A stretch of 64,000 nt of DNA from assembly GCA_965207145.1 (NCBI GenBank), contig OZ242262.1:1352827-1416826 (forward strand), read 5' to 3'. The first letter of the stretch is position 1, and every line of letters begins with the position of its first letter. A program made the position numbers and the translations under genes. The DNA is from Dehalococcoidia bacterium. GTDB taxonomy: Bacteria; Chloroflexota; Dehalococcoidia; Lucifugimonadales; UBA2962. The notes under the pieces were generated by a model. The model did not search any database, was not told the origin of the DNA, and saw nothing but the letters and a program-made list of their open reading frames with translations. Positions 1 through 64,000 of the stretch are shown piece by piece.

Positions 1-51
1 CGCTATGAGTATCGCTATCAGGTAAGACCTGCGCAGTACGACGAATCTCAT
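1..51 (-). CDS. Hypothetical protein, 5' end only; the gene runs off the window start
   Basis: A minus-strand ATG at 51..49 lies 10 nt after the MoxR stop. It reads MRFVVLRRSYLIAILIA, a hydrophobic N-terminus, and remains open to position 1. Its position matches the DUF58-type partner usually found after MoxR, which is inference. Confidence 0.3.
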   Translation of the reverse strand, partial: MRFVVLRRSYLIAILIA

Positions 52-60
52 AATCTGTGT

Positions 61-1032
61 CTAGCGGCCTATGAATCCCTTAACGTGAGCGCCGGGAACC
101 GGCAGCGCTTCGACTATGCGGCGCGCGACGTCAGATCCCCTGACGCCCCTCATCCGCGCGGCCGCCGATACGATCATCCGATGGCTGAGGATGGGCTCGC
201 TAAGCTCCTTTACGTCGTCCGGGAGCACGAAGTCCCTGCCTCTGATCAGGGCCAGGGCCTGGCCGGCCCGGAATAGCGATATGGAGCCCCGCGGCGAGCA
301 TCCCAGGCTGATGTCGGCATCGTCGCGCGTGGACTCGACGATGGACACGATGTACTGGCGGACCAGTTCGTCGACGAACACTTCCCGGGCCGCGTCTTGC
401 ATCAGGACGATCTCGTCCGGCGAGGCAACCGCCCCGAGGGAGTCGATGGGATGCGCGGACTGCTGGTTGTTCACTATCTCGAGCTCTTGTTCCGTGTTCG
501 GATAGCCGAGAGTGATCATGAGCAGAAATCGGTCCAGCTGGGCCTCCGGCAGGGGGAATGTGCCCTCGTACTCGATCGGGTTCTGGGTGGCCATCACGGT
601 GAAGGGTCTGGGCAGCACGTGCGTCGTCCCCTCCACGGTCACCTGTTTCTCCTCCATGGCCTCAAGCAGGGCCGACTGGGTCTTGGGCGTGGCGCGGTTT
701 ATCTCGTCGGCCAGCACGATCTGGGAGATTATGGGTCCGGGCTTGAACTCGAACTCGGAGGTCTTCTGGTTGAATATCGAGACCCCGGTCACGTCGCTGG
801 GCAGCAGGTCGGGGGTGAACTGGATGCGCCGAAAGCTGCTGCCGGAGGATCGAGCCAGACTGCGCGCCAGCATGGTCTTGCCGACCCCGGGCACGTCCTC
901 TATGAGCACGTGGCCCTGGCAGATCAGGGCTATGAGCCCCAGCTCGATGGCCTGGTCCTTGCCAACGATTACGTGCTTTACGTTTTGTACGATTCGCCCG
1001 GCGATTTCCCGGGCTCTCTCTATGTCCGCCAT
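61..1032 (-). CDS. MoxR-family AAA+ ATPase
   Basis: 323-aa ORF with Walker A '[15 protein letters not shown]' and Walker B region '[23 protein letters not shown]'. It shows the full-length MoxR/RavA-like pattern. Confidence 0.9.
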
Positions 1033-1387
1033 GGGTTCTCCCCGCGCCTCGTGCCGGTCACGTTGGTTGTCCGAGTACGTTTCATCGAGGGGCCAATCGC
1101 CCGGCCGGCGTCGGGGTACATATTACTGCCTTACGTCGCCCCGCATCCTATGGGCCAATGCCGCGCCTTGGACCGGAGCCCCGAACATCCGCTGCGCAGG
1201 TAAGCGGCGCCGAAGGCGATTGCTTTACCGGGGCGAGGCGGGCGGAGAGGCGGAGACCAGTGTCGGCCGTCGACTCCTCGTTCTGATCCGAAGGATGCGG
1301 ACCCTGCCGCCGGGACCGAGCCAGAGAGAACCGGGGGACCGGTCCGGTGCGGACGCTTGCCTGATACGGGCGGTTAAGAGGAAGGTT

Positions 1388-2311
1388 CTAGCCTGATGCG
1401 GCGCAGACCGGGTGGGAGGGGCTGACTCCGTTCGGCCATCCGTCCGGGACTCCGGTCTCGACCATTACCTCGACTTCGAGCCGCGTGGACCCGCCGCCCC
1501 TGAATACACCGTGAGTGGGCGCGACGTCACGGTAGTCTCGACCAACCGCCACCCTCACGTGCCGCTCTCCGGCAATGCTTCTATTGGTGGGATCGAGGCC
1601 TATCCACCCGAGATCGGGCAGGCGGCACTCAACCCAGGCGTGGCTGGCCTGGGCCCGTACGGATCGGCCCTCCCGGTCCACGATATGGAGATAGCCGGAG
1701 ACGTAGCGTGCCGGTATTCCCCAGAGCCGGGCGACGGCGATCATTACATGGGCGTAGTCCTGGCAGACGCCCCGACCCGATTCGAGGATATCTTCGATGG
1801 GCGATACAGCCGAGGTGCTGCCCGGCACATATTCGAAGGCCCGGTAGAGGATGTCGGAAAGGTCGAGCAGGGAGATGAGGGGATCGGCTCCAGGGCTCGC
1901 TATGCCATGTCCTTCGACGAATTCTTCCAGCGCGTGCGAGGGCCGTGCAAACTCGCTCGAGTGTATGAAGTCCCACTCGTCAAACGATTCTCTCCACGAG
2001 CGTATCTCCTCCCAGGCGTCAGGGCCCAGCGAGTCGGGCAGGGACGGGGCCGCAGTAGTTTGCACGGTGGATCGGGCCGTCACCACCAGCGAATCATGAT
2101 CCCGGTGGATGTTGAGGACGTGCTTTGAGTTGCCGAAGCAGTCCTTTTCCATGTTGATTGCCGACGAGGGATCGGTGGTGATCTCAAAGCCGAGAAGGCG
2201 CTGCGCCGAGTCGTGCCTGGGCGTCAGGCATAGGGACATCACGCTGTTGCGTATCGGCCAGGTGTACAGGTACCGGGAGATGTGCTCTATGTCGTAGCAG
2301 GCACGATCCAT
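1388..2311 (-). CDS. Transglutaminase-like family protein (Bact_transglu_N plus transglutaminase core)
   Basis: Catalytic Cys motif 'GVCQDYAHVMIAVARLWGIPARYVSGY', followed by 'SHAWVE' (His) and 'GLDPTN' (Asp). The ORF extends to 2404, but the Arg-rich leader looks non-coding. I prefer the ATG at 2311 (MDRACYDIEH...). Confidence 0.8.
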   Translation of the reverse strand: MDRACYDIEHISRYLYTWPIRNSVMSLCLTPRHDSAQRLLGFEITTDPSSAINMEKDCFGNSKHVLNIHRDHDSLVVTARSTVQTTAAPSLPDSLGPDAWEEIRSWRESFDEWDFIHSSEFARPSHALEEFVEGHGIASPGADPLISLLDLSDILYRAFEYVPGSTSAVSPIEDILESGRGVCQDYAHVMIAVARLWGIPARYVSGYLHIVDREGRSVRAQASHAWVECRLPDLGWIGLDPTNRSIAGERHVRVAVGRDYRDVAPTHGVFRGGGSTRLEVEVMVETGVPDGWPNGVSPSHPVCAASG

Positions 2312-2674
2312 AACGTCATCAGTCTTCTCAACTGGCCGTCGACTTCTAAAACGTCGTGGAGACCGCCGAGTTACCTGGGCGGCCCGCAAGTCTCGCCTGC
2401 CCATCCGGGTTCCGCAGTCCTCAGCACGGGAAGCAGGCCCCGACTGCGAGCCCGACGATCGCCTAGCACGAGTCTACTGCATCGACCTGCGGGTTCGGAG
2501 GAATTTGTGGGGTCCGTTCAGGCATGGACTTTGAGGCTACGGCCCTTCAGTATCCTTCCTGTCAACATGATCTTTCCTTGCCAATCGGCTGGCCGGCGGC
2601 GCATGCTCACCGATCTCGGCCGGCACCGGTCACGGGCCGCAAGAGATCAGGTCGACCAGGGGTGACATGAACCG

Positions 2675-3409
2675 GTGAGATTGTTCCGGACGCAGCTTAC
2701 GAGGAGTCTGGTCGCGCTGGCGGTACTGGTGGGTGCGGCCATCGCGGGCTACATGTCGATCGAGGGCTGGTCGCTCCTGGATGCCGCCTACATGACGGTG
2801 GTTACCTTCACTACGGTCGGGTACGAGGAGGTCCGTCCACTTTCCTCGGCCGGGCGAGTGTTCACGATGTTCCTGATGGTGGCTGGCGTAGCGGTGATGC
2901 TGTACATCCTGTCCACCGTCATGCAGTTGGTCGTGGCGCAGGAGATGTTGCGGAGCCTTGTGCGGAGGCACAGAATGAGGAGCCGTATGGCTAGACTTAC
3001 CGGCCATTTCATAGTTTGCGGCTACGGGCGAGTCGGCATGGCGGTTGCCCATGCGCTGAGCGAAAGATCGTCGAAAATCATCGTCATAGAAAGGGACGAT
3101 AGGGCGATTGCCGATGCGGAAGAGAGGGGTTTTCTCTGCATAGGCGGGGATTCGACCATTGACGATAACCTGGAAGCCGCGCAGGTCAGGGAAGCGGCGT
3201 GCTTGATCGCCGCAACCGGTGACGATAGCCAGAACGTCTACATATCCCTTTCGGCCCGCACCCTGAACCCGGACCTGCATATCGTGGCTCGCGCTTCCAG
3301 GGCCGATGCCGAGGAGAAGCTGCGGAGGGCGGGGGCGGACGAAGTGATACTGCCCCACGTCATAGTCGGACAGCAGATGGCGCTCACGGCTCTGGAGCAT
3401 TCCCGCTAG
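2675..3409 (+). CDS. Two-TM potassium-channel-like protein with a C-terminal RCK/TrkA-N domain
   Basis: GTG start. Has TM1, a pore helix, the filter 'FTTVGYEEV' and TM2, followed by the Rossmann motif 'FIVCGYGRVGMAVAHAL' typical of TrkA-N. The filter deviates from TVGYG (see findings). Confidence 0.8.
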   Translation: MRLFRTQLTRSLVALAVLVGAAIAGYMSIEGWSLLDAAYMTVVTFTTVGYEEVRPLSSAGRVFTMFLMVAGVAVMLYILSTVMQLVVAQEMLRSLVRRHRMRSRMARLTGHFIVCGYGRVGMAVAHALSERSSKIIVIERDDRAIADAEERGFLCIGGDSTIDDNLEAAQVREAACLIAATGDDSQNVYISLSARTLNPDLHIVARASRADAEEKLRRAGADEVILPHVIVGQQMALTALEHSR

Positions 3410-3624
3410 CTCTCTGCTTGGCAACCCGACGGACCGGATCGTTGGTCACGAACTCTCCCGCCTTGAGTGCGCCTGGGGCAGGGTGGACCCCTTGAAAGCC
3501 GTTACGTTTCCGGCCTTAGCTTCTGAGTCGTTTTCGCTAGCAGGCCGCAGGCGTATAGACTGATATTTCACCGGGCGGACAGTCCCGCCGGAAGCAATCT
3601 GACTCCAGGGAGCACGAGCAAGCC

Positions 3625-4422
3625 ATGCCGGAAGTTACATCGCACGCCCACGGCGCACCATCATGGGCCGACCTTTCCACCACCGACGAGTCGGCGGCCC
3701 TTTCCTTCTACGCCGCGCTGTTCGGATGGGCGGACGAACCTCAGGAAATGGGGCCGAACAGTTACTACCACTTACAAAAGGTCAATGGCCGCTCCGCCTG
3801 CGCCATCTACCAGCAGAGCGAGGAGGAGCGGAGCCAGAACGTCCCCTCCCACTGGAACATATACATCACGGTAAATGACGTGGAAGAGGCCGCGGCCGCC
3901 ATTCGCAAAAACGGCGGTCAGGTTGTATTCGGGCCCATGGACGTATTTGAGGCCGGCCGCATGGCGATGTGCCAGGATCCCCAGGGGGCCTTCTTTGCCG
4001 TGTGGCAGGCAAAAGAGCACATCGGCGCTGAAATCAAGGGCGAGACCGGGGCCATGTACTGGCATGAACTGCTGACGACCGACAGGGCCGGCGCCTTAGA
4101 GTTCTACAAGGCGGTGTTCGGACTTGAGAGTTTCCAGGTTCCGGAATCGCAACTGGACTACGTGATGCTGCGGACCGAGGGGACCGAGGTGGCCGGGGTC
4201 CTTCAGATCACCCCAGAAATGGGCGAATTCCCGCCCCACTGGTCGGTCTACTTCGGAGTAGAAAGCGCCGACGCCACGGTCGAGCAGGCCAGGTCGCTGG
4301 GCGCGGCGGTATACGTGCCGCCCACCGATATCGTTCCGGTCGAGGGCAACCCTGCCATGGGCCGCTTTTCGTCGCTGGCTGATCCACAGGGCGCTTCTTT
4401 TTCGATCTTCGAATCAGCCTGA
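3625..4422 (+). CDS. VOC (glyoxalase/bleomycin-resistance/dioxygenase) family protein with two tandem domains
   Basis: The repeated pattern 'SWADLSTTD..AALSFYAALFGW' and 'YWHELLTTD..GALEFYKAVFGL', with 'GRMAMCQDPQGAFFAVWQ' and 'GRFSSLADPQGASFSIFE', is typical of two-domain VOC proteins. Confidence 0.8.
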   Translation: MPEVTSHAHGAPSWADLSTTDESAALSFYAALFGWADEPQEMGPNSYYHLQKVNGRSACAIYQQSEEERSQNVPSHWNIYITVNDVEEAAAAIRKNGGQVVFGPMDVFEAGRMAMCQDPQGAFFAVWQAKEHIGAEIKGETGAMYWHELLTTDRAGALEFYKAVFGLESFQVPESQLDYVMLRTEGTEVAGVLQITPEMGEFPPHWSVYFGVESADATVEQARSLGAAVYVPPTDIVPVEGNPAMGRFSSLADPQGASFSIFESA

Positions 4423-4473
4423 AGGACCCGGGGCAGCAGGTCTCTTCGACGGCTCGGCCTGTAAGCTCCCGCC

Positions 4474-6039
4474 TCAGGCCTTCCGCAGGGCCCTGCCCGC
4501 CAATGCGCCGGTGTGGCGACCTTCGTCTATGACGATGGTGCCGTTGACGATCACATAGTCGACCCCGTCGGAGAGCTGCTTGGGCCTTGAGCGGCTGACG
4601 TTGGGCCTGATCACTGCGGGGTCGAAGATGACTAGATCGGCGAAGAAGCCGTCTCTCAGAATCCCCCGGTCGTGTATGCCGAGTCTCTGAGCCGGTCCGG
4701 ACGTCATCTTTCGGATCGCCTCCTCCAATCTGATGCGCCCCTCCTCGCGCACCATCATCGACAGGAACATCGGGTAGCATCCGTAAGCCATCGGGGATGG
4801 ATAATCGCCGATCATGACCGCATCGCTGCCAACCATGTAGAGCGGATGGACCATGAAGTCCGGCAGCGTTCCCTGGTCGATGACCTCGCCGACGAACGAG
4901 ACTCCAAGGCTCTCTTCAATGAGCAGTTCTGACATCGTATCTACCGGATGCTGCCCGCGCGCCTCGGAGACGGAGGCTACCGACCTGCCCTCGTAGCACT
5001 TGTTGTGGGCGAGCTTGAAATTGGTCATCCAAATCTCATCCCAGTCCCGCGCTAGAGGGATTACCTCGTCGCGCAACTGCTCTCTGGCTTCTCCGTCCTT
5101 GAGTACTTCCAGGGTCCTACGAGGACCGCCGTCCTGGATCCACTGCGGGAACATGATCAGGATCTTTGTGGGACCGAAGGGATACGGGAACATATCGAAC
5201 GTAACGTCCATCCCGCCGGCCCTCGCGTCCTCCACCAGCTCCATGATGCGACCGGCGCCCCCCGGGTGCGTCACAAGCCGGCACAGGTGGGTGAGGTGAA
5301 CCGGCACGTCGGCCCTCCGTCCTATCTCCAGGGCCTCCCTGAAGGGATCCAGGTACCGGTCGCCCAGGCTGTACCTGACGTGCGTGTGGTAAAAGCCTCC
5401 CAGCCTGGCCGTCTGCTCACACAGCGCCACCAGCTCGTCCGTATCCGCAAAGCTGCCAGGCGGATAGTCCAGGCCCGTGGAAAGTCCGAACGCCCCGTCC
5501 TCGATCGCCTCTCTCAGGAGGCCGATCTGAACGTCCATCTCGGCGGCCGTCGGCTGGCGCATATTCCAGCCCACCGATCCGGCCCTGATTGGGGAATTGC
5601 CGACCATCGTCGCGATGTTCACGGCGACACTTCCGTCGTATACGTCCAGGTACTCTGAGACCGAGCCCCACGTCTTGGGCGTCGACGGAGATCCGTCGAA
5701 ACCGGAGTTAAGCCAGATCAGGTCGCGACGGTCCTCCTCCCGCCTGAACGGCGCATAAGAGACGCCATCGATACCGATGACCTCGGTGGTGACGCCCTGG
5801 TGGACCTTTGGCATGTGCTCGGGATCGTCCAGGATGACCAGGCTCGAATGTGCGTGGACGTCGATGAAGCCGGGGCACACCACCTTGCCCGTCGCGTCGA
5901 TCGTCTGCACCGCCTCGACCTCGGAAACCTCACCCCGCAATATGCGGAGCCGGTCTCCTTCGACCGCGACGCTGGCGTATATCGCGGGCGCACCGGTACC
6001 GTCCAATACCCTGCCGCCGTTTATCAACAGATCGATCAC
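4474..6039 (-). CDS. N-acyl-D-amino-acid deacylase (D-aminoacylase) family amidohydrolase
   Basis: 521 aa. The N-terminal 'LLINGGRVLDGTG...GFIDVHAHS' carries the amidohydrolase HxH metal site. The C-terminus 'ADLVIFDP..VDYVIVNG' matches the D-aminoacylase beta-sandwich. Confidence 0.8.
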   Translation of the reverse strand: MIDLLINGGRVLDGTGAPAIYASVAVEGDRLRILRGEVSEVEAVQTIDATGKVVCPGFIDVHAHSSLVILDDPEHMPKVHQGVTTEVIGIDGVSYAPFRREEDRRDLIWLNSGFDGSPSTPKTWGSVSEYLDVYDGSVAVNIATMVGNSPIRAGSVGWNMRQPTAAEMDVQIGLLREAIEDGAFGLSTGLDYPPGSFADTDELVALCEQTARLGGFYHTHVRYSLGDRYLDPFREALEIGRRADVPVHLTHLCRLVTHPGGAGRIMELVEDARAGGMDVTFDMFPYPFGPTKILIMFPQWIQDGGPRRTLEVLKDGEAREQLRDEVIPLARDWDEIWMTNFKLAHNKCYEGRSVASVSEARGQHPVDTMSELLIEESLGVSFVGEVIDQGTLPDFMVHPLYMVGSDAVMIGDYPSPMAYGCYPMFLSMMVREEGRIRLEEAIRKMTSGPAQRLGIHDRGILRDGFFADLVIFDPAVIRPNVSRSRPKQLSDGVDYVIVNGTIVIDEGRHTGALAGRALRKA

Positions 6040-6147
6040 GCTCGCTACCTCCTGCCGCTAGGTTCCAAGGCCCTCCGAAGGCCACCAGAGTCGGAGCCCC
6101 CCTTCTCCACCCTGAAGTGTCGCGCTGCGGCTAAGCCGGGGCGACCC

Positions 6148-7821
6148 CTAGGTAAGCCTGTAGAGACGATTGAGGGGCACCTGCGTAACAGCCTCGGAGG
6201 TCACCGGCACGTCGTCCACGGTCACCTGTGCAGCCTGCCCGTCGACCTCTATATGCGGGCTCACGCTGTTGTGGAGCATCGCGCCCTTCCTGACTGTCCG
6301 GACGCCCGCCACTGGCCTCAGGCCCCTGGCTGTCCTGAGTCGACGACTAAGACCCGACTCGATCGAATCGGAGGACACGAACAGGGCGCTCAGGGCAGAC
6401 GGGTTGATGCCGATGCCCCCGAACATGGGTCCGTACGAGGTTGGCTCAGAGCCTGGCACCGTGGCGTTTCCCTCGCCCATCGGTCCCCAGGCTACGAAGC
6501 CTCCCTTCATCACCACTTCGGGCTTGATGCCGAAGAAGGCCGGTCGCCAAAGGACCACGTCGGCCATCTTGCCCGCCTCCAGTGATCCGACGTGGTCGGC
6601 GATGCCGTGGGTGATGGCAGGATTAATCGTGTACTTGGCGATGTACTGGCGGATCCGGTCGTTGTCGTTGTCGGGGTTCACCGCACCGCGCTCGGCCTTC
6701 ATCTTGTGCGCCAGTTGCCAGGTGCGGGTAATGACCTCGCCGATCCGACCCATCCCCTGTGAGTCGGAGTTGATGACCGGTATGGCGCCAAGGTCGTGCA
6801 GGACGTCCTCGGCGGCCATCGTCTGTTGTCGAAGCCTGCCGCCCAGCGCAGCTGCGTCCGACGGGATACTCAGGTCGAGCAAATGGCAAATCACGGTCAT
6901 CGCGAAGTGCTCCTGCAACGTGCCAACCGAGTACGGCAGGGTGGGCGTCGTCGAAGACGGGATGATGTTGTCGACACCCGCCATAGTCAGCAGGTCGGGA
7001 GCGTGGCCGCCCCCGGCTCCCTCGATGTGGTAGGCATGCACTGCTCGACCGTCGATTGCCTCGATGGTGCCGCGCACGTCGGCCGATTCCTGCAGTCCGT
7101 CCGTGTGTAGCGCGACCGAGACGTCGGCCTGCTCGGCGATCCGCAGGCAGGTGTCGATAACGTTGCCGTAGGCGCCAAGGTCCTCATGGATCTTAAAGCC
7201 GCACGCCCCGGCCTCGATGCTCTCTTCCATGGGGAGCGGGCTCGTGGCGCTTCCGGAGGCCTGGAGCCCGAGGTTGACAGGCAGGTGCTCGAATGCCTCG
7301 AAGGAGCGCTGCAGGATGAGCTGGCCGTTGTCGAATACGCCGCCGCCGATGAGGGTGGTGATTCCGGCCGCCAGTGCCGCCTCCACCACCCTGGGGGTCA
7401 CTATGTGAACGTGACTGTCGACCCCGCCGGGGGTGGCGATCATGCCGACCCCGCTGATGATTACGGTGTTTGCTCCGATCTCGAGATCGACCTCGTCCAT
7501 GATGTCGCCGCTGCCGGCGCGGCCGATTCCGACGATCAGCCCGTCTTTGACCCCGATGCTGCCCTTTCGCACCCCCAGCACCGGATCGACGATGACCACT
7601 CCCGCGATCACGTAGTCAAGGTCCGAGGCCCGGGTGCGGCGGTGGGCCATGAGCATGCCGGCCCGGATGTTCTTGCCCCAGCCCAGCAGCGCCTCCTCGC
7701 CGTACTGAGTCGAATCCGACTCCACCTCGGCCACGATGTTGGTGTCACCGAGCCTGATGCGGTCACCAGTCGTCGGACCGTAGGTCCCCGCATAGCGGTG
7801 TCGGTCGATCTCAAACGGCAT
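6148..7821 (-). CDS. ureC: Urease alpha subunit
   Basis: N-terminus 'YGPTTGDRIRLGDT', 'GGVDSHVHIV' (HxH), 'GFKIHEDLG' (carbamylated Lys position), 'ALHTDGL', 'YHIEGAGGGHAPD', 'VICHLLD' and 'NSDSQGMGRIGEV'. All canonical active-site positions are recognisable. Confidence 0.92.
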   Translation of the reverse strand: MPFEIDRHRYAGTYGPTTGDRIRLGDTNIVAEVESDSTQYGEEALLGWGKNIRAGMLMAHRRTRASDLDYVIAGVVIVDPVLGVRKGSIGVKDGLIVGIGRAGSGDIMDEVDLEIGANTVIISGVGMIATPGGVDSHVHIVTPRVVEAALAAGITTLIGGGVFDNGQLILQRSFEAFEHLPVNLGLQASGSATSPLPMEESIEAGACGFKIHEDLGAYGNVIDTCLRIAEQADVSVALHTDGLQESADVRGTIEAIDGRAVHAYHIEGAGGGHAPDLLTMAGVDNIIPSSTTPTLPYSVGTLQEHFAMTVICHLLDLSIPSDAAALGGRLRQQTMAAEDVLHDLGAIPVINSDSQGMGRIGEVITRTWQLAHKMKAERGAVNPDNDNDRIRQYIAKYTINPAITHGIADHVGSLEAGKMADVVLWRPAFFGIKPEVVMKGGFVAWGPMGEGNATVPGSEPTSYGPMFGGIGINPSALSALFVSSDSIESGLSRRLRTARGLRPVAGVRTVRKGAMLHNSVSPHIEVDGQAAQVTVDDVPVTSEAVTQVPLNRLYRLT

Positions 7822-7872
7822 ATGACATCCCTTCTTTCGGGCAGGGCGAGGTGGCAGCCGATCGCCTGCCGA

Positions 7873-8280
7873 TCAAGCCTTCGCCTGTCCTGTGTCGCGA
7901 AACCCGGCCGATCTCAGCATGGTCAGGGCGGTCTCGACGTCGTCGAGAGCCCCGTTCACAAAGCCCTGAAAACCGTGAACATGCCTTCGGCCGGCTAGAG
8001 GTATGAGGTCGACCGTCGTTTCTTCGCCCGGTGCCCAGCGCACGCCCGTGCCCGCTGCCACGTCCAGGCGCATCCCGTACGCCGCTCTTCTGTCGAAGGC
8101 CAGGTCCCTGTTCGCCTCGAAGAAGTGGTAGTGGGAAGACACGTAGACGACCCTGTCGGACTCGTTCCTGACGCTAACCGACCTTGTCTCCCGCCCTTCA
8201 TTTACAGTGAGCTTGCCAGCCGCCACGATCACCTCGCCTGGCTTTGGCATCGTCCCTTCTCCCATCGGCGTGTGAGCCAC
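7873..8280 (-). CDS. ureB: Urease beta subunit
   Basis: 'PGEVIV..LTVNEGRE..VSVRNESDRVVYVSSHYHFFEANRDLAFDRRAAYGMRLDVAAGTGVRWAPGE'. The GTG at 8280 overlaps the ureA stop by 1 nt. Alternative ATG starts lie at 8265 and 8250. Confidence 0.9.
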   Translation of the reverse strand: MAHTPMGEGTMPKPGEVIVAAGKLTVNEGRETRSVSVRNESDRVVYVSSHYHFFEANRDLAFDRRAAYGMRLDVAAGTGVRWAPGEETTVDLIPLAGRRHVHGFQGFVNGALDDVETALTMLRSAGFRDTGQAKA

Positions 8281-8582
8281 TATCTGATCGGATCGTCGAT
8301 TACGAGCAGCTTGGTACCGCTGTCGAAACCCGCTTCGACCCTTATCGGATCGGCCAGTTCGGCCACACCCTCCAGCACCTCGTCGGCGGTGAGGATCCGG
8401 CTGGCCAGCTCGAGGACCTCTTCGTAGCTCCTTCCGGCCCTGGCCTCCTCCATCACCTCATCGCAGATCAGCGCCACGGCCTCCGGGTGGTTGAGCCTTA
8501 TGCCTCTCGCCCGTCTGCGCCGGGCCATCTCAGCCACCGAGAAGATTGTGATCCTATCCATCTCCCTTGGAGTGAGCCTCAT
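8280..8582 (-). CDS. ureA: Urease gamma subunit
   Basis: 100 aa reading 'MRLTPREMDRITIFSVAEMARRRRARGIRLNHPEAVALICDEVMEEARAGRS', a canonical UreA pattern along its whole length. Confidence 0.92.
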   Translation of the reverse strand: MRLTPREMDRITIFSVAEMARRRRARGIRLNHPEAVALICDEVMEEARAGRSYEEVLELASRILTADEVLEGVAELADPIRVEAGFDSGTKLLVIDDPIR

Positions 8583-8817
8583 GTTTGTGCTCCTCTAGCT
8601 CGTTGCGGTCCACCCTAAGGTGGCCCTTCGTGAAGGTCAACGGTTGGAAGGGATTTCTGCCGGAGTCGGCCGTCTCGGGTCAACGAGCATCAGGCAGGAA
8701 CCGCCAGCGAGGTAGGCGCTGAGCCCTGCGATCTGGTGATCCGGCTGGCGCGGCCCTCGGCTCGGGAAGTTGAAGGTGACCGTCCTTGAGCCGGGCTTTC
8801 GCACCGCCACAGGTCGG

Positions 8818-9369
8818 CTATACGACCTCAAGTCGATGATGGGGTCGGGAAGGCAGCTCGATGGAGATGGAATCGCCCGATTTGACTTCGCCCCCCGCAA
8901 GCACGATGGACATGACTCCGGCTTTGCGGACAAGGCCGCCATCGGGATCGCGTTCTAGGACAGCCGCCATCAGTCCCGGCTCAAGTCCATCGAGCTGCCT
9001 GCATGGATTGCGCAGTCCGGTTATCTCAACCACCGCGGCTTCGCCGAGCGTCAATCTGGTTCCGCGCGGCAATTCTAGGAGGTCGATGCCGCGGGTGGTT
9101 ATGTTCTCTCCCATCTGCCCGGCCGCCACCCGGAAGCCGGCCTCACTAAGTTCGTCGTGCAGCTCGGCGTGGATCAGGTGCACCTGCCTCAGGTTGGGCA
9201 GGCTCGGATCGCGGGCCACGCGCGACCTGTGCTTGACCGTTGCGCCGCGGTGTGCGTCATCTTCTACTCCCACGCCAGCGAGCAGCCGGATGCGGCTTCG
9301 GTTCGGTTTGGCCATCGAATGCGTTGGACTACTGCTCACCGCCTCAACCATCCCCCTGCCGTCAGACAT
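8818..9369 (-). CDS. MOSC domain-containing protein
   Basis: 'MGENITTRGIDLLELPRGTRLTLGEAAVVEITGLRNPCRQLD' carries the conserved MOSC Cys context. The true start may be an internal Met. Confidence 0.75.
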   Translation of the reverse strand: MSDGRGMVEAVSSSPTHSMAKPNRSRIRLLAGVGVEDDAHRGATVKHRSRVARDPSLPNLRQVHLIHAELHDELSEAGFRVAAGQMGENITTRGIDLLELPRGTRLTLGEAAVVEITGLRNPCRQLDGLEPGLMAAVLERDPDGGLVRKAGVMSIVLAGGEVKSGDSISIELPSRPHHRLEVV

Positions 9370-9810
9370 GCTTGCGCCCTGGCCGCCGGTCCGCCAGACG
9401 GTCGCCGCAACGACCGCGCCGCACGATCAACGACCTAGCCTTAGGCCGTCCATTCCGAGCCTTTTCTTTACTTCTCATTTCCCGCGAACACCGAATTAAG
9501 CGAGCCAGAGCCTACATTAGCGAACCGGCGAGGGGAGCCGCTCGCCTGGGTCAATTTATCGCAGCCTCCGTACATACCCTAACTTCTATAAGGGGAGTCA
9601 ACCGAGTGCGTGCAGCCTCATGGTCTATGCGGAGGGTAGGTGCAGCCCCCGGACGATCAACGGGCGAGGCCGGCACGTTAGAGAAATTCGTGGTCCCGGT
9701 GCAGCGCTTTCTCGCATCGTAGATTTCGGCCCAAGGGAGGTCGGTTAACCTTGAATTACAGGGGAAGGCAGGTGCGAAAGAGGGTGGGTCTGTCTCCACA
9801 GGGAGGATAG

Positions 9811-10608
9811 TTGCTGCTCGTCGTTCTTATTGCAGGCTTATTCGCCGGCCTGGTGTCGGGTGTGGCGGGTATGGGGGTAGCCATAGCGGCCCTGCCGGTC
9901 CTGCTGTACGGTCCGGAGCTGTTCGGCATCGAGCCCCTGTCGGTGAAGGAGGTGACCGGCCTGACCGTCGTGCAGAGCTTTGCCAGCGGCGCCGTCAACA
10001 TCGTCCGCCACAGGTCCGCCGGTTACGTGCACCGACCTCTGGTGCTCTGGGTCGGGCTGCCTGCCGGTGCGCTCGCTTTGGGCGGGGCACTGGCATCCAC
10101 GTTTCTGCCAGACGCGGCGATCCTGGCGACGATGGTGGGCATGGCGTTGGCTGCCGCAGCGGTAATGCTATCTCCCAGCATTCTGAGGGGGCGGGCCAGC
10201 GGGCCTGGCGACGACGGATGGTCAGGCGAATCCGAGCCGCCCGATGTCGATAGGGTTAGAGCACTTACCGTGGGCGCCGTCGTGGGGGGAGTGGGCGGCA
10301 TCTCGGGCCTTCCGGGCGCGTTCTTGATGGTGCCGCTACTCATATTTGGACTGGGGATACCGACAAGGCTGGCGATCGGCAGCAATCTTGGAATCATGCT
10401 GTTCGCTTCGGGCGCCGCATTCATCGGCAAACTGGGTGGCACCCTGGTACCTGCGGTCCCGGCCCTTGTGATAGTCGGCAGCACAATGGTCGCGACACTG
10501 CTGGGGTTCGAGATCAACCGGCGACTGAGCGCCCGACATCTCAGGTGGCTGCTGGGCGCGCTGGTAGCGGCAACCGCGGTACGGGTGCTCTTGGACTTGC
10601 TCGGCTAG
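9811..10608 (+). CDS. TauE/SafE-family (sulfite exporter-like) membrane protein
   Basis: A polytopic Gly/Ala-rich membrane protein with 'GLVSGVAGMG' and a duplicated half, typical of TauE/SafE. TTG start as called; the exact start is uncertain. Confidence 0.7.
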   Translation: MLLVVLIAGLFAGLVSGVAGMGVAIAALPVLLYGPELFGIEPLSVKEVTGLTVVQSFASGAVNIVRHRSAGYVHRPLVLWVGLPAGALALGGALASTFLPDAAILATMVGMALAAAAVMLSPSILRGRASGPGDDGWSGESEPPDVDRVRALTVGAVVGGVGGISGLPGAFLMVPLLIFGLGIPTRLAIGSNLGIMLFASGAAFIGKLGGTLVPAVPALVIVGSTMVATLLGFEINRRLSARHLRWLLGALVAATAVRVLLDLLG

Positions 10609-10743
10609 GGGAGCGATACCCGCGCGGAGGGTAGGATCGGCCCTCCATGTTCGAGGGGCGTGAGAGCGCGGTAAGAGACCTCAGCTTGGCTCGAATGGCC
10701 CTGGAGGGACCCGGCCTGGCCGAAAAGCGGCTGTCTGGAAAAC

Positions 10744-11055
10744 TCAACGCAGCGGCATCCTGACGGCCCGCTCCAGGTTGGAAAGGTAGTCGCTGAAGGC
10801 GCGGCGCCCCTCTGGCGTTGCCTCCACCCAGGTGCGAGGCTTGGCCTTTAGGAATTCCTTGGTGGTGGCAACAAATCCCGCCTCCTCAAGCTTACGGAGA
10901 TGGATGGTGAGGTTGCCGCCGGTCAGGTCCAGAGTCTTCTGGATGAAACCGTAGGCCAGCCGGTCGGTCTCGGATTGGTGCGCCAGCATGGTCATGATGC
11001 GGAGCCGGGTGGATTGGTGGATCGTTTCGTCTAGGACGATCGGACCGTCTTTCAT
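10744..11055 (-). CDS. Winged-helix transcriptional regulator
   Basis: Only the last 103 codons of the 316-aa ORF look real: 'MKDGPIVLDETIHQSTRLRIMTMLA...LDLTGGNLTIHLRKLEEAGFVATTKE...W'. The ATG at 11055 overlaps the upstream gene's stop by 4 nt (ATGA). Confidence 0.7.
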   Translation of the reverse strand: MKDGPIVLDETIHQSTRLRIMTMLAHQSETDRLAYGFIQKTLDLTGGNLTIHLRKLEEAGFVATTKEFLKAKPRTWVEATPEGRRAFSDYLSNLERAVRMPLR

Positions 11056-11687
11056 GCGGTGCCGCTCCTGCGAATCCAGACCCAGGCTATGGCCACCACC
11101 ACCACCATCATCGCGGCAGATACAACCAGCGCGGCGTCGCCAGCAAAGTGGTCTGGAATATAGAAAGCCGCAGCTATGCCCAGCCCCACGAGGGCGATCG
11201 CCGGGTGGTGCATGATGCCGAAGAGGATGTACCCCAGCGACACGATCCCAATGGCGATACCGCCGATCGCCTTGCCGTCGGCCTCTGCGGTCCACAGCCC
11301 GGATGCAGCCGGGACTATGAAGGCGGCCGCCACAACCGAAATCCAGAACGCGAATACTCGCAGGCCCACGCTGGTGGCGGTGGGACCTGCGGCGTTGTCG
11401 CGGCTGGCCCGGTACCCGATCATGGAGCTTGCGACCATGCCCACAAGGCCCAGGCCGCCCCACAGGGGTCCCGGAAACCACGGGAAGTCCTCGGCAAAAC
11501 CGGTCGCGTGGGTGTCCACGGCAAACTGCGCAACGAAACCGATGGCGACGATGGCGCCCCACATCAGCATGATGGTCGGCCATCCGGCCACGTACATCGA
11601 ACTCCGGGACCTTTCCAGGGTCGCCTGTATCGACTCCCAACCCTCGTTGGGACTTATCCGTTCTCTTTTGACCTCTCCGCCCTGCAT
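11052..11687 (-). CDS. Hypothetical multi-pass membrane protein co-transcribed with the wHTH regulator
   Basis: 211 aa with about 6 hydrophobic helices. It shows 4-nt translational coupling to the regulator. No family recognised. Confidence 0.6.
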   Translation of the reverse strand: MQGGEVKRERISPNEGWESIQATLERSRSSMYVAGWPTIMLMWGAIVAIGFVAQFAVDTHATGFAEDFPWFPGPLWGGLGLVGMVASSMIGYRASRDNAAGPTATSVGLRVFAFWISVVAAAFIVPAASGLWTAEADGKAIGGIAIGIVSLGYILFGIMHHPAIALVGLGIAAAFYIPDHFAGDAALVVSAAMMVVVVAIAWVWIRRSGTA

Positions 11688-12066
11688 GCATCACCTCGTA
11701 TTTTGTCGCTACAAACTAGTTTATAACACAAACTCATAGGGTTGAAAAGTACGTTGGTAGGCTGACTGCCGGTCCTCGCGTTCAGATTGGTCGATCGGCC
11801 AAGGGCCTGCTGCCCCGGACTCGCGGCCGTGAGGGTGGATGGCCATCGTGGGCATCGGATTCGAAATCGATCAGATAAATCGGCTCAAATGTCAGCAAAC
11901 CACCGGTTGCTGAATCTTTTGTGCAATAATGCGCGCGGGACTCGATCGGTGCCAAAGCGGTGCGAGAACGGCCTGTCGGCTGGCGGGTCCCTTCTGCAGA
12001 GCCTGGCAGGCCCTTTCGGTCCGCAACCGTGCCGGTTGGTCTGGACTAGTTAGGGAGGTCGGGACC

Positions 12067-13818
12067 ATGAAGCGACTCTTGATCGTTTTGGCATGTACCC
12101 TCGTCGGCTCAATCGCCGCGGCGGCATGCGCGGGCGAAACCGAGGTTGTGGAGAAGATCGTCGAGGTGCCGGTGGTGGAGGAGGTGGTCAAGGAGGTTGA
12201 GGTCGAGAAGATCGTCGAGGTGGAAAAGGAGGTGGTGAGGGAGATCGAGGTCGAAAGGGTAGTTGAGGTCGAGGTCGAAAAGCTCCTCATCGCCACGCCC
12301 ACCCCGCCTCCGGCGACGGGCGAGCCTCAATTCGGCGGCACACTGAGGATCGTCGCGCAGGCCAGCATAAACAGCCTGGATCCTGCCCACGACGGGGCCT
12401 ACGTGGCCGTCGCGGTGGGCTCCCATATGTTCGAGGGGCCTCTCGGTTGGGACCTCAATCTGGCTGATGGCCCCCGGATGGCCGATGAGTGGAGGATCAG
12501 CGACGACGGTCTCACTTGGACCTTCACCTTGCGGCCCGGGATGATGTTCCACAACGGTGAGCCGGTCACCGCACAGGACGTGGTGACCTCCTTCGGGCGC
12601 TACCTGAACGGTGCGCATTCGACGGCCACGCTGATGCATGAGTTCACAGACAACGAGAACCAGTTCACCGTCATCGACGATCTCTCGTTCGACGTGAACC
12701 TGGTCACACCCTACGGGGCCGTGGCTGCAGGCATTGCCAGGCCCTTCGGCAGCGTCTACGTCATGCCCCACAGCCTCATTCATTCCACGACTCACACCGC
12801 GCCGACGCCCGAGTACGTGGGGTCGGGTGCATACGAGTACGAGGACTGGAGGCAGGGCGACAGGGTGACCCTGAAGCGGTTCGAAGGCTACGTTGCCAGG
12901 GGCGAGGCGAACAGCCTTTACACCGGAAAACAGACCGCCTACATAGACACCCTCATATGGCTGGAGATCCCGGACGAAGAGACCAAGATCGCCGGCCTGG
13001 AAACGGGAGAGTGGGACATTGTGGACGGTGCGGGACTTGATTTCTTCAAGCGACTCAATGAGGACCCCGACTTTGTGGTGCCCGTGTACAAGCCCGGTCA
13101 TCGATCGGACTTTCGCCCGTGGGCCGGTTTCCCGCCCTTTGACGACCTCCTAGCCAGGAGAGCCCTCCAGGTTGGAATGGACATCGAGGCGACGATGTTC
13201 GCCCTGGGCGGCAGGGACCTCTGGGATCTGTGCCCCGCCGTCTTCTACTGTGGCACCCCGCTTGAGACCGACATAGGCGCCGACCAGTACTACAACCTCA
13301 ATGACAAGGAGCTGGCGCGCGAATTGGTCGCCCAATCGTCCTATGACGGTGAGACCGTCGTACTGCTCAACCCCAGCGACTACGCCACCATCACCCCGGT
13401 GGGCATCGTGGTAAAGCAGGAAATAGAGGATATGGGGTTCAACGTCGAGCAGCCGGCCCTGGACTGGGCGACGGTCATAAGCACCTTCGGCGAAGAACGC
13501 AGCACCAGATACGCCGGTCTGACGGCCTGGGCGTCCCACTGGTGCTGCGGTGAGCCGCTCAGCGACTTCTATCTGGACGGCGACGGGTGGTTCACGGCCA
13601 AGATCCCCGAGCTGAAGCGACTCCGGATCGAGTACGCTCAGGCCACCGACCAGGCGGAAAGATTCGCGATCGCAGAGCAGCTTCAGCTCGAGGCATACAA
13701 GAACGTGGTGATCGTCTACCTGGGCACCTGGTACGCGATATTCCCTCACACGACGGCACTCAAGAACTTCCAGGTCAAGGCGTTCCCCTACTATGCGAAC
13801 GTCTGGCTCGAACGCTAG
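12067..13818 (+). CDS. ABC transporter substrate-binding lipoprotein, family 5 (peptide/nickel, DppA/OppA-like)
   Basis: GGGAGG lies upstream of the ATG at 12067. Lipobox 'LACTLVGSIAAAAC', then a Glu/Val-rich tether. The mature part begins 'PQFGGTLRIVAQASINSLDP', typical of SBP_bac_5. The upstream 46 codons of the listed ORF are probably not translated. Confidence 0.85.
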   Translation: MKRLLIVLACTLVGSIAAAACAGETEVVEKIVEVPVVEEVVKEVEVEKIVEVEKEVVREIEVERVVEVEVEKLLIATPTPPPATGEPQFGGTLRIVAQASINSLDPAHDGAYVAVAVGSHMFEGPLGWDLNLADGPRMADEWRISDDGLTWTFTLRPGMMFHNGEPVTAQDVVTSFGRYLNGAHSTATLMHEFTDNENQFTVIDDLSFDVNLVTPYGAVAAGIARPFGSVYVMPHSLIHSTTHTAPTPEYVGSGAYEYEDWRQGDRVTLKRFEGYVARGEANSLYTGKQTAYIDTLIWLEIPDEETKIAGLETGEWDIVDGAGLDFFKRLNEDPDFVVPVYKPGHRSDFRPWAGFPPFDDLLARRALQVGMDIEATMFALGGRDLWDLCPAVFYCGTPLETDIGADQYYNLNDKELARELVAQSSYDGETVVLLNPSDYATITPVGIVVKQEIEDMGFNVEQPALDWATVISTFGEERSTRYAGLTAWASHWCCGEPLSDFYLDGDGWFTAKIPELKRLRIEYAQATDQAERFAIAEQLQLEAYKNVVIVYLGTWYAIFPHTTALKNFQVKAFPYYANVWLER

Positions 13819-13833
13819 GCGAGGTGGCGTAAT

Positions 13834-15768
13834 GTGAAAAAGGCGGTGAGGGTCACGTATGACGTCCGCGTGCCAATGTCGGACGGAGTGCAGTTGGCCG
13901 GTAACCTCTACCGCCCCGATGCCCCCGGGCCGTTCCCCGCCATCCTGACGTATATCCCATACCTTAAGGATGGCTTCGGCGGCCTGGGGGGCATGGAACC
14001 CTACCAGCGTCACTTCGCATCCAGGGGATACGCTGTCATGCAGCTTGACTTCCGTGGAGTGGGGAGTTCCGAAGGCGTCAATCCATATCCGTTTGACCCC
14101 AGGGAGCGCCTCGATGTCCACGAGGCCGTCGAGTGGATGGCCGCACAGCCCTGGTGCGACGGTGCGGTGGGTATGTGGGGCCTCTCATACGGGGGCATAA
14201 CCGCAATAGCCGCGGCTACAACGCGTCCTCCCCACCTTAAGGCGATCGTCCCCGTCCACGCCACCGATGACAACTGGAGCGCGATGTTCGTGCACCGCGG
14301 CTCCCGCCTTATGCTGCTGGCCGATCCCCACTGGGGTCCGGGGATGACGGCCAACAACCTCCTGCCACCGCTGCGGTCGGACGGTACACCGGACTGGATC
14401 GAGCGCTGGTACGAGCGCCTGGAAGGCAATACCCTTTGGCACCTTGCATGGCACGGCGAACCGCCGACGCCGGACTACTTGGAGCGTCAGAAGGCGGACG
14501 CTAGCCTCATCGATATCCCGATGCTTGGAATATGCGGATGGCATGATGCCTACCCCGAGGACATGTTCCGCGTATTCGAGCAGGCCCGCGGCCCGAAGAG
14601 GATCATTTTCGGCCCCTGGAAGCACGTGTTTCCCGACCAGACGTCCGTTGAGCCCGTCGATTTCGTGGCGGAGATGGACAGGTGGTGGGACAGGTGGCTA
14701 AAGGGTGAACAGAACGGCGTCGAAACCGAGCCGCCGGTGACCATCTACGTCCAGGGGGCAGGGCGGTGGAGAGACGAGTTGGAGTGGCCTATCCTCCGCA
14801 CCCGTAGCGAGACCTTATTCGCCGCCATGGGAGGAGGGCTGGCGCCGGAGCCGTCCGGCGAAAGCCCGCGGGCCGAAGTGTACGAGTATGACGCCAGGGT
14901 GGGCCTGGCGTCGGCGGCCTACGATTCGATTCTCGACCCAATAGACTACCCGGCCGACCAGACATCGGATGACCTCGGCTCTCTTCGTTACGATTCCGCC
15001 GCCCTGGAGGCGCCAATAGAGGTCACGGGACAGCCGTCAGTGACGCTGTTCTTCAGCACGGATGCGCCACTGGAAGAGGTGGACCTCGTTGCCAAGCTTG
15101 TAGATGTAACCCCGGACGGCCATTCGTATCTGGTGACCTTCGACAGCCTGCAGGCCTCCCAGGCCGATCCGGCTGGCCGCTGCGACAATGGCGAAGTCTA
15201 CGCAGCCACCATCCCGCTGAGGCCGACTTCGTACGAGTTCGGGGCCGGGCATAGAGTCCGCCTGTGCATCTCCGGCGCCAACTTTCCTGCGATCTGGCCG
15301 ACCCCCCGCCGCTACTCTCTATCGGTCTATACGGGCGCGCCATATGCCACGGAGTTGGTGCTCCCCACGGTCCCTCCCCAGGCGCCGGCTCTGCCTCCGC
15401 CCGGCCTGACCGTCATTTCGGATCCGGTGAGGCCCAGTGATGCGCTGCTCGACAGGGGCACCGCCTACTCGGTCGAGCGTGACCTTGTTGCCCGAGCCTG
15501 CTCCCTACACGGGAGGCGATGGGTACAGTTGCAGGTCGAGCCACACGTCCTATACTCCAACCACCAGGAGTTTTCACTGGATGTGGACGCTGATCACCCT
15601 GACCGTGCGAGCACCTCGACCAAAGCGATAGCCAGGCTCGATCGGCCAACCGGCGCTGTCGAGGTCCGCGTGCATAGTCAGACCACGCTTCGTGCCCTGT
15701 CAATAAGGGCCGAGATAGACCTGGACGGAAGTCTCTTCTGGGAACGCAGTTGGCAGAAGCGATGGTAG
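13834..15768 (+). CDS. CocE/NonD-family hydrolase (S15 X-Pro dipeptidyl-peptidase-like)
   Basis: N-terminus 'VPMSDGVQLAGNLYRPD..GPFPAILTYIPY', nucleophile elbow 'GMWGLSYGG', and a C-terminal jelly-roll region. GTG start 13 nt after the SBP stop. Confidence 0.85.
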   Translation: MKKAVRVTYDVRVPMSDGVQLAGNLYRPDAPGPFPAILTYIPYLKDGFGGLGGMEPYQRHFASRGYAVMQLDFRGVGSSEGVNPYPFDPRERLDVHEAVEWMAAQPWCDGAVGMWGLSYGGITAIAAATTRPPHLKAIVPVHATDDNWSAMFVHRGSRLMLLADPHWGPGMTANNLLPPLRSDGTPDWIERWYERLEGNTLWHLAWHGEPPTPDYLERQKADASLIDIPMLGICGWHDAYPEDMFRVFEQARGPKRIIFGPWKHVFPDQTSVEPVDFVAEMDRWWDRWLKGEQNGVETEPPVTIYVQGAGRWRDELEWPILRTRSETLFAAMGGGLAPEPSGESPRAEVYEYDARVGLASAAYDSILDPIDYPADQTSDDLGSLRYDSAALEAPIEVTGQPSVTLFFSTDAPLEEVDLVAKLVDVTPDGHSYLVTFDSLQASQADPAGRCDNGEVYAATIPLRPTSYEFGAGHRVRLCISGANFPAIWPTPRRYSLSVYTGAPYATELVLPTVPPQAPALPPPGLTVISDPVRPSDALLDRGTAYSVERDLVARACSLHGRRWVQLQVEPHVLYSNHQEFSLDVDADHPDRASTSTKAIARLDRPTGAVEVRVHSQTTLRALSIRAEIDLDGSLFWERSWQKRW

Positions 15769-15836
15769 AAAGTCGCCGAGCCAACTGTTCGTTGCTGGTG
15801 TAGGGAGAACGCCCTCCGCCCCGGGGATTTCACGGA

Positions 15837-16589
15837 ATGAGGAATTCTGCTATGCGGACAGGTCGCATTAGGCTACTCACCCTGTTTTGCGTGCTCGTAG
15901 CCGCCAGCCCAATGGTGCTCATGGCGGCCTGCGGATCAGCGGCTTCGCCACAGCCCCAGGAGTTGCCGACGCCGGAGGGAACGGCGATCAGGGGCACCCC
16001 TGTCCCTACTATCGGCGGCACGATCGGCGGCTGTGAATTAGGGCCGAAGGCCGATTGTCCCGGAGCCGATTTCAGCGATCAGGATCTTGGAGAGATCGTC
16101 CTGGGGTGGGGGCAGCTCGATGAATCCGGGAGGGAGGGGGCTGACCTGAGCGAGGCAAACCTCCGGGGTGCCCAGTTCGTCGCAACCAACCTTGAAGGGA
16201 TCGTGTTTGAGAGTGCCGACCTGAGAGAGGCCAACTTCCGTCTCGCCAACCTCGCCAATGCGTCGCTGTTCGGCGCCGATGCCAGCGGTGCCGACTTTAC
16301 ACGGGCGACGCTGGAGAGCGGCGAGTTCAAGGACGCAGACCTGAGCGGCGCCAACTTCAGCGGCGCGGTGATGAAGGGAGGGGACTTCACCCGTGCCAAC
16401 CTCTCAGGTGCGAACCTCCGAGGAGTTTCACTTCTGGGCGCGTTTCTCACCGACGCCGATCTCAGCGGTGCCGATCTGACCGATGCCAACCTCACATTCG
16501 CCGACGTAAGCGGAACGAACTTCGAAGGCGTCATCTTCTGCAATACGAAGATGGCGGACGGCAAGGTCAACAGCGAGGGATGTCCCTAG
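15837..16589 (+). CDS. Secreted pentapeptide-repeat lipoprotein, copy 1
   Basis: Lipobox 'LMAAC', a Pro-rich tether and 'GGCELGPKADCPGADFS'. About 25 A(D/N)LxGAxL-type pentapeptide units follow ('ADLSGANFSGAVMKGGDFTRANLSGANLRG'). C-terminal 'FCNTKMADGKVNSEGCP'. Confidence 0.85.
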   Translation: MRNSAMRTGRIRLLTLFCVLVAASPMVLMAACGSAASPQPQELPTPEGTAIRGTPVPTIGGTIGGCELGPKADCPGADFSDQDLGEIVLGWGQLDESGREGADLSEANLRGAQFVATNLEGIVFESADLREANFRLANLANASLFGADASGADFTRATLESGEFKDADLSGANFSGAVMKGGDFTRANLSGANLRGVSLLGAFLTDADLSGADLTDANLTFADVSGTNFEGVIFCNTKMADGKVNSEGCP

Positions 16590-16770
16590 GCCGCCGGCAC
16601 CCGGCAGCCACCTGCCTCCCGCTTGGCGCGCCTTCTATTAGGAGCCGAGATAGACCTGAGGGCAGACTCTCTTGGGAGCGTAGCCGCCGAGAGCCGTGGT
16701 AGACGACGCTGGTACTACCTGATCTCTGTTGGTACAGAGTAATCGTCCTCCGACCCGGGGGTTTCACGGA

Positions 16771-17526
16771 ATGAGGAACACCTCCTCGTGGACAGGTTGC
16801 ATTAGGCTACTTACCTTGCTTTGCCTATTAATAGCCGCCAGCCCAATGGTGCTCATGGCGGCCTGCGGATCAGCGGCTTCGCCACAGCCCCAGGAGTTGC
16901 CGACGCCGGAGGGAACGGCGATCAGGGGCACGCCTGTCCCTACTATCGGCGGCACGATCGGCGGCTGCGAATTAGGGCCGAAGGCCGATTGTCCCGGAGC
17001 CGATTTCAGCGATCAGGATCTTGGAGAGATCGTGCTGGGCCGCCGCCACCATCACGCCGAATCCGGGAGGGAGGGGGCCGACCTGAGAGAGGCAAACCTC
17101 CGGGGTGCCCAGTTCGTCGCATCCAACCTTGAAGGGATCGTGTTTGAGAGTGCTGACCTGAGAGAGGTCAACTTCCGTCGCGCCAACCTCGCCAATGCGT
17201 CGCTGTTCGGCGCCGATGCCAGCGGTGCCGACTTTACACGGGCGACGCTGGAGAGCGGCGAGTTCAAGGATGCAGACCTGAGCGGTGCCAACTTCAGCGG
17301 CGCGGTGATGAAGGGAGGAGACTTCACGCGTGCCGACCTTTCCGGGGCGAACCTTAGAGGAGTTTCGCTCTTGGGCGCGTTCCTCACTGACGCCGATCTC
17401 AGCGGTGCCGATCTGACCGATGCCAACCTCACATTCGCCGACATAAGCGGCACGAACTTCGAAGGCGCCATTTTCTGCAATACGAAGATGGCAGACGGCA
17501 AGGTCAATAGCGAGGGCTGTCCCTAG
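16771..17526 (+). CDS. Secreted pentapeptide-repeat lipoprotein, copy 2
   Basis: Paralog of copy 1. The ATG at 16771 is homologous to the starts of copies 1 and 3; the listed ORF start at 16729 is an upstream extension. It differs mainly in the patch 'LGRRHHHAESG'. Confidence 0.85.
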   Translation: MRNTSSWTGCIRLLTLLCLLIAASPMVLMAACGSAASPQPQELPTPEGTAIRGTPVPTIGGTIGGCELGPKADCPGADFSDQDLGEIVLGRRHHHAESGREGADLREANLRGAQFVASNLEGIVFESADLREVNFRRANLANASLFGADASGADFTRATLESGEFKDADLSGANFSGAVMKGGDFTRADLSGANLRGVSLLGAFLTDADLSGADLTDANLTFADISGTNFEGAIFCNTKMADGKVNSEGCP

Positions 17527-17699
17527 GCCGCCGGCACCCGGCAGCCACCTGCCTCCGGCTTTTTCTATAGGGGCCGATACAGGCCTGGATGGCAGGCTCT
17601 CTTGGGAGCGCAGCCGCCGAGAGCCGTGGTAGACGACGCTGATATTATCTGATTGCTGTTGGTATAGAGTAATCGTCCTCTGGCCGGGAGGTTAACGGA

Positions 17700-18452
17700 A
17701 TGAGGAACTCTTCCTCTTGGACAGGTCGCATTAGGCTACTTACCTTACTTTGCCTAGTAATAGCCGCCAGCCCAATGGTGCTCATGGCGGCCTGCGGATC
17801 AGCGGCTGCGCCACAGCCAGAGGAGGAGCCGACGCCAGAAGAATCGCCAATCATCGGCACCCCTGTTCCTACAATCGGCGGCACGATCGGCGGCTGCGAG
17901 ATAGGACCGAAGGCTGACTGCCCTGGAGCCGATTTCAGCAACCAGGACCTTGGAGAGATCGTCTTGGGGTGGCAGCAGAAAGACGACTACGGCAGGGATG
18001 CCGCTGACCTTAAGGAGGCCAACCTTCGCGGTGCCCAGTTCATAGCCTCCAACCTCGAGGGAATACTGTTTGAGAGTGCGGATTTGAGGGAGGCCAACTT
18101 CCGTCTCGCCAACCTGACCAATGCGTCGCTGTTCGGCGCCGATGCAAGCGGTTCCGACTTTACGCGGGCGACGCTGGAGAGCGGCGAGTTCAAGGACGCC
18201 AACCTAAGCGGCGCCAACTTCAGCGGTGCGGTGATGAAGGGAGGGGACTTCACCCGCGCCGACCTTTCCGGGGCGAACCTCAGAGGAGTCTCGCTTCTCG
18301 GAGCGTTCCTCACCGACGCTGATCTCAGTGGTGCCGATCTGACCGATGCCAACCTCACATTCGCCGACGTAAGCGGAACGAACTTCGAAGGCGCCATCTT
18401 CTGCAATACGAAGATGGCGGACGGCAAGGTCAACAGCGAGGGCTGTCCCTAG
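17700..18452 (+). CDS. Secreted pentapeptide-repeat lipoprotein, copy 3
   Basis: Same architecture. It is more diverged in the tether ('PQPEEEPTPEESPIIG') and in the patch 'LGWQQKDDYGRDA'. Confidence 0.85.
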   Translation: MRNSSSWTGRIRLLTLLCLVIAASPMVLMAACGSAAAPQPEEEPTPEESPIIGTPVPTIGGTIGGCEIGPKADCPGADFSNQDLGEIVLGWQQKDDYGRDAADLKEANLRGAQFIASNLEGILFESADLREANFRLANLTNASLFGADASGSDFTRATLESGEFKDANLSGANFSGAVMKGGDFTRADLSGANLRGVSLLGAFLTDADLSGADLTDANLTFADVSGTNFEGAIFCNTKMADGKVNSEGCP

Positions 18453-18552
18453 GCCGCCGGCACCCGGCGGCCGCCTTTCACCAAGGTCGGGCCCGCTGAG
18501 ACCCCGTGGAGCTGAGGCTGGCGACCGACATGGCCCGGTCCCCGGACCCGAT

Positions 18553-19989
18553 TTGGGAGGGTTGCCAAGTTTGAAAAACCGGCCCACCTATCTGGGTCTC
18601 GTTGCCGGGATCTTCTTGGTAACCATTGCCCTGGCCTGCGGCCGGGCTCCCGAAGATTCCGGACAACGAACGGAGATCTCTCCGGAGGTGTCCGTTTTCC
18701 AGGAGAGTGACCAGGCGTCGGCCGAACGCCTGATTGGCTCCGCCGCCAGACTCCAGGAGCAGGGTGACGTCCAAAGATCGATCGAGGTTCTCGACCGCGC
18801 GCTGAAGCTGGATTCCACCAACGCGCAGGCCTACTACCACCGGGCAAACGCCAGATCCAGCATGGGCGATATCGAAGGGGCCATCTCCGACTACGGCGAG
18901 GCCATCCGGGTGGACCCTGAGATGGCCGACGCGTACCTGAGGAGGGGCGTCTCGCAATCCAGGCTGCGCCGCTTCGAGGAGGCTGTTGATGACCTTGACC
19001 AGTTCATGCGGAGGTCAGAGCCGGACGCCATCGCCCAGCGTGCCCGTGGCCTGGCTTACTACGGCCTTGGCGAATGGGAGAGGGCCATCGAGGATTTCGA
19101 TCGGGCCATCGAGCTGGATCCCGGTCTGGCGGTCGCCTACAACGACCGTGCCCTGGCCCTTGTCAACCTGGGCCGACACGCGGAGGCCATAGAGGACTTC
19201 GGCAGGGCGGTCGACTTGAGCCCGGACGTGGCGGTCTTTTACGACAACCGCGGCGGTGCATGGCAGGCGATGGGAAACTACGTCTGGGCGGTCGAGGACT
19301 ACGACAGGGCTCTGCGCGTCGATCCATTGTATGTCCCTTCCTATATAAACAGGGGCAACGCTTACCGGCGCCTTAACGAGTACGAGCTGGCGATAAAGGA
19401 CTACGATGAGGCCATCCGGCTGGCTCCCTGGTCCCCGGCGGCGTACTTTAACCGCGGTGTGGCCTATGGCTTGATGGGCGACCTGGATTCTGCGGTTCGC
19501 GATTACGGTCTGGCCATAGGCCGGGATCAGTTCTACGCCGAGGCCTACCACAACAGGGGCAGAGCGCTTGCCATCGAGGGAGACTTAGATTCGGCGATTG
19601 AGGACCTGGGCAGAGTAATAGAGCTTCAGCCGCACTGGGCCGAACCATACAACGACAGGGCCAGAGCCAGGCTGAACCTGGGGGATCCCGAGGGGGCCAT
19701 TGACGACCTCAGCACGGCCATCGACCTGGCTCCCCAGTTCACGGCCGCCTACCTCAACAGAGGCATGGCAGCCTACCGCATCGGCGACTTCGAACTGGCG
19801 ATCACCGACTACACTAAGGTGATAGACCTGAAACCGGACGCGCTGGAGGCCTACGAGAACCGGTCGAGAGCATACGTGATGCTGGGCCTTGACGCTGAGG
19901 CCGGCCAGGACGTGGCCGCGCTCGCCGAAATGGGTCTGGATGTAAGTGATCTGGAGGAGGAGCTTGCCGACCTGGGTTCGCGCAGGTAG
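18553..19989 (+). CDS. TPR-repeat lipoprotein
   Basis: Lipobox-like 'VTIALAC', then at least 11 consecutive 34-residue TPR units ('AYYHRANA..GD..GAISDYGEAIRVDP' and similar). TTG start as called; the start is uncertain. Confidence 0.85.
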   Translation: MGGLPSLKNRPTYLGLVAGIFLVTIALACGRAPEDSGQRTEISPEVSVFQESDQASAERLIGSAARLQEQGDVQRSIEVLDRALKLDSTNAQAYYHRANARSSMGDIEGAISDYGEAIRVDPEMADAYLRRGVSQSRLRRFEEAVDDLDQFMRRSEPDAIAQRARGLAYYGLGEWERAIEDFDRAIELDPGLAVAYNDRALALVNLGRHAEAIEDFGRAVDLSPDVAVFYDNRGGAWQAMGNYVWAVEDYDRALRVDPLYVPSYINRGNAYRRLNEYELAIKDYDEAIRLAPWSPAAYFNRGVAYGLMGDLDSAVRDYGLAIGRDQFYAEAYHNRGRALAIEGDLDSAIEDLGRVIELQPHWAEPYNDRARARLNLGDPEGAIDDLSTAIDLAPQFTAAYLNRGMAAYRIGDFELAITDYTKVIDLKPDALEAYENRSRAYVMLGLDAEAGQDVAALAEMGLDVSDLEEELADLGSRR

Positions 19990-20069
19990 CGGCGTGACGT
20001 AGTCCGGCCGCTGCGGGCAAGGGCAACTTCCGGCCATGTTTGACGAGCAATCTTCACTGGGGGATATCA

Positions 20070-21470
20070 ATGAGCGACGTAACAGATAGCCGTATCTCCG
20101 CGGCAGAGGAGTACATAGAGGGGCGTTTTGTCGACCTGGGCTCGCCCGGCCTGGCGGCCGGCATCCTGCACGAGGGGGAACTGGTCTGGGCCCGGGGCTT
20201 CGGAGTGGCCGATCTTGCAGCCGGCAATCGGCCGAACGAGAAGACCATCACGCGGGTCGCTTCGATAACCAAGACATTCACCGCCACCGCGATCATGCAG
20301 CTCAGGGACCGGGGGCTTCTGGGCCTTGACGACCCGTTGACCGCCCATTTGCCGGAGTTCTGCAGGGTGCTGGAGACCGGGGGACGGGTCGCGGATGTCA
20401 CCCTGCGGCGGATGTTGACCCACTACTCTGGCCTGTCCACTGAGACTGCTCTGTTGAGTTGGGGAGCGGAGGAGTTCCCGGGGCTCGCCGAGGTTCTCGG
20501 GGCGCTGCCCCAAACGGAGGTCGTGATCGCGGCCGATTCACAGTGGAAGTACTCGAACCTTGCATTCGGGTTGCTGGGCGAGGTGGTCAGCAGGCTCTCA
20601 GGTGTGGACTACGTATCCTACGTGCGCGAAAACGTGATCGAGCCTCTGGGGATGGAATCGACAGGTTTCGAGCGCGGGGACCTGCCTGCCGAGCATCTGT
20701 ACACCGGATATGACGCTGTTATACCTGGCGATCCGTCCAGGAGCGAGCTCAGGGTCGCAGAGTACCGCCACCTGAACGGCATAGTGGCGGCGGGCCAGCT
20801 CCACTCCTCGGTCAAGGACTTGGCCCGTTGGATTTCCTTCCAGTGCGGAGGGGACGGAGACGAGGCGCACGAGAACGTTGTGCTGGACGGAAGAACGCTG
20901 GCGGAGATGCACCGGCCCCAATACGCGGCATCGGACTGGTCGAGCGGTCAATGTCTGGGTTGGGCCGCAGAGCGGGTGGGCGAGCGCGTCTACCACGGTC
21001 ACGGGGGAGGCATACACGGTTTCGCCTCGCACATCTCCTTTAACATCCCGGCCCGCACGGGGGTTGTGATACTGGCAAACGTGTGGCCGAATGTCGCCGC
21101 CTACACCCTGGGCAAAGAGGTCATGGAGTTGCTGCTGACCGGCTCTACGCCGCCCGCGGCGCCGGTGGCCGAGACCGAGTTGCCGGCAGCAGAGCCTGCA
21201 CCCGGCCACCTTGCTCCCTACACCGGATACTTCGTCGCCTATCCGGGGATACCTGCCGCGGTAGAATTCCGAGGGGGTGAGCTGTGGATCACGGCGGCGG
21301 CGGGCGAGGGACTGGCCCTTCATGCGCCGTCGCCAATGCGGGAGACAGGGGAGCAGTCCGGCATCTTCATTCTCCGCGCCGGAAGGGGTGCGGGGGAGCG
21401 TGCCGTCTTCGATCCCAGCCGTCAGTCCTTCGCCCTTGGGGGTTGGCTCTACCGCCGCGTGTCGACATAG
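20070..21470 (+). CDS. Serine hydrolase, beta-lactamase/transpeptidase-like (class C/esterase type)
   Basis: 'ASITKTFTA' (SxxK), 'WKYSNLAFGLLG' (YxN) and 'HGHGGGIHGF'. An extra C-terminal region of about 100 aa is present. The ATG at 20070 is preferred over 20040. Confidence 0.8.
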   Translation: MSDVTDSRISAAEEYIEGRFVDLGSPGLAAGILHEGELVWARGFGVADLAAGNRPNEKTITRVASITKTFTATAIMQLRDRGLLGLDDPLTAHLPEFCRVLETGGRVADVTLRRMLTHYSGLSTETALLSWGAEEFPGLAEVLGALPQTEVVIAADSQWKYSNLAFGLLGEVVSRLSGVDYVSYVRENVIEPLGMESTGFERGDLPAEHLYTGYDAVIPGDPSRSELRVAEYRHLNGIVAAGQLHSSVKDLARWISFQCGGDGDEAHENVVLDGRTLAEMHRPQYAASDWSSGQCLGWAAERVGERVYHGHGGGIHGFASHISFNIPARTGVVILANVWPNVAAYTLGKEVMELLLTGSTPPAAPVAETELPAAEPAPGHLAPYTGYFVAYPGIPAAVEFRGGELWITAAAGEGLALHAPSPMRETGEQSGIFILRAGRGAGERAVFDPSRQSFALGGWLYRRVST

Positions 21471-21650
21471 CCTATGCCATGACACCGGGCGATTCTCGCA
21501 GCCCACACCTCAATGCGGCTTCGCGTCGAGCGTTGCCTCCGGGAGTGGCGGACTAGAACCTACCTCTCGGGGAATTAACCATCCACGACCGGCTGGCCCT
21601 CGGTTCTGGCCCCTCCGCCTCAATAGAGCGTCTATATCGGCCGGGCCGGA

Positions 21651-22655
21651 TCATTCCGGTTCACGGGACTTCGCCACCAAGAGCTCGCTGGCGCTCCACA
21701 ACCTGGACCCGTTTTCCGGGTCCGATGCGACTGGCGAGACCTGCTTGCGATGCATCAGGTGCAGGTACATCCCGGTAGAGATGCCCGCTTCCTCCGCGCA
21801 GCACAGGTATATGACCGGTCCGATCGCCTCCTCCGGAGACTGGAAGAATCGCCGCAGTACCGCGTTGACGATCGGTCTCAACAGCATGGGCGCGTCCCTG
21901 GCAATGTTCGTGGCGACGCCCCCCGGGCACATCGCGTGCACAGCGACATCGACCCTCTCGGTCGGGTTCAGGCGGCGCGATAGCTCGGTCGCGAACGTGC
22001 AGAGGGCAAGCTTGCTGATGGCGTAGTGCCGCATGCTCTCGGTAATCCCGAACTCGGTGTAAGCACCTAGTCGATCGAAATCAATGGCCTGAGCGGACCG
22101 GTGCGACTCCGAGGCGATGATCACGATCCGCGGCGTCTCGCCGGCCTTTCTGGAAGGACGAATGACGCCATCTTTCAGCAACCGGTCGATCATCACCCTC
22201 TTTGCAAGGAAATGAACCGCGAACATGACCTCGTACCCCTGCGGGGTCTTTCTCGACCTTCGCGACATCAGGCCGGCGTTAAGGAGCGCTATGTCGATCC
22301 GGATTTTGCGCCTGGAGAGCTCGTCGCAGAAGCGGTGCACGGAGCGAAGGTCCGCCAGGTCCACCTCGATCAGCTCCACGGACCCGGATCCGGAAAGCCG
22401 CATGATCTCGCCACTGGTCTCTGCATGACCGGGCCGGCATGCCAGGATCATGTTCCCGCCGCGCCTTGCCAGATCGATTGCAGCAGCCCTGCCCAGTCCG
22501 CTGTTGGCCCCTGTGACAAGGCAGGTCTTGCCGTCGATCCGCACGTCGTCCGGGAGGGGACTGATGTCGGGGGTCTTGCGACTCCGCAGATCCTGGATTG
22601 CGGCGATGGTGGCGCCTACTACGCCTTCTCCAATCTTCCCGGACTCTCGTGCCAT
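21651..22655 (-). CDS. SDR-family oxidoreductase
   Basis: 'CLVTGANSGLGRAAA' (TGxxxGxG), 'LLNAGL' (NAG) and 'YAISKLAL' (YxxxK). Confidence 0.85.
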   Translation of the reverse strand: MARESGKIGEGVVGATIAAIQDLRSRKTPDISPLPDDVRIDGKTCLVTGANSGLGRAAAIDLARRGGNMILACRPGHAETSGEIMRLSGSGSVELIEVDLADLRSVHRFCDELSRRKIRIDIALLNAGLMSRRSRKTPQGYEVMFAVHFLAKRVMIDRLLKDGVIRPSRKAGETPRIVIIASESHRSAQAIDFDRLGAYTEFGITESMRHYAISKLALCTFATELSRRLNPTERVDVAVHAMCPGGVATNIARDAPMLLRPIVNAVLRRFFQSPEEAIGPVIYLCCAEEAGISTGMYLHLMHRKQVSPVASDPENGSRLWSASELLVAKSREPE

Positions 22656-22711
22656 GGCTATGGGTGCTCCCCGGATGACCTCCGGTTGTTGCTCAGCGGC
22701 TGGCTGCCGGC

Positions 22712-23953
22712 CTATTCGAACGGGATCGCATGCTTCCTCCGGTAGGGCGCAAAGGCCTCGTCGACGACCTGCTCGCTCAACCCGAAATCACTCATCCGGT
22801 AGACGTGCCTGCCGAATCGGTTCTGCGGATTCGCCTCCAGGCATCGAGCGGCTTCGCGCTCGGCCCCGTGATCGAAACCGATCCTGGCCTGCCGGCAGAT
22901 CCGCCGGAGCTCGGCGATGGGATCTGCCACCAGATCGTAGTACGACACGTCAATGAACCGGTGGGCCCCCGCTTCCTCCCGGGCCTGCATGGCCCGCCGA
23001 ACCATCCTGGCGTTCTTCCTCTGCCAGTGCCTCCCGATCTCATTCGGATCGACGAGATCGCTGAAGATGCCGCGGCCGTGGGCCACCATGCTGCAGAACG
23101 AGGCGAGAGCTGTTCGCGGGTCTCGGTGCGTCTGCACAATGGTCGCGCCGGGGAAAACCCTGAGGAATACATCAAGGTATTCCATGTGCTGTGGGGTCTT
23201 GAGCACCCAGGCGCTGCCCGGTCGCTGCCAGCAGAGCACCTTCAGGACTAGCCGCAGGTATTCATAGGACCGCGTGTGATCCTGTTCCTCCAGCCAGCGG
23301 GAATAGCTCGGCACGTGCATCATCGCCTCGGCGGACTGGCTCATGAAGGTCAGGTCAAGCAGAAGGACGTCTTCCTCCGGCTCCTTGTAGTCGATCGGAT
23401 GGATCGCCATGAACTGCGGGGCCAGGTAGGAAATGGCCGTCTTTGCAATAGCTGCACGCCTCCTGCGGGCTGCGTGCTTGCGGCCTTTTGGATCGGCAGC
23501 CGGCACCGGGTCCAGTGCTTCGGCGCCCGACACGCCCCTGATCGCAGGATGGGAATTCAGCAGTCGCTGCAGCAGGGTGGTGCCGGTGCGCTGCAGTCCA
23601 GTGACCATGACGATCGTCCCGAGGTCGATGTCATGGATCTCGGGATGTCTCTTGAGCAGATCCTCGATTCGCAACCGGTGAATCAGCGCTCCGGCTAGGC
23701 GCGACCGCTGTATCAACTGCCCGGTCGTGGTCAGTCCCGCCTCCTCGTTGATCGAGTCGACGAGCACCTTAAGGGCACGGAGGCAGCCGTCGTCGCCAAA
23801 ATCGGTGAGTCCGGTCTTGCGCTGTGCGTACCCTGTGAGCGCATCGACCTCCAGCTTGCGGGTAAGGCCGAAGCGTCGGCCCGCCCTGCCGATCCGGTTG
23901 AAGATCCTGACGGGTATGGGTCGATGGGGGTTGCCATAGTCCGTGGAGGTCAC
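22712..23953 (-). CDS. Sulfotransferase-family protein
   Basis: 'IVMVTGLQRTGTTLLQRLLNSHP' resembles the PAPS 5'-phosphosulfate-binding loop. 'IVQTHRDPRTALASF' resembles the 3'-phosphate-binding region. Confidence 0.75.
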   Translation of the reverse strand: MTSTDYGNPHRPIPVRIFNRIGRAGRRFGLTRKLEVDALTGYAQRKTGLTDFGDDGCLRALKVLVDSINEEAGLTTTGQLIQRSRLAGALIHRLRIEDLLKRHPEIHDIDLGTIVMVTGLQRTGTTLLQRLLNSHPAIRGVSGAEALDPVPAADPKGRKHAARRRRAAIAKTAISYLAPQFMAIHPIDYKEPEEDVLLLDLTFMSQSAEAMMHVPSYSRWLEEQDHTRSYEYLRLVLKVLCWQRPGSAWVLKTPQHMEYLDVFLRVFPGATIVQTHRDPRTALASFCSMVAHGRGIFSDLVDPNEIGRHWQRKNARMVRRAMQAREEAGAHRFIDVSYYDLVADPIAELRRICRQARIGFDHGAEREAARCLEANPQNRFGRHVYRMSDFGLSEQVVDEAFAPYRRKHAIPFE

Positions 23954-23985
23954 ATTCCCATCCCGGTCGCGCAGGTCACGTGTCC

Positions 23986-25203
23986 CTAGGCCAGTTCCGG
24001 CAGGTCGCTCAACTTGACAACTCGGGTCCGGGGCTGAGGGTGCTCATCGGCCCGTACCCAGCGGAAACACATCGTGCCCGACGTGTGGCCTGCGGTCTCG
24101 ATCCAGTTGGGTCGGCCGGGATCCTCGTGCGCCACGACCAGGAGCACAGAACCGTCTTGCTCGTAGTGGGCTAAATGCTTGTTGGTGTGGATCGTGAAGT
24201 GGCGGTAGTCCAGCGATTCCATCCAGTAGTTGTTTAGCTGGAAATTCCAGTACTCGCACCCCGGAGGGGTGACCTCTATCAACAGGGCTTCGTCCTCGGC
24301 GAGAGCCCAATGGCTGTGATAGTAGGCGATGTTCGGATCGCCTCCGGCGGCCAGGGAAACCTGCGGATCGAACAGTGGTAGTTCGTTGCTATGCTTCTTG
24401 AAATCGCGCGCCCACTTCGCGAACAGAAGTGGCGCGCCCGCCACCAGCGCCCCAGCCTTGCCGAGCCCCTCGTCCAGCGCCCTTGCCGTCAGTTGGGAGG
24501 CGCGCCGCTCGTCCTCGGGGCAGTTTATGCGCTCTATAGTCAGTTCCGCCGGTGTCTCGGCGTCCCGGTCGAGGAAGGTCTGACGAACCACCAGGGTCCC
24601 GGTTTCCGGCCTCATGGGCAGCCAGTTCCGATCCCGGGGATTGCAGCTCAGCACGAGTTCAAAGCAACCATTCTCGTCCATTTCTATCTGTTCGGATTCG
24701 ATGTGCCCGGTTGGGGGAAGACCACCCCCCTGCCCGTAGTTGCCGGCCTGGGTGCCGAAGCTCAGGTAGGCGATGTTGTTGCGCCGTCCGGTGATCCTGT
24801 ATTCGTAATTCCCATCAAGCGCGGCCGTCTGATAGAAATTATCGGGGTTGTCGGCGCCCAGCTTGGTGATCTCGTCGACAACGCGATGGAGCACGGGCGC
24901 CTTGGGGTCGGCGTGCTCGACGAACGCGGTCAGGCCGGCGCGGGCTAGACGGCTCAAGTACCGATAACCCTCCGCCTGGCTTAGCGGATCCCGCGGAGCG
25001 CCGGGGAAGCTCAGCGCGGCCCCCGCCGCCTTGAGTGAATCGCAGAAGTCGTTCCAGGACTGGCCGCCGACAACGCGCTCGGCGGCCACATCTTCCTGCG
25101 TCTTGCCACGAAGTCTCCAGATGAGAAGGGAGATGCTTCGAAATGCGGCTAGGAGACGGATGGCGAACTTTGGCATGGAGTACCTCTTCGGGACGACGCT
25201 CAC
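23986..25203 (-). CDS. DUF1214-like domain protein (function unknown)
   Basis: 405 aa. The N-terminus 'AEGYRYLSRLARAGL' and the C-terminal 'YWNFQLNNYW...GRPNWIETAGHTSGTMCFRW' pattern recall DUF1214 proteins. The assignment is from memory of the family only. Confidence 0.5.
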   Translation of the reverse strand: MSVVPKRYSMPKFAIRLLAAFRSISLLIWRLRGKTQEDVAAERVVGGQSWNDFCDSLKAAGAALSFPGAPRDPLSQAEGYRYLSRLARAGLTAFVEHADPKAPVLHRVVDEITKLGADNPDNFYQTAALDGNYEYRITGRRNNIAYLSFGTQAGNYGQGGGLPPTGHIESEQIEMDENGCFELVLSCNPRDRNWLPMRPETGTLVVRQTFLDRDAETPAELTIERINCPEDERRASQLTARALDEGLGKAGALVAGAPLLFAKWARDFKKHSNELPLFDPQVSLAAGGDPNIAYYHSHWALAEDEALLIEVTPPGCEYWNFQLNNYWMESLDYRHFTIHTNKHLAHYEQDGSVLLVVAHEDPGRPNWIETAGHTSGTMCFRWVRADEHPQPRTRVVKLSDLPELA

Positions 25204-25250
25204 CCAGGAGGGCCCCGATGCGCGGCCCAGGGTCTACGAAAGAGAATCCA

Positions 25251-26108
25251 TCACGCGCCCCAGGCCTCATAGACCTGCGCCGAGACTCTGCCGATGGCGC
25301 GGCTGCCCTCGTGGGAACATATGATCCGGCTGGGATCATCGCTGTCGGCCGTCATGACTGTGATCGCGTAGCTTGCATTCGGGGTGGTTATCAGTCCTGC
25401 ATCGCAGCGGGCGTGCAGCCCGGCCCCCAGCTTGTTGTAAAGCCTGACCTCGGCGGGGCTGCCCAGCTCTGCGGCGTACGGGTTCAGGGGGAGGTATCGC
25501 CCGAGCCACTCGACATGCTGGCAACGCCCCATCATATCGAGCATCTGGGCGGAGGCGGATTCGGAAACCAGCTTGCCGGTCGCCATCAGGGAGACCAGCT
25601 TGGTGAAGTCCCTGGCCGAACACTCAGAATAGGCCTCTACCCCCTTTCCACCCTGCTCGAAGTCCTTGAACATGGTGGGACCAAGGTCGGAATTAAGGGA
25701 GTATTCCTTAAGGCCCAACGACCGCATCCGCTCGTTGATGCTCGCAATGCCGAGCATGTCGCCCAGCAGCCACGTGCACGTGTTGTCGCTTACAACGATC
25801 ATCATCATGCAAAGGTCCTTGACCGTAACCTCGACCGGGGTGACGAATTCTCGGAACACCCCGGTCCCTCCGCGCAGGTCAGACGCCTCAATGACGACCT
25901 TGTCACACAGGCTCAGCTGCCCTTCCTCCACCCGGTAGAACAGCTCGGCCATGATGCCAAGCTTGATCGTGCTCAGGGCCGGAAACACCTCCTCCTCCCT
26001 GAAGCCAAGTCGCTCTCCTGTGGTCAGATTCTGAGCAGACACGCTCAGCCTGCCGGAGAAATCCCCGGCGACATCCTCGATATTGGAAACCAGCGTCGTA
26101 TCAGCCAT
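25251..26108 (-). CDS. Class A beta-lactamase-related serine hydrolase
   Basis: 'PALSTIKLGIM' (SxxK) and 'VVSDNTCT' (SDN). 'NKLGAG' occupies the position of KTG. Confidence 0.7.
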   Translation of the reverse strand: MADTTLVSNIEDVAGDFSGRLSVSAQNLTTGERLGFREEEVFPALSTIKLGIMAELFYRVEEGQLSLCDKVVIEASDLRGGTGVFREFVTPVEVTVKDLCMMMIVVSDNTCTWLLGDMLGIASINERMRSLGLKEYSLNSDLGPTMFKDFEQGGKGVEAYSECSARDFTKLVSLMATGKLVSESASAQMLDMMGRCQHVEWLGRYLPLNPYAAELGSPAEVRLYNKLGAGLHARCDAGLITTPNASYAITVMTADSDDPSRIICSHEGSRAIGRVSAQVYEAWGA

Positions 26109-26744
26109 CTGGGCATCCTCCCGTGAATCTGTGCTCGTCAGCGTCGCCGATAGGCTATCTGGTGCGGGCCGAGAACCGTCTCTCGCCGTCTATGCACACT
26201 GGGCCGCTGATCCAACCCTCGGTCAACAAGTGCTCCAAACGACACGGGCCGGGACGCTCAGGAGCCCCGTGAGCACATTACGTGCGAGGTACCCCGGGCC
26301 TGTCCAGGTGGATGGTAGCTTTAAGATGTGCGGGCTCATTTTAGCCGTGGACGGACGAAGGCAGCGCGATCGACCGGGAAAGGGCATTTGAAATGCGCCT
26401 CAGCCATGCAGAGCGGGGCATTTTCGAGTGGCCCCGTCTCTTGCTCCAGGGGATATGTTGACGCAGGGACGGGCCGGATTCTCGTTGGATAAGGACAGGG
26501 AAGAACGCAGGGAATGGTGAGCTGACCGGAGACCACCCTTGCTGGCCCGCAGGATCGGAATTCGGGTCAGGTCCAGGGCCATCTAACGGAGATGCACTGA
26601 TATCGTTTCCAAGAGTAGGGTGGAGTGGACGCTGTGGCGGTGGTGGTGAACTGCCGGAAGGCTGGAGCCGGGGCGATACTGTAGTGTCCGTGATCTCTCC
26701 TCCCTTGACCTGGCCCGGCCGATTCTGATGGTGGAGCATGCCGG

Positions 26745-27047
26745 ATGAGCACGACCAACCCACTGGATGATAAGTACGAAGAGGCGGAAAGAGGCCTGGA
26801 CTGGCTGGAGAAGCTAGAGGCCCTGCAGACCCGCTCAGCGTCCGATCAGGCCGCTCTTCAGGTCGCCAGTTACGTGATGAGATTGCGGACAGCAGTGACC
26901 GAGTTGGCCGAAGGTCGCACCACCGCCGAGTTAAGCGAGGCCGTGGGAGCGGACACGGTGCAGCTGGTTGAGGAGCTGCGGCGAGATGGCGACGTCGACT
27001 ACTGGAACACGAGGATCCGACCCGCTCTTCTGAAGGCGGGCCGTTGA
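26745..27047 (+). CDS. Hypothetical small helical protein
   Basis: 100-aa ORF with non-Arg-biased, helix-prone composition and no overlap with a better gene. No family recognised. Confidence 0.4.
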   Translation: MSTTNPLDDKYEEAERGLDWLEKLEALQTRSASDQAALQVASYVMRLRTAVTELAEGRTTAELSEAVGADTVQLVEELRRDGDVDYWNTRIRPALLKAGR

Positions 27048-27216
27048 CGATGGCGCAGGTTGATCATGCCGGACTCGAACCGGGAGTATGCCCTTTACCG
27101 CACCGTCGCACATGCCCCTGAGCTCGCCCCGGAGCCAGTGTCCAAGGCAGTGGCGGAACGCTCGATGAGAATCAGTCCTTGTTGTCGCCAAGTGACCTGA
27201 TCGGCCTTGACTGCCA

Positions 27217-28506
27217 CTAATTCTCGACGAACACGGCCTCTAGTTCTTCTATGCGCTCGTCAGCCGTGAACCTCCATGTGCCCACGTGGCCCCTTACGAG
27301 GTCACCGTTTGCGTCCCAATCCAGGGCATTTGCGGCTCCGTCGAAGTTGATCTGCCTGCCCTTGGCAAGCTGGCCAAGGCCTTCGGAGACACCTCCTTTA
27401 GTGCTCAGGACGGTCCGACCGGGCGCTGTTGCGATCTCCCGCAGATGATCGCGGATCGCCGCTCCTTCCACAGTGCCGGCAGCCTGGGCGGCAAGGGCGA
27501 GGGCTACGGTCGCATCGTAAGTTTCCTTGACATAGGCGAGAACGGGCAGTTCACCGTACTCGGCGATGAAGGCCGCCTCCCACCCGGCTGTGGCGTCATT
27601 GTCCGGCGCGGACGCTCCCGCAGTACCGTACATCCCGCCCAGCCTTTCGCCGCCTAGCTGCCTGACGAGACTTAACCTCTTGGCCGCATCGCCGAATACG
27701 AACTGGTCGTAAAGGCCCTCCTCGATTGCCTGGCTCACCATGGCCAGGGCGAGTGACTCGAAGGCTATGACGATCAGGGCCTGCGCCCCCAGTTCGGCGC
27801 TCTGCTCCAGTTCCGGAAAGTAGCCTGTTTGTCCCGCGGCAACGGACACGGACCTAAGGGTTCCGGTCCAGGATTTCTCAAAGGCGTCGGCCAATCCCTG
27901 GCCGTAGGCGTCATCCTGGTAGATCAAGCCTACGTTGGTGAAACCGCGGTCCCGGGCCAGGTCGGCTAGCACTGGTCCCTGGAGTGCATCTGAGAGCGCC
28001 GTGCGGAAGAAGTAACCCTCGTCTTCGGCATCGGTCAGGTACGGAGAGGTGGCCGAAGGACTGATAGTGGGTATGCGAAGCGAGGCCGAGACTTCCTGGG
28101 AGACCGGCAGTGCCGCCGAGCTGGCGTTAGGTCCAACTATCGCATGTACCCCTTCCACCTCCACGAGATGCCTTGCCACCTGCACCGCGGTGGAGGGATC
28201 GCGGGTGGCATCTGCGGCGACACTCTCGACGTGCATTCCGAGCACTCCGCCGCCGTCGTTGATGTGTCGTATCGCAAGGTCAAAGGCCCGCTTTCTGTCG
28301 GAAGAAGCCTCGGGAGATCCGGTAAAGTCCAGCAGCAGGCCGATCTTGAGAGGGGTGCCGGACGGCTGAGAGTCCGAGGTGCCATCGCAGCCCGAGCCGG
28401 CCAGGATCAGGGCGGTCATCACCGTCAGCAAGATCGTGCACAGCCTTGCCGCCGAACCGTAGAGTCGGCTCCTTCGGTTCGCAGAAGATGGAGACGCGGG
28501 TGTCAA
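27217..28506 (-). CDS. ABC transporter substrate-binding lipoprotein, type I (LivJ/branched-chain amino acid-like)
   Basis: Lipobox 'LAGSGC'. 'PLKIGLLLDFTGS...AFDLAIRHINDGGGVLG..VESVAADATRDP..AVQVARHLVEVEGVHAIVGP' is the canonical Peripla_BP_6 N-terminus. Its start overlaps the upstream stop by 4 nt. Confidence 0.85.
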   Translation of the reverse strand: MTPASPSSANRRSRLYGSAARLCTILLTVMTALILAGSGCDGTSDSQPSGTPLKIGLLLDFTGSPEASSDRKRAFDLAIRHINDGGGVLGMHVESVAADATRDPSTAVQVARHLVEVEGVHAIVGPNASSAALPVSQEVSASLRIPTISPSATSPYLTDAEDEGYFFRTALSDALQGPVLADLARDRGFTNVGLIYQDDAYGQGLADAFEKSWTGTLRSVSVAAGQTGYFPELEQSAELGAQALIVIAFESLALAMVSQAIEEGLYDQFVFGDAAKRLSLVRQLGGERLGGMYGTAGASAPDNDATAGWEAAFIAEYGELPVLAYVKETYDATVALALAAQAAGTVEGAAIRDHLREIATAPGRTVLSTKGGVSEGLGQLAKGRQINFDGAANALDWDANGDLVRGHVGTWRFTADERIEELEAVFVEN

Positions 28507-30200
28507 TCTATGTCCACCCTCAAGGCGTATGTCCCCAGCTCGATGTCGGAGACGTACACGTTTTCATCGAGCACTCGAACGCCCCATGCCCCCTGGAGGA
28601 TGTCCCGTTCATTTTCGGCCGGGACGGTATCGAAGTGGGCGATCTCCCTGGGTGAGAGCGGATCCCTGAGGTCGACCACGCGGAGCCCGTCTACGTAATA
28701 CGAAATATAGGCGATGCCGCCCTCAACCTGAACGTTGTGTATGGATATCCCCTCTCGGGTGGCAAAGCGCGAAACGACCGTCGGATTGGCCAGGTCGGTC
28801 ACGTCAAGAATCGTCATGTGGGCATCATAGCCCTCTGAGTTGTGGGCATAGTAGAGTCGCTGTCCCATCCTGAAGGGCCACCCGCTGTGGCTGAAGATGC
28901 CCTCCCAGGTGATCGAGCCCACGGCGAATATGTCCTGCGGGTCCGTAACGTCCAGTATCCACAGGCCCGCGTCGAGGTAGTTAAGGAAGGCGATCAGCCT
29001 GCCATCGACCTCCATGACATTGACATCGTGTGTGTCGTGGAAGTTGTACGCCGATGCCTTGTCGGTATCCAGGCTGAACCGGCCGGCCTCAACTGCATTT
29101 GCAGGATCCGACACGTCTATGACCAGCAAGTCTGTCTTCGGGTATTCCGACTGGTTGATGGCATATAGGAACTCACCGTTGGGTGACAGAAAGATGTTGT
29201 GAAAGTTCGCAAAGCCTTCATGAGGGGGCGCAAAGAACTCGCCGATGGTCTGCGGCCTGACCGGGTCCGAGACGTCGATGATCTGAAGGCCGTTGGAGGC
29301 GGTGGCTGCATAGAGAATCCCGTCCCTGGCCTTGACGTCGAACACGTAGTGACCGGCGGCTGCATGTCCGAGGATGTTCCCGCTGTCGGCGTCTATGATC
29401 TCGATCATGCCGTCTAGTCTGGGAGCGAAAACGAGCCCGTCCTCGGCCCAGATGTCCGAGTGCAGGGCCTCACCCGGCTGATGCCACAGAACCTCGACGT
29501 TGTCGCTGGACTGAGGCTCGTCCCGGGGCTCTATCCGCGCGAGGGTTCCTCTGGCGACAAAGCTGGGAGAGGAGAGGGTGACCTCAAGCACGCCCCCCCT
29601 CTCAGGGGCAAAGATGTGGAGATCCACATAGACCAGCCCCGTGCACGAGGACAGCTCCCACCCGTCCGGTCTCTGTTTCGGGTCGCAGAGAATTGCAGGC
29701 GGGAGATAGCCTGGTGAGGGACCAACCTCTATTTTCCACGGATCCTGGTACGGGTCCTCTCCAGGCCTGATCCGAATGGCCAGCCACGGCGGGGAGAATT
29801 CCGTTTGACCCGGATCGCCGATCAGATCGCCGGCCCAGAGGCCGGGCGACGGATGACTGGCCGGCTCCAGTTCGGCCTCGACTTCCTTGACCACCTCAAC
29901 GACTCTCTCCACCTCGACCTCGACGGGTACCTCAACCTCCTTGACCACCTCAACGACTCTCTCCACCTCGACCTCGACGGGTACCTCGACTTCCTTAGCC
30001 ACCTCGACGACTCGCTCCCCCCCGGGTTCGGTCGACTGAGGGCCACCACAGGCGATGCCCATCGCCAGAGCGGAGATGATCGCCAGACAGACCAAACCCG
30101 CTTGCCGCAGTTCGCCCAGACCTGCTACCGGCAAGTTCGCAACCTCAAGTTGGATTCCATCGATCAAATGGTCTCGTTCGATTGGCATGACTGTCATCAC
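28503..30200 (-). CDS. LVIVD-repeat beta-propeller lipoprotein
   Basis: Repeated 'LQIIDVSDP', 'LLVIDVSDP', 'LWILDVTDP', 'MTILDVTDL' and 'LRVVDLRDP' blades. Lipobox 'AMGIAC' is followed by a Glu/Val repeat tether. The start is uncertain because the leader before the signal peptide is long. Confidence 0.75.
   Translation of the reverse strand: MMTVMPIERDHLIDGIQLEVANLPVAGLGELRQAGLVCLAIISALAMGIACGGPQSTEPGGERVVEVAKEVEVPVEVEVERVVEVVKEVEVPVEVEVERVVEVVKEVEAELEPASHPSPGLWAGDLIGDPGQTEFSPPWLAIRIRPGEDPYQDPWKIEVGPSPGYLPPAILCDPKQRPDGWELSSCTGLVYVDLHIFAPERGGVLEVTLSSPSFVARGTLARIEPRDEPQSSDNVEVLWHQPGEALHSDIWAEDGLVFAPRLDGMIEIIDADSGNILGHAAAGHYVFDVKARDGILYAATASNGLQIIDVSDPVRPQTIGEFFAPPHEGFANFHNIFLSPNGEFLYAINQSEYPKTDLLVIDVSDPANAVEAGRFSLDTDKASAYNFHDTHDVNVMEVDGRLIAFLNYLDAGLWILDVTDPQDIFAVGSITWEGIFSHSGWPFRMGQRLYYAHNSEGYDAHMTILDVTDLANPTVVSRFATREGISIHNVQVEGGIAYISYYVDGLRVVDLRDPLSPREIAHFDTVPAENERDILQGAWGVRVLDENVYVSDIELGTYALRVDID
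29885..30020 (-). repeat. 54-bp in-frame tandem repeat, about 2.5 copies, encoding (KEVEVPVEVEVERVVEVV)n
   Basis: 'ccttgaccacctcaacgactctctccacctcgacctcgacgggtacctc' recurs at 29885 and 29939, with a partial copy at 29993. Confidence 0.9.
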
Positions 30201-30441
30201 TTGGTAAAGCTGGACCAGTCAAATTGACCTACCCATCTCTCGAACCACCTTCGTCCAGCTATAGCCTGGGGGACGCTCCGGGCTCCTTCTGTCCCCGGAC
30301 CCCTTCTCCGCGAGCAGGGCGCTCGTCTCGCGTTGGCGCTACCTGCCTACCGCATCGAAATCTTGCCGGCGTCGTTCGTCGGGCGACTCCGTGTCCCGGA
30401 CAACGGTTGAGCGGGTGACCTCCGCCTACGCTGGCAGGAAC

Positions 30442-30957
30442 TCACGGACCTGACTGCCCACCGACTTCCTCGATGGTCGCTCCGAGGATGTGAGGCGACC
30501 AGTCCAAGATGGCCTTATCAACAGTATCGACATCCAGACGCACGGGCAGTGACACCGAGTAGGCCTTCTCGTCCAGAAGGGGCAGGTCGATATTAAGTTG
30601 CACCGAGACGATCGCCGTCACGTCGTACCTGTGTCCGAATCCGGGTCGAGGCGTCTCGAAGGTCCAGGTAACGCTCTTGCGGATCTGTTCCTCCAGGACA
30701 TCTCCGGCGAGCTGGCTCACTACCGGAACCTCGCCTATGGCGAGATCAATCAACTCGTCCGCAACTTTCCCCATGCTCCTGCTCGCCCATTCCCGCGCCG
30801 CCTCTTCGGCTATTTCAGCCTTCGTTGGTGTCGGGGTCGGAGTCGGTCCTTCGATTCGATCGTCGCAGGCAACCATCAACGCGAGCGGCAACAAAACCAA
30901 AATGCCGAGCCCAATTGTCAGACGCCTGCCTGCCGTTCCTTCCTCTCCTTCTTCCAA
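30442..30957 (-). CDS. Hypothetical lipoprotein
   Basis: Signal peptide and lipobox 'LALMVAC', then a 'PTPTPTPT' tether. No family recognised. Confidence 0.5.
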   Translation of the reverse strand: MEEGEEGTAGRRLTIGLGILVLLPLALMVACDDRIEGPTPTPTPTKAEIAEEAAREWASRSMGKVADELIDLAIGEVPVVSQLAGDVLEEQIRKSVTWTFETPRPGFGHRYDVTAIVSVQLNIDLPLLDEKAYSVSLPVRLDVDTVDKAILDWSPHILGATIEEVGGQSGP

Positions 30958-31523
30958 GCTGAGCTTCCCCTCAAGTTATGGTCGGACTCTAATGTTAGCT
31001 TTGCCGAAACGAGGGTTCAGGGGGAATGGAATGATGCTGAGACCCGGCATACGCCGGGAGAGTTAGCCTCCGTCCCGAGGCAGGTCCGGAGCGGTGGCCC
31101 ATGGGTGGAGGCCTGTAGGGTTAGGGATCGCCGAGAGTACCCTGTGTGGCATACTGGCAACCCTGAGTGGGATTGTTTTGTACCCGGTATCAGTATCGGC
31201 CCTTAGGCGGCGGACCTGAGCGTGAACATTTCCTAGAGTAGTTTGCCGAAGCGTGGGCGCTGAGGGATGACGCGCTCTTTGCCCGGAACAGTCTACTTGC
31301 GCAGAATTGTTCGACGGGGGAACGTCACCCTAGCAGGGACTTGCCCGGAGAGTTCGACACTGGAACAGGGATCCGCATGCCGTTGACAGAGTAAGATCTG
31401 GGCACTACAAGTGGCCCACGCCGGACAACCCTTGCGCTGGAATTCGCAACGTTCTTGTCAATTTGCAGCGGACGATCACAAGGTGGCCTGTCGAGACGGT
31501 CTGAGCAAAGAGAGGGTTATTCA

Positions 31524-33047
31524 ATGAAGAAGGGGACTTTTCTCATCGTGGCTTTTCTCGCTGTGGGATTGGCACTGTCCGCGTGCGGTGGCGATGAGGC
31601 CGCAGATCCCACGGCAACCGCTGTAACTGCCGAACCGACGCCCACGGCGACCGCTGTGCCTGCAGAGCCGACTGCCGCTCCCGCCGAGCCGACGGCCACC
31701 GCAACCGCCACGCCCGCTGTTTCTGAACCGGCCGTAGAGCCGGAGGCTTCCCAAGAGCAGCTGCTCGCCGAATATGCGAATGAGCACGCAGGCGGACCAG
31801 GTGCGATCTTTGTGGGAGATCCCATGCAGTTAATCGGTCCGCCCCCCCACGAGGGCATGATGTTCGAGGCACCCCAGGAGCAATACATGCAGGGGTCCAT
31901 GGCGGCGCTGTTCGGTGTTCCAGAGTTGGGAATCGCCAGCCACATGTTCATCTTTACCAGCGACTACTATCGAGGCCTCATAGAAAAGGCCAAGCTGACC
32001 AACCCGACCGAACTGACCTCAAGCGGGCAGAGCATTGAGATTCAACACGTCTGCATCAGCCGCACCCTGCCTACCTGTCTGCTGATCCAGGCCTACTGGG
32101 CACCCAACGTAGAAAGGCGCACCAACGGCCAGGTAAAGCTCTCAGTGGTTTCGTTCGCCGAGTTGGGGCTGGCAGGTCCCGATACCCTGGATCAAGTGCG
32201 AGACGGCACCCTGGACATGGTGAACATATACGCCGGCTACGTAGCGGGCGCGCTCCCGGCCCTGGAGGTACAGGCCCTCTGGGGCATGGCCAGCGACTGG
32301 GAAAGCTCCTACATGATACTGACGGATGTCGCGCCGGAGGTCGACCAGATCATACTCGATGCCACAGGCGGCAGCCCTGTCCTGAATCGCAACTGGTTTG
32401 CCGGTGCCGACCAGTGGTTCTTCGGGAACAGGCCCCTGCAGAGCGTCGAGGCTTTCGAGGGCCTCAAGATAAGGACTCACGGCGGCGCCATAACCGACTT
32501 CATCACCGGTATGGGAGCCGAGGGGGTGTTCTTAGGGTTCGGCGAACTGTACCAGGCGCTGGAACTCGACCAAATAGACGCAGCCGCCACGGGGATACTG
32601 CTGGCAATCCCGGACCGCCTGTATGAAGTGTCCAGCTACATGGCCGGTCCCGTGATCGGCTTCGGGTACACCAACAACGTAATCAATAAGGACGTCTGGA
32701 ACAAGATTCCGGAAGACCTGCAACAGATCCTCATCGAGGAAGGTGCAAAGGCCGAGCTTGAGGCACTTCGCTTGGCCCCGTTCCAGAACGTAGTCGCGCT
32801 GCAAATTCATCAGCAACTCGGAGTTCAGCCGGTGCCATTCTCCGAAGAGATAATCCGCCACATCCGGACCGTGGTGTTTCCCGAGCATGTCTTCCCCGGA
32901 TGGCTACGTCGCTTGGGATACCCGGAACGGAACCAGGAGATCGTCGACATCGCCAATGAGAAGATCAGTCCCTACACGGGTCTCTGGGTGGAACCGGACG
33001 GGTCGATCAGGCAGGTTCCCGTTACCAAGGGGCCGTTCGCCCCGTGA
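31524..33047 (+). CDS. TRAP transporter substrate-binding lipoprotein (DctP family) with a long N-terminal extension
   Basis: AGAGAGGG lies upstream of the ATG at 31524. Lipobox 'LALSAC', then an Ala/Thr/Pro/Glu tether of about 70 aa. The DctP-like core includes 'GLKIRTHGG', 'ELYQALELDQIDAA' and 'VINKDVWNKIPEDLQ'. Confidence 0.8.
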   Translation: MKKGTFLIVAFLAVGLALSACGGDEAADPTATAVTAEPTPTATAVPAEPTAAPAEPTATATATPAVSEPAVEPEASQEQLLAEYANEHAGGPGAIFVGDPMQLIGPPPHEGMMFEAPQEQYMQGSMAALFGVPELGIASHMFIFTSDYYRGLIEKAKLTNPTELTSSGQSIEIQHVCISRTLPTCLLIQAYWAPNVERRTNGQVKLSVVSFAELGLAGPDTLDQVRDGTLDMVNIYAGYVAGALPALEVQALWGMASDWESSYMILTDVAPEVDQIILDATGGSPVLNRNWFAGADQWFFGNRPLQSVEAFEGLKIRTHGGAITDFITGMGAEGVFLGFGELYQALELDQIDAAATGILLAIPDRLYEVSSYMAGPVIGFGYTNNVINKDVWNKIPEDLQQILIEEGAKAELEALRLAPFQNVVALQIHQQLGVQPVPFSEEIIRHIRTVVFPEHVFPGWLRRLGYPERNQEIVDIANEKISPYTGLWVEPDGSIRQVPVTKGPFAP

Positions 33048-33317
33048 TCGCCTCTCTCGCGGCGGGCGACTGAAGGAAGTTCAGCCTGCGGGTGGAACTC
33101 TGGCCGCATACCCGACCCCAGGCCAGGAACGCTCCCTGCTGGCCGTTCTGGGTTCGTGCGCCGGCTGGGCGGTCCTTATGGTTGTGAGACCGGCTTGGAA
33201 GATCTCGAACGTGAGTAGCGTTTTGGCAGCTTGCCGCCACTCTCCGGTGACTCCCACGTGACGGGAGCTCTGGCAAGATTGGCCCGGCGCCGCGAATCTT
33301 TGACTTAGGAAGACGCG

Positions 33318-33911
33318 GTGGCCGCCAATAGCCTGTCAACCTACGAGGGGCAGAGGACGCCGGCTCTCCATCTGTTGCTGGCTTTCCGCGCCATCGGCCA
33401 AAAGGCCGACAGGCTGTACCTGCTTCTCGGATACATTTGCGGCCTTGAACTGCTGCTGCTCGGTTTCTTCATCACCTACCAGGTGGTAGCTCGAAATCTC
33501 GACTGGCCTAGGGCCCCGGGAACCGATGTCATCAGCGGCTACGTCCTGGCGATGGCAGTCACCTGGGCGCTGGCCTACTCACTTCGTTCGGACTCTCACG
33601 TGAGAATCGACGTGCTCTTGCCACGGATGAGCCCGCCGGTCCGGGCCGTGGCGGACCTGGTGGCGCTTGGAGGGTTGGCCTTCTTGGGCTACGTGACCGC
33701 CTGGGAGATGTGGGAGAGCGTGATCAGCGATTACCAGCGAGACGTTTACAACAACGTCTATCCGCGGACTCCTTTGTTCATACCAAAGGCCGTGGTTGCT
33801 GTTGGATTCACAATGCTGGTGATCACCGCTCTGCAGATGATGCTCTCGATGATCGCCGAGAGGCTGCTCCCCCGTTTGCACGAGCTCATGGGGGGACAGA
33901 AGGTCGAATGA
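33318..33911 (+). CDS. TRAP transporter small permease (DctQ-like)
   Basis: Four hydrophobic helices. 'HVRIDVL' is the typical DctQ motif. It lies between the DctP and DctM genes. GTG start as called. Confidence 0.7.
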   Translation: MAANSLSTYEGQRTPALHLLLAFRAIGQKADRLYLLLGYICGLELLLLGFFITYQVVARNLDWPRAPGTDVISGYVLAMAVTWALAYSLRSDSHVRIDVLLPRMSPPVRAVADLVALGGLAFLGYVTAWEMWESVISDYQRDVYNNVYPRTPLFIPKAVVAVGFTMLVITALQMMLSMIAERLLPRLHELMGGQKVE

Positions 33912-33940
33912 TCCCTCAGACGGTCTTCGGAGGCTAGGCC

Positions 33941-35434
33941 TTGGTTCTCGGCGTGGCATTCGGGTTGATGGGCGCGTTCTTCATGGCGGGCATGTACGTT
34001 GCCGCCGCCCTGGGGTGCCTGTCCTTGATCATCATGTACTTCTTCTCCGACGCTCCCCTCTGGAACATCATGGCCAACAAGGCCTGGGAGGGTACGACAG
34101 GCTTCATTCTGGTGGCCGTGCCCCTGTTCATTCTCATGGGTGAGTTGATGAACCGCTCCGGCATTGGGGAGCGTATGTATGCCGTCATCGCCCGCTGGTT
34201 GTGGTTCCTCCCGGGCGGGCTCATCCACACCAACGTCGTCTCCTGTGCCATCTTTTCCGCCTGCTCGGGCTCGAGTGTGGCCACGTCCGCCACGATAAGC
34301 CGGGCGTCGCTTCCATCCTTTAGGCGGCGGGGCTATTCAGAGCGCATGGTCCTGGGCTCACTTGCCGCCGGTGGAACGCTGGGCATCCTGATTCCTCCCA
34401 GCATAGGCCTGATCCTGTACGGGGTGCTGGCGGAGGAATCGATCGGACGCCTCTACATGGCGGGCCTTCTGCCCGGGCTCATCCTTGCGACGTCATTCGT
34501 TGTGATGATAGCCGTCCTGGCTTTGGCCTGGCGCGATATGGCCCCGAGAGAGCGGGGCGACAGCTTTGGCAACTGGGAGGGATGGAAGGTCAGGTTGCTT
34601 GGAGCCATCCACCTTCTGCCAATACTGGCCCTAATCTTCATCGTCCTGGGATTCATCTATCTCGGAATCGCATCGCCAAGCGAAGCCGCCGCCTTCGGAG
34701 TCTCTGGCGCATTTGCCCTAGCGATTCTGCTGAATTCGGGCGAGCTACTTACGCCGTTGCTGGGCTTCCTGCTCAGGCGGACCGGCCTCATCCATCTGCT
34801 CACGCACGACGCACAGCAGGCGCTGCGCTCGGCCCACATGCCATCTCGCAAGACTGCCCGGGTTGTCTTGAGGCGAAACCTGCGGATTGTCCAGCAGTCG
34901 CTCATTTCCACGGCTCGAACCACCGGCATGATCTTCCTGATCCTTCTCGCCGCATTCACCTTGAGCTTCGCATTCGCCCGGCTTGGAATCTCCGGGGAGA
35001 TCGCCGAGGCCATTTCGAGCCTGAACCTGAGTGATTGGCAGTTGGTCCTGGCCCTGATCGTGTTCTACCTTCTCTTGGGCACTTTCATGGAGAGTTTCGC
35101 CATGATGGTCACCACCGTGCCCATCCTGATCCCGACACTGCAGCAGGCAGGAGTCGACCTTGTCTGGTTCGGCGTCATAATGGTGCTCCTGGTGGAGGCG
35201 GCACTGATCAGTCCACCTGAAGGGATCAACCTGTACGTCCTTCACGGCGTTCGTCAGGATGTCGACCGCGAAGAGGCCGAACAGTCGAATCAGACGGTGC
35301 GGCAGCGCACGATTTCGGACGTGTGGATAGGCGTATTGCCATTCATGGCGTGCATGGCCGTCGTAATTGCCCTCGTACTGGCATTCCCGCAGATTGCGCT
35401 GTGGCTGCCGAACCTGATCTACGGTGCCAGGTAA
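33941..35434 (+). CDS. TRAP transporter large permease (DctM-like)
   Basis: 'PLFILMGELMNRSGIGERMY', 'SGSSVATSATI' and 'LIPPSIGLILYG' are canonical DctM motifs. The protein is about 60-70 aa longer than usual because of a basic insert near 34740-34930. Confidence 0.85.
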   Translation: MVLGVAFGLMGAFFMAGMYVAAALGCLSLIIMYFFSDAPLWNIMANKAWEGTTGFILVAVPLFILMGELMNRSGIGERMYAVIARWLWFLPGGLIHTNVVSCAIFSACSGSSVATSATISRASLPSFRRRGYSERMVLGSLAAGGTLGILIPPSIGLILYGVLAEESIGRLYMAGLLPGLILATSFVVMIAVLALAWRDMAPRERGDSFGNWEGWKVRLLGAIHLLPILALIFIVLGFIYLGIASPSEAAAFGVSGAFALAILLNSGELLTPLLGFLLRRTGLIHLLTHDAQQALRSAHMPSRKTARVVLRRNLRIVQQSLISTARTTGMIFLILLAAFTLSFAFARLGISGEIAEAISSLNLSDWQLVLALIVFYLLLGTFMESFAMMVTTVPILIPTLQQAGVDLVWFGVIMVLLVEAALISPPEGINLYVLHGVRQDVDREEAEQSNQTVRQRTISDVWIGVLPFMACMAVVIALVLAFPQIALWLPNLIYGAR

Positions 35435-35515
35435 ATGAGAGGCATGGAGAGTACAGGCTAGACGGGGCAAGGATCTGAGGGGGCAGGCTCTTGCAAGGGA
35501 TCTTTACGCGGAGCG

Positions 35516-36277
35516 GTGAACTTGGACAGGAAGGCCGAGGCTAGACGGCTGGTGGAAGCGATTCGTGAGTCCCTTAGAGCTTCAGCGGACCCTGAGCGCG
35601 CCAAGAACGAGAAGCGGTACCTTAAGAGCGACCTTCGATTCATCGGAGCCAGTGTTCCCTCGATCCGCAAGGCCGTTAGGCAGGTCGTGGGACGCGGCTC
35701 ATTTTCGGAGAGAACGACACTACTTGCGTTCGTAGAGGCCTGCTGGGATACGGACGTTCATGAGCTACGCGTGGCAGGAGTCGTCGCCCTTCAACAGTCG
35801 ACGCATCTTCTGGAAGCGAGAGACATTGTGCTTGTCGAAGCACTTATTCGCAGGTCAAAGTCCTGGGCCTATGTCGACCCTCTGTCCATCTATATGGCGG
35901 GTTCGCTGGTGGAGCGGTTCCCCGAGCTTGGCTCAACGCTGAACCTATGGGCACAGGATCCGGACTTCTGGGTGCGTCGTTCTGCCATCCTCGCACTGTT
36001 GGGACCGTTGCGACGCGGGGAAGGAGATTTCGACCGATTCAGCCGATACGCAGATGCGATGCTCGGGGAAAAGGAATTCTTCATCCGTAAGGCCATCGGA
36101 TGGACGCTGCGAGAGGTGAGCAAAACGCGACCCTGCCTTGTCTACAGCTGGATGGCGCCTAGGACTGGCCGAATCTCGGGTGTCGCGATGCGCGAAGCGG
36201 TGAAATACCTGCCCAGGGATCAGCGCGACGGGCTCATGGCAGCGTACAGAGGGAGACGGTCGGCGCTCGGGGGATGA
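35516..36277 (+). CDS. DNA alkylation repair protein (AlkC/AlkD-like HEAT-repeat family)
   Basis: 'AKNEKRYLKSDLRFIGASVPSIRK' and 'EFFIRKAIGWTLREVSK' are hallmark motifs of this family. GTG start. Confidence 0.75.
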   Translation: MNLDRKAEARRLVEAIRESLRASADPERAKNEKRYLKSDLRFIGASVPSIRKAVRQVVGRGSFSERTTLLAFVEACWDTDVHELRVAGVVALQQSTHLLEARDIVLVEALIRRSKSWAYVDPLSIYMAGSLVERFPELGSTLNLWAQDPDFWVRRSAILALLGPLRRGEGDFDRFSRYADAMLGEKEFFIRKAIGWTLREVSKTRPCLVYSWMAPRTGRISGVAMREAVKYLPRDQRDGLMAAYRGRRSALGG

Positions 36278-36617
36278 GCCTTAGCGATCTATCTTGTCCT
36301 GGCGAGCGTGGATGGGTAGAGGCTGTGCAGCCTGATACCTGTACCTTGCTTTGGCGGAAGGGATTCGGCGCGTAACTCTTTCGGAGTAGCCGGTTCGAAC
36401 GAGTCCACACGTGTGTTCAGTGCCTCAAACCACGAGGCGCTGCTGGGGTGGGAGTGTTTTCGGTAGCCTTCCCGTGGTAGGCGTTCACCCCGGCAGGAAG
36501 ACCTTCGAACTCCACGACACAGTCTCCATCGGTACCGTCAACGGGTTGTGGTTGTAAGCTTCACACACGGCGCTGGCACGCCGCAGATCAGGCTCATCAA
36601 CACAACGGAGAACCGAT

Positions 36618-37571
36618 ATGGCCCTCTACCTCGCCGAAGAAGATGTCGCCGCCGTATTGACCATGGACATCGCGCTCGAGGAGGTGGAGAAGGGCTTCGT
36701 CCACCTCGCCGAAGGCAAGGCCTTCAACTTCCCGCGCAACCGCCTGCCCAACGGCGACGGCGCCTTCAACTTCATGGCCGCGACCGCCCCCGAGCTTGGC
36801 GTTATGGGCATGAAGACCTATGACTTCGTCGCCAACAGTTCGCGCTTCTACGTCCAGCTCTACGACACATCCACTGCGGAGCTCATCGCCCTCATAGAGG
36901 CCAACGGCATGGGACAGGTCCGCACCGGCGCCGCCAGCGGCATAGCGACCAAGTATATGGCCCGGGCCGACGCGTCCACGGTAGGCATGATCGGATCGGG
37001 CTACCAGGCCAGCACGCAGCTTGAGGCCGTCTCCAGAGTCAGGGACATAACCAGCGCTAGGATCTACTCTCGCAACCGGGAGAACCGGGAGCGTTTCGCC
37101 TCGATGATGGAGCGGCGCCTCGGCATCGAGGTCCGCGCTGTCACCGGCGGCCGTGAGTGCGTCGAAGGTGTCGATATAGTCAACGTCATCACCACGGCTC
37201 CTACTCCCGTCCTGCTGGGCGAATGGCTCGGCGCCGGCGCGCACGTGAACGCGGCCGGGAACAATCACTGGATGAAGCAGGAGGTCGACTCAGAGGTCGT
37301 CCGTCGCGCCAGTGTGATCGTTGCCGACGACGTCGAAGAGGCGAAGATCGAGTGCGGCGACCTCGTCGAGCCAATCGACCGCGGCGTCCTCACGTGGGAC
37401 CGCGTGCGCAACCTGTCCGACGTGGTTACGGGCCAGGTCGCGGGCCGCCGGTCAGACGACGATATCACCCTGTTCGAGTCCCAGGGAGTCGCCATCGAGG
37501 ACGTCGCCGTCGGCATTCGCGTCTACCGCATGGCGCAAGAGCGCGGACTGGGCCGGGTGATGCCCTTCTGA
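36618..37571 (+). CDS. Ornithine cyclodeaminase/mu-crystallin family protein
   Basis: 317 aa. Shows 'VGMIGSGYQASTQLEA' (Rossmann), 'VITTAPTPVL..WL..GAHVNAAG' and 'ITLFESQGVAIEDVAV'. Confidence 0.85.
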   Translation: MALYLAEEDVAAVLTMDIALEEVEKGFVHLAEGKAFNFPRNRLPNGDGAFNFMAATAPELGVMGMKTYDFVANSSRFYVQLYDTSTAELIALIEANGMGQVRTGAASGIATKYMARADASTVGMIGSGYQASTQLEAVSRVRDITSARIYSRNRENRERFASMMERRLGIEVRAVTGGRECVEGVDIVNVITTAPTPVLLGEWLGAGAHVNAAGNNHWMKQEVDSEVVRRASVIVADDVEEAKIECGDLVEPIDRGVLTWDRVRNLSDVVTGQVAGRRSDDDITLFESQGVAIEDVAVGIRVYRMAQERGLGRVMPF

Positions 37572-38030
37572 GCTACGCGCCCCGGCCAGAGACCGCCCGG
37601 GGACCTTACCGGCCGCACCCTAACGTTGGCTCGAGTGCGGGACGTCTCAATGCTAGTAGGTCAGGCCCTCCGCCGTTAACGAACCGTGTGATCGATATGA
37701 AAAGGGGTGTGGAAATGCACCTTCCACAGTCGCCAATGTGGGCTACGGGTGACTGTGGGTGGAAACTCTCAATGTGTCGTGTCACTTTGGCTCAAAGCGC
37801 CACGGACCCGATGGTGAACTGGTGGAGAGCAGATGATGTACTGGTGATGGGTCCGGGGACCCCGGACTCGTGCGCTTTGGCAGACCTCCTTGGATTGCGA
37901 GTTCAGCGATCCAGCCGACTAACTCTCCAGTTGGACCGAAATCCGGAGTGCAGGTAATCTCCTATCCCAAAGCCACAACCCTGTCGTCAGTGTGTATGTT
38001 AGGAGGGACTGAACAGAGTGGACCCTTCTC

Positions 38031-38738
38031 ATGGCATCAAGTAAAGGAGGTTCAAACATGGGCACAATAGCGGTGAACCGGCTAGCGGGTCTGTCCCTTA
38101 TCTTCGGCCCGGTAATCGCCTTCGTCTTCTTTCTCGTAGAGCCGGGCGGGCTAATCATAGATAGCGCCGAGGTGTCAGACGCCGTTGGCTCCATAACGGC
38201 CAAGGGCGCAAACGCCGCGCTGACCAATGTAACCAACATCGCGATAATCCTTGGCCTGGCCCTGATCCTCTCGGGCCTCTATGCGCTGATGCGGAACGTA
38301 ACCTTGCAGGGCAACGGCAAGGCGCTTGCTCAGATGGGCTTTTTCATGATCTTCGTCGGACTGACCGGCTGGATCCTGGCCGGCGGAATGGACTTCATTC
38401 TGGCCGATGCCCAAACCAGCGACCAGATTGCGGGAAGCGTTCCCGTCTACTACGCCGGCTCCGCCCTCTTCTACGCCGGTGGGATTACGCTTGGGTTTGG
38501 CGGCTCCATTTTCGCATTGGGCCTCTCCACGAGAGAGGACTTCAACCGGATAATCTCCCTGCTGGCTGCACTTGTCAGTCTGGCCGTTATGGCCTTTTTC
38601 ATCGTAGCCATACTCCACAACGATGGCCGTGACACCTTTATCACCCTGGCGCGCGGTTTTTACGTGCTGCTGGTCATCTGGTATGGATATCTGGGCTTCG
38701 GACTGATGAACCGGCCCGACCCCGACCTTTGGCGATAG
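38031..38738 (+). CDS. Hypothetical integral membrane protein
   Basis: About 6 hydrophobic helices. No family recognised. An alternative ATG lies at 38058. Confidence 0.5.
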   Translation: MASSKGGSNMGTIAVNRLAGLSLIFGPVIAFVFFLVEPGGLIIDSAEVSDAVGSITAKGANAALTNVTNIAIILGLALILSGLYALMRNVTLQGNGKALAQMGFFMIFVGLTGWILAGGMDFILADAQTSDQIAGSVPVYYAGSALFYAGGITLGFGGSIFALGLSTREDFNRIISLLAALVSLAVMAFFIVAILHNDGRDTFITLARGFYVLLVIWYGYLGFGLMNRPDPDLWR

Positions 38739-39240
38739 ACAGAGGCTAGGACTTGGCTGCGGCCGTCCTGAGGTCGACGGACGGTGGCATAACACAAGAC
38801 CACCTGCCAAACGGAGTTCGGAGTTAGGTCATCCCCGGTGGCTGGAGCCCGGTGCGCACGCATGCGAAGAGGCTGTGCCGCAAGCCGGGCGACGATGCGG
38901 CCAACCCCGGCCACACCTGGCATCTATCTAGCCCTCAGCGCCATGGCCATGGCGGTGAATTAACGAAGAGCAATGCATTGGCCCGCAAGTGATGCCAGAC
39001 GCCGTGCTCTTTTCGCCAGATTCGCGTGCATCGGCACATTGTCCTATGCGGCAAGTACGTCGTCCGGCGCACCGACCTTCGATATGGACAGGAGTTCGTG
39101 GAGCAGACCAATGGTCGGACTGGCTAACCCGGCGACTGGACCGAAAAAGAGGGAAGCCAATTGACCCGCTGCAAAATCCGGCCTTACATTGAGAGCCGGG
39201 AAGTTACTCAACCCGCCTGAATCGGAGGTGATGCTGAGCG

Positions 39241-39996
39241 ATGGGAAACCCGGTGGTGCACTTCGAAATTGCCGGCCCGGATGGGCCTGCCTTGCGGCAG
39301 TTCTATCGCGATTTGTTCGGATGGAAGGTTGAAGTGCTGGGCGAGGAGATGCACAACTACGGTCTGGTCTCTGCAAACGAGGGAGGCATCGGTGGCGGCC
39401 TGTTTCCCACAGCTGAGGGTACGCCGGCACGTAGCTACGTCACCTTCTATGTACAGGTTGACGACCTTGAAACGGCGCTGAACAAGGCGGCCGGCATGGG
39501 TGGGAAGGCCATCGTGCCACCTGTGGAGATCGCGCCTGGCATGGGCTCGATCGCAATGTTCGAGGACCCGGCCGGAAACACCGTGGGTCTGTATGCGCTA
39601 CCGCCGGAATGGGACGGACAGATGCCGCCCAAGGGGAACGGTCCGCCGGTGGTGCACTTCGAATTGGGAGGCGGCGACGCGGCGAAGCTCGCCGAGTTCT
39701 ATGCCGGAATGTTCGACTGGCAAATCCACCTTCATGAGGAGACCAACTACCGCCTTGTCCAGCAGGAAACGGGAGGGATTGGCGGGGGTATCTTCGAGCA
39801 CGTAGAGGGTATGCCGCCCAACAATCCTTCCGTCGCGGTAATGGTTAGCGACCTGCAGGCCTACCTAGACAAGGCTGTGGATCTCGGCGGAAGTGCGCTT
39901 ATGGCTCCCACCGAGATTCCCGGCGGTTTCGGCTCGATGGCCATATTCTTCGACATCGCTGGCAACCGCATTTCACTCTTTAGGTCCCCGGAGTAG
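39241..39996 (+). CDS. VOC (glyoxalase-like) family protein with two tandem domains
   Basis: 'PVVHFEIAGPDG..LRQFYRDLFGWKV' and 'PVVHFELGGGDA..LAEFYAGMFDWQI'. Each half ends 'GSIAMFEDPAGNTVGLY' or 'GSMAIFFDIAGNRISLF'. Confidence 0.8.
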   Translation: MGNPVVHFEIAGPDGPALRQFYRDLFGWKVEVLGEEMHNYGLVSANEGGIGGGLFPTAEGTPARSYVTFYVQVDDLETALNKAAGMGGKAIVPPVEIAPGMGSIAMFEDPAGNTVGLYALPPEWDGQMPPKGNGPPVVHFELGGGDAAKLAEFYAGMFDWQIHLHEETNYRLVQQETGGIGGGIFEHVEGMPPNNPSVAVMVSDLQAYLDKAVDLGGSALMAPTEIPGGFGSMAIFFDIAGNRISLFRSPE

Positions 39997-40335
39997 AGAC
40001 CGCGAGACCGGCCGGACTGGCCCACAAAGCGGCTCATCCGAGACCTCAGCGTCGCCTTCGTCCAGGCCGGTGTTGACGGCATCCTCGGCCATTTCCCCGG
40101 CGACATCCACTGCTATGGGAGCAGCGAGCTAATAGGAGCCTTGCGTGAAGTCCCGCCGCAGTTTGGTTCCGCCTCGCAGCCGGCGGGTTATCTTCCGGGA
40201 AATATCAAGGGCGACAGCATCAGGTGTGAAAGTCAACTGAGCATTTGAGGAAGCCAACGGGTAGACACATGCTGGGCCGAGCAAGTAGCGGTGGCTATAG
40301 GCCAGAAGGGTGTACGCTGCAGCCTTCTCGTCCCG

Positions 40336-40734
40336 CTACTCCCTCGCGTCAAGCCGGGCCAGGTTGCCACCCCAGGCCAGGATTCGCTCATTGCCAGTCA
40401 CCAGCCGGTGTCCGGCCTGGGCCGTGGCAACGATAATTCGGTCGGCGGGGTCGGCGTGAAAGTCGGGCAAGGCGTTGGCACGGATTCCAATTTCTCCATC
40501 GACGGGGATCTCGGCGAGCCCCTGCCGGAGCAGTTCTCGACGCCACAACCCGACGTCCTCCGGAAAGTCCAATCGGTCTTTGCTCCTAAGCATTGCCACT
40601 TCCCAAAACGTCATGGCGGACACGGCGAACTCCTCGTCGCGAAGCGCATTATCGAGAGCCCGTCTTGCGACTGCTCCCAGGCGGGCGTCACCGGTCCGCA
40701 ACCAGATCAGCGCATGGGTGTCTGCGAGGATCAT
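40336..40734 (-). CDS. vapC: Type II toxin VapC (PIN domain)
   Basis: 'MILADTHALIWL' carries the N-terminal acidic residue. 'TFWEVAML' and 'DPADRIIVATA' are PIN signatures. Its start overlaps the antitoxin stop by 4 nt. Confidence 0.8.
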   Translation of the reverse strand: MILADTHALIWLRTGDARLGAVARRALDNALRDEEFAVSAMTFWEVAMLRSKDRLDFPEDVGLWRRELLRQGLAEIPVDGEIGIRANALPDFHADPADRIIVATAQAGHRLVTGNERILAWGGNLARLDARE

Positions 40735-40973
40735 GGGTTCAGCACCCTGTCTGGATTGGTCTCCGCTTCCCATTCGACGTCAATGGGACTGATGATGTCG
40801 CCGACGATCGTGATTCGGCCTCGGTCCGCGCCAAAGAACGATTTGGGGCGTTGCCGGTAGGGCACGAGACGGGAGATAGGCTTCCCGTTCTTGGTGATGA
40901 CGATCTCGCCTCCGCTTTCGGCTACCTCGTCCATGAGCTGAAGGCACTTGGCCTTGAACTCCGACGCCTTCAT
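40731..40973 (-). CDS. Type II antitoxin (Phd/YefM-type, prevent-host-death family)
   Basis: 'MKASEFKAKCLQLMDEVAESGGEIVITKNGKPISRLVP' is the canonical Phd/YefM N-terminus. An alternative start lies 13 codons upstream at 41012. Confidence 0.75.
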   Translation of the reverse strand: MKASEFKAKCLQLMDEVAESGGEIVITKNGKPISRLVPYRQRPKSFFGADRGRITIVGDIISPIDVEWEAETNPDRVLNP

Positions 40974-41079
40974 GGTCCGAGTGCCGCCTGATGTGTCGCT
41001 GTTTGTATCCATGACGCTACTTTCCCAGACCGGACTTGTGTCGATCATACCATGGTCACGACCATAGTCATATTCTGTC

Positions 41080-41490
41080 TTAGCTATCCCACGTACCGCA
41101 GCTTCGCTCACCGTCCGTGTCAAAACCCGGCGGAGGGAGGCAAGACGCAGGGTCAAGACTGACTGGAGCAGGGTAGGAACCACCATCAAGCTGGCCAGCG
41201 AACCAGTTCTGCCCAAATGGTGCGCGACAGCGCAAACCGTCCAAAAAAGCAACGTGGAAATTTGCTACGATGAGGCGGCCGGAGCCCGAATCCCGCAGCC
41301 TGGGGGTCTGCAGGATCATGGTAGCTCCGGTGACTGCCAGCGCGGCAAATGTCAACCATGAAAGATAATCTTCAGACTGGCCGGATGCCCGCACCACCAT
41401 CGGCGCCAGCATGACGAGGCCGATCGTGTTGAGTATGAATATCTGAAAGGCTGCGGAAATCGCCAGTAGCGGCGCGCACTTCTCAACTGG
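41080..41490 (-). pseudogene. Fragment of a nucleobase:cation symporter-2 (xanthine/uracil permease)-like gene
   Basis: The minus frame reads 'LLAISAAFQIFILNTIGLVMLAPMVVRASGQSEDYLSWLTFAALAVTGATMILQT', resembling NCS2 TM1-TM2. There is a stop 11 codons upstream and no plausible start. The sequence degenerates after about 90 codons. Confidence 0.4.
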
Positions 41491-41650
41491 TTAGTACCGG
41501 ATTTCGTGTCGCCCCTTGGTTTTTCGGAACATAGGTTGATGTCTAGTCGCACCACCCTTTGCTACATTGCTAATATCCAACAATCGACAGATCACTAGTA
41601 CATTCCAGAGAGGGTTAGTTTTGCGAACCGAGCGAGAGAGCAAAAAGCGG

Positions 41651-43450
41651 ATGAATCGGACGGGATTGGAGTGCCAACGAGCACCAGCGGGCGTGAGAGC
41701 ACTGCTTTTGCTTCTGGTCGCGGCTTCGATTGCGGTCTTTGCAGTTGCCTGCGGCGACGACCCTTCCCCAGCGCCGGAGCCCGTTGCCACCGCGGAGCCC
41801 GTTGCCACCGCGGAGCCCGTTGCCACCGCGGAGCCCGTTGCCACTACCGCGCCGACTGCAACCCCTATGCCGACCGCCGCGCCGGCTCCAACCCCGGAAC
41901 CCGAGCCCGCAAATGAAGACGACGCCCTGACGCGCGCCCACGTGGAGAAGGCTATCGCCTACTACGAGGCCAACGGCCGGGACGCGACGATCGAATACTA
42001 CAAGAGCGAAGAGAGCATTGAGGGAGGCCGGTATCTCTTCATAATCAGCGAGGATGAAGGCATCCTGCTGGCAATGCCGTTCTATCATCATTTCCTGGGA
42101 AGCAAGCTCGAATCCGCCGCGTTATTGTTGGGAGCCGCCACAGAAGATGGCGCCTGGTATGAGGGACAGGGGATATATGTGGTGGAGACGGCCACCGGCA
42201 CCTCAACTAGGCAGGGTCCAACGCGGAACTACCTTGTCCTGCGCGATGGCCTCATCTTCGTATCCGTCCACTCCACCCTCCAGGAGAACGTGGCGGAAGC
42301 CACCAGGGATTATGTGAGCCGCGCAATAGCCCTATACGAGAGCGAGGGGCTTGAAGCGACGATCGCCCACTACAACAGCCCGGACAGCCTGGAGGGAAGC
42401 TTCTACCTGTTCCTGATTGGCGCGGATGATAACTACCTGGCCCATCCCATTTTCCCGCACCTGATAGGGACCGACATCAAGGGCGTGATTGGTTCCGACG
42501 GGCAGGAACTGGGCAAGGAGATAGCCCTTGCAACCGAGGAAGGCGTCTGGGTGGAGTACCTGTGGCCCAATCCGATCACGCGGGTGGAGGAGGCCAAGAC
42601 CACCTGGGCCATCCGCCACGACGGCCTGATCTTTGCGTCCGGCTACTACTCCGTGGGCGAATCGCCGGAGCCACCCGCCTGGCAGGACGCGGACCCGCGC
42701 GAGTACACCGTGGAGTACGTGGAGCGGGCGATAGAGCGTTACGAGCGGGACGGCCTGGAATCCATGCTCAACTACTACAACAGCGTCGCCAGCTTTGAGG
42801 GCGAGTGGTATCTCTTTGCCACCGACGAGAACGACATCTATCACGTACACCCTCTGCTGCCCCACCTGATAGGCACGGACATCAAGGACGTGGTGGGTTC
42901 CGACGGCTTCGAGTTGGGTAAAGAACTGGCCAAGGCCGGGGAGGGAGAAGGCGTCTGGGTGGAATACCTGTGGCCGCACCCGGTAACGCTCAAGGAAGTG
43001 CCAAAGGTTGGGTACGCGGTGCGTCAGGACGGGATGATCTTCGCATCGGGCTACTATCCTGGCGTCACGGACCCGGCGGCCTACACCCAGGCCTACGTCC
43101 AGAGCGCTATGGACTACTATGACAGCCAGGGCCTGGAGGCCACGGTTGCGCACTACAACAGCCCGGAGAGCATAGACGGCTCTTACTGGCTGATGATGGT
43201 TGATCCCCAGGGCGTGATAATCGTTTCGGGCGCGGAGCAAGCGCTGGTTGGAGCGGATGCCAGCGTGTTCCAGGGGATTTTGGCCGGAGAGCTAATTGGC
43301 GAATCACTTCTCAGCGCCACGGAGGGAGGCCACTGGTTCGATTACTTGTGGCCCAACCCCAGGACGGCGGGGCAATTGACGGTGTACCTCTGGATAATCC
43401 GCCACGACGGATACGTCTTTTCTTCCGCCTACTACGTTGAGGGCGAGTAG
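41651..43450 (+). CDS. Lipoprotein composed of four tandem Cache-like (sCache_2-type) domains
   Basis: Lipobox 'VFAVAC' and a (EPVATA)n tether. Four units of about 125-135 aa follow, each with a helix 'Y(V/T)xxAIxxYExxG.EATIAHYNS', then 'G..YLF', then 'HP..PHLIGTDIK.V.GSDG.ELGKE', then 'GVWVEYLWP.P', then 'DG.IFASGYY'. Confidence 0.7.
   Translation: MNRTGLECQRAPAGVRALLLLLVAASIAVFAVACGDDPSPAPEPVATAEPVATAEPVATAEPVATTAPTATPMPTAAPAPTPEPEPANEDDALTRAHVEKAIAYYEANGRDATIEYYKSEESIEGGRYLFIISEDEGILLAMPFYHHFLGSKLESAALLLGAATEDGAWYEGQGIYVVETATGTSTRQGPTRNYLVLRDGLIFVSVHSTLQENVAEATRDYVSRAIALYESEGLEATIAHYNSPDSLEGSFYLFLIGADDNYLAHPIFPHLIGTDIKGVIGSDGQELGKEIALATEEGVWVEYLWPNPITRVEEAKTTWAIRHDGLIFASGYYSVGESPEPPAWQDADPREYTVEYVERAIERYERDGLESMLNYYNSVASFEGEWYLFATDENDIYHVHPLLPHLIGTDIKDVVGSDGFELGKELAKAGEGEGVWVEYLWPHPVTLKEVPKVGYAVRQDGMIFASGYYPGVTDPAAYTQAYVQSAMDYYDSQGLEATVAHYNSPESIDGSYWLMMVDPQGVIIVSGAEQALVGADASVFQGILAGELIGESLLSATEGGHWFDYLWPNPRTAGQLTVYLWIIRHDGYVFSSAYYVEGE
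41777..41848 (+). repeat. 18-bp perfect tandem repeat (gagcccgttgccaccgcg), 3 full copies plus 1 variant copy
   Basis: Read directly from the sequence. Units start at 41777, 41795, 41813 and 41831 and encode EPVATA repeats. Confidence 0.95.
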
Positions 43451-43478
43451 GACGCGCCGCCGCCCACCGTCCGACGGC

Positions 43479-43535
43479 GCGCTGACGCGCGCCTACGTCG
43501 GGAAGGCTATGGCCTACCAAGACGCCAACGGTTAA
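43479..43535 (+). pseudogene. Truncated relic of a further Cache-like repeat or paralog (ALTRAYVGKAMAYQDANG*)
   Basis: About 47 of 57 nt are identical to 41924-41980, the start of domain 1 (ALTRAHVEKAIAYYEANGR). It is in a different frame from the preceding gene and ends in TAA. Confidence 0.5.
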
Positions 43536-43873
43536 AACGCCATCGTTGCGTTCTCCGAAGCTCGCTTAAGGCTTGTAGAACGCAACGGTGACGTCTTGGC
43601 CAAATCCGACACGATTCTACCGGTGTAGGGGCCCGCTTCCCTGATGGTTACCGTTCCCAATGGGTTGACCCGCCTTGAACGGACGGTAATAGGCGGCCGT
43701 CTTCTCCACCGGTGAGCGGCCATGGCCCACTGAGGATGCGCTCTTGGTGGGCTCGATGCTGGCGTGGTCCTTAGTGTGCGGGCCAAGGCGTACCGAATTG
43801 CGAGCTTTTCGCTGGGAGTTGGTGCTGTAGAGTTGGGTGGAGAAGTGTCCCGCTCAGAGTCTTCCGCCGCTCA

Positions 43874-45553
43874 TCAGGACTCTATCAGGCCCTCCTGTGG
43901 CATGGTCCAGGGCAGGGTGTAGAACGGCGCGAATTGAGGGGCGGGCGGCACCGGCATGTCTCCAAAGGGCACGTCGATAATCACCGGCGCCTGCCGCTCC
44001 AGCGCCAGGGGAATCAATCTCTCCAACTCCATCGGGTCGTCTGCTCTCATGCCGACAGCACCGAACGACTCAGCGAACCTGACGAAATCCGGGTTGTGCA
44101 GGTCAGTCCCATAGGCTCCGTCAAACGCGTCGTCCAGGTCGCGCGCCACGTTGCCGAAGGAGTCGTTGTTGAAGACCACGGTCACCAAGTTGATGCCGTA
44201 CCGGACGGCCGTGGAGAGCTCTGACGAGTTGAACATGAATCCACCGTCTCCGGTCATGCAGACAACGGGGCGGTCGGGGCATGCGACCTTTGCTCCCAGC
44301 GCCGTTGGGAAGGCGTAACCGAGATTGAACGAGTAGCCGGAGTCTATGTACGTCTTGGGGTGATTGACCTGCCAATGGGTCCGGGCATAGTAGCCGAACT
44401 GAGTAACGTCCCAAACTACGAAAGCGTCCTCAGGGACGCCCCGCCGTATTGCTTCCAGGACAGGGTACTGCGGCTCCTTGAGCCGAATGTCGTAGTAGGC
44501 TATCAGCCTGCGCGCAGCGCTTACCGCCTCGGCAGGCGACGGACGGTCTCCCGCTCCAGCCTCGATGAGATGGGGAAGCAGCGCCTCTATGGTCGCTCCG
44601 GCATCGCCGTGCAGGGCGATGGTGTTGGGATGATGCCTCGTAAGCTCGGTGTCGTCTATGTTGATGTTGACCAGCGTGGACGCCCCGCTGGCAGGATAGC
44701 CCAGCGAGAAGCGCGCGCCGATTCCTATCACCACGTCGGCAGACTGCATCACCCCGTAGAGCTGGTTCATCTCCTGTCTCTCGCCCCTGGGACTGAAGCA
44801 AGAGCCGTAGGACAGCGGATGTCTATCGGGGACGGCGCCCTTGCCCCCGCTGGAAGTGATGACGGGTATCTTCGTCGCCTCGGCCAGACCGATGAGCGCT
44901 GCTTCGGCGTCTGATCGCGCCACCCCGCCCCCCGCGTAAATCAGTGGCAGTCGAGACCTGGCGACAACCTGGGCCGCCTCCTTAAGTGCCTCCCTGCTCG
45001 GCACGATCCTAGAGACATGGACAGGACTCCGAAGTTCGACGACTTCCCGCTCCACTCCGACTTCGGGCGGTATCTCCAGAAGAGCTGGACGGGGACGGCC
45101 GGTGCGCATCTGCCGGAACGCTTCTGACACGGCATCCGGAACCTCGCGAGGTCTGGATGCCTGTCCCTGCCACTTGGTGACGGAGCGCACGGCACCTGCT
45201 TGGTCAGCAATTTCGTGCACGGCCCCACGGTTCTTGCCGATGGCTCCGCGGGGAATCTGGCCCGCGATGAGGAGTACGGGTGTGGAGCGGGAGTAGGCAT
45301 TGGTCAGGCCTGAGGCTGCGTTGTAGAGACCGACGCCCGGTACCACCAGCGCGACCCCCGGCTTGCCTGACGCACGGGCATAGCCGTCGGCCATGTACGT
45401 CGTCGCCTGTTCGTGCCGTGTGGTGATCATGCGGATGCCGGGCTCGTCCCGAATCGCGGCGACAATCCCGTAGATCTGTATGCCCGGTATGCCGAACACG
45501 ACCTGAGCGCCTTCGCCTACAAGCGATTTGGCAACTGCCTCACCTCCGCTCAA
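43874..45553 (-). CDS. Thiamine-diphosphate-dependent enzyme (acetolactate synthase large-subunit-like family)
   Basis: N-terminus 'GAQVVFGIPGIQIYGI...HEQATTYMADGYARASGKPGV' and the TPP motif 'GDGGFMFNSSELSTAVRYGINLVTVVFNN'. Confidence 0.85.
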   Translation of the reverse strand: MSGGEAVAKSLVGEGAQVVFGIPGIQIYGIVAAIRDEPGIRMITTRHEQATTYMADGYARASGKPGVALVVPGVGLYNAASGLTNAYSRSTPVLLIAGQIPRGAIGKNRGAVHEIADQAGAVRSVTKWQGQASRPREVPDAVSEAFRQMRTGRPRPALLEIPPEVGVEREVVELRSPVHVSRIVPSREALKEAAQVVARSRLPLIYAGGGVARSDAEAALIGLAEATKIPVITSSGGKGAVPDRHPLSYGSCFSPRGERQEMNQLYGVMQSADVVIGIGARFSLGYPASGASTLVNINIDDTELTRHHPNTIALHGDAGATIEALLPHLIEAGAGDRPSPAEAVSAARRLIAYYDIRLKEPQYPVLEAIRRGVPEDAFVVWDVTQFGYYARTHWQVNHPKTYIDSGYSFNLGYAFPTALGAKVACPDRPVVCMTGDGGFMFNSSELSTAVRYGINLVTVVFNNDSFGNVARDLDDAFDGAYGTDLHNPDFVRFAESFGAVGMRADDPMELERLIPLALERQAPVIIDVPFGDMPVPPAPQFAPFYTLPWTMPQEGLIES

Positions 45554-45773
45554 TTTGACCCTGATGGCCTGCCTCCTTCGCAGTGGTAGACGCGATAGTG
45601 TTCTCTCTCAGCGGTCACGTACCAGCAAGTGGTGCGTTAACGCGTCATCCTGTTGATGTCGTCTACGCCGCAGTTGGTTGCGGAAGCATCGCCGGAGGTG
45701 ATACTTCCAGTTCCTGGTCAATACCTGGAGGTGCAGGCGTCAGGTGGCGGCGCCCGATAATCCACCCGTTACT

Positions 45774-45965
45774 CTAATGTGCCAGCACCGCTCCTGCCAG
45801 CCGGTTCGGGAAGATCCCCACCACATGCGTCCTTCTGAGGATCTCCCTGAAGAATCGTTCCAGCGGGTTGTTCAATAAGATCTGCCTCCAGTGAGGCTCA
45901 GGGGACGCCGTGAAGGTCAGGACGTCCGGACCGGCTTCAGCCAGCATCGAGGAGGCCTGCGGGTA
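45774..45965 (-). mobile_element. IS256-family (mutator-type) transposase, C-terminal remnant
   Basis: '[39 protein letters not shown]' matches the conserved IS256 C-terminal block. The upstream part of the ORF is unrelated and no DDE core is present. Confidence 0.6.
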
Positions 45966-46142
45966 TCCGTGTCTTCCCGGATCGTCTCCCATCGACCGGT
46001 TCCAGGTCACATCGGACGGTGTCCGCCCATCCACTGGGCGTCCCACCGAGCCTTGCAAGGCGGTGTTTCGGTCGTGGATGGCGGTTAGCAATCCACACGG
46101 CGCTTGCACTCCTTGCCAGAGTCTAACCGGGCGGCAGCATCG

Positions 46143-46580
46143 TCACATGCGCGCTAGCTCCCACGATGCTATAGGCCCGGGAACGACCACAAAACATGGG
46201 TGCTGCTCTAGGGCATCGAACTTGTCCAGAAGTTTCAGCGTCCCCGGATCGCGACGCTTGATCTTGGTCGCAAGGTGCGAGGTCTCAAAGCGCATCTGCC
46301 CCTCGGTGACCTTGATCGACCGGGGCCGCGATTCAGGGACCGCAATCTTGCTTCGGCTGAAGCTGTACCCCCTCAGGCGTGCCTCTTCGGACACGGCCAG
46401 CAGATATGCCCCGATCGCACCCAAGGGATAGGGGTGAGCCCGGAAACGCTCGAGCTGAGGATGGCTGAGGCAGCCCCGGGTGTTCCCGCCGAGCACCTTT
46501 TGGGCAAGTAGCCCTTCCCGCCACAGTGCCACCAGTCCTCTGGCATCCAGGTATCCGGGGTGTAGAGACCACAGTCGCAT
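46143..46580 (-). CDS. Pyrimidine-dimer DNA glycosylase (endonuclease V, DenV-like)
   Basis: 'MRLWSLHPGYLDARGLVALWREGLLAQKVL.GNTRG..HPQLERF' is the hallmark N-terminus of this family. Confidence 0.75.
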   Translation of the reverse strand: MRLWSLHPGYLDARGLVALWREGLLAQKVLGGNTRGCLSHPQLERFRAHPYPLGAIGAYLLAVSEEARLRGYSFSRSKIAVPESRPRSIKVTEGQMRFETSHLATKIKRRDPGTLKLLDKFDALEQHPCFVVVPGPIASWELARM

Positions 46581-46938
46581 TCAGGTTCCTTTCAGCTTCG
46601 ATCGCCCCACCGGGGTTTTCGTCGATTCCATGACTCGGTGCGGGTCACTGTTCTTTGATATGGCTATCTTGCTCAGGCGGCGAGAGCTACCTACTTGCCG
46701 CGCGGGCCGATGGCAATGGCAGTCAAGTGGTCCAGCACCTTGCCTCGCCCGGCCGGGCTCTAACCGGGCGATGACGTAAGGTCGCCGGTCCGGCGGCGAA
46801 CGTAGATCAACGGCATCTAACCTGCGTCGCCACTCCCTTTCCTGCCTGCGACCTTGTCTTGGCCTTACCGCAAATTGCTCGCAGCATGAGCGTGCTGTTT
46901 AGAGCCCTGAGGGAATCAGCACCGAGTCGATCACATGG

Positions 46939-47847
46939 ATGGTTGTGAAGGTCTTCGAAACCGTAGGCCAGCAGATCAAGGACGTCGTCGGCGTCATGCG
47001 CCAAATGGTCGGCGGCAGGGAAGCCATGACCGTTGGCGTCCAGATGTGGTTTGACACCCCGGCGTTCCTTCTGAACCTGTTTCAACGGGCGAATCCAATG
47101 GTGAAGGTCGTGGACATCGCCCCTGTGATGGATGAGCTTCGCATGGTCAAGGACGAGGCCGAGGTTGAGCTGATGGAGACGGCTGCCAGGATTGCAGCAG
47201 TAGGAATCGAGACCGCGGCAAGGTGGCTCGAACCGGGCGTGACCGAGAACGATGTCGGAGCTGAGATTGAATACGCCATGCGCAGGTCAGGAGGCCAGGG
47301 CATAGCGACGCCTGTCTACGTCAACTCGGGTACCCGGTCGGGCTGGCTGCACGGCACCACATCCTACAAGCGGATTCAGATCGGCGACCTGGTCGTAGTC
47401 GACGTTGTGCCGCGCTACAAGGGCTATTGCGCCAACATCACCCGTACGTTCGTGATCGGACCCGCGAGTCCGAAGCAAAGGGAAATGCACGACACATACA
47501 AGCATGCGCAGAGGGCAGCCATCTCCGCGATAAGACCTGGAGTGCGCAACCGCGACCTGGATGCCGCGGCTCAGCAGGTGTTCAGCGAAGCCGGGTATGG
47601 AGACTTCTACGTAACGGGGATCAGCCACAGCATTGGACTCGACTTCGAAGAGATGCCTCGCCCAACGATCCACCCTGCAGATTCTCGCGTAGAGCTTCGG
47701 GAGGGGATGCTCTTAACCGTTGGCCATTCTGTCCTGTCGGTGCCGGGGACAGGGGGAGTCCGAATCGAAGACACATTTCAGATCAAGGACGGGATGCCCA
47801 GAAGGCTGGTCGAATGCAATCCCAGCTTTGAGCTTCCCTCTGAATGA
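46939..47847 (+). CDS. M24-family metallopeptidase (Xaa-Pro aminopeptidase/creatinase fold), N-terminally short
   Basis: 'LRMVKDEAEVELM', 'DLVVVDVVPRYKGYCANITRTF', 'ISHSIGLDFEE' and 'GVRIEDTF' are pita-bread metal-ligand blocks. Only about 60 aa precede the catalytic domain, and an in-frame TAG lies at 46900. Confidence 0.7.
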   Translation: MVVKVFETVGQQIKDVVGVMRQMVGGREAMTVGVQMWFDTPAFLLNLFQRANPMVKVVDIAPVMDELRMVKDEAEVELMETAARIAAVGIETAARWLEPGVTENDVGAEIEYAMRRSGGQGIATPVYVNSGTRSGWLHGTTSYKRIQIGDLVVVDVVPRYKGYCANITRTFVIGPASPKQREMHDTYKHAQRAAISAIRPGVRNRDLDAAAQQVFSEAGYGDFYVTGISHSIGLDFEEMPRPTIHPADSRVELREGMLLTVGHSVLSVPGTGGVRIEDTFQIKDGMPRRLVECNPSFELPSE

Positions 47848-47953
47848 TTGGCGTCCGACGGGACGCCGTGCAAGGATGATGCCCGCTAGCCGGGCGATTG
47901 CAGCGCCCTACACAAGGAAAGGGCCAGACCACCTCCTCAAAGTAGGCGCCATC

Positions 47954-49069
47954 TCAGCTGTCATCCGCTGCATCGCCCTTGCGGTCCCGGTCACTTGAGT
48001 CCCGACGCTCCATCTCGACAAGGGCCTTCTTGCGGGATGGTCCCCAGCGGTACCCGCCCAGGCTGCCGTCCATACGAAGAACTCTGTGGCAGGGAATGAC
48101 GAGCGCCACAGGGTTAGAGGCGCAGGCCTGGCCAACGGCGCGGCCAGCTGTGGGCTGGCCTATTGCCCCGGCCAATTGCTGGTAGGTAAGTGTCTGACCA
48201 GGTGGGATGCCCTTCAGTTTTCGCCAAACCTTCCATTGAAAGACCGTAGCTCGCACGTCCAGTGGCAGGTCTAAGTCCAGCCGGTCGCCATCCAGATACT
48301 CCAAGATAGTTTTGGCCCAGCCCCGCAATCCGTCGCATTCCAGGTCGTCTTCGCTTGACCCAATGGGAATAACATCTGCAGCTGGAAACTCGCCTCTAAG
48401 TTCGCATATCAGCTCTTCGGCATCATCTCCTAGTTTGACCGCGCATACCCCTTTGGAAGTTCCCGCAACCAGCAATTCGCCCAGCACCGAGCCTGTGACA
48501 ATGTATCGAATCACGGCGCCTGAGCCTCCCTTAAGGTAAGTGGCCGGAGTCATGCCGAGGTTCTCCACGGCCTTTTCGTATGCGCGGCTGGAAGATCCGT
48601 AGCCGGCGTCGTACAGGGAATCGGTAACGCTCGCTTTGTCCCGAAGCGTGAGCTTGAACCGTCTCAGTCTCTGCACTCGGGCGTACTGCATCGGAGTGAG
48701 GCCGGTCTGTTGCCTGATTGCGCGGCGAAGTACACGAACTCCAACTCCCGAAGCCTCGGCGAGTTCTGCCACTGATGGCAGGGTGCCGTCGTGCTCAATC
48801 TGCTCGTCAATGTAATCGCCCGCACGCCGGAGCACCTCTGAATCTCTGCACGGACGATCGGGCTGGCACCGCTTACAAGCCCGGTAGCCTGCGTCCCTGG
48901 CCTCTTCCGGACTGGAGAAAAAGACCGCCTGAGACTGGCGGGGTCGGCGACTGGGACAACTGGGCAGGCAGTAGATGCCCGTTGAGCGCACGGCGTAAAC
49001 AAAGCGGCCGTCAAAGCTGGCATCTCGCGTCAGCACCACTGTCCACATGTGCTGGGGGTCCAGCACCAT
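47954..49069 (-). CDS. ada: Bifunctional Ada-like regulator/methylated-DNA-protein-cysteine methyltransferase
   Basis: Ada Zn domain 'FVYAVRSTGIYCLPSCPSRRP...YRACKRCQP', an AraC-type HTH, and the C-terminal MGMT active site 'IPCHRVL'. Confidence 0.85.
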   Translation of the reverse strand: MVLDPQHMWTVVLTRDASFDGRFVYAVRSTGIYCLPSCPSRRPRQSQAVFFSSPEEARDAGYRACKRCQPDRPCRDSEVLRRAGDYIDEQIEHDGTLPSVAELAEASGVGVRVLRRAIRQQTGLTPMQYARVQRLRRFKLTLRDKASVTDSLYDAGYGSSSRAYEKAVENLGMTPATYLKGGSGAVIRYIVTGSVLGELLVAGTSKGVCAVKLGDDAEELICELRGEFPAADVIPIGSSEDDLECDGLRGWAKTILEYLDGDRLDLDLPLDVRATVFQWKVWRKLKGIPPGQTLTYQQLAGAIGQPTAGRAVGQACASNPVALVIPCHRVLRMDGSLGGYRWGPSRKKALVEMERRDSSDRDRKGDAADDS

Positions 49070-49797
49070 CGGCTCAGTGCGTAGAGTCTCTATTTCAGTG
49101 AACCTCCATCAGGGATGAGGAAGCCATGTGTGAGGAAAGGATTGCACCTAACCGGGGTGTTGGGTCGACTGTCCCGATCTGCAAGGCGAGTCGAGGCGGT
49201 CATTGGGGTCCGAGGCCTGGGTCGGCGACAGTCTCCTCGGTCGTCGGTAGTTTCGGCTGAATGACGGCGACGATCACGCTGGAGATGGACCCCCGGGCGA
49301 GCATCCCCAGCCCCGACACAACGCTGCATATCATGAGTCGGTTCATCAGAGTTTTCCCGCTACCGTTCGTCAAGCCGGCCATCTGGCTTCTGGCAGAGCA
49401 CGCGCATTGATCATCGATCAGTAGGGTGTTTCCCTCCCTTCCTAAACTTCCTACGCTTCCAATATTGGCCGCTGCCCGGTCGCTAAGCTATCCGCTTTCG
49501 TTCTTCAAACTCTCAGTCTAGGCGTTCCGCTGTCGTTAGGTTGCCAACCTCAACCCCGGGAAAGGTCACCAGCTCATTTCTTCAACGCCTGAGCTGTGAT
49601 TCTCCGGGTTTGACCTCCGCTCTCGGGCCGAGTCGAGATCAACTCATGGATACCTAACTGACAGGCACGACGAGCGTTAGCAGTTAGGGATGATTTCGCC
49701 CGATGACAGTCGACCCACCTGCCCCGCCGGGAGTCTTGCAGGCCCTTCCCGGCAACCAGCGTTCACAGAGATGCAAGAGGACGGTTAGGCTAGCTGG

Positions 49798-52700
49798 ATG
49801 CGATTTCTAACCGCTGCCGCCATAAAGAGGCGGACGGTCACCCTCTTCGCCGTCGTGCTCGTGCTCGCAGGCGGCGTCTTCGCCTATAACTCCCTCAAGG
49901 TCGGACTCTTCCCGGAGATCGAGTTTCCCCTTGTTGCCATCACCGCCTCTTACCCGGCCGTCGACCCCGAGGGCGTCGTGCGCGATGTCACCGCCCCGAT
50001 CGAGAGGGCGATCTCGGGCACCGACGGGCTCGAGTCGATCCGCTCTACGAGCTTTGAGGGTAACGCGATCGTGCTGGCCACCTTCAGGTACGGCACCGAC
50101 ATGCCGAGCGCGGAGGCGCACATAGAGTCAGCGGTCGCCGGCATATCGTTCCCGCCCGGCGTCGACAGCCCCTCGGTCGGCCGATTCGATCCCGACCGTT
50201 TCCCCGTGCTGAGCTTCAGCGTGGCCTCCAACAACGGGCTGGAGGAGGCGGCCAACGCGGTGCGTACGCGCATCCTGCCGGAGATCTCGGCCATCGAGGG
50301 CATCATGGATGTCGAGGTCATCGGCGAGGTCGAGCGACAGGTGCGCGTTTCTGTGGACCCGGACCTCTTGAGCGCCAGCGGGATACCCCTCCCGCAGGTG
50401 ATCGGGGCCATCGGAGAGAGCAACGTGTCGGTGCCGTCCGGCCTCGTGCGCGGTAACGAATTGACCTTGCCGGTGAAGACCGAGAGCACCGTCGGCTCGG
50501 TCGAGGACATCCGCGGCATTCCGGTCGGGGCCTCGCCCTCCGGCCCGGTCACCCTCTCCGATATAGCGAGCGTTGAGCTCACGGACGCGGTCCCGGCAAG
50601 CATCTACCGCGCCAACGGCAGCGCGGCGATAGGAGTGTCGATAATAAAGAGCCCCGAGGCCAACACGGTCGAGGTAACGAGCTCGGTGCGGGAAGTACTC
50701 GACGAGATGGCCGTGGCCATCCCGGGCCTTGAGATCGTCGTTGTCGCCGACCAGGGGCCGCAGATCCAGGGCCAGATCGATTCCCTGCTGACCGAGGCGG
50801 CCTTCGGCTTCCTGTTCGCTGTCTGCGTCGTGTTCGTATTCATGCTCACCATAAGGCCGACGGTAATCCGCGGGCTTATGGCAACGCTGCGTCCGACGAT
50901 CGTTATCGGTCTGACGATCCCGCTCAGTGTCCTTACCGCCGTGCTGCTGATGGCTTGGCAGGATATGTCGCTTAACTTCATGACGCTTGGCGGGCTGACC
51001 ATATCCGTAGGGAGGGTGGTCGACGACGCCATAGTGGTGCTCGAGAACGTCTACCGGCACATACAGGCCGGGAAGGAGCGGTGGAGGGCCGCCCTGGAGG
51101 CCACGGTGGAGGTGGGTCCCGCCATCTTCACCTCGACTCTTGCAACGATACTGGTGTTCATTCCGCTCGGCTTCATAGAGGGCCTCGTCGGCGCCTTCTT
51201 CCTGCCGTTCGCCATAACGATCAGTCTCGCGCTGGCGGCCTCCCTCCTGGTTGCGCTGACCGCCGTGCCCGTGATGGCCGCTTACCTGCTGCGGCCCGGG
51301 GATCTTCCCGAGGGCGGGGTCGGGGACGAGATGACATTCGTCCACGAGACCTGGATGCAGCGAGCCTATACCCCGGTGCTGCGCTGGGCGCTTGGACACA
51401 AGGCCGTCACCCTGGCCGCCGCCGCCGCCGCGACCGCGGCGAGCCTCCTCCTACTGGCCGTCATACCGGTGACCCTGTTTCCGACCAGCGAAGACCGGGA
51501 CGTTGCGGTAGAACTGACCCTTCCCGCGGGAACGCCCATGGAGCGGACGCTCGCCGAGGTGGTCGCGATCGAGGAGCGCGTCCGCGGATTCTCCGATGTC
51601 TATACGGCCACGGTTGGAGCGACCGACCTGGCCTCAGGGGGCGCTCCGGGATCGTTCAACCAGGCGAGCCTGCTGCTTGATCTTGCCCCGGGGGCTCCGC
51701 AGAACCTGGCAGACGAGCTCAGGGAGGACCTGAGCAGGCCCGGGCTGCTGCTCCGGGTGAGCGAGATCAACCGCGGGCCCCAGACCGGGGGCGTCGAGAT
51801 CAGCATCTCGGGCCCGGACTACGGGGAGATCGCGGCCGTATCCGACGAGCTGATGGAGTCGCTGGCGAGCGTCGACGGCGTGGTCAACCTAGACAGCGAC
51901 GTTGCTTCCGCAAGGGACGAGCTATCCGTACAGGTCGATCCCGTGGCGGCCGGACGGCTGGGGCTCAGCGCCCGCCAGGTGGGCCTCCAGCTTAGCCAGT
52001 TCCTGGTCGGTCGTCCTGTGACGACGATCGAGATTGACGGTGTGACGACCGATGTTGTCGTCTCCGCAGACCGCAGCTCCCTGACCTCTCCGGGGGACAT
52101 CGGGCGCCTGGTCATCTCGGGCCCGCTTGGTTCTGCCGAGTTGGGCGCGATCGCCGAGGTCTCGCTGAACGAGGGGCCGGTCACCATAACGCGCACCGAC
52201 CTCCGGCGCTCAGCCTCCATCACAGGGGAGATCACCTCCACCGACACGCAGGCGGTCGGAAGGGAGATCGACGAAAGGATCGAGGCCCTCTCGCTCCCGC
52301 CGGGGGTCAGCGTGGTGAGCGGGGGGATATTCGCCGACATCGCCGAGGGATTCCAGGCGATCTTCTTTTCGATAGCCGCCGGGATCGTACTCATGTACCT
52401 GGTGATGGTGGCCAGCCAGGGCTCTCTGAGAAACCCCATCGTCATAGTCTCGAGCCTCCCGCTGGCCCTGATAGGGGTGCTCGTGTCGCTGGCGATAACG
52501 GGCCGCACGCTCGGACTGCCGGCGATGATGGGCGTGCTGCTGCTGGTCGGGATCGTCGTCACCAACGCTATCGTGCTGATCTCGTTCGTCGAACAGCTGC
52601 GGGCGGGAGGTATGCCGGTGAGGGATGCTCTCATCACCGGTGCCCGCGTCCGGCTCCGGCCCATACTGATGACGACGCTTACGACGAGCTTTGCCCTGTT

Positions 52701-52899
52701 GCCGCTTGCGACGTTCGCGGACAGCGAGGGTGGCCTGATCAGCGCGGAACTGGCCACCGTGGTCATTGGCGGCCTGATAAGTTCGACCGGCCTTACGCTC
52801 ATCGTGGTGCCGATCGTCTACTACCTCTTCAACGTCAGCATCCCGGGCGCCCTGAGGCGCGCCGGTTCCCGACTGGCACGCTCTGAGAGCCACGCATGA
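49798..52899 (+). CDS. RND-superfamily efflux permease (AcrB/HAE-like)
   Basis: 1033 aa. N-terminus 'FPEIEFPLVAITASYPA', a duplicated 6-TM plus large-loop topology, and 'VDDAIVVLENV'. No adjacent membrane-fusion or outer-membrane partner is present. Confidence 0.9.
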   Translation: MRFLTAAAIKRRTVTLFAVVLVLAGGVFAYNSLKVGLFPEIEFPLVAITASYPAVDPEGVVRDVTAPIERAISGTDGLESIRSTSFEGNAIVLATFRYGTDMPSAEAHIESAVAGISFPPGVDSPSVGRFDPDRFPVLSFSVASNNGLEEAANAVRTRILPEISAIEGIMDVEVIGEVERQVRVSVDPDLLSASGIPLPQVIGAIGESNVSVPSGLVRGNELTLPVKTESTVGSVEDIRGIPVGASPSGPVTLSDIASVELTDAVPASIYRANGSAAIGVSIIKSPEANTVEVTSSVREVLDEMAVAIPGLEIVVVADQGPQIQGQIDSLLTEAAFGFLFAVCVVFVFMLTIRPTVIRGLMATLRPTIVIGLTIPLSVLTAVLLMAWQDMSLNFMTLGGLTISVGRVVDDAIVVLENVYRHIQAGKERWRAALEATVEVGPAIFTSTLATILVFIPLGFIEGLVGAFFLPFAITISLALAASLLVALTAVPVMAAYLLRPGDLPEGGVGDEMTFVHETWMQRAYTPVLRWALGHKAVTLAAAAAATAASLLLLAVIPVTLFPTSEDRDVAVELTLPAGTPMERTLAEVVAIEERVRGFSDVYTATVGATDLASGGAPGSFNQASLLLDLAPGAPQNLADELREDLSRPGLLLRVSEINRGPQTGGVEISISGPDYGEIAAVSDELMESLASVDGVVNLDSDVASARDELSVQVDPVAAGRLGLSARQVGLQLSQFLVGRPVTTIEIDGVTTDVVVSADRSSLTSPGDIGRLVISGPLGSAELGAIAEVSLNEGPVTITRTDLRRSASITGEITSTDTQAVGREIDERIEALSLPPGVSVVSGGIFADIAEGFQAIFFSIAAGIVLMYLVMVASQGSLRNPIVIVSSLPLALIGVLVSLAITGRTLGLPAMMGVLLLVGIVVTNAIVLISFVEQLRAGGMPVRDALITGARVRLRPILMTTLTTSFALLPLATFADSEGGLISAELATVVIGGLISSTGLTLIVVPIVYYLFNVSIPGALRRAGSRLARSESHA

Positions 52900-53113
52900 T
52901 TAGGGGCGTGGCGGATTCGGCCATCAATGAACCCTCACTCTGGCCCACTCGCTATGCTCCGAGAGGTAAAGTGCGATTGGGCGGCTGAGTTTGACTCTGG
53001 TAGGGTCTTTGGCATGCGGGTGCTGACCGCGCCTGCGGAGGTGCCTAGATCGGTGCCCACTACCACTCCGGCTCGGATCTTCGAGCCCACTCAGGATGGA
53101 TTAGGGAACACTC

Positions 53114-53515
53114 ATGGAACCGCGCATCAGCATTGTCACTCTTGGCGTTACCAATCTGGCGCGCTCGGTCGAGTTCTACCGCGACGGCTTGGGGCTGCCC
53201 CTCCACGACGAAAACACAGAGTCCATTGCATTCTTCAGGTGCCGGGGCACCTGGTTGGCCCTATACCCCAGGGACGCCTTGGCCGAGGACGCCGGAGTTA
53301 GCACCGTGGGCAGTGGGTTTTCCGGCGTCACCCTGGCGCACAATGTGTCAACGCGGGAGGACGTAGATGCATTGCTGAAGACGGCGGTAGCCGCAGGCGC
53401 CACCCTGGTCAAGCCTGCTCAGGACACCTTCTGGGGTGGCTACTCAGGGTACTTTGCCGATCCGGAGGGCTACCTGTGGGAGATCGCCTGGAATCCCTTC
53501 TTCACGATTGAGTGA
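53114..53515 (+). CDS. VOC (glyoxalase-like) family protein, single domain
   Basis: 'ISIVTLGVTNLARSVEFYRDGLGL' and 'GYFADPEGYLWEIAWNP'. Confidence 0.8.
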   Translation: MEPRISIVTLGVTNLARSVEFYRDGLGLPLHDENTESIAFFRCRGTWLALYPRDALAEDAGVSTVGSGFSGVTLAHNVSTREDVDALLKTAVAAGATLVKPAQDTFWGGYSGYFADPEGYLWEIAWNPFFTIE

Positions 53516-53903
53516 CTGGCCTGCGCATGGCAACGCCCTTCCATTGGGAGACAGCGGTCGGCTGATCTACTCGTGAGGGCCCCCATCACGACGCCGGCCG
53601 CCGCCCAAGCAACGACGGTGATGGCGACGTGCTTGAGCTAGCCCCTGTCATCGGGGGTGTTCATCTACTCCAGTTCGGAGGCGGGCCTAAAGCACGCGCT
53701 TGTCCGGTACTCCTGATAGACCTCAGAGGTGAACTCCCCGGACTCCACCTGCGCATATGTCACGGGGGCCAGGTGTTCACAGGACGGTCCCGATTGGCAC
53801 GCCGAGCCTCACTGCCCCTACCATCTATGTTGGACCCTTGGGATGCGGGCGGACCTGGACGATCGTTCAAACTCCCGAGAGTCGAAAGTCAAGGAGGCGG
53901 GTT

Positions 53904-54698
53904 TTGCCTGCCAGCAACAGACGCGAAGAATTGTTCCGGCCGACCCAGTTTCCCCGGTCGGCGGGCTATGATCCGGACTGGGTTCTGGAAAACATGATGG
54001 GGCCGAATGCCCTGTGGCTGACGGAGTCCCTGGCTGGGTCCATGGATTTTGAGCCCGCGATGCGGGTTCTCGACATGGGCTGCGGCAAGGGGTTGAGTTC
54101 TATATTCCTGGCCAGGGAGTACGGGCTCCAGGTTTGGGCGACCGACTTGTGGATAGACGCCACCGACAACTTTGAGCGATTCCGCGCCGCCGGAGTTGAA
54201 GATAACGTGTTTCCCATTCATGCGGAGGCACATGCCCTGCCGTTCGCCGACGGGTTCTTCGATGCCATGGTGAGCGTGGACGCCTATCACTACTTCGGGA
54301 CGGATGACCTTTACCTTGAGAATCACATGGCCCGGCTGGTCCGGCCTGGCGGGCAGCTGGGGATTGTGGTTCCCGGTCTGGTTGAGGAACTCATCTCCGG
54401 GAAAGCACCGGCGCACCTGCGTCGATACTGGGAACCGGAATTCTTTAGCTTCCACAGCCCGATTTGGTGGAGACGTCACTGGGAACGAAGTGGGCTGGTG
54501 ACCATCGAGCTCTCCGATCTGATGCCTGAGGGCTGGAGGCACTGGATGGTGTCGGCATCGCTATGGTCGGAACGGCTAGGGAGGCCCGGTGGGGAGGCCG
54601 ACATGCTGGCTCTGGATAAAGGACAAGCCCTGGGGCTGACTCGCATGGTGGCCCGCAGAAACGAACGGCCGACGGCGCGGCTGGATGTCCTGCGGTGA
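53904..54698 (+). CDS. Class I SAM-dependent methyltransferase
   Basis: Motif I 'RVLDMGCGKGLSSIFLA' and 'FDAMVSVDAYHYF'. I place the start at TTG 53904 because AAGGAGG lies at 53891-53897. The longer listed ORF (53757) lacks an RBS. Confidence 0.75.
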   Translation: MPASNRREELFRPTQFPRSAGYDPDWVLENMMGPNALWLTESLAGSMDFEPAMRVLDMGCGKGLSSIFLAREYGLQVWATDLWIDATDNFERFRAAGVEDNVFPIHAEAHALPFADGFFDAMVSVDAYHYFGTDDLYLENHMARLVRPGGQLGIVVPGLVEELISGKAPAHLRRYWEPEFFSFHSPIWWRRHWERSGLVTIELSDLMPEGWRHWMVSASLWSERLGRPGGEADMLALDKGQALGLTRMVARRNERPTARLDVLR

Positions 54699-55211
54699 CC
54701 CACCGCCCGGGTAAGGGAGAAACCTGGCACGAGCCAGGATGGTGCATTTTCTGAATCGGCTTGCCGTGCGCAGAGTCACCTTTACAACCTTCATCGAACC
54801 GGCAAGAGATCGCTTTTGGCCAAGGACCCCTATCGCCCAGCAGAGTTTCGCAAAGAGGATTCCCTTCCCCAGCAACCCCGAATTACTTGCCACCAACGGC
54901 TAGTCCGCGAAGACAACCTGTGCACTTGGATTGGCCGTCCTTGAGCCTAATCTGAAGCCGCAAACCGCTCGGCCTCAGTTCGATACATGAATGCCAGGAA
55001 GATCGCCTAGAATCTCAACCAATGCGATTAGGATGGGCAATCAGCCGACTTGGAGTAGGGCGGACACGAAAGACTTCATCGCCGGAGGGGCGTTTCTGGG
55101 ACTCTTGCGACCGGCTAGCCAGCTCGACCCACATAAACAACGTGTAAGGTTTCCTGGGCCCCGATAGTCTTGGAGTGGATCAGGGCACTAGGCGCTAGAC
55201 CAGTGGCGGGC

Positions 55212-56327
55212 CTAGTCTGGATCTTCCACCTTTACCCCTTCTTCCGGCGCTTCTGACCTATTCCACTCCTGCGACAGCCACACCGCTATGTCCCTTGCGA
55301 CCGCAACTATCGGGGGGCCGATAATGATTCCCCAGATCCCAAAGTACTTTCCAGCGATCACGATCACGATGATCAGCCAGACCGGATGAATCCTGAGCGC
55401 ATTGCTCTGAATGCGTCCGGCCAGCAGCGTGTTCTCGAATACCTGCACCCCCAGGTACAGGAGGAACACCCAAAGGACCTTGTCCGGCGCGACCGCCAGC
55501 GTGACCAACACCCCGAACAGCCCGCCTATAAACGGCCCGAGAGTCGGCACCAACTCGGTAAGGCCGGCCACGAGGCCAAGGACAAACGCAAACGGTACGT
55601 CAAGGAGCACCAGACCCACCGTCACCATCACACCGACGATGGCGGCCAGGATGAGCTGGCCGCGGACGTAACCGCCCAGCGTCCTCTCGGCGATGTCCAG
55701 CAGGTCTCTCAGGTGAGGTTGAAGGTCCGGGGGGAACGGGGCATGCAGGCTGGCGCGTATCCGGGAGGAATCCTTGAGCAGCCCGTACACGATCACAGGT
55801 GCGGCCGCCAGGCTGAGGATGAGGGCAAAGGAGGTGGTAGCAGTCTCCACGGTCCTGGATACGAAGCTCCAGGCAACGTCGCCCAGCAGCCCGCCCGCGT
55901 CGTCAAGGTACTGCTGGATGCGGTCCTTGACATTGGCCGGGACGTCATCGGTGTAGCGGCCTATCCAGTCCTCGGCGGTTGCCCTGATGGATTCAACCAG
56001 AGTGGGAATCTCGCTGGCGAATCGACGGCTGTCCTCGACGATGGAGGGGATGATCGCGGCCAGGATGCCGGCGACGATGGCGATGGCGAGGATGTAGACA
56101 ATGACGATGGATACGGTCCGGCTGAGGGCGGGGCGGGCCTTTCTCCATGGCATGGCCCGTTCGATGAGGCGTACAGGGCCCATGAGCATGTAGGCGATGA
56201 TGAAGCTGATTCCGAGTGCAATGAGTGCCGTACCGAGCAGGTACAGCAAAATGAGTGCAAGGAGCGCCAGCGCGACCGCGACGAGCAGGAGTGTCTGCCT
56301 GCGGTCATAAGGCCAGCGTATTTTCAC
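55212..56327 (-). CDS. AI-2E family transporter (PerM/UPF0118)
   Basis: 8-TM pattern with 'ELVPTLGPFIGG' and 'NALRIHPVWLIIVI', typical of the family. Confidence 0.85.
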   Translation of the reverse strand: MKIRWPYDRRQTLLLVAVALALLALILLYLLGTALIALGISFIIAYMLMGPVRLIERAMPWRKARPALSRTVSIVIVYILAIAIVAGILAAIIPSIVEDSRRFASEIPTLVESIRATAEDWIGRYTDDVPANVKDRIQQYLDDAGGLLGDVAWSFVSRTVETATTSFALILSLAAAPVIVYGLLKDSSRIRASLHAPFPPDLQPHLRDLLDIAERTLGGYVRGQLILAAIVGVMVTVGLVLLDVPFAFVLGLVAGLTELVPTLGPFIGGLFGVLVTLAVAPDKVLWVFLLYLGVQVFENTLLAGRIQSNALRIHPVWLIIVIVIAGKYFGIWGIIIGPPIVAVARDIAVWLSQEWNRSEAPEEGVKVEDPD

Positions 56328-56771
56328 AATAGACCTCGGTGGTCAGCGTTCACCCTGAACGTACTTCCTTCTGCAAATCCGTAATTTCACGGAAATCAGT
56401 CTCGCGTATCGCTCCTTGGCTATAAGCCATGCCCGGAGCCCTCGACCTGCATGCTCTGGGGCGGGCCGCATATGGATATGCCGACTCGCACGACGCGCCA
56501 CGGTATTTGGGCTGCCTTCGCCGTGAAATTCTGCCGCGCGTAGCTCGGCTGGCGACGGATTTTACCGGAAGAGGGCAGCCGAAGGTTCGGGAACGACCGA
56601 CGCAGGACGGGATGTCTCTCAGGAAGACTGGCGTGAACTCGGAATCAGCGTGATCGAGGGAACAGACAGGTGACAACGCTCCTGCAGCACCGCCATAGGC
56701 TCCTTCCCCGAAGGTGCACAGAAACTCCACGTTCTATCCCGGTGGTAGGTACCTGGCGGCCAGTTGTCACC

Positions 56772-57089
56772 TCATCTGCCGCCCAACGGGGTCGCTTCTC
56801 GTCGCTGCACACGCTCTGCGATCCGCGGACCAGACTCGATTTCCGCCACGCGCAGCTCGAATGCTTTCTGAAGGTTCTGCCATAGTTGGGGCGTGGTGCC
56901 GAAGTACCGGGCAAGGCGAAGAGCCGTATCAGCCGTCACTCCCCTCTGTCCCTTCAGAATTGCCGTGATTCGATTCGTGGGTACATCAAGAGCCTTGGCG
57001 AGCGCGTTAGCCGACAACCCAAGCTCCTCGAGCTCCTCAGCCAATATCTCTCCGGGGTGGACCGGCCTCATTCCGTTGCTTGTACTCAT
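56772..57089 (-). CDS. higA: HigA-family antitoxin (XRE HTH)
   Basis: 'VHPGEILAEELEELGLSANALAKALDVPTNRITAILKGQRGVTADTALRLARYFGTTPQLW' is the canonical HigA pattern. The ATG at 57089 lies 10 nt after the higB stop. Confidence 0.85.
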   Translation of the reverse strand: MSTSNGMRPVHPGEILAEELEELGLSANALAKALDVPTNRITAILKGQRGVTADTALRLARYFGTTPQLWQNLQKAFELRVAEIESGPRIAERVQRREATPLGGR

Positions 57090-57099
57090 GTCCAACTCC

Positions 57100-57381
57100 T
57101 CATCGGTGGTAATCCACGACCTCCACGTCGTACGGTCCGTCATCTTCCCAGCGGAAGCATATTCGCCACTGGCGGTTGATCCGGATGCTGAACTGGCCCG
57201 TCCGGTTGCCGGAGAGAGCCTCCAGCCTGTTGCTGGGCAATCCGGCCAGATCTTGTAAGGAGGAAGCGTTGTCCAATACTGTGAGTCGACGCGTCGTCTG
57301 ATCAGCGAACCCATGGAAGGCCGGCACCAACTGGCCCTCAAAGAACCTCTCGGTTCTCCGATCTTTGAAGCCTCGGATCAT
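57100..57381 (-). CDS. higB: HigB-family toxin (RelE/ParE superfamily, plasmid maintenance killer)
   Basis: 'MIRGFKDRRTERFFEG...LPSNRLEALSGNRTGQFSIRINRQWRICFRWEDDGPYDVEVVDYH'. Confidence 0.85.
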   Translation of the reverse strand: MIRGFKDRRTERFFEGQLVPAFHGFADQTTRRLTVLDNASSLQDLAGLPSNRLEALSGNRTGQFSIRINRQWRICFRWEDDGPYDVEVVDYHR

Positions 57382-57477
57382 TGTAACGTCTTACGTAAAG
57401 AGTAAACAAGATTTTACCATGCGGGAGGAGGATCCGCGCGTGGGGGGCCTCGATCTGAAGTGCCCAGGCGTAAGCCC

Positions 57478-57963
57478 CTACCGTGGCCGATGACTGATCC
57501 TCAGTCTGTCGGTCGAATTCTCATTGACCACAGCTATAGGTGGTGACCATTTTGGATGATAGGCAGATGAGTGAGCGACCTGAGCCCACGCCAGAGCACC
57601 TACCGCGCCCGATGGTAGCGCCCAACAGACGAAGTGGAGGGCGTCGTGGCACCAGTGGATGGTGAAGTAAAGGTCCAGGGCACTCCCGACGGAGTCGAGA
57701 AGGAAGGGCAGGGTGATGAGAATACATATGGCCAAGGGGTATACCGCCCTTAGGCCAGAGAAGACCCAGACCGCAGGGACCGCCAGAGCGGCTACCGGAT
57801 ATGCGGCCAGTTGCTAGGGTAAGGTCTTGAGTTCGAACAGCTTCAGTCCGTAATAGGCTCCGAACGCCAGCAGAGCGACTGAGGCCGCCTTGAGGACAAG
57901 ACTGAACCAGGAGGCGATTACGCGGCGGGCAGAAGTGGTGGTCGATGGGAGTCCCAACGCCAT
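57478..57963 (-). pseudogene. Hypothetical 4-TM membrane protein gene interrupted by one in-frame TAG (57814-57816)
   Basis: Hand translation from ATG 57963 reads 'MALGLPSTTTSARRVIASWFSLVLKAASVALLAFGAYYGLKLFELKTLP*QLAAYPVAALAVPAVWVFSGLRAVYPLAICILITLPFLLDSVG...'. The frame stays hydrophobic and coherent on both sides of the stop. Confidence 0.45.
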
Positions 57964-58421
57964 CTTCCCAGGGTGCCGGATCGTCCGACGTAGCCGTTTA
58001 CTGGCAACGGTGCTGACGGCATGGTACAGGTGACCGACCGACCTCGAGCCCGCTTGGTAAAGGGATCAGGTGCTCTCCGGCTGTTCGGGCGCAAACTGAA
58101 CTATCAGGGAAACTCGGCGCCCCGTCCGCCATTCACGTGGTCTTGTCCCAGTCTTCGCGCCAACTGCAGTTAGTCATGAGGCGTACTGATCCACCCATTA
58201 GGGGTTTCGGTCCATGACGCCTCAATCGACTTGAGACATGGTGGGCAGCTGAGTGGAAACAACGCGCTGGGATGCGCAACTGTAGCTGACCTCGTTGTAC
58301 ATCTGCCTGTAGTGAGCCGCTAACACCTTCACCGACGGCATCGTGTAGAAGATCTCCCTATCCAATATCTCGTCCCTGAGCTTGCCGCTGCCTCTCCAAT
58401 GCCATCGACTATCCCGCTTCG

Positions 58422-59186
58422 ATGGCGCCTCATCTCATATGCAGGGATCAACTCGAGGCCAGCGCCTTGGCCCACGCCGCAGATCGGCTTGGGATGATTG
58501 TAGGTCGACTTGATGACCAAGGCGTAGAGGCACGGATCAAGACCACCGTTGGACGACCCGCAGAGGAGATTCTCCGTGTTGCCGACGAAGAGGGATGTGG
58601 CCTAATAGCGATGTCGACCCATTGCAAGAGCGCTCTGGGCCGGACGATCATGGGCAGTGTGACCGACAGGGTGATCCACGCCTCGTCCGTGCCTGTACTG
58701 GCGATTGCGCCGGAGAAGGCAAAGGCGTATCAAGGGCGAGGGGCGGTTCCTCTAAAGACGATCATGCTTCCGCTGGACGGTTCGCAACTCGCCGAACAGG
58801 CGGTTCCCTACGTTGAGGCGCTGGCCAGATCTCTTTCGCTTGAGATTCTCTTGGTGAGGGTCGTGGATCTTGAGGGCCCGGTCTTCGCATACCCATCAAA
58901 CGAACAGTTGGCCAGGTTCAGAGACGATCGCAACGGCGAGGCGGCGAAGTATCTGGAGGGTGTGTCCCGGGACCTGAAGGGCAGAGGGCTTAGGGTTCGG
59001 ACCACGGTGCTGCTAGGATCGCCGGCACAGACCCTCTTGGACCTTACCCACCGGACGCCGAACGACCTGATCGCAATGACGACGCACGGGAGGTCCGGGT
59101 TGTCAAGGTGGCTTGCAGGGAGCGTGGCGGAGGCGTTGATACGCGCCTCCGGCGATCCGGTGCTGGTGGTGCGATCACGCTCGTGA
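58422..59186 (+). CDS. Universal stress protein with tandem UspA domains (first domain N-terminally short)
   Basis: Domain 2 is complete: 'IMLPLDGSQLAEQAVPYVEALA...GSPAQTLLDL...DLIAMTTHGRSGLSRWLAGSVAEALIRASGDPVLVV'. Domain 1 retains only 'GRPAEEILRVADEEGCGLIAMSTH..LGRTIMGSVTDRVIHASSVPVLAI'. Confidence 0.75.
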   Translation: MAPHLICRDQLEASALAHAADRLGMIVGRLDDQGVEARIKTTVGRPAEEILRVADEEGCGLIAMSTHCKSALGRTIMGSVTDRVIHASSVPVLAIAPEKAKAYQGRGAVPLKTIMLPLDGSQLAEQAVPYVEALARSLSLEILLVRVVDLEGPVFAYPSNEQLARFRDDRNGEAAKYLEGVSRDLKGRGLRVRTTVLLGSPAQTLLDLTHRTPNDLIAMTTHGRSGLSRWLAGSVAEALIRASGDPVLVVRSRS

Positions 59187-59230
59187 CGAGTGTCCATCCC
59201 CCATTTTGAGGGTGCGTGTCAATTGGTTCT

Positions 59231-59279
59231 ATCTTCAGTCACCGAAAGCCGAAAATGTGGGCTGTCGGTGACTGAAGGT
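59231..59279. terminator. Strong hairpin (13-bp perfect stem, 19-nt loop) at the core/island junction; possible usp terminator
   Basis: 'cttcagtcaccga' (59233-59245) pairs perfectly with 'tcggtgactgaag' (59265-59277). It lies 47 nt after the usp stop, with a 'cttttc' stretch shortly after. Confidence 0.4.
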
Positions 59280-59664
59280 AGAACTTTTCAATACGTCGTA
59301 TCATTTTAGGCTTGAGCGCCGTGCATGTGGTGGTAAACGTATCCAGAGCGATTCGTTGGCGCGTTCGTGATGCTGAAATCCGCTCAGTCTGTCTCCAGAA
59401 TCGTGTATTCCTACAGCTTTTCTCGAACGTTCCCTGACCTAGGTGCTCGTCAGACTGAGCGCCCCATGTCGCCCTCGCGGCCGCCTCCGTCAAATTCCCT
59501 GAGGGCACGGAATCGGATAAGTGATGCCGAACGTTGCGATCGGGACGTCAACCCCTGAGCATCCGATTTGACAGTCGATGCGTGGGTCGCTGATCAATTC
59601 TGAATCAGGATCGACAGAGTCGTCCTTGAGGTTCAATGCCGTTGCGGGACGGCTTGGTCCTCAT

Positions 59665-61290
59665 CTACTGAACAGACTTGGTTGAGAATCTGTAGTTGCT
59701 GCGGCTACCCCGGAGTATTCGTGTGAACTGTTCATGAATGAGTGTCTCTGCGGTCCCTGGAGTGCCACTCAAGGCATCAGCGAGGGCCCTCCCCCAATCT
59801 TCCCCCTTGGTGAGCTGAACGCTACGGAGCACCCAATAAGCTTTGCGCAAGGCTGCAAATCCTACGTTCTCACCATGTAGCGAAGCATCTAAATCCGACA
59901 AATGGAGAGGCTCGATATCGGCGTTCAACGCATTGGTGGCCATTAGCATTGTTTCCAAACTGAAGTTTTGATCTTCAAAGTTCGGCTTGGAGATTGCGTA
60001 GCCTCCCGGCAACAGACCAGAATTCGACATATTCTCTAGCACCCGGTGACGTTCAACATACTGATCGTCAGCGTCAACTGTCATTGCAACGAAGACCTCC
60101 TCCTCTTGGCTCAGGATTAGTAAATCCCGTACCAGCGGATCTTCCAGTTTGCCGACGCCTTTCAGATCAAGCAGTTCGATCCCTGCGCGCTCCAGGCTCA
60201 CATGCCGGCGTTCCGCCCATCGCTCGATGAATCCCATCTCTGTTGCCCCCTCGACCAACCATCGGACACGAGGCTGCGGGTCGAGATCGTATTGTCGGAC
60301 GACATTCCTAAAAACCGATCGGTTGCCGTCGGTTGTGGTTTGGCTTCCAAAAAACCGTTCCTTATAGTCGGGAACCTGCAAATCTAGGCGGACGAGGTCC
60401 TCGTCTGGCAGATCAGTCACGCCATGATGTTTCGCGAGGTAGCGGCGCAGCACCTCCGCCTGATAGTAGCCGTCCTCAGCGCGAAGCGCCGCACCCTTGA
60501 GCGTGAGGCGCTTTTCGCGAGGCACATAGGCGATCAGTTCGCGCCAATTGCTTAGAGGATCGCTAAGTTCCGCATCGATGGCGAGCTTGTTGTGCCAGCG
60601 CCGCATCATATCCACGCTGCTGTGATTTGCCGTTAGAACGTCATCGTGGTCGATTTCTTGGCGCCAAGCGATCAAACCCTCGATGGTTTCATTTTGAAAC
60701 GGGTCCGTCTTGATTCGACCAATTAGGGTCTCAATTACCAGCGGCTCTGCGGCTAGGAGCATCCCGACAATGGAGAGTGATTCGGACCATGGCTCGCTAG
60801 CTGCCAAATTCCCCAATTTCTCCCGCAGGTCGAGACGCTGCAGTCGCTCAATTCGTTTCTGGTAGGCGTCTGGATCGTATAGGCCTTGGTAGAAGGCTAC
60901 GTTGAGGTCCAAATAGGTTGCTATCCGACTCGCCCGCCAAAGTTGAAACGGATGCCACCAAGATCGGCCTAATTCGAAATTGGTCGGAGCCTGATCACAT
61001 AACTGTTTGAATTCAGGGGTCTGCCCTCGATCCCCGTACACACATCCGAGCCCGTCGATCTCAACAGGAACAAATCGATCCTTACTCGCCGAGTCGGGAG
61101 GAACTTCCCAGGCGATAGGCGGGAAAACACCTTCGCTGGCTAAGAAGAGGAGCGCTTGAGAGCTGATGTTGACGTTCCGCGCCTCCAACCAGCGAACGAA
61201 TTGTCGCGCCTCCATGGGCGGCGTCTGTCGGTATGGAGCTCCAAGAGCATTGTCGACGATGGAGGCAACGAGAGAGTCGGGTATATCCAC
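59665..61290 (-). CDS. Orphan 541-aa protein: unrecognised helical N-terminal region plus a Toprim-like C-terminal module
   Basis: Long uninterrupted ORF in low-GC DNA with ordinary, non-Arg-biased composition. 'RVRWLVEGATEMGFIERW' and 'VFVAMTVDADDQ' about 55 aa later resemble the Glu...DxD layout of Toprim domains (OLD/DUF4276/RloB-like). No ATPase motif was seen. Confidence 0.6.
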   Translation of the reverse strand: MDIPDSLVASIVDNALGAPYRQTPPMEARQFVRWLEARNVNISSQALLFLASEGVFPPIAWEVPPDSASKDRFVPVEIDGLGCVYGDRGQTPEFKQLCDQAPTNFELGRSWWHPFQLWRASRIATYLDLNVAFYQGLYDPDAYQKRIERLQRLDLREKLGNLAASEPWSESLSIVGMLLAAEPLVIETLIGRIKTDPFQNETIEGLIAWRQEIDHDDVLTANHSSVDMMRRWHNKLAIDAELSDPLSNWRELIAYVPREKRLTLKGAALRAEDGYYQAEVLRRYLAKHHGVTDLPDEDLVRLDLQVPDYKERFFGSQTTTDGNRSVFRNVVRQYDLDPQPRVRWLVEGATEMGFIERWAERRHVSLERAGIELLDLKGVGKLEDPLVRDLLILSQEEEVFVAMTVDADDQYVERHRVLENMSNSGLLPGGYAISKPNFEDQNFSLETMLMATNALNADIEPLHLSDLDASLHGENVGFAALRKAYWVLRSVQLTKGEDWGRALADALSGTPGTAETLIHEQFTRILRGSRSNYRFSTKSVQ

Positions 61291-61504
61291 GGCGAACGAA
61301 TTCCAGGCAACGGCGGTCTCGAGCTGTTAGATGAGCAAAGTGCCGCTTACATGGTAAGACAGTTGTCGGACACCCTAGTGATTCGCAACCCTAATTCTGA
61401 CCTCGCTGGCTTCGCCGAGGAAATGACTTGGGCAGTTGACCCAAGCGTCTATATCTCATTTTCTGGGCAGGTGATATGACAAGCTAGGCGTTTGGAGACT
61501 CCGA

Positions 61505-62100
61505 TCTCGCGTCTCGCAGGCTTGACCCTGCCCTTCCCACTCTGACCGATACGTGTTGCCTTGGCCGCTTCGGTCCTAGCCACAGCCCCTCCATGCGGTA
61601 GAGCCTGTAGACTCTCTCGCGATTCACCTTCCATCCTCAGCAGCATGTGGATACGCAGGCGTTCATAGCTCACCCGCGATTCCGCAAGGTCCTTGATCCC
61701 CAACCTCAGAGCAGTCTGTTCAGAGGCCGCGCCCTCGTACCTGCAGGTCGAGCGCGCTAGCGTCAGCGCCCGGTACCCGTGGGCATTGGCTAGGGTTGAA
61801 TTCTGATTTTCCTCCGATACGACCCCCGGCGCCTGTGTACGTCCAGTTCGAGTTCTTCGACGCCCTTGCCTGATGACGAAAGCGATGTCCAGCGGCCTGT
61901 CCGCTAGCTCAGCGGCCATCGCCGGCGTTCTCAGGCTCCCGTGCGGCCGGCAGAAGCTGTAGTGCGTCAAGAACAGGGCGGTGGAGTACCAGTGGTAATG
62001 CACACTCCTGGAGAAGGCACTGGTCAGCCGCGTATACCGCCTAACGCGCATCCCCAGACTTTGAGGCTCCTGTATCAGACGACACGTCCCGCAGCTTCGA
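61505..62100 (-). mobile_element. Nested insertion-sequence debris: IS1-family transposase C-terminal fragment followed by an IS3-family OrfB N-terminal fragment
   Basis: One 240-aa ORF is chimeric. 'RRYTRLTSAFSRSVHYHWYSTALFLTHYSFCRPHGSLR.TPAMAAELADRP' resembles the IS1 InsB tail. 'YRALTLARSTCRYEG....ALRLGIKDLAESRVSYERLRIHMLLRMEG' resembles an IS3 OrfB head. No intact DDE domain is present. Confidence 0.5.
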
Positions 62101-62887
62101 TCTCTCTCTGCGCAAGGCGCCCGAGGAACGTGCCGAGATCTTGGCCTGCACCGTCGCCGGCCAGATCGCACACGGCTGCACAGTCGAGTCGCTGAGCTAT
62201 CTCATTGCGGTGCCGAACCGACGTCGCCGAGGCAATCACATCCGGTATCTCATCCTGACAGCCCTGATCTTAAGGGTCCGGGGTCTCAACTAGCTTGGCC
62301 TGTTCGCCTTCGGGGACGAGACAAGTGAGATGTTGACCGTGGACGGCCGGCGCAACTCCTCGACTGCAGGTCTGAGACACAGCCATCAGCCTGCTATCAT
62401 GATCCCCTGAGACCGAGGTTTCGATTCCGACCTCTCCGCATGTGGAACTGGGACCAGTATCCTCGGTTATCTGGGCACACGTGGTTCGTGAGCGCCGAAA
62501 GTCTCTAATGCGGAGGATTTGGGTGACAAGCCTGCTGATGGCGGCAAGCACAGTTCTCGGGATTGTCACACGGGCTAGCGGCAACAATTTCAGCCCACTC
62601 CTCCACGGACTTCGGAGTGCCCCTAAGCTAGGGATCGGGGGCACAGTTCGTCTCTTCATGGCTTTACCAGCAGGATCCGCCAGGTAGATTGGAGAGCTGT
62701 CGAATGGCTGCGGACCCGTGCGAACCTATGAGCACGTTCAGACAGATGCTGCGGCGTCATATGACCGGTCTGCACTCTTGCGTCGAGTTGAAGAGTCGTT
62801 GTTGAGAAAGAGTGCTCGCTCCCCATTGAGCACTACCAAGAAGGACAACTGCGAAGAAAATCGTCCAACCCTCATAAGGCGAAAGAA

Positions 62888-64000
62888 ATGAACGTACAGA
62901 TGGGCCCTGAGGGTCAAGTCGCCAAGGTGACTGCCGTCAGCAACGACGGAGCCAGAGTCTATATAGAGTACAAGAATGGAATCACTGGCTGGTTCGACCA
63001 GCCCACGCCCGAGTTCAAGCGCGGTGATGTCCTCCTGATAGCTACCAGTGAAATGGGTCCAACCCCATACGTGATACCAAGTGATGTTTGGCCAGATAAC
63101 GTTTGGGTTGGGGTAGTCAAGATAAAACTCGAAGACATCACGGTCATAGAAGCCAACGGTAGATTTCGCACAGTGCCGACAAGTGACCGCGTAGACTATA
63201 GACCCGACTATACCGTTCAAGCTAACGACCTTGATGGAGTAGTGCGAGTTCTATCTGAGAAAGGCATCAAATACATCGACCTTCATTCTGAGATTGATGA
63301 CCAAACCATAGACCGCTTTCTGTGGACTGCTCCAGAAGGGGAACTCTTGGACTTCGATGATTTCGGAGGATTAAGACCAGTCGTAGATAGAGCCAAGGAG
63401 CTAATTGAATTGACACTCTTGCGCGGTAATGAATTGTCCGCAATCGGGGTGCCTCCCATTAAGGGCGTTCTCTTCACTGGCGAGCCAGGTACCGGCAAAA
63501 CTATGCTGGCGCGAATCATCGCATCACAGTCGGACGCAGCTTTCTTCGAGATTTCAGGACCGGAAATCTTTAGTAAATGGTATGGTCAAAGCGAAGAATT
63601 GCTCAGGAGGATCTTCGAACGAGCTGCGCAGGAGGAGAAGGCTATAATATTCTTCGACGAGATCGACAGTGTTGCCAGCCAAAGGGATGATCAGTCTCAT
63701 GAAGCCTCAAGGCGGGTAGTCGCACAGCTCCTTACACTGATGGATGGATTCACTAGAGACGAAAACGTTGTAGTCATAGCTGCCACTAACAGGCATGAGG
63801 ACCTAGATCACGCGCTCCGACGCCCGGGGCGCTTTGATTGGGAGATTGAATTCCCTTTCCCGAACGAACTAGACCGACTAGACATACTTAAGAAGACGGC
63901 ACGTGGGAAGCGAATAACAGGCGTCCTGCCTTACGAAGCAGTTGCGAAAGTTTCCGAAGGATGGTCAGGTGCCGACCTCACCGCCATCTGGAAAGAAGCT
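62888..64000 (+). CDS. Classic-clade AAA+ ATPase (CDC48/FtsH-like module) with an unrecognised N-terminal domain of about 150 aa; 3' end outside the window
   Basis: Not in the supplied ORF track because it has no stop in the window. Hand translation from ATG 62888 stays open for 371 codons to position 64000. Walker A 'GEPGTGKT', Walker B 'IIFFDEID' and second region of homology 'ATNRHEDLDHALRRPGRFD' are present. Confidence 0.85.
   Translation, partial: MNVQMGPEGQVAKVTAVSNDGARVYIEYKNGITGWFDQPTPEFKRGDVLLIATSEMGPTPYVIPSDVWPDNVWVGVVKIKLEDITVIEANGRFRTVPTSDRVDYRPDYTVQANDLDGVVRVLSEKGIKYIDLHSEIDDQTIDRFLWTAPEGELLDFDDFGGLRPVVDRAKELIELTLLRGNELSAIGVPPIKGVLFTGEPGTGKTMLARIIASQSDAAFFEISGPEIFSKWYGQSEELLRRIFERAAQEEKAIIFFDEIDSVASQRDDQSHEASRRVVAQLLTLMDGFTRDENVVVIAATNRHEDLDHALRRPGRFDWEIEFPFPNELDRLDILKKTARGKRITGVLPYEAVAKVSEGWSGADLTAIWKEA

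Follow-up and report, generated by a model that had tools for sequence, protein, structure and literature searches.

A widespread, unannotated protein family with a predicted OLD-type Toprim nuclease region and no ATPase domain

Can a nuclease of the OLD type be put under the control of something other than an ATPase? The question is raised by a gene in the stretch of DNA analyzed here (64,000 nucleotides; hereafter, the window), whose 541-residue product had been described in a sequence-only reading as an orphan protein with a Toprim-like module. To our knowledge, in every OLD-type Toprim nuclease yet examined (P2 Old, Gabija, PARIS, retron-associated OLDs, Menshen and MADS), firing is under the control of an ABC ATPase or, alternatively, of a reverse transcriptase. 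The ABC ATPase of the characterized relatives, whether fused or encoded by its own gene, detects the trigger and gates the nuclease. DNA is cut by GajA and Class 2 OLD, and tRNA by P2 Old and AriB; Toprim is also used by RNase M5 and RecR. In Class 1 OLD, ATP hydrolysis activates tRNA cleavage (PMC12445682).

The gene and the features discussed below are listed in Table 1. The open reading frame and its quoted motifs lie where the reading had placed them: in the translation, nucleotides 59956-60270 are exactly residues 341-445, and the motifs are R341-VRWLVEGATE-351, ‘TVDADD’ (containing D406 and D408) and ‘NFEDQNF’ (residues 437-443). Trp, in which the reading had called the first ~340 residues rich, accounts for 2.4% of the protein (13 W). 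The GTG start is supported because an ‘MxIPD’ N-terminus is conserved in homologs; in the identical database entry, P0001, annotation begins at M26 and gives 516 aa. Scans of the surrounding DNA with Rfam and for promoters and terminators returned nothing informative.

Table 1. Coordinates of the gene, its domains and motifs, and the adjoining insertion-sequence remnants (window positions)
Feature	Positions	Strand	Description	Basis
Complete gene	59665..61290	minus	541 codons + stop, GTG start at 61290	ORF list, translation check
N-terminal module, residues 1-335	60286..61290	minus	mostly alpha-helical, no family match	
Residues 26-87	61030..61215	minus	strand-helix-turn-helix-strand, then beta-hairpin	DSSP of AF2 models
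‘WHPFQ’, residues 112-116	60943..60957	minus	N-terminal module signature	conservation
Toprim domain, residues 341-436	59983..60270	minus		PF20469, Foldseek to OLD C-terminal regions, DSSP, hhalign
E347-G-A-T-E351	60238..60252	minus		HMMER alignment to 6nk8, hhalign, conservation
D406-A-D408	60067..60075	minus	DxD motif	hhalign, conservation
OLD-type helical domain, residues 437-541	59668..59982	minus		hhalign, conservation, Foldseek
Degenerate IS remnants (IS1-like)	61449..62171	minus	immediately upstream of gene	45-49% identity to IS1-family transposases over residues 35-100 (tblastn)
IS3-OrfB-like stretch (putative)	61484-61627		within IS remnants	ORF translation

The C-terminal catalytic region

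Profile and structure searches both returned Toprim similarity for the C-terminal part of the protein. The Pfam family PF20469 (OLD-like_TOPRIM) matches it with an E-value of 3.5e-4 and 21.5 bits, slightly short of the curated gathering threshold of 23.2, and matches 31 of 65 relatives at E<=0.01 (best 3.8e-6). Relatives such as P0085 (31.5 bits) score above the threshold, and P0020 and P0024 carry precomputed PF20469 matches. When the family’s C-terminal profile was aligned by hhalign with those of three plasmid Class 2 OLD/GajA genes (L016-L018, each with a GajA-GajB pair), residues 341-511 paired with GajA 395-578 at a probability of 94.3% and an E-value of 9.5e-8 (158 columns, ~22% identity over the aligned region), against E-values of 0.28-0.58 for cross-domain controls. 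This difference, together with the PF20469 matches, takes the Toprim resemblance beyond chance.

At the level of structure, the best five Foldseek matches in the PDB are the C-terminal regions of Class 2 OLD proteins (6njv/6njx/6njw/6nk8; probability 0.97-1.00), with target TM-scores of 0.46-0.55 and ~223 columns over OLD C-terminal regions of 198-208 residues; the match to Ts OLD (6P74) is weaker (probability 0.66). In BFVD, an RloB-like protein and DnaG Toprim domains were matched. A sequence profile search of the PDB gave marginal OLD matches over the VEGxxE segment (E 0.39-0.81). Against PADLOC-DB v2 (2023), the window protein has no match at E<=0.01 and a weak GajA match on residues 345-413, and family members match the GajA or mad4 models weakly, in the Toprim part (best 2.7e-5); a full-length match to any PADLOC-DB v2 system component was not found.

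The protein has the features that define the Toprim superfamily, namely a glutamate after strand 1, a DxD motif after strand 3 and a four-stranded alpha/beta core. DSSP of the AF2 model places the strands at 342-346, 371-375, 400-406 and 430-434, with helices between them, E347 just after the first and D406-x-D408 at the end of the third. The Glu-to-DxD layout read earlier from the letters is therefore correct; its spacing is 59 residues rather than about 55.

Seven catalytic residues have been determined experimentally for Burkholderia OLD (Bp OLD), with roles assigned to them (PMC6755086), and each has a counterpart here by profile alignment, as distinct from 3D superposition. E347 pairs with E400 (the Toprim glutamate, metal A) and E351, four residues on, with E404 (metal B water shell); D406 and D408 pair with D455 and D457, N437 and E439 with T506 and E508 (metal B site), and K495 with K562. 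The Class 2 motifs are matched accordingly, by VEGxxE and by ‘KGxxWG’ in the position of ‘GKGRFA’. Among 213 full-length homologs, E347 is found in 212, G348, E351 and D406 in all 213, and D or E at position 408 in 196 (D in 184, E in 12). In the helical domain, the counts are 199 for D/N437, 206 for E439, 190 for K495, 188 for W499 and 196 for G500. The seven catalytic positions are kept at 89-100% in homologs down to ~20% overall identity, which indicates selection on catalysis. The sequence-only reading had staked its case in advance on Toprim similarity and on conserved acidic residues, and both were found. With the second-metal ligands and the lysine of the OLD type in place, the C-terminal ~200 residues make up a complete OLD-type catalytic region of Toprim and helical domain.

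The N-terminal module

By definition, OLD family proteins combine an N-terminal ABC ATPase with a C-terminal Toprim domain. The first of these is absent here, as judged from four results: neither form of the Walker A pattern (G....GK[ST] or [AG]....GK) occurs in the 541-aa protein; no ATPase family of Pfam or NCBIfam is found in 65 members; the N-terminal profile, aligned by hhalign with the ATPase region of GajA, scores a probability of 0.1% (E 0.58); and the AF2 model is almost all-alpha. On the Walker A and hhalign results, we rejected the idea that the N-terminal half hides a cryptic ATPase. The earlier statement that the protein lacks an ATPase domain and Walker motifs is thus confirmed, and its description of the ~340 N-terminal residues as helical-looking agrees with the model.

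The region had also been called novel, which holds as far as it can be tested. Pfam, NCBIfam, PADLOC and PHROG contain nothing that matches the N-terminal module in 65 members, and the AF2 model of residues 1-340 is confident (pLDDT 85.8, pTM 0.87) yet finds no fold match in the PDB, where the best Foldseek result has E 1.9 and probability 0.03. For the full-length model, pTM is 0.63 and inter-domain confidence is moderate. Conservation is strong in the ‘WHPFQ’ signature (H113 in 212/213, P114 in 205/213, F/Y115 in 201/213), and the near-invariant polar residues of the module are Q22, D87, H113, D244, E279, R282 and E297. The model scores and the conservation of H113 argue that the module is a real conserved domain, and its role is probably one of regulation, sensing or oligomerisation.

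Residues 26-87, in whose neighbourhood Q22, G54 and D87 are near-invariant, have a modeled topology that may be called winged-HTH-like. As no HTH family matches them by sequence even at E<=10, we dropped the assignment and keep the likeness as a topological remark. It bears on the idea that the protein has no catalytic role and serves in DNA binding or regulation on a retained Toprim scaffold, in the manner of RecR and with an HTH-like N-terminus, an idea with which the resemblance of the OLD helical domain to restriction-modification controller proteins (PMC6755086) would also fit. Such a protein is, however, hard to reconcile with the conservation of the seven two-metal positions, and the lack of an HTH family by sequence weighs against it as well; we regard it as very improbable.

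Family distribution and gene neighbourhoods

The protein turned out to be unannotated rather than an orphan. A first search found 25 homologs. When 1.84 billion cluster representatives were searched with a profile, the family grew to 1,225 clusters at 50% identity (E<=1e-3), with 352 reaching E<=1e-30. The nearest relatives of the window protein suggest a Chloroflexota-like source. The family of ATPase-less Toprim proteins is widespread, and its clusters, across many phyla, are all unannotated. Nearly all members are full-length (~540-600 aa), and their spread is patchy, taking in Chloroflexota, Verrucomicrobia, Caldithrix, Desulfobacterota, Gamma- and Betaproteobacteria, Acidobacteria and Binatia. 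Searching again with a 65-sequence profile added almost nothing, and the distant seed P0108 led to a second subfamily. A genome locus search with a narrower alignment yielded 4 loci. No member turned up in the phage collection, which is home to many OLD-type systems, and this counts against the defense reading given below; PHROGs gave no meaningful match either.

We compared 15 independent gene contexts, of which ~11 are defense or mobile-element islands, in a sample that is small and has no controlled background. The neighbors include TIR/cNMP, REase, AbiEii and HNH genes (L001), GmrSD directly upstream (L004/L005), a Bil-like E2/ThiF/JAB operon with an nSTAND NTPase (L006), DndB, a methylase and an rve fragment (L007), Schlafen-nSTAND (L008), SIR2_2 (L009), an integrase, a DGR and IS3 on an Ideonella megaplasmid (L011), MmeI, DUF1016, ImmA and T5orf172 (L015), and DUF4238 with a NACHT protein (L019). 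In the window itself, the gene adjoins the IS remnants of Table 1, HigBA lies nearby, and local GC drops from 0.62 to 0.55. Some copies have decayed, by a frameshift in L007 and to fragments in L010.

The remaining ~4 contexts look like housekeeping surroundings: beside Fur/Znu in L002, in L003, adjoining ribosomal protein genes and a radical-SAM gene in L013/14, and between ComEC and BcsB, in conserved synteny, in two Herpetosiphon species (L012/L020). Copies among core genes (L002, L013/14, L012/L020) would suit a housekeeping nuclease for nucleic-acid processing or repair, in RNA maturation or DNA repair for instance, whose defense neighbors are coincidental; nor is a toxin-antitoxin-like partner or an immunity gene evident. 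Enzymes of that kind are, however, usually near-universal within a lineage, whereas this family is patchy across phyla, with copies that often sit beside IS elements, integrases or defense genes and that can decay. Its closest relatives in sequence and fold are the OLD/Gabija immune nucleases and not RNase M5, RecR or DnaG. We consider a housekeeping role unlikely.

The gene had been proposed to stand alone, and this is what the contexts suggest, as the 15 share no neighbor gene. No adjacent ABC ATPase was found in any context examined, and no UvrD-like GajB helicase in the window or the 14 other contexts. In L006 and L009, two small ORFs precede the gene, but the idea of a three-gene operon was rejected because the small proteins are mutually unrelated. 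The AAA+ gene of the window (62888 onward) was rejected as a partner because it is absent from all other loci; it also lies 1.6 kb away and is divergent, with the IS remnants between.

These observations bear on whether the protein is the effector of a split system like PARIS, Menshen or MADS, with an ABC-ATPase or other sensor encoded elsewhere in the genome and acting in trans. Precedent favors this, since the characterized OLD-like Toprim proteins without an ATPase (AriB/DUF4435, DUF4276/Mad4, RloB and NsnC variants) depend on a separate ABC ATPase (PMC11464382, PMC12065111), and the immediate neighbors in L006 and L019 include large STAND NTPases, which in L008 are also found nearby. But the known effectors are short (~200-300 aa) and have their partner next to them, whereas here an extra conserved module of 335 residues is present; no ATPase or other gene is conserved alongside in the 15 contexts, and the one AAA+ candidate in the window fails as above. 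A split system thus strikes us as improbable, more so than a housekeeping enzyme.

Proposed function and relation to known systems

The reading that we favor, and think more probable than not, is that of a single-polypeptide, ATPase-less relative of OLD/Gabija, a nuclease with the N-terminal module as its regulator, encoded by a stand-alone defense gene. Its two-metal active site has E347, D406 and D408 at metal A, E351, N/D437 and E439 at metal B, and a lysine of the helical domain, K495. Because this site is complete, the protein is predicted to cut phosphodiester bonds of nucleic acid. The N-terminal module would hold the nuclease off and switch it on when a cue binds; dimerisation, which Toprim nucleases require, is probably brought about by the module as well. 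The genomic context suggests that the gene may act against phages or mobile elements. A more specific version, which we put forward tentatively and hold to be less probable than the general reading, has a new alpha-helical fold, not seen before, in place of the ABC-ATPase sensor; this fold would directly recognize a phage or mobile-element cue through an invariant pocket of H113, D87, D244, E279, R282 and E297 and then license the two-metal Toprim nuclease, as a widespread single-gene defense without nucleotide hydrolysis.

Comparison with known systems sets the family apart from each. It has the full C-terminal catalytic region, Toprim then helical domain, in common with Class 2 OLD/GajA (6NK8, 6NJV; Schiltz et al. 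2019, PMC6755086), but ~335 residues of unrelated alpha-helical sequence take the place of the ABC ATPase. Gabija also differs in its adjacent GajB helicase, which the plasmid loci L016-L018 do carry. PARIS AriB (DUF4435), DUF4276/Mad4, RloB and the Menshen NsnC variants are likewise Toprim polypeptides without an ATPase in a defense context, and for AriB-type effectors dimerisation is likely needed for activity, as is likely here (PMC11464382, PMC12065111). The AriB-type effectors, however, are always next to an ABC ATPase gene and form Pfam families of their own, whereas the 541-aa protein has no conserved partner; DUF4435 is found in 0/65 members and DUF4276 in 1/65, weakly (Pfam). Class 4 OLD/PARIS, defined by an adjacent AriA and a DUF4435 protein of ~300 aa, is accordingly a class to which it does not belong. 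Fusions of reverse transcriptase and Toprim of the retron-Eco2/Ec67 type (PMC12405507) show that an OLD-like Toprim effector can be joined in one polypeptide to a sensing or regulatory module other than an ATPase, although their N-terminal partner is a reverse transcriptase with ncRNA/msDNA; no structured RNA was found at the gene by RNA scan, and no RT domain in the protein and 65 members by Pfam. P2 Old and Class 1 OLD (Ts OLD, 6P74) are single-gene systems with a Toprim effector too, but they have the ABC ATPase that is missing here.

That the family keeps the whole OLD catalytic region, with a conserved domain where the ATPase would be, implies that the effector can be wired to another kind of switch. 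The family is a candidate for a compact, single-gene defense system, and it brings a new domain, the N-terminal module, together with a natural way to learn what the ATPase adds in classical OLD systems. For annotation, hundreds of ‘hypothetical proteins’ could be named on the basis of the family assignment.

A complete OLD-type catalytic region

The product of the Toprim gene (the window protein) carries the motifs R341-VRWLVEGATE-351, D406-A-D408-D409 and N437-FEDQNF-443, where a sequence-only reading had put them when it proposed a Toprim module at residues 341-445, which match nt 59956-60270 exactly. Its sole Pfam match is OLD-like_TOPRIM (PF20469) at residues 345-383 (E 3.5e-4), scoring 21.5 bits, below the cut-off of 23.2; 31 of 65 diverse family members match this domain (best 3.8e-6). 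PADLOC returned only weak GajA matches, which in the window protein fall on residues 345-413, the Toprim region. In an AlphaFold2 model built from 18 sequences (mean pLDDT 79.4), strands at 342-346, 371-375, 400-406 and 430-434 alternate with helices and are followed by a helical bundle. The five best Foldseek matches of the full model in the PDB are crystallised C-terminal regions of Class 2 OLD nucleases from Xanthomonas and Burkholderia (probability 0.97-1.00, target-normalised TM 0.46-0.55), and at ~223 columns the alignments extend through the Toprim domain and the OLD helical domain alike. Meaningful BFVD matches were an RloB-like protein and DnaG Toprim domains.

For comparison, we used three Class 2 OLD genes carried on plasmids, every one with a helicase gene after it; one of the three proteins is numbered identically to Burkholderia OLD. 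The family's C-terminal profile aligned with Class 2 OLD C-terminal regions over 158 columns (hhalign; probability 94.3%, E 9.5e-8), with cross-domain controls at E 0.28-0.58. Seven Burkholderia OLD residues form a two-metal site and the catalytic lysine (Schiltz et al., PMC6755086), and hhalign pairs every one with a residue of the window protein: E400 with E347 (kept in 212 of 213 full-length homologs), E404 with E351 and D455 with D406 (each 213/213), D457 with D408 (D or E in 196/213), T506 with N437 (D or N in 199/213), E508 with E439 (206/213) and K562 with K495 (190/213). G348 is also invariant (213/213). Conservation at all seven catalytic positions contradicts a non-catalytic, DNA-binding protein, which we consider very improbable. 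The sequence-only reading had named two outcomes that would count against it, a lack of Toprim similarity in profile or structure searches and a lack of conservation of the acidic residues; similarity and conservation were both found, so both tests favour the Toprim reading.

An N-terminal module shared by a large family

The same reading described a protein with no ATPase domain, and this was borne out: a pattern search found no Walker A-like pattern anywhere in the protein, and by hhalign the N-terminal profile does not resemble the ATPase region of GajA (probability 0.1%). Residues 1-335 have no Pfam, NCBIfam, PADLOC or PHROGs match in any of the 65 members. Modelled alone, residues 1-340 form a confident (pLDDT 85.8, pTM 0.87), compact and mostly helical structure with no fold match in the PDB (best Foldseek E 1.9, probability 0.03). 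Residues 26-87 adopt a strand-helix-turn-helix-strand arrangement plus a hairpin reminiscent of a winged HTH, a topological remark only, as no HTH family is detectable there by sequence. Tryptophan accounts for 13 residues of the window protein (2.4%). Seven polar residues of the module are near-invariant (Q22, D87, H113, D244, E279, R282 and E297), H113 within a '(W/F)HP(F/Y)(Q/R)' motif, which looks more like a binding pocket or a further active site than like a plain scaffold.

The claim that failed was that of an orphan. Already 25 homologs appeared in the initial search, and when 1.84 billion cluster representatives were searched with a profile, 1,225 matched at E<=1e-3, of which 352 reached E<=1e-30; nearly all are 540-600 aa long and align over their full length. 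The family splits into two large subfamilies, the second including proteins from Herpetosiphon, Caldithrix, Smithella, Desulfobacteraceae, Thiodiazotropha, Binatia and Acidobacteria, every one labelled 'hypothetical protein' and none with a recorded Pfam domain. Neither the searchable literature nor the libraries of domains and defence systems searched yielded a description of the family. Homologs share an 'MxIPD' N-terminus; because these first 25 residues are conserved, we take the GTG at 61290 as the true start, and the identical public database copy (516 aa), annotated from M26, is 25 codons short (affected stretch 61213-61290).

What our analysis shows is a lone gene whose product joins a complete OLD-type catalytic region, subject to strong purifying selection, to a conserved module that is not an ATPase. 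The window protein is very probably an intact, predicted OLD-type Toprim nuclease without an ATPase.

Genomic contexts

Features of the window and of homolog loci (L numbers; each locus in its own coordinates)
Locus	Feature	Coordinates	Strand	Remark
Window	Toprim gene ORF	59665-61290	minus	541 codons, GTG start
Window	Degenerate IS1-like and IS3-like remnants	61449-62171	minus	directly upstream of Toprim gene
Window	Stretch resembling IS3 OrfB N-terminus	61484-61627	minus	short
Window	Tandem Usp gene	58422-59186		follows Toprim gene; HigB/HigA pair next
Window	HigB-like toxin	57100-57381	minus	pair (56772-57381) ~2.3 kb downstream of Toprim gene
Window	HigA-type HTH antitoxin	inside ORF 56772-57341	minus	
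Window	AAA+ ATPase gene	62888-64000	plus	runs off window end
Window	Listed ORF	62738-63220	minus	probably antisense shadow of AAA+ gene
L001	TIR/cNMP, REase-ARP, AbiEii, HNH			
L004	GmrSD-type gene (DUF262+DUF1524)	6054-7877	same as homolog	directly upstream, ends 124 nt before homolog
L005	GmrSD-type gene (DUF262+DUF1524)	6066-7877	same as homolog	as L004
L006	nSTAND5 NTPase, 1,746 aa	7912-13152		directly downstream of homolog; Bil-like E2/ThiF/JAB operon
L007	Homolog	10001-11634		Dehalococcoidia MAG; split by frameshift (could be assembly error); DndB, methylase, rve fragment
L008	Schlafen+nSTAND5 protein, 1,214 aa	4507-8151		~3 kb from homolog
L009	SIR2_2 giant protein			
L010	Homolog, degraded	10022-11223		fragments only; by eye, apparent serine recombinase and MmeI-like methylase beside it
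L011	Homolog	8410-9939		IS3 transposase overlaps 3' end; integrase, DGR; Ideonella megaplasmid
L015	MmeI, DUF1016, ImmA, T5orf172			
L019	NACHT protein, 2,177 aa	1378-7911		directly upstream of homolog; DUF4238

Around the Toprim gene lie IS remnants (including an IS1-family transposase fragment, 45-49% identity over residues 35-100) and HigBA, and GC drops over 59000-64000: it is ~0.62 in most of the window, falls to 0.55 here and reaches 0.50 at the window end. Such a step-down fits horizontal acquisition of a segment that comprises the Toprim gene together with the IS remnants and the AAA+ gene. The latter, divergent to the Toprim gene and in the lowest-GC part (0.50), encodes classic AAA+ motifs (Walker A 'GEPGTGKT', Walker B 'IIFFDEID', 'RPGRFD') behind an N-terminal domain of ~190 residues with no assigned function; no homolog locus has a comparable gene nearby. 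The ~1 kb between HigBA and Usp (57400-58420) contains no ORF >=90 aa in either direction and matches no tRNA or Rfam model; tRNAs and Rfam elements were likewise not found near the Toprim gene.

By inspection, ~11 of 15 independent contexts, namely the window itself and the tabulated L loci (L004 and L005 taken together), are islands of defence genes or mobile elements. The other four (L002, L003, L013/14 and L012/L020) are housekeeping-like; in L012/L020, from Herpetosiphon llansteffanensis and H. geysericola, the homolog occupies a conserved position, flanked in both species by ComEC and a BcsB-like gene, and one of these species has an additional 686-aa gene of no assigned family inserted upstream. 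These core-gene settings would suit a housekeeping nuclease for processing or repair, a reading that we hold unlikely given the family's patchy distribution, the island contexts and the decayed copies.

No neighbouring gene is conserved across the 15 contexts. Two small upstream ORFs at L006 and L009 were ruled out as shared partners, being mutually unrelated. At L004 and L005, two contigs from one sample, the GmrSD gene and the homolog possibly form a local two-gene arrangement, unseen at other loci. Giant STAND NTPases at three unrelated loci may reflect a mere defence-island effect or a recurrent association. That the protein is the effector half of a split system, its sensor encoded in trans, has precedent in AriB, DUF4276 and RloB, and STAND NTPases do adjoin the homolog at a few loci; however, no neighbour is conserved and the protein has a large additional domain, both of which speak against it, and we think it quite unlikely.

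Proposed action and relation to known systems

Class 2 OLD and GajA use two-metal catalysis to cleave DNA (PMC6755086), and P2 Old and AriB cleave tRNA (PMC12445682, PMC11464382); in all of them, an ABC ATPase gates the nuclease, and AriB activity requires dimerisation (PMC11464382). In the window protein, the N-terminal module would take the place of the ATPase as gate and probably also dimerise the protein; binding of a cue would free the Toprim site for cleavage of DNA or tRNA, and the invader would be destroyed or the infection aborted. We somewhat favour the view that the window protein is a candidate stand-alone defence gene product under the control of this module.

Judged from its residues, the predicted active site would work like those of OLD and Gabija, but the protein falls outside the OLD family as defined, since the ABC ATPase that defines the family was looked for and is absent. 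Nor is it of the AriB, DUF4276 or RloB short-effector type. Its closest precedent in architecture is the retron RT-Toprim fusion, where the same effector is likewise joined to a non-ATPase module. The effector is familiar; it is the N-terminal domain, the family size and the single-gene architecture that set this family apart and make it a worthwhile experimental target.
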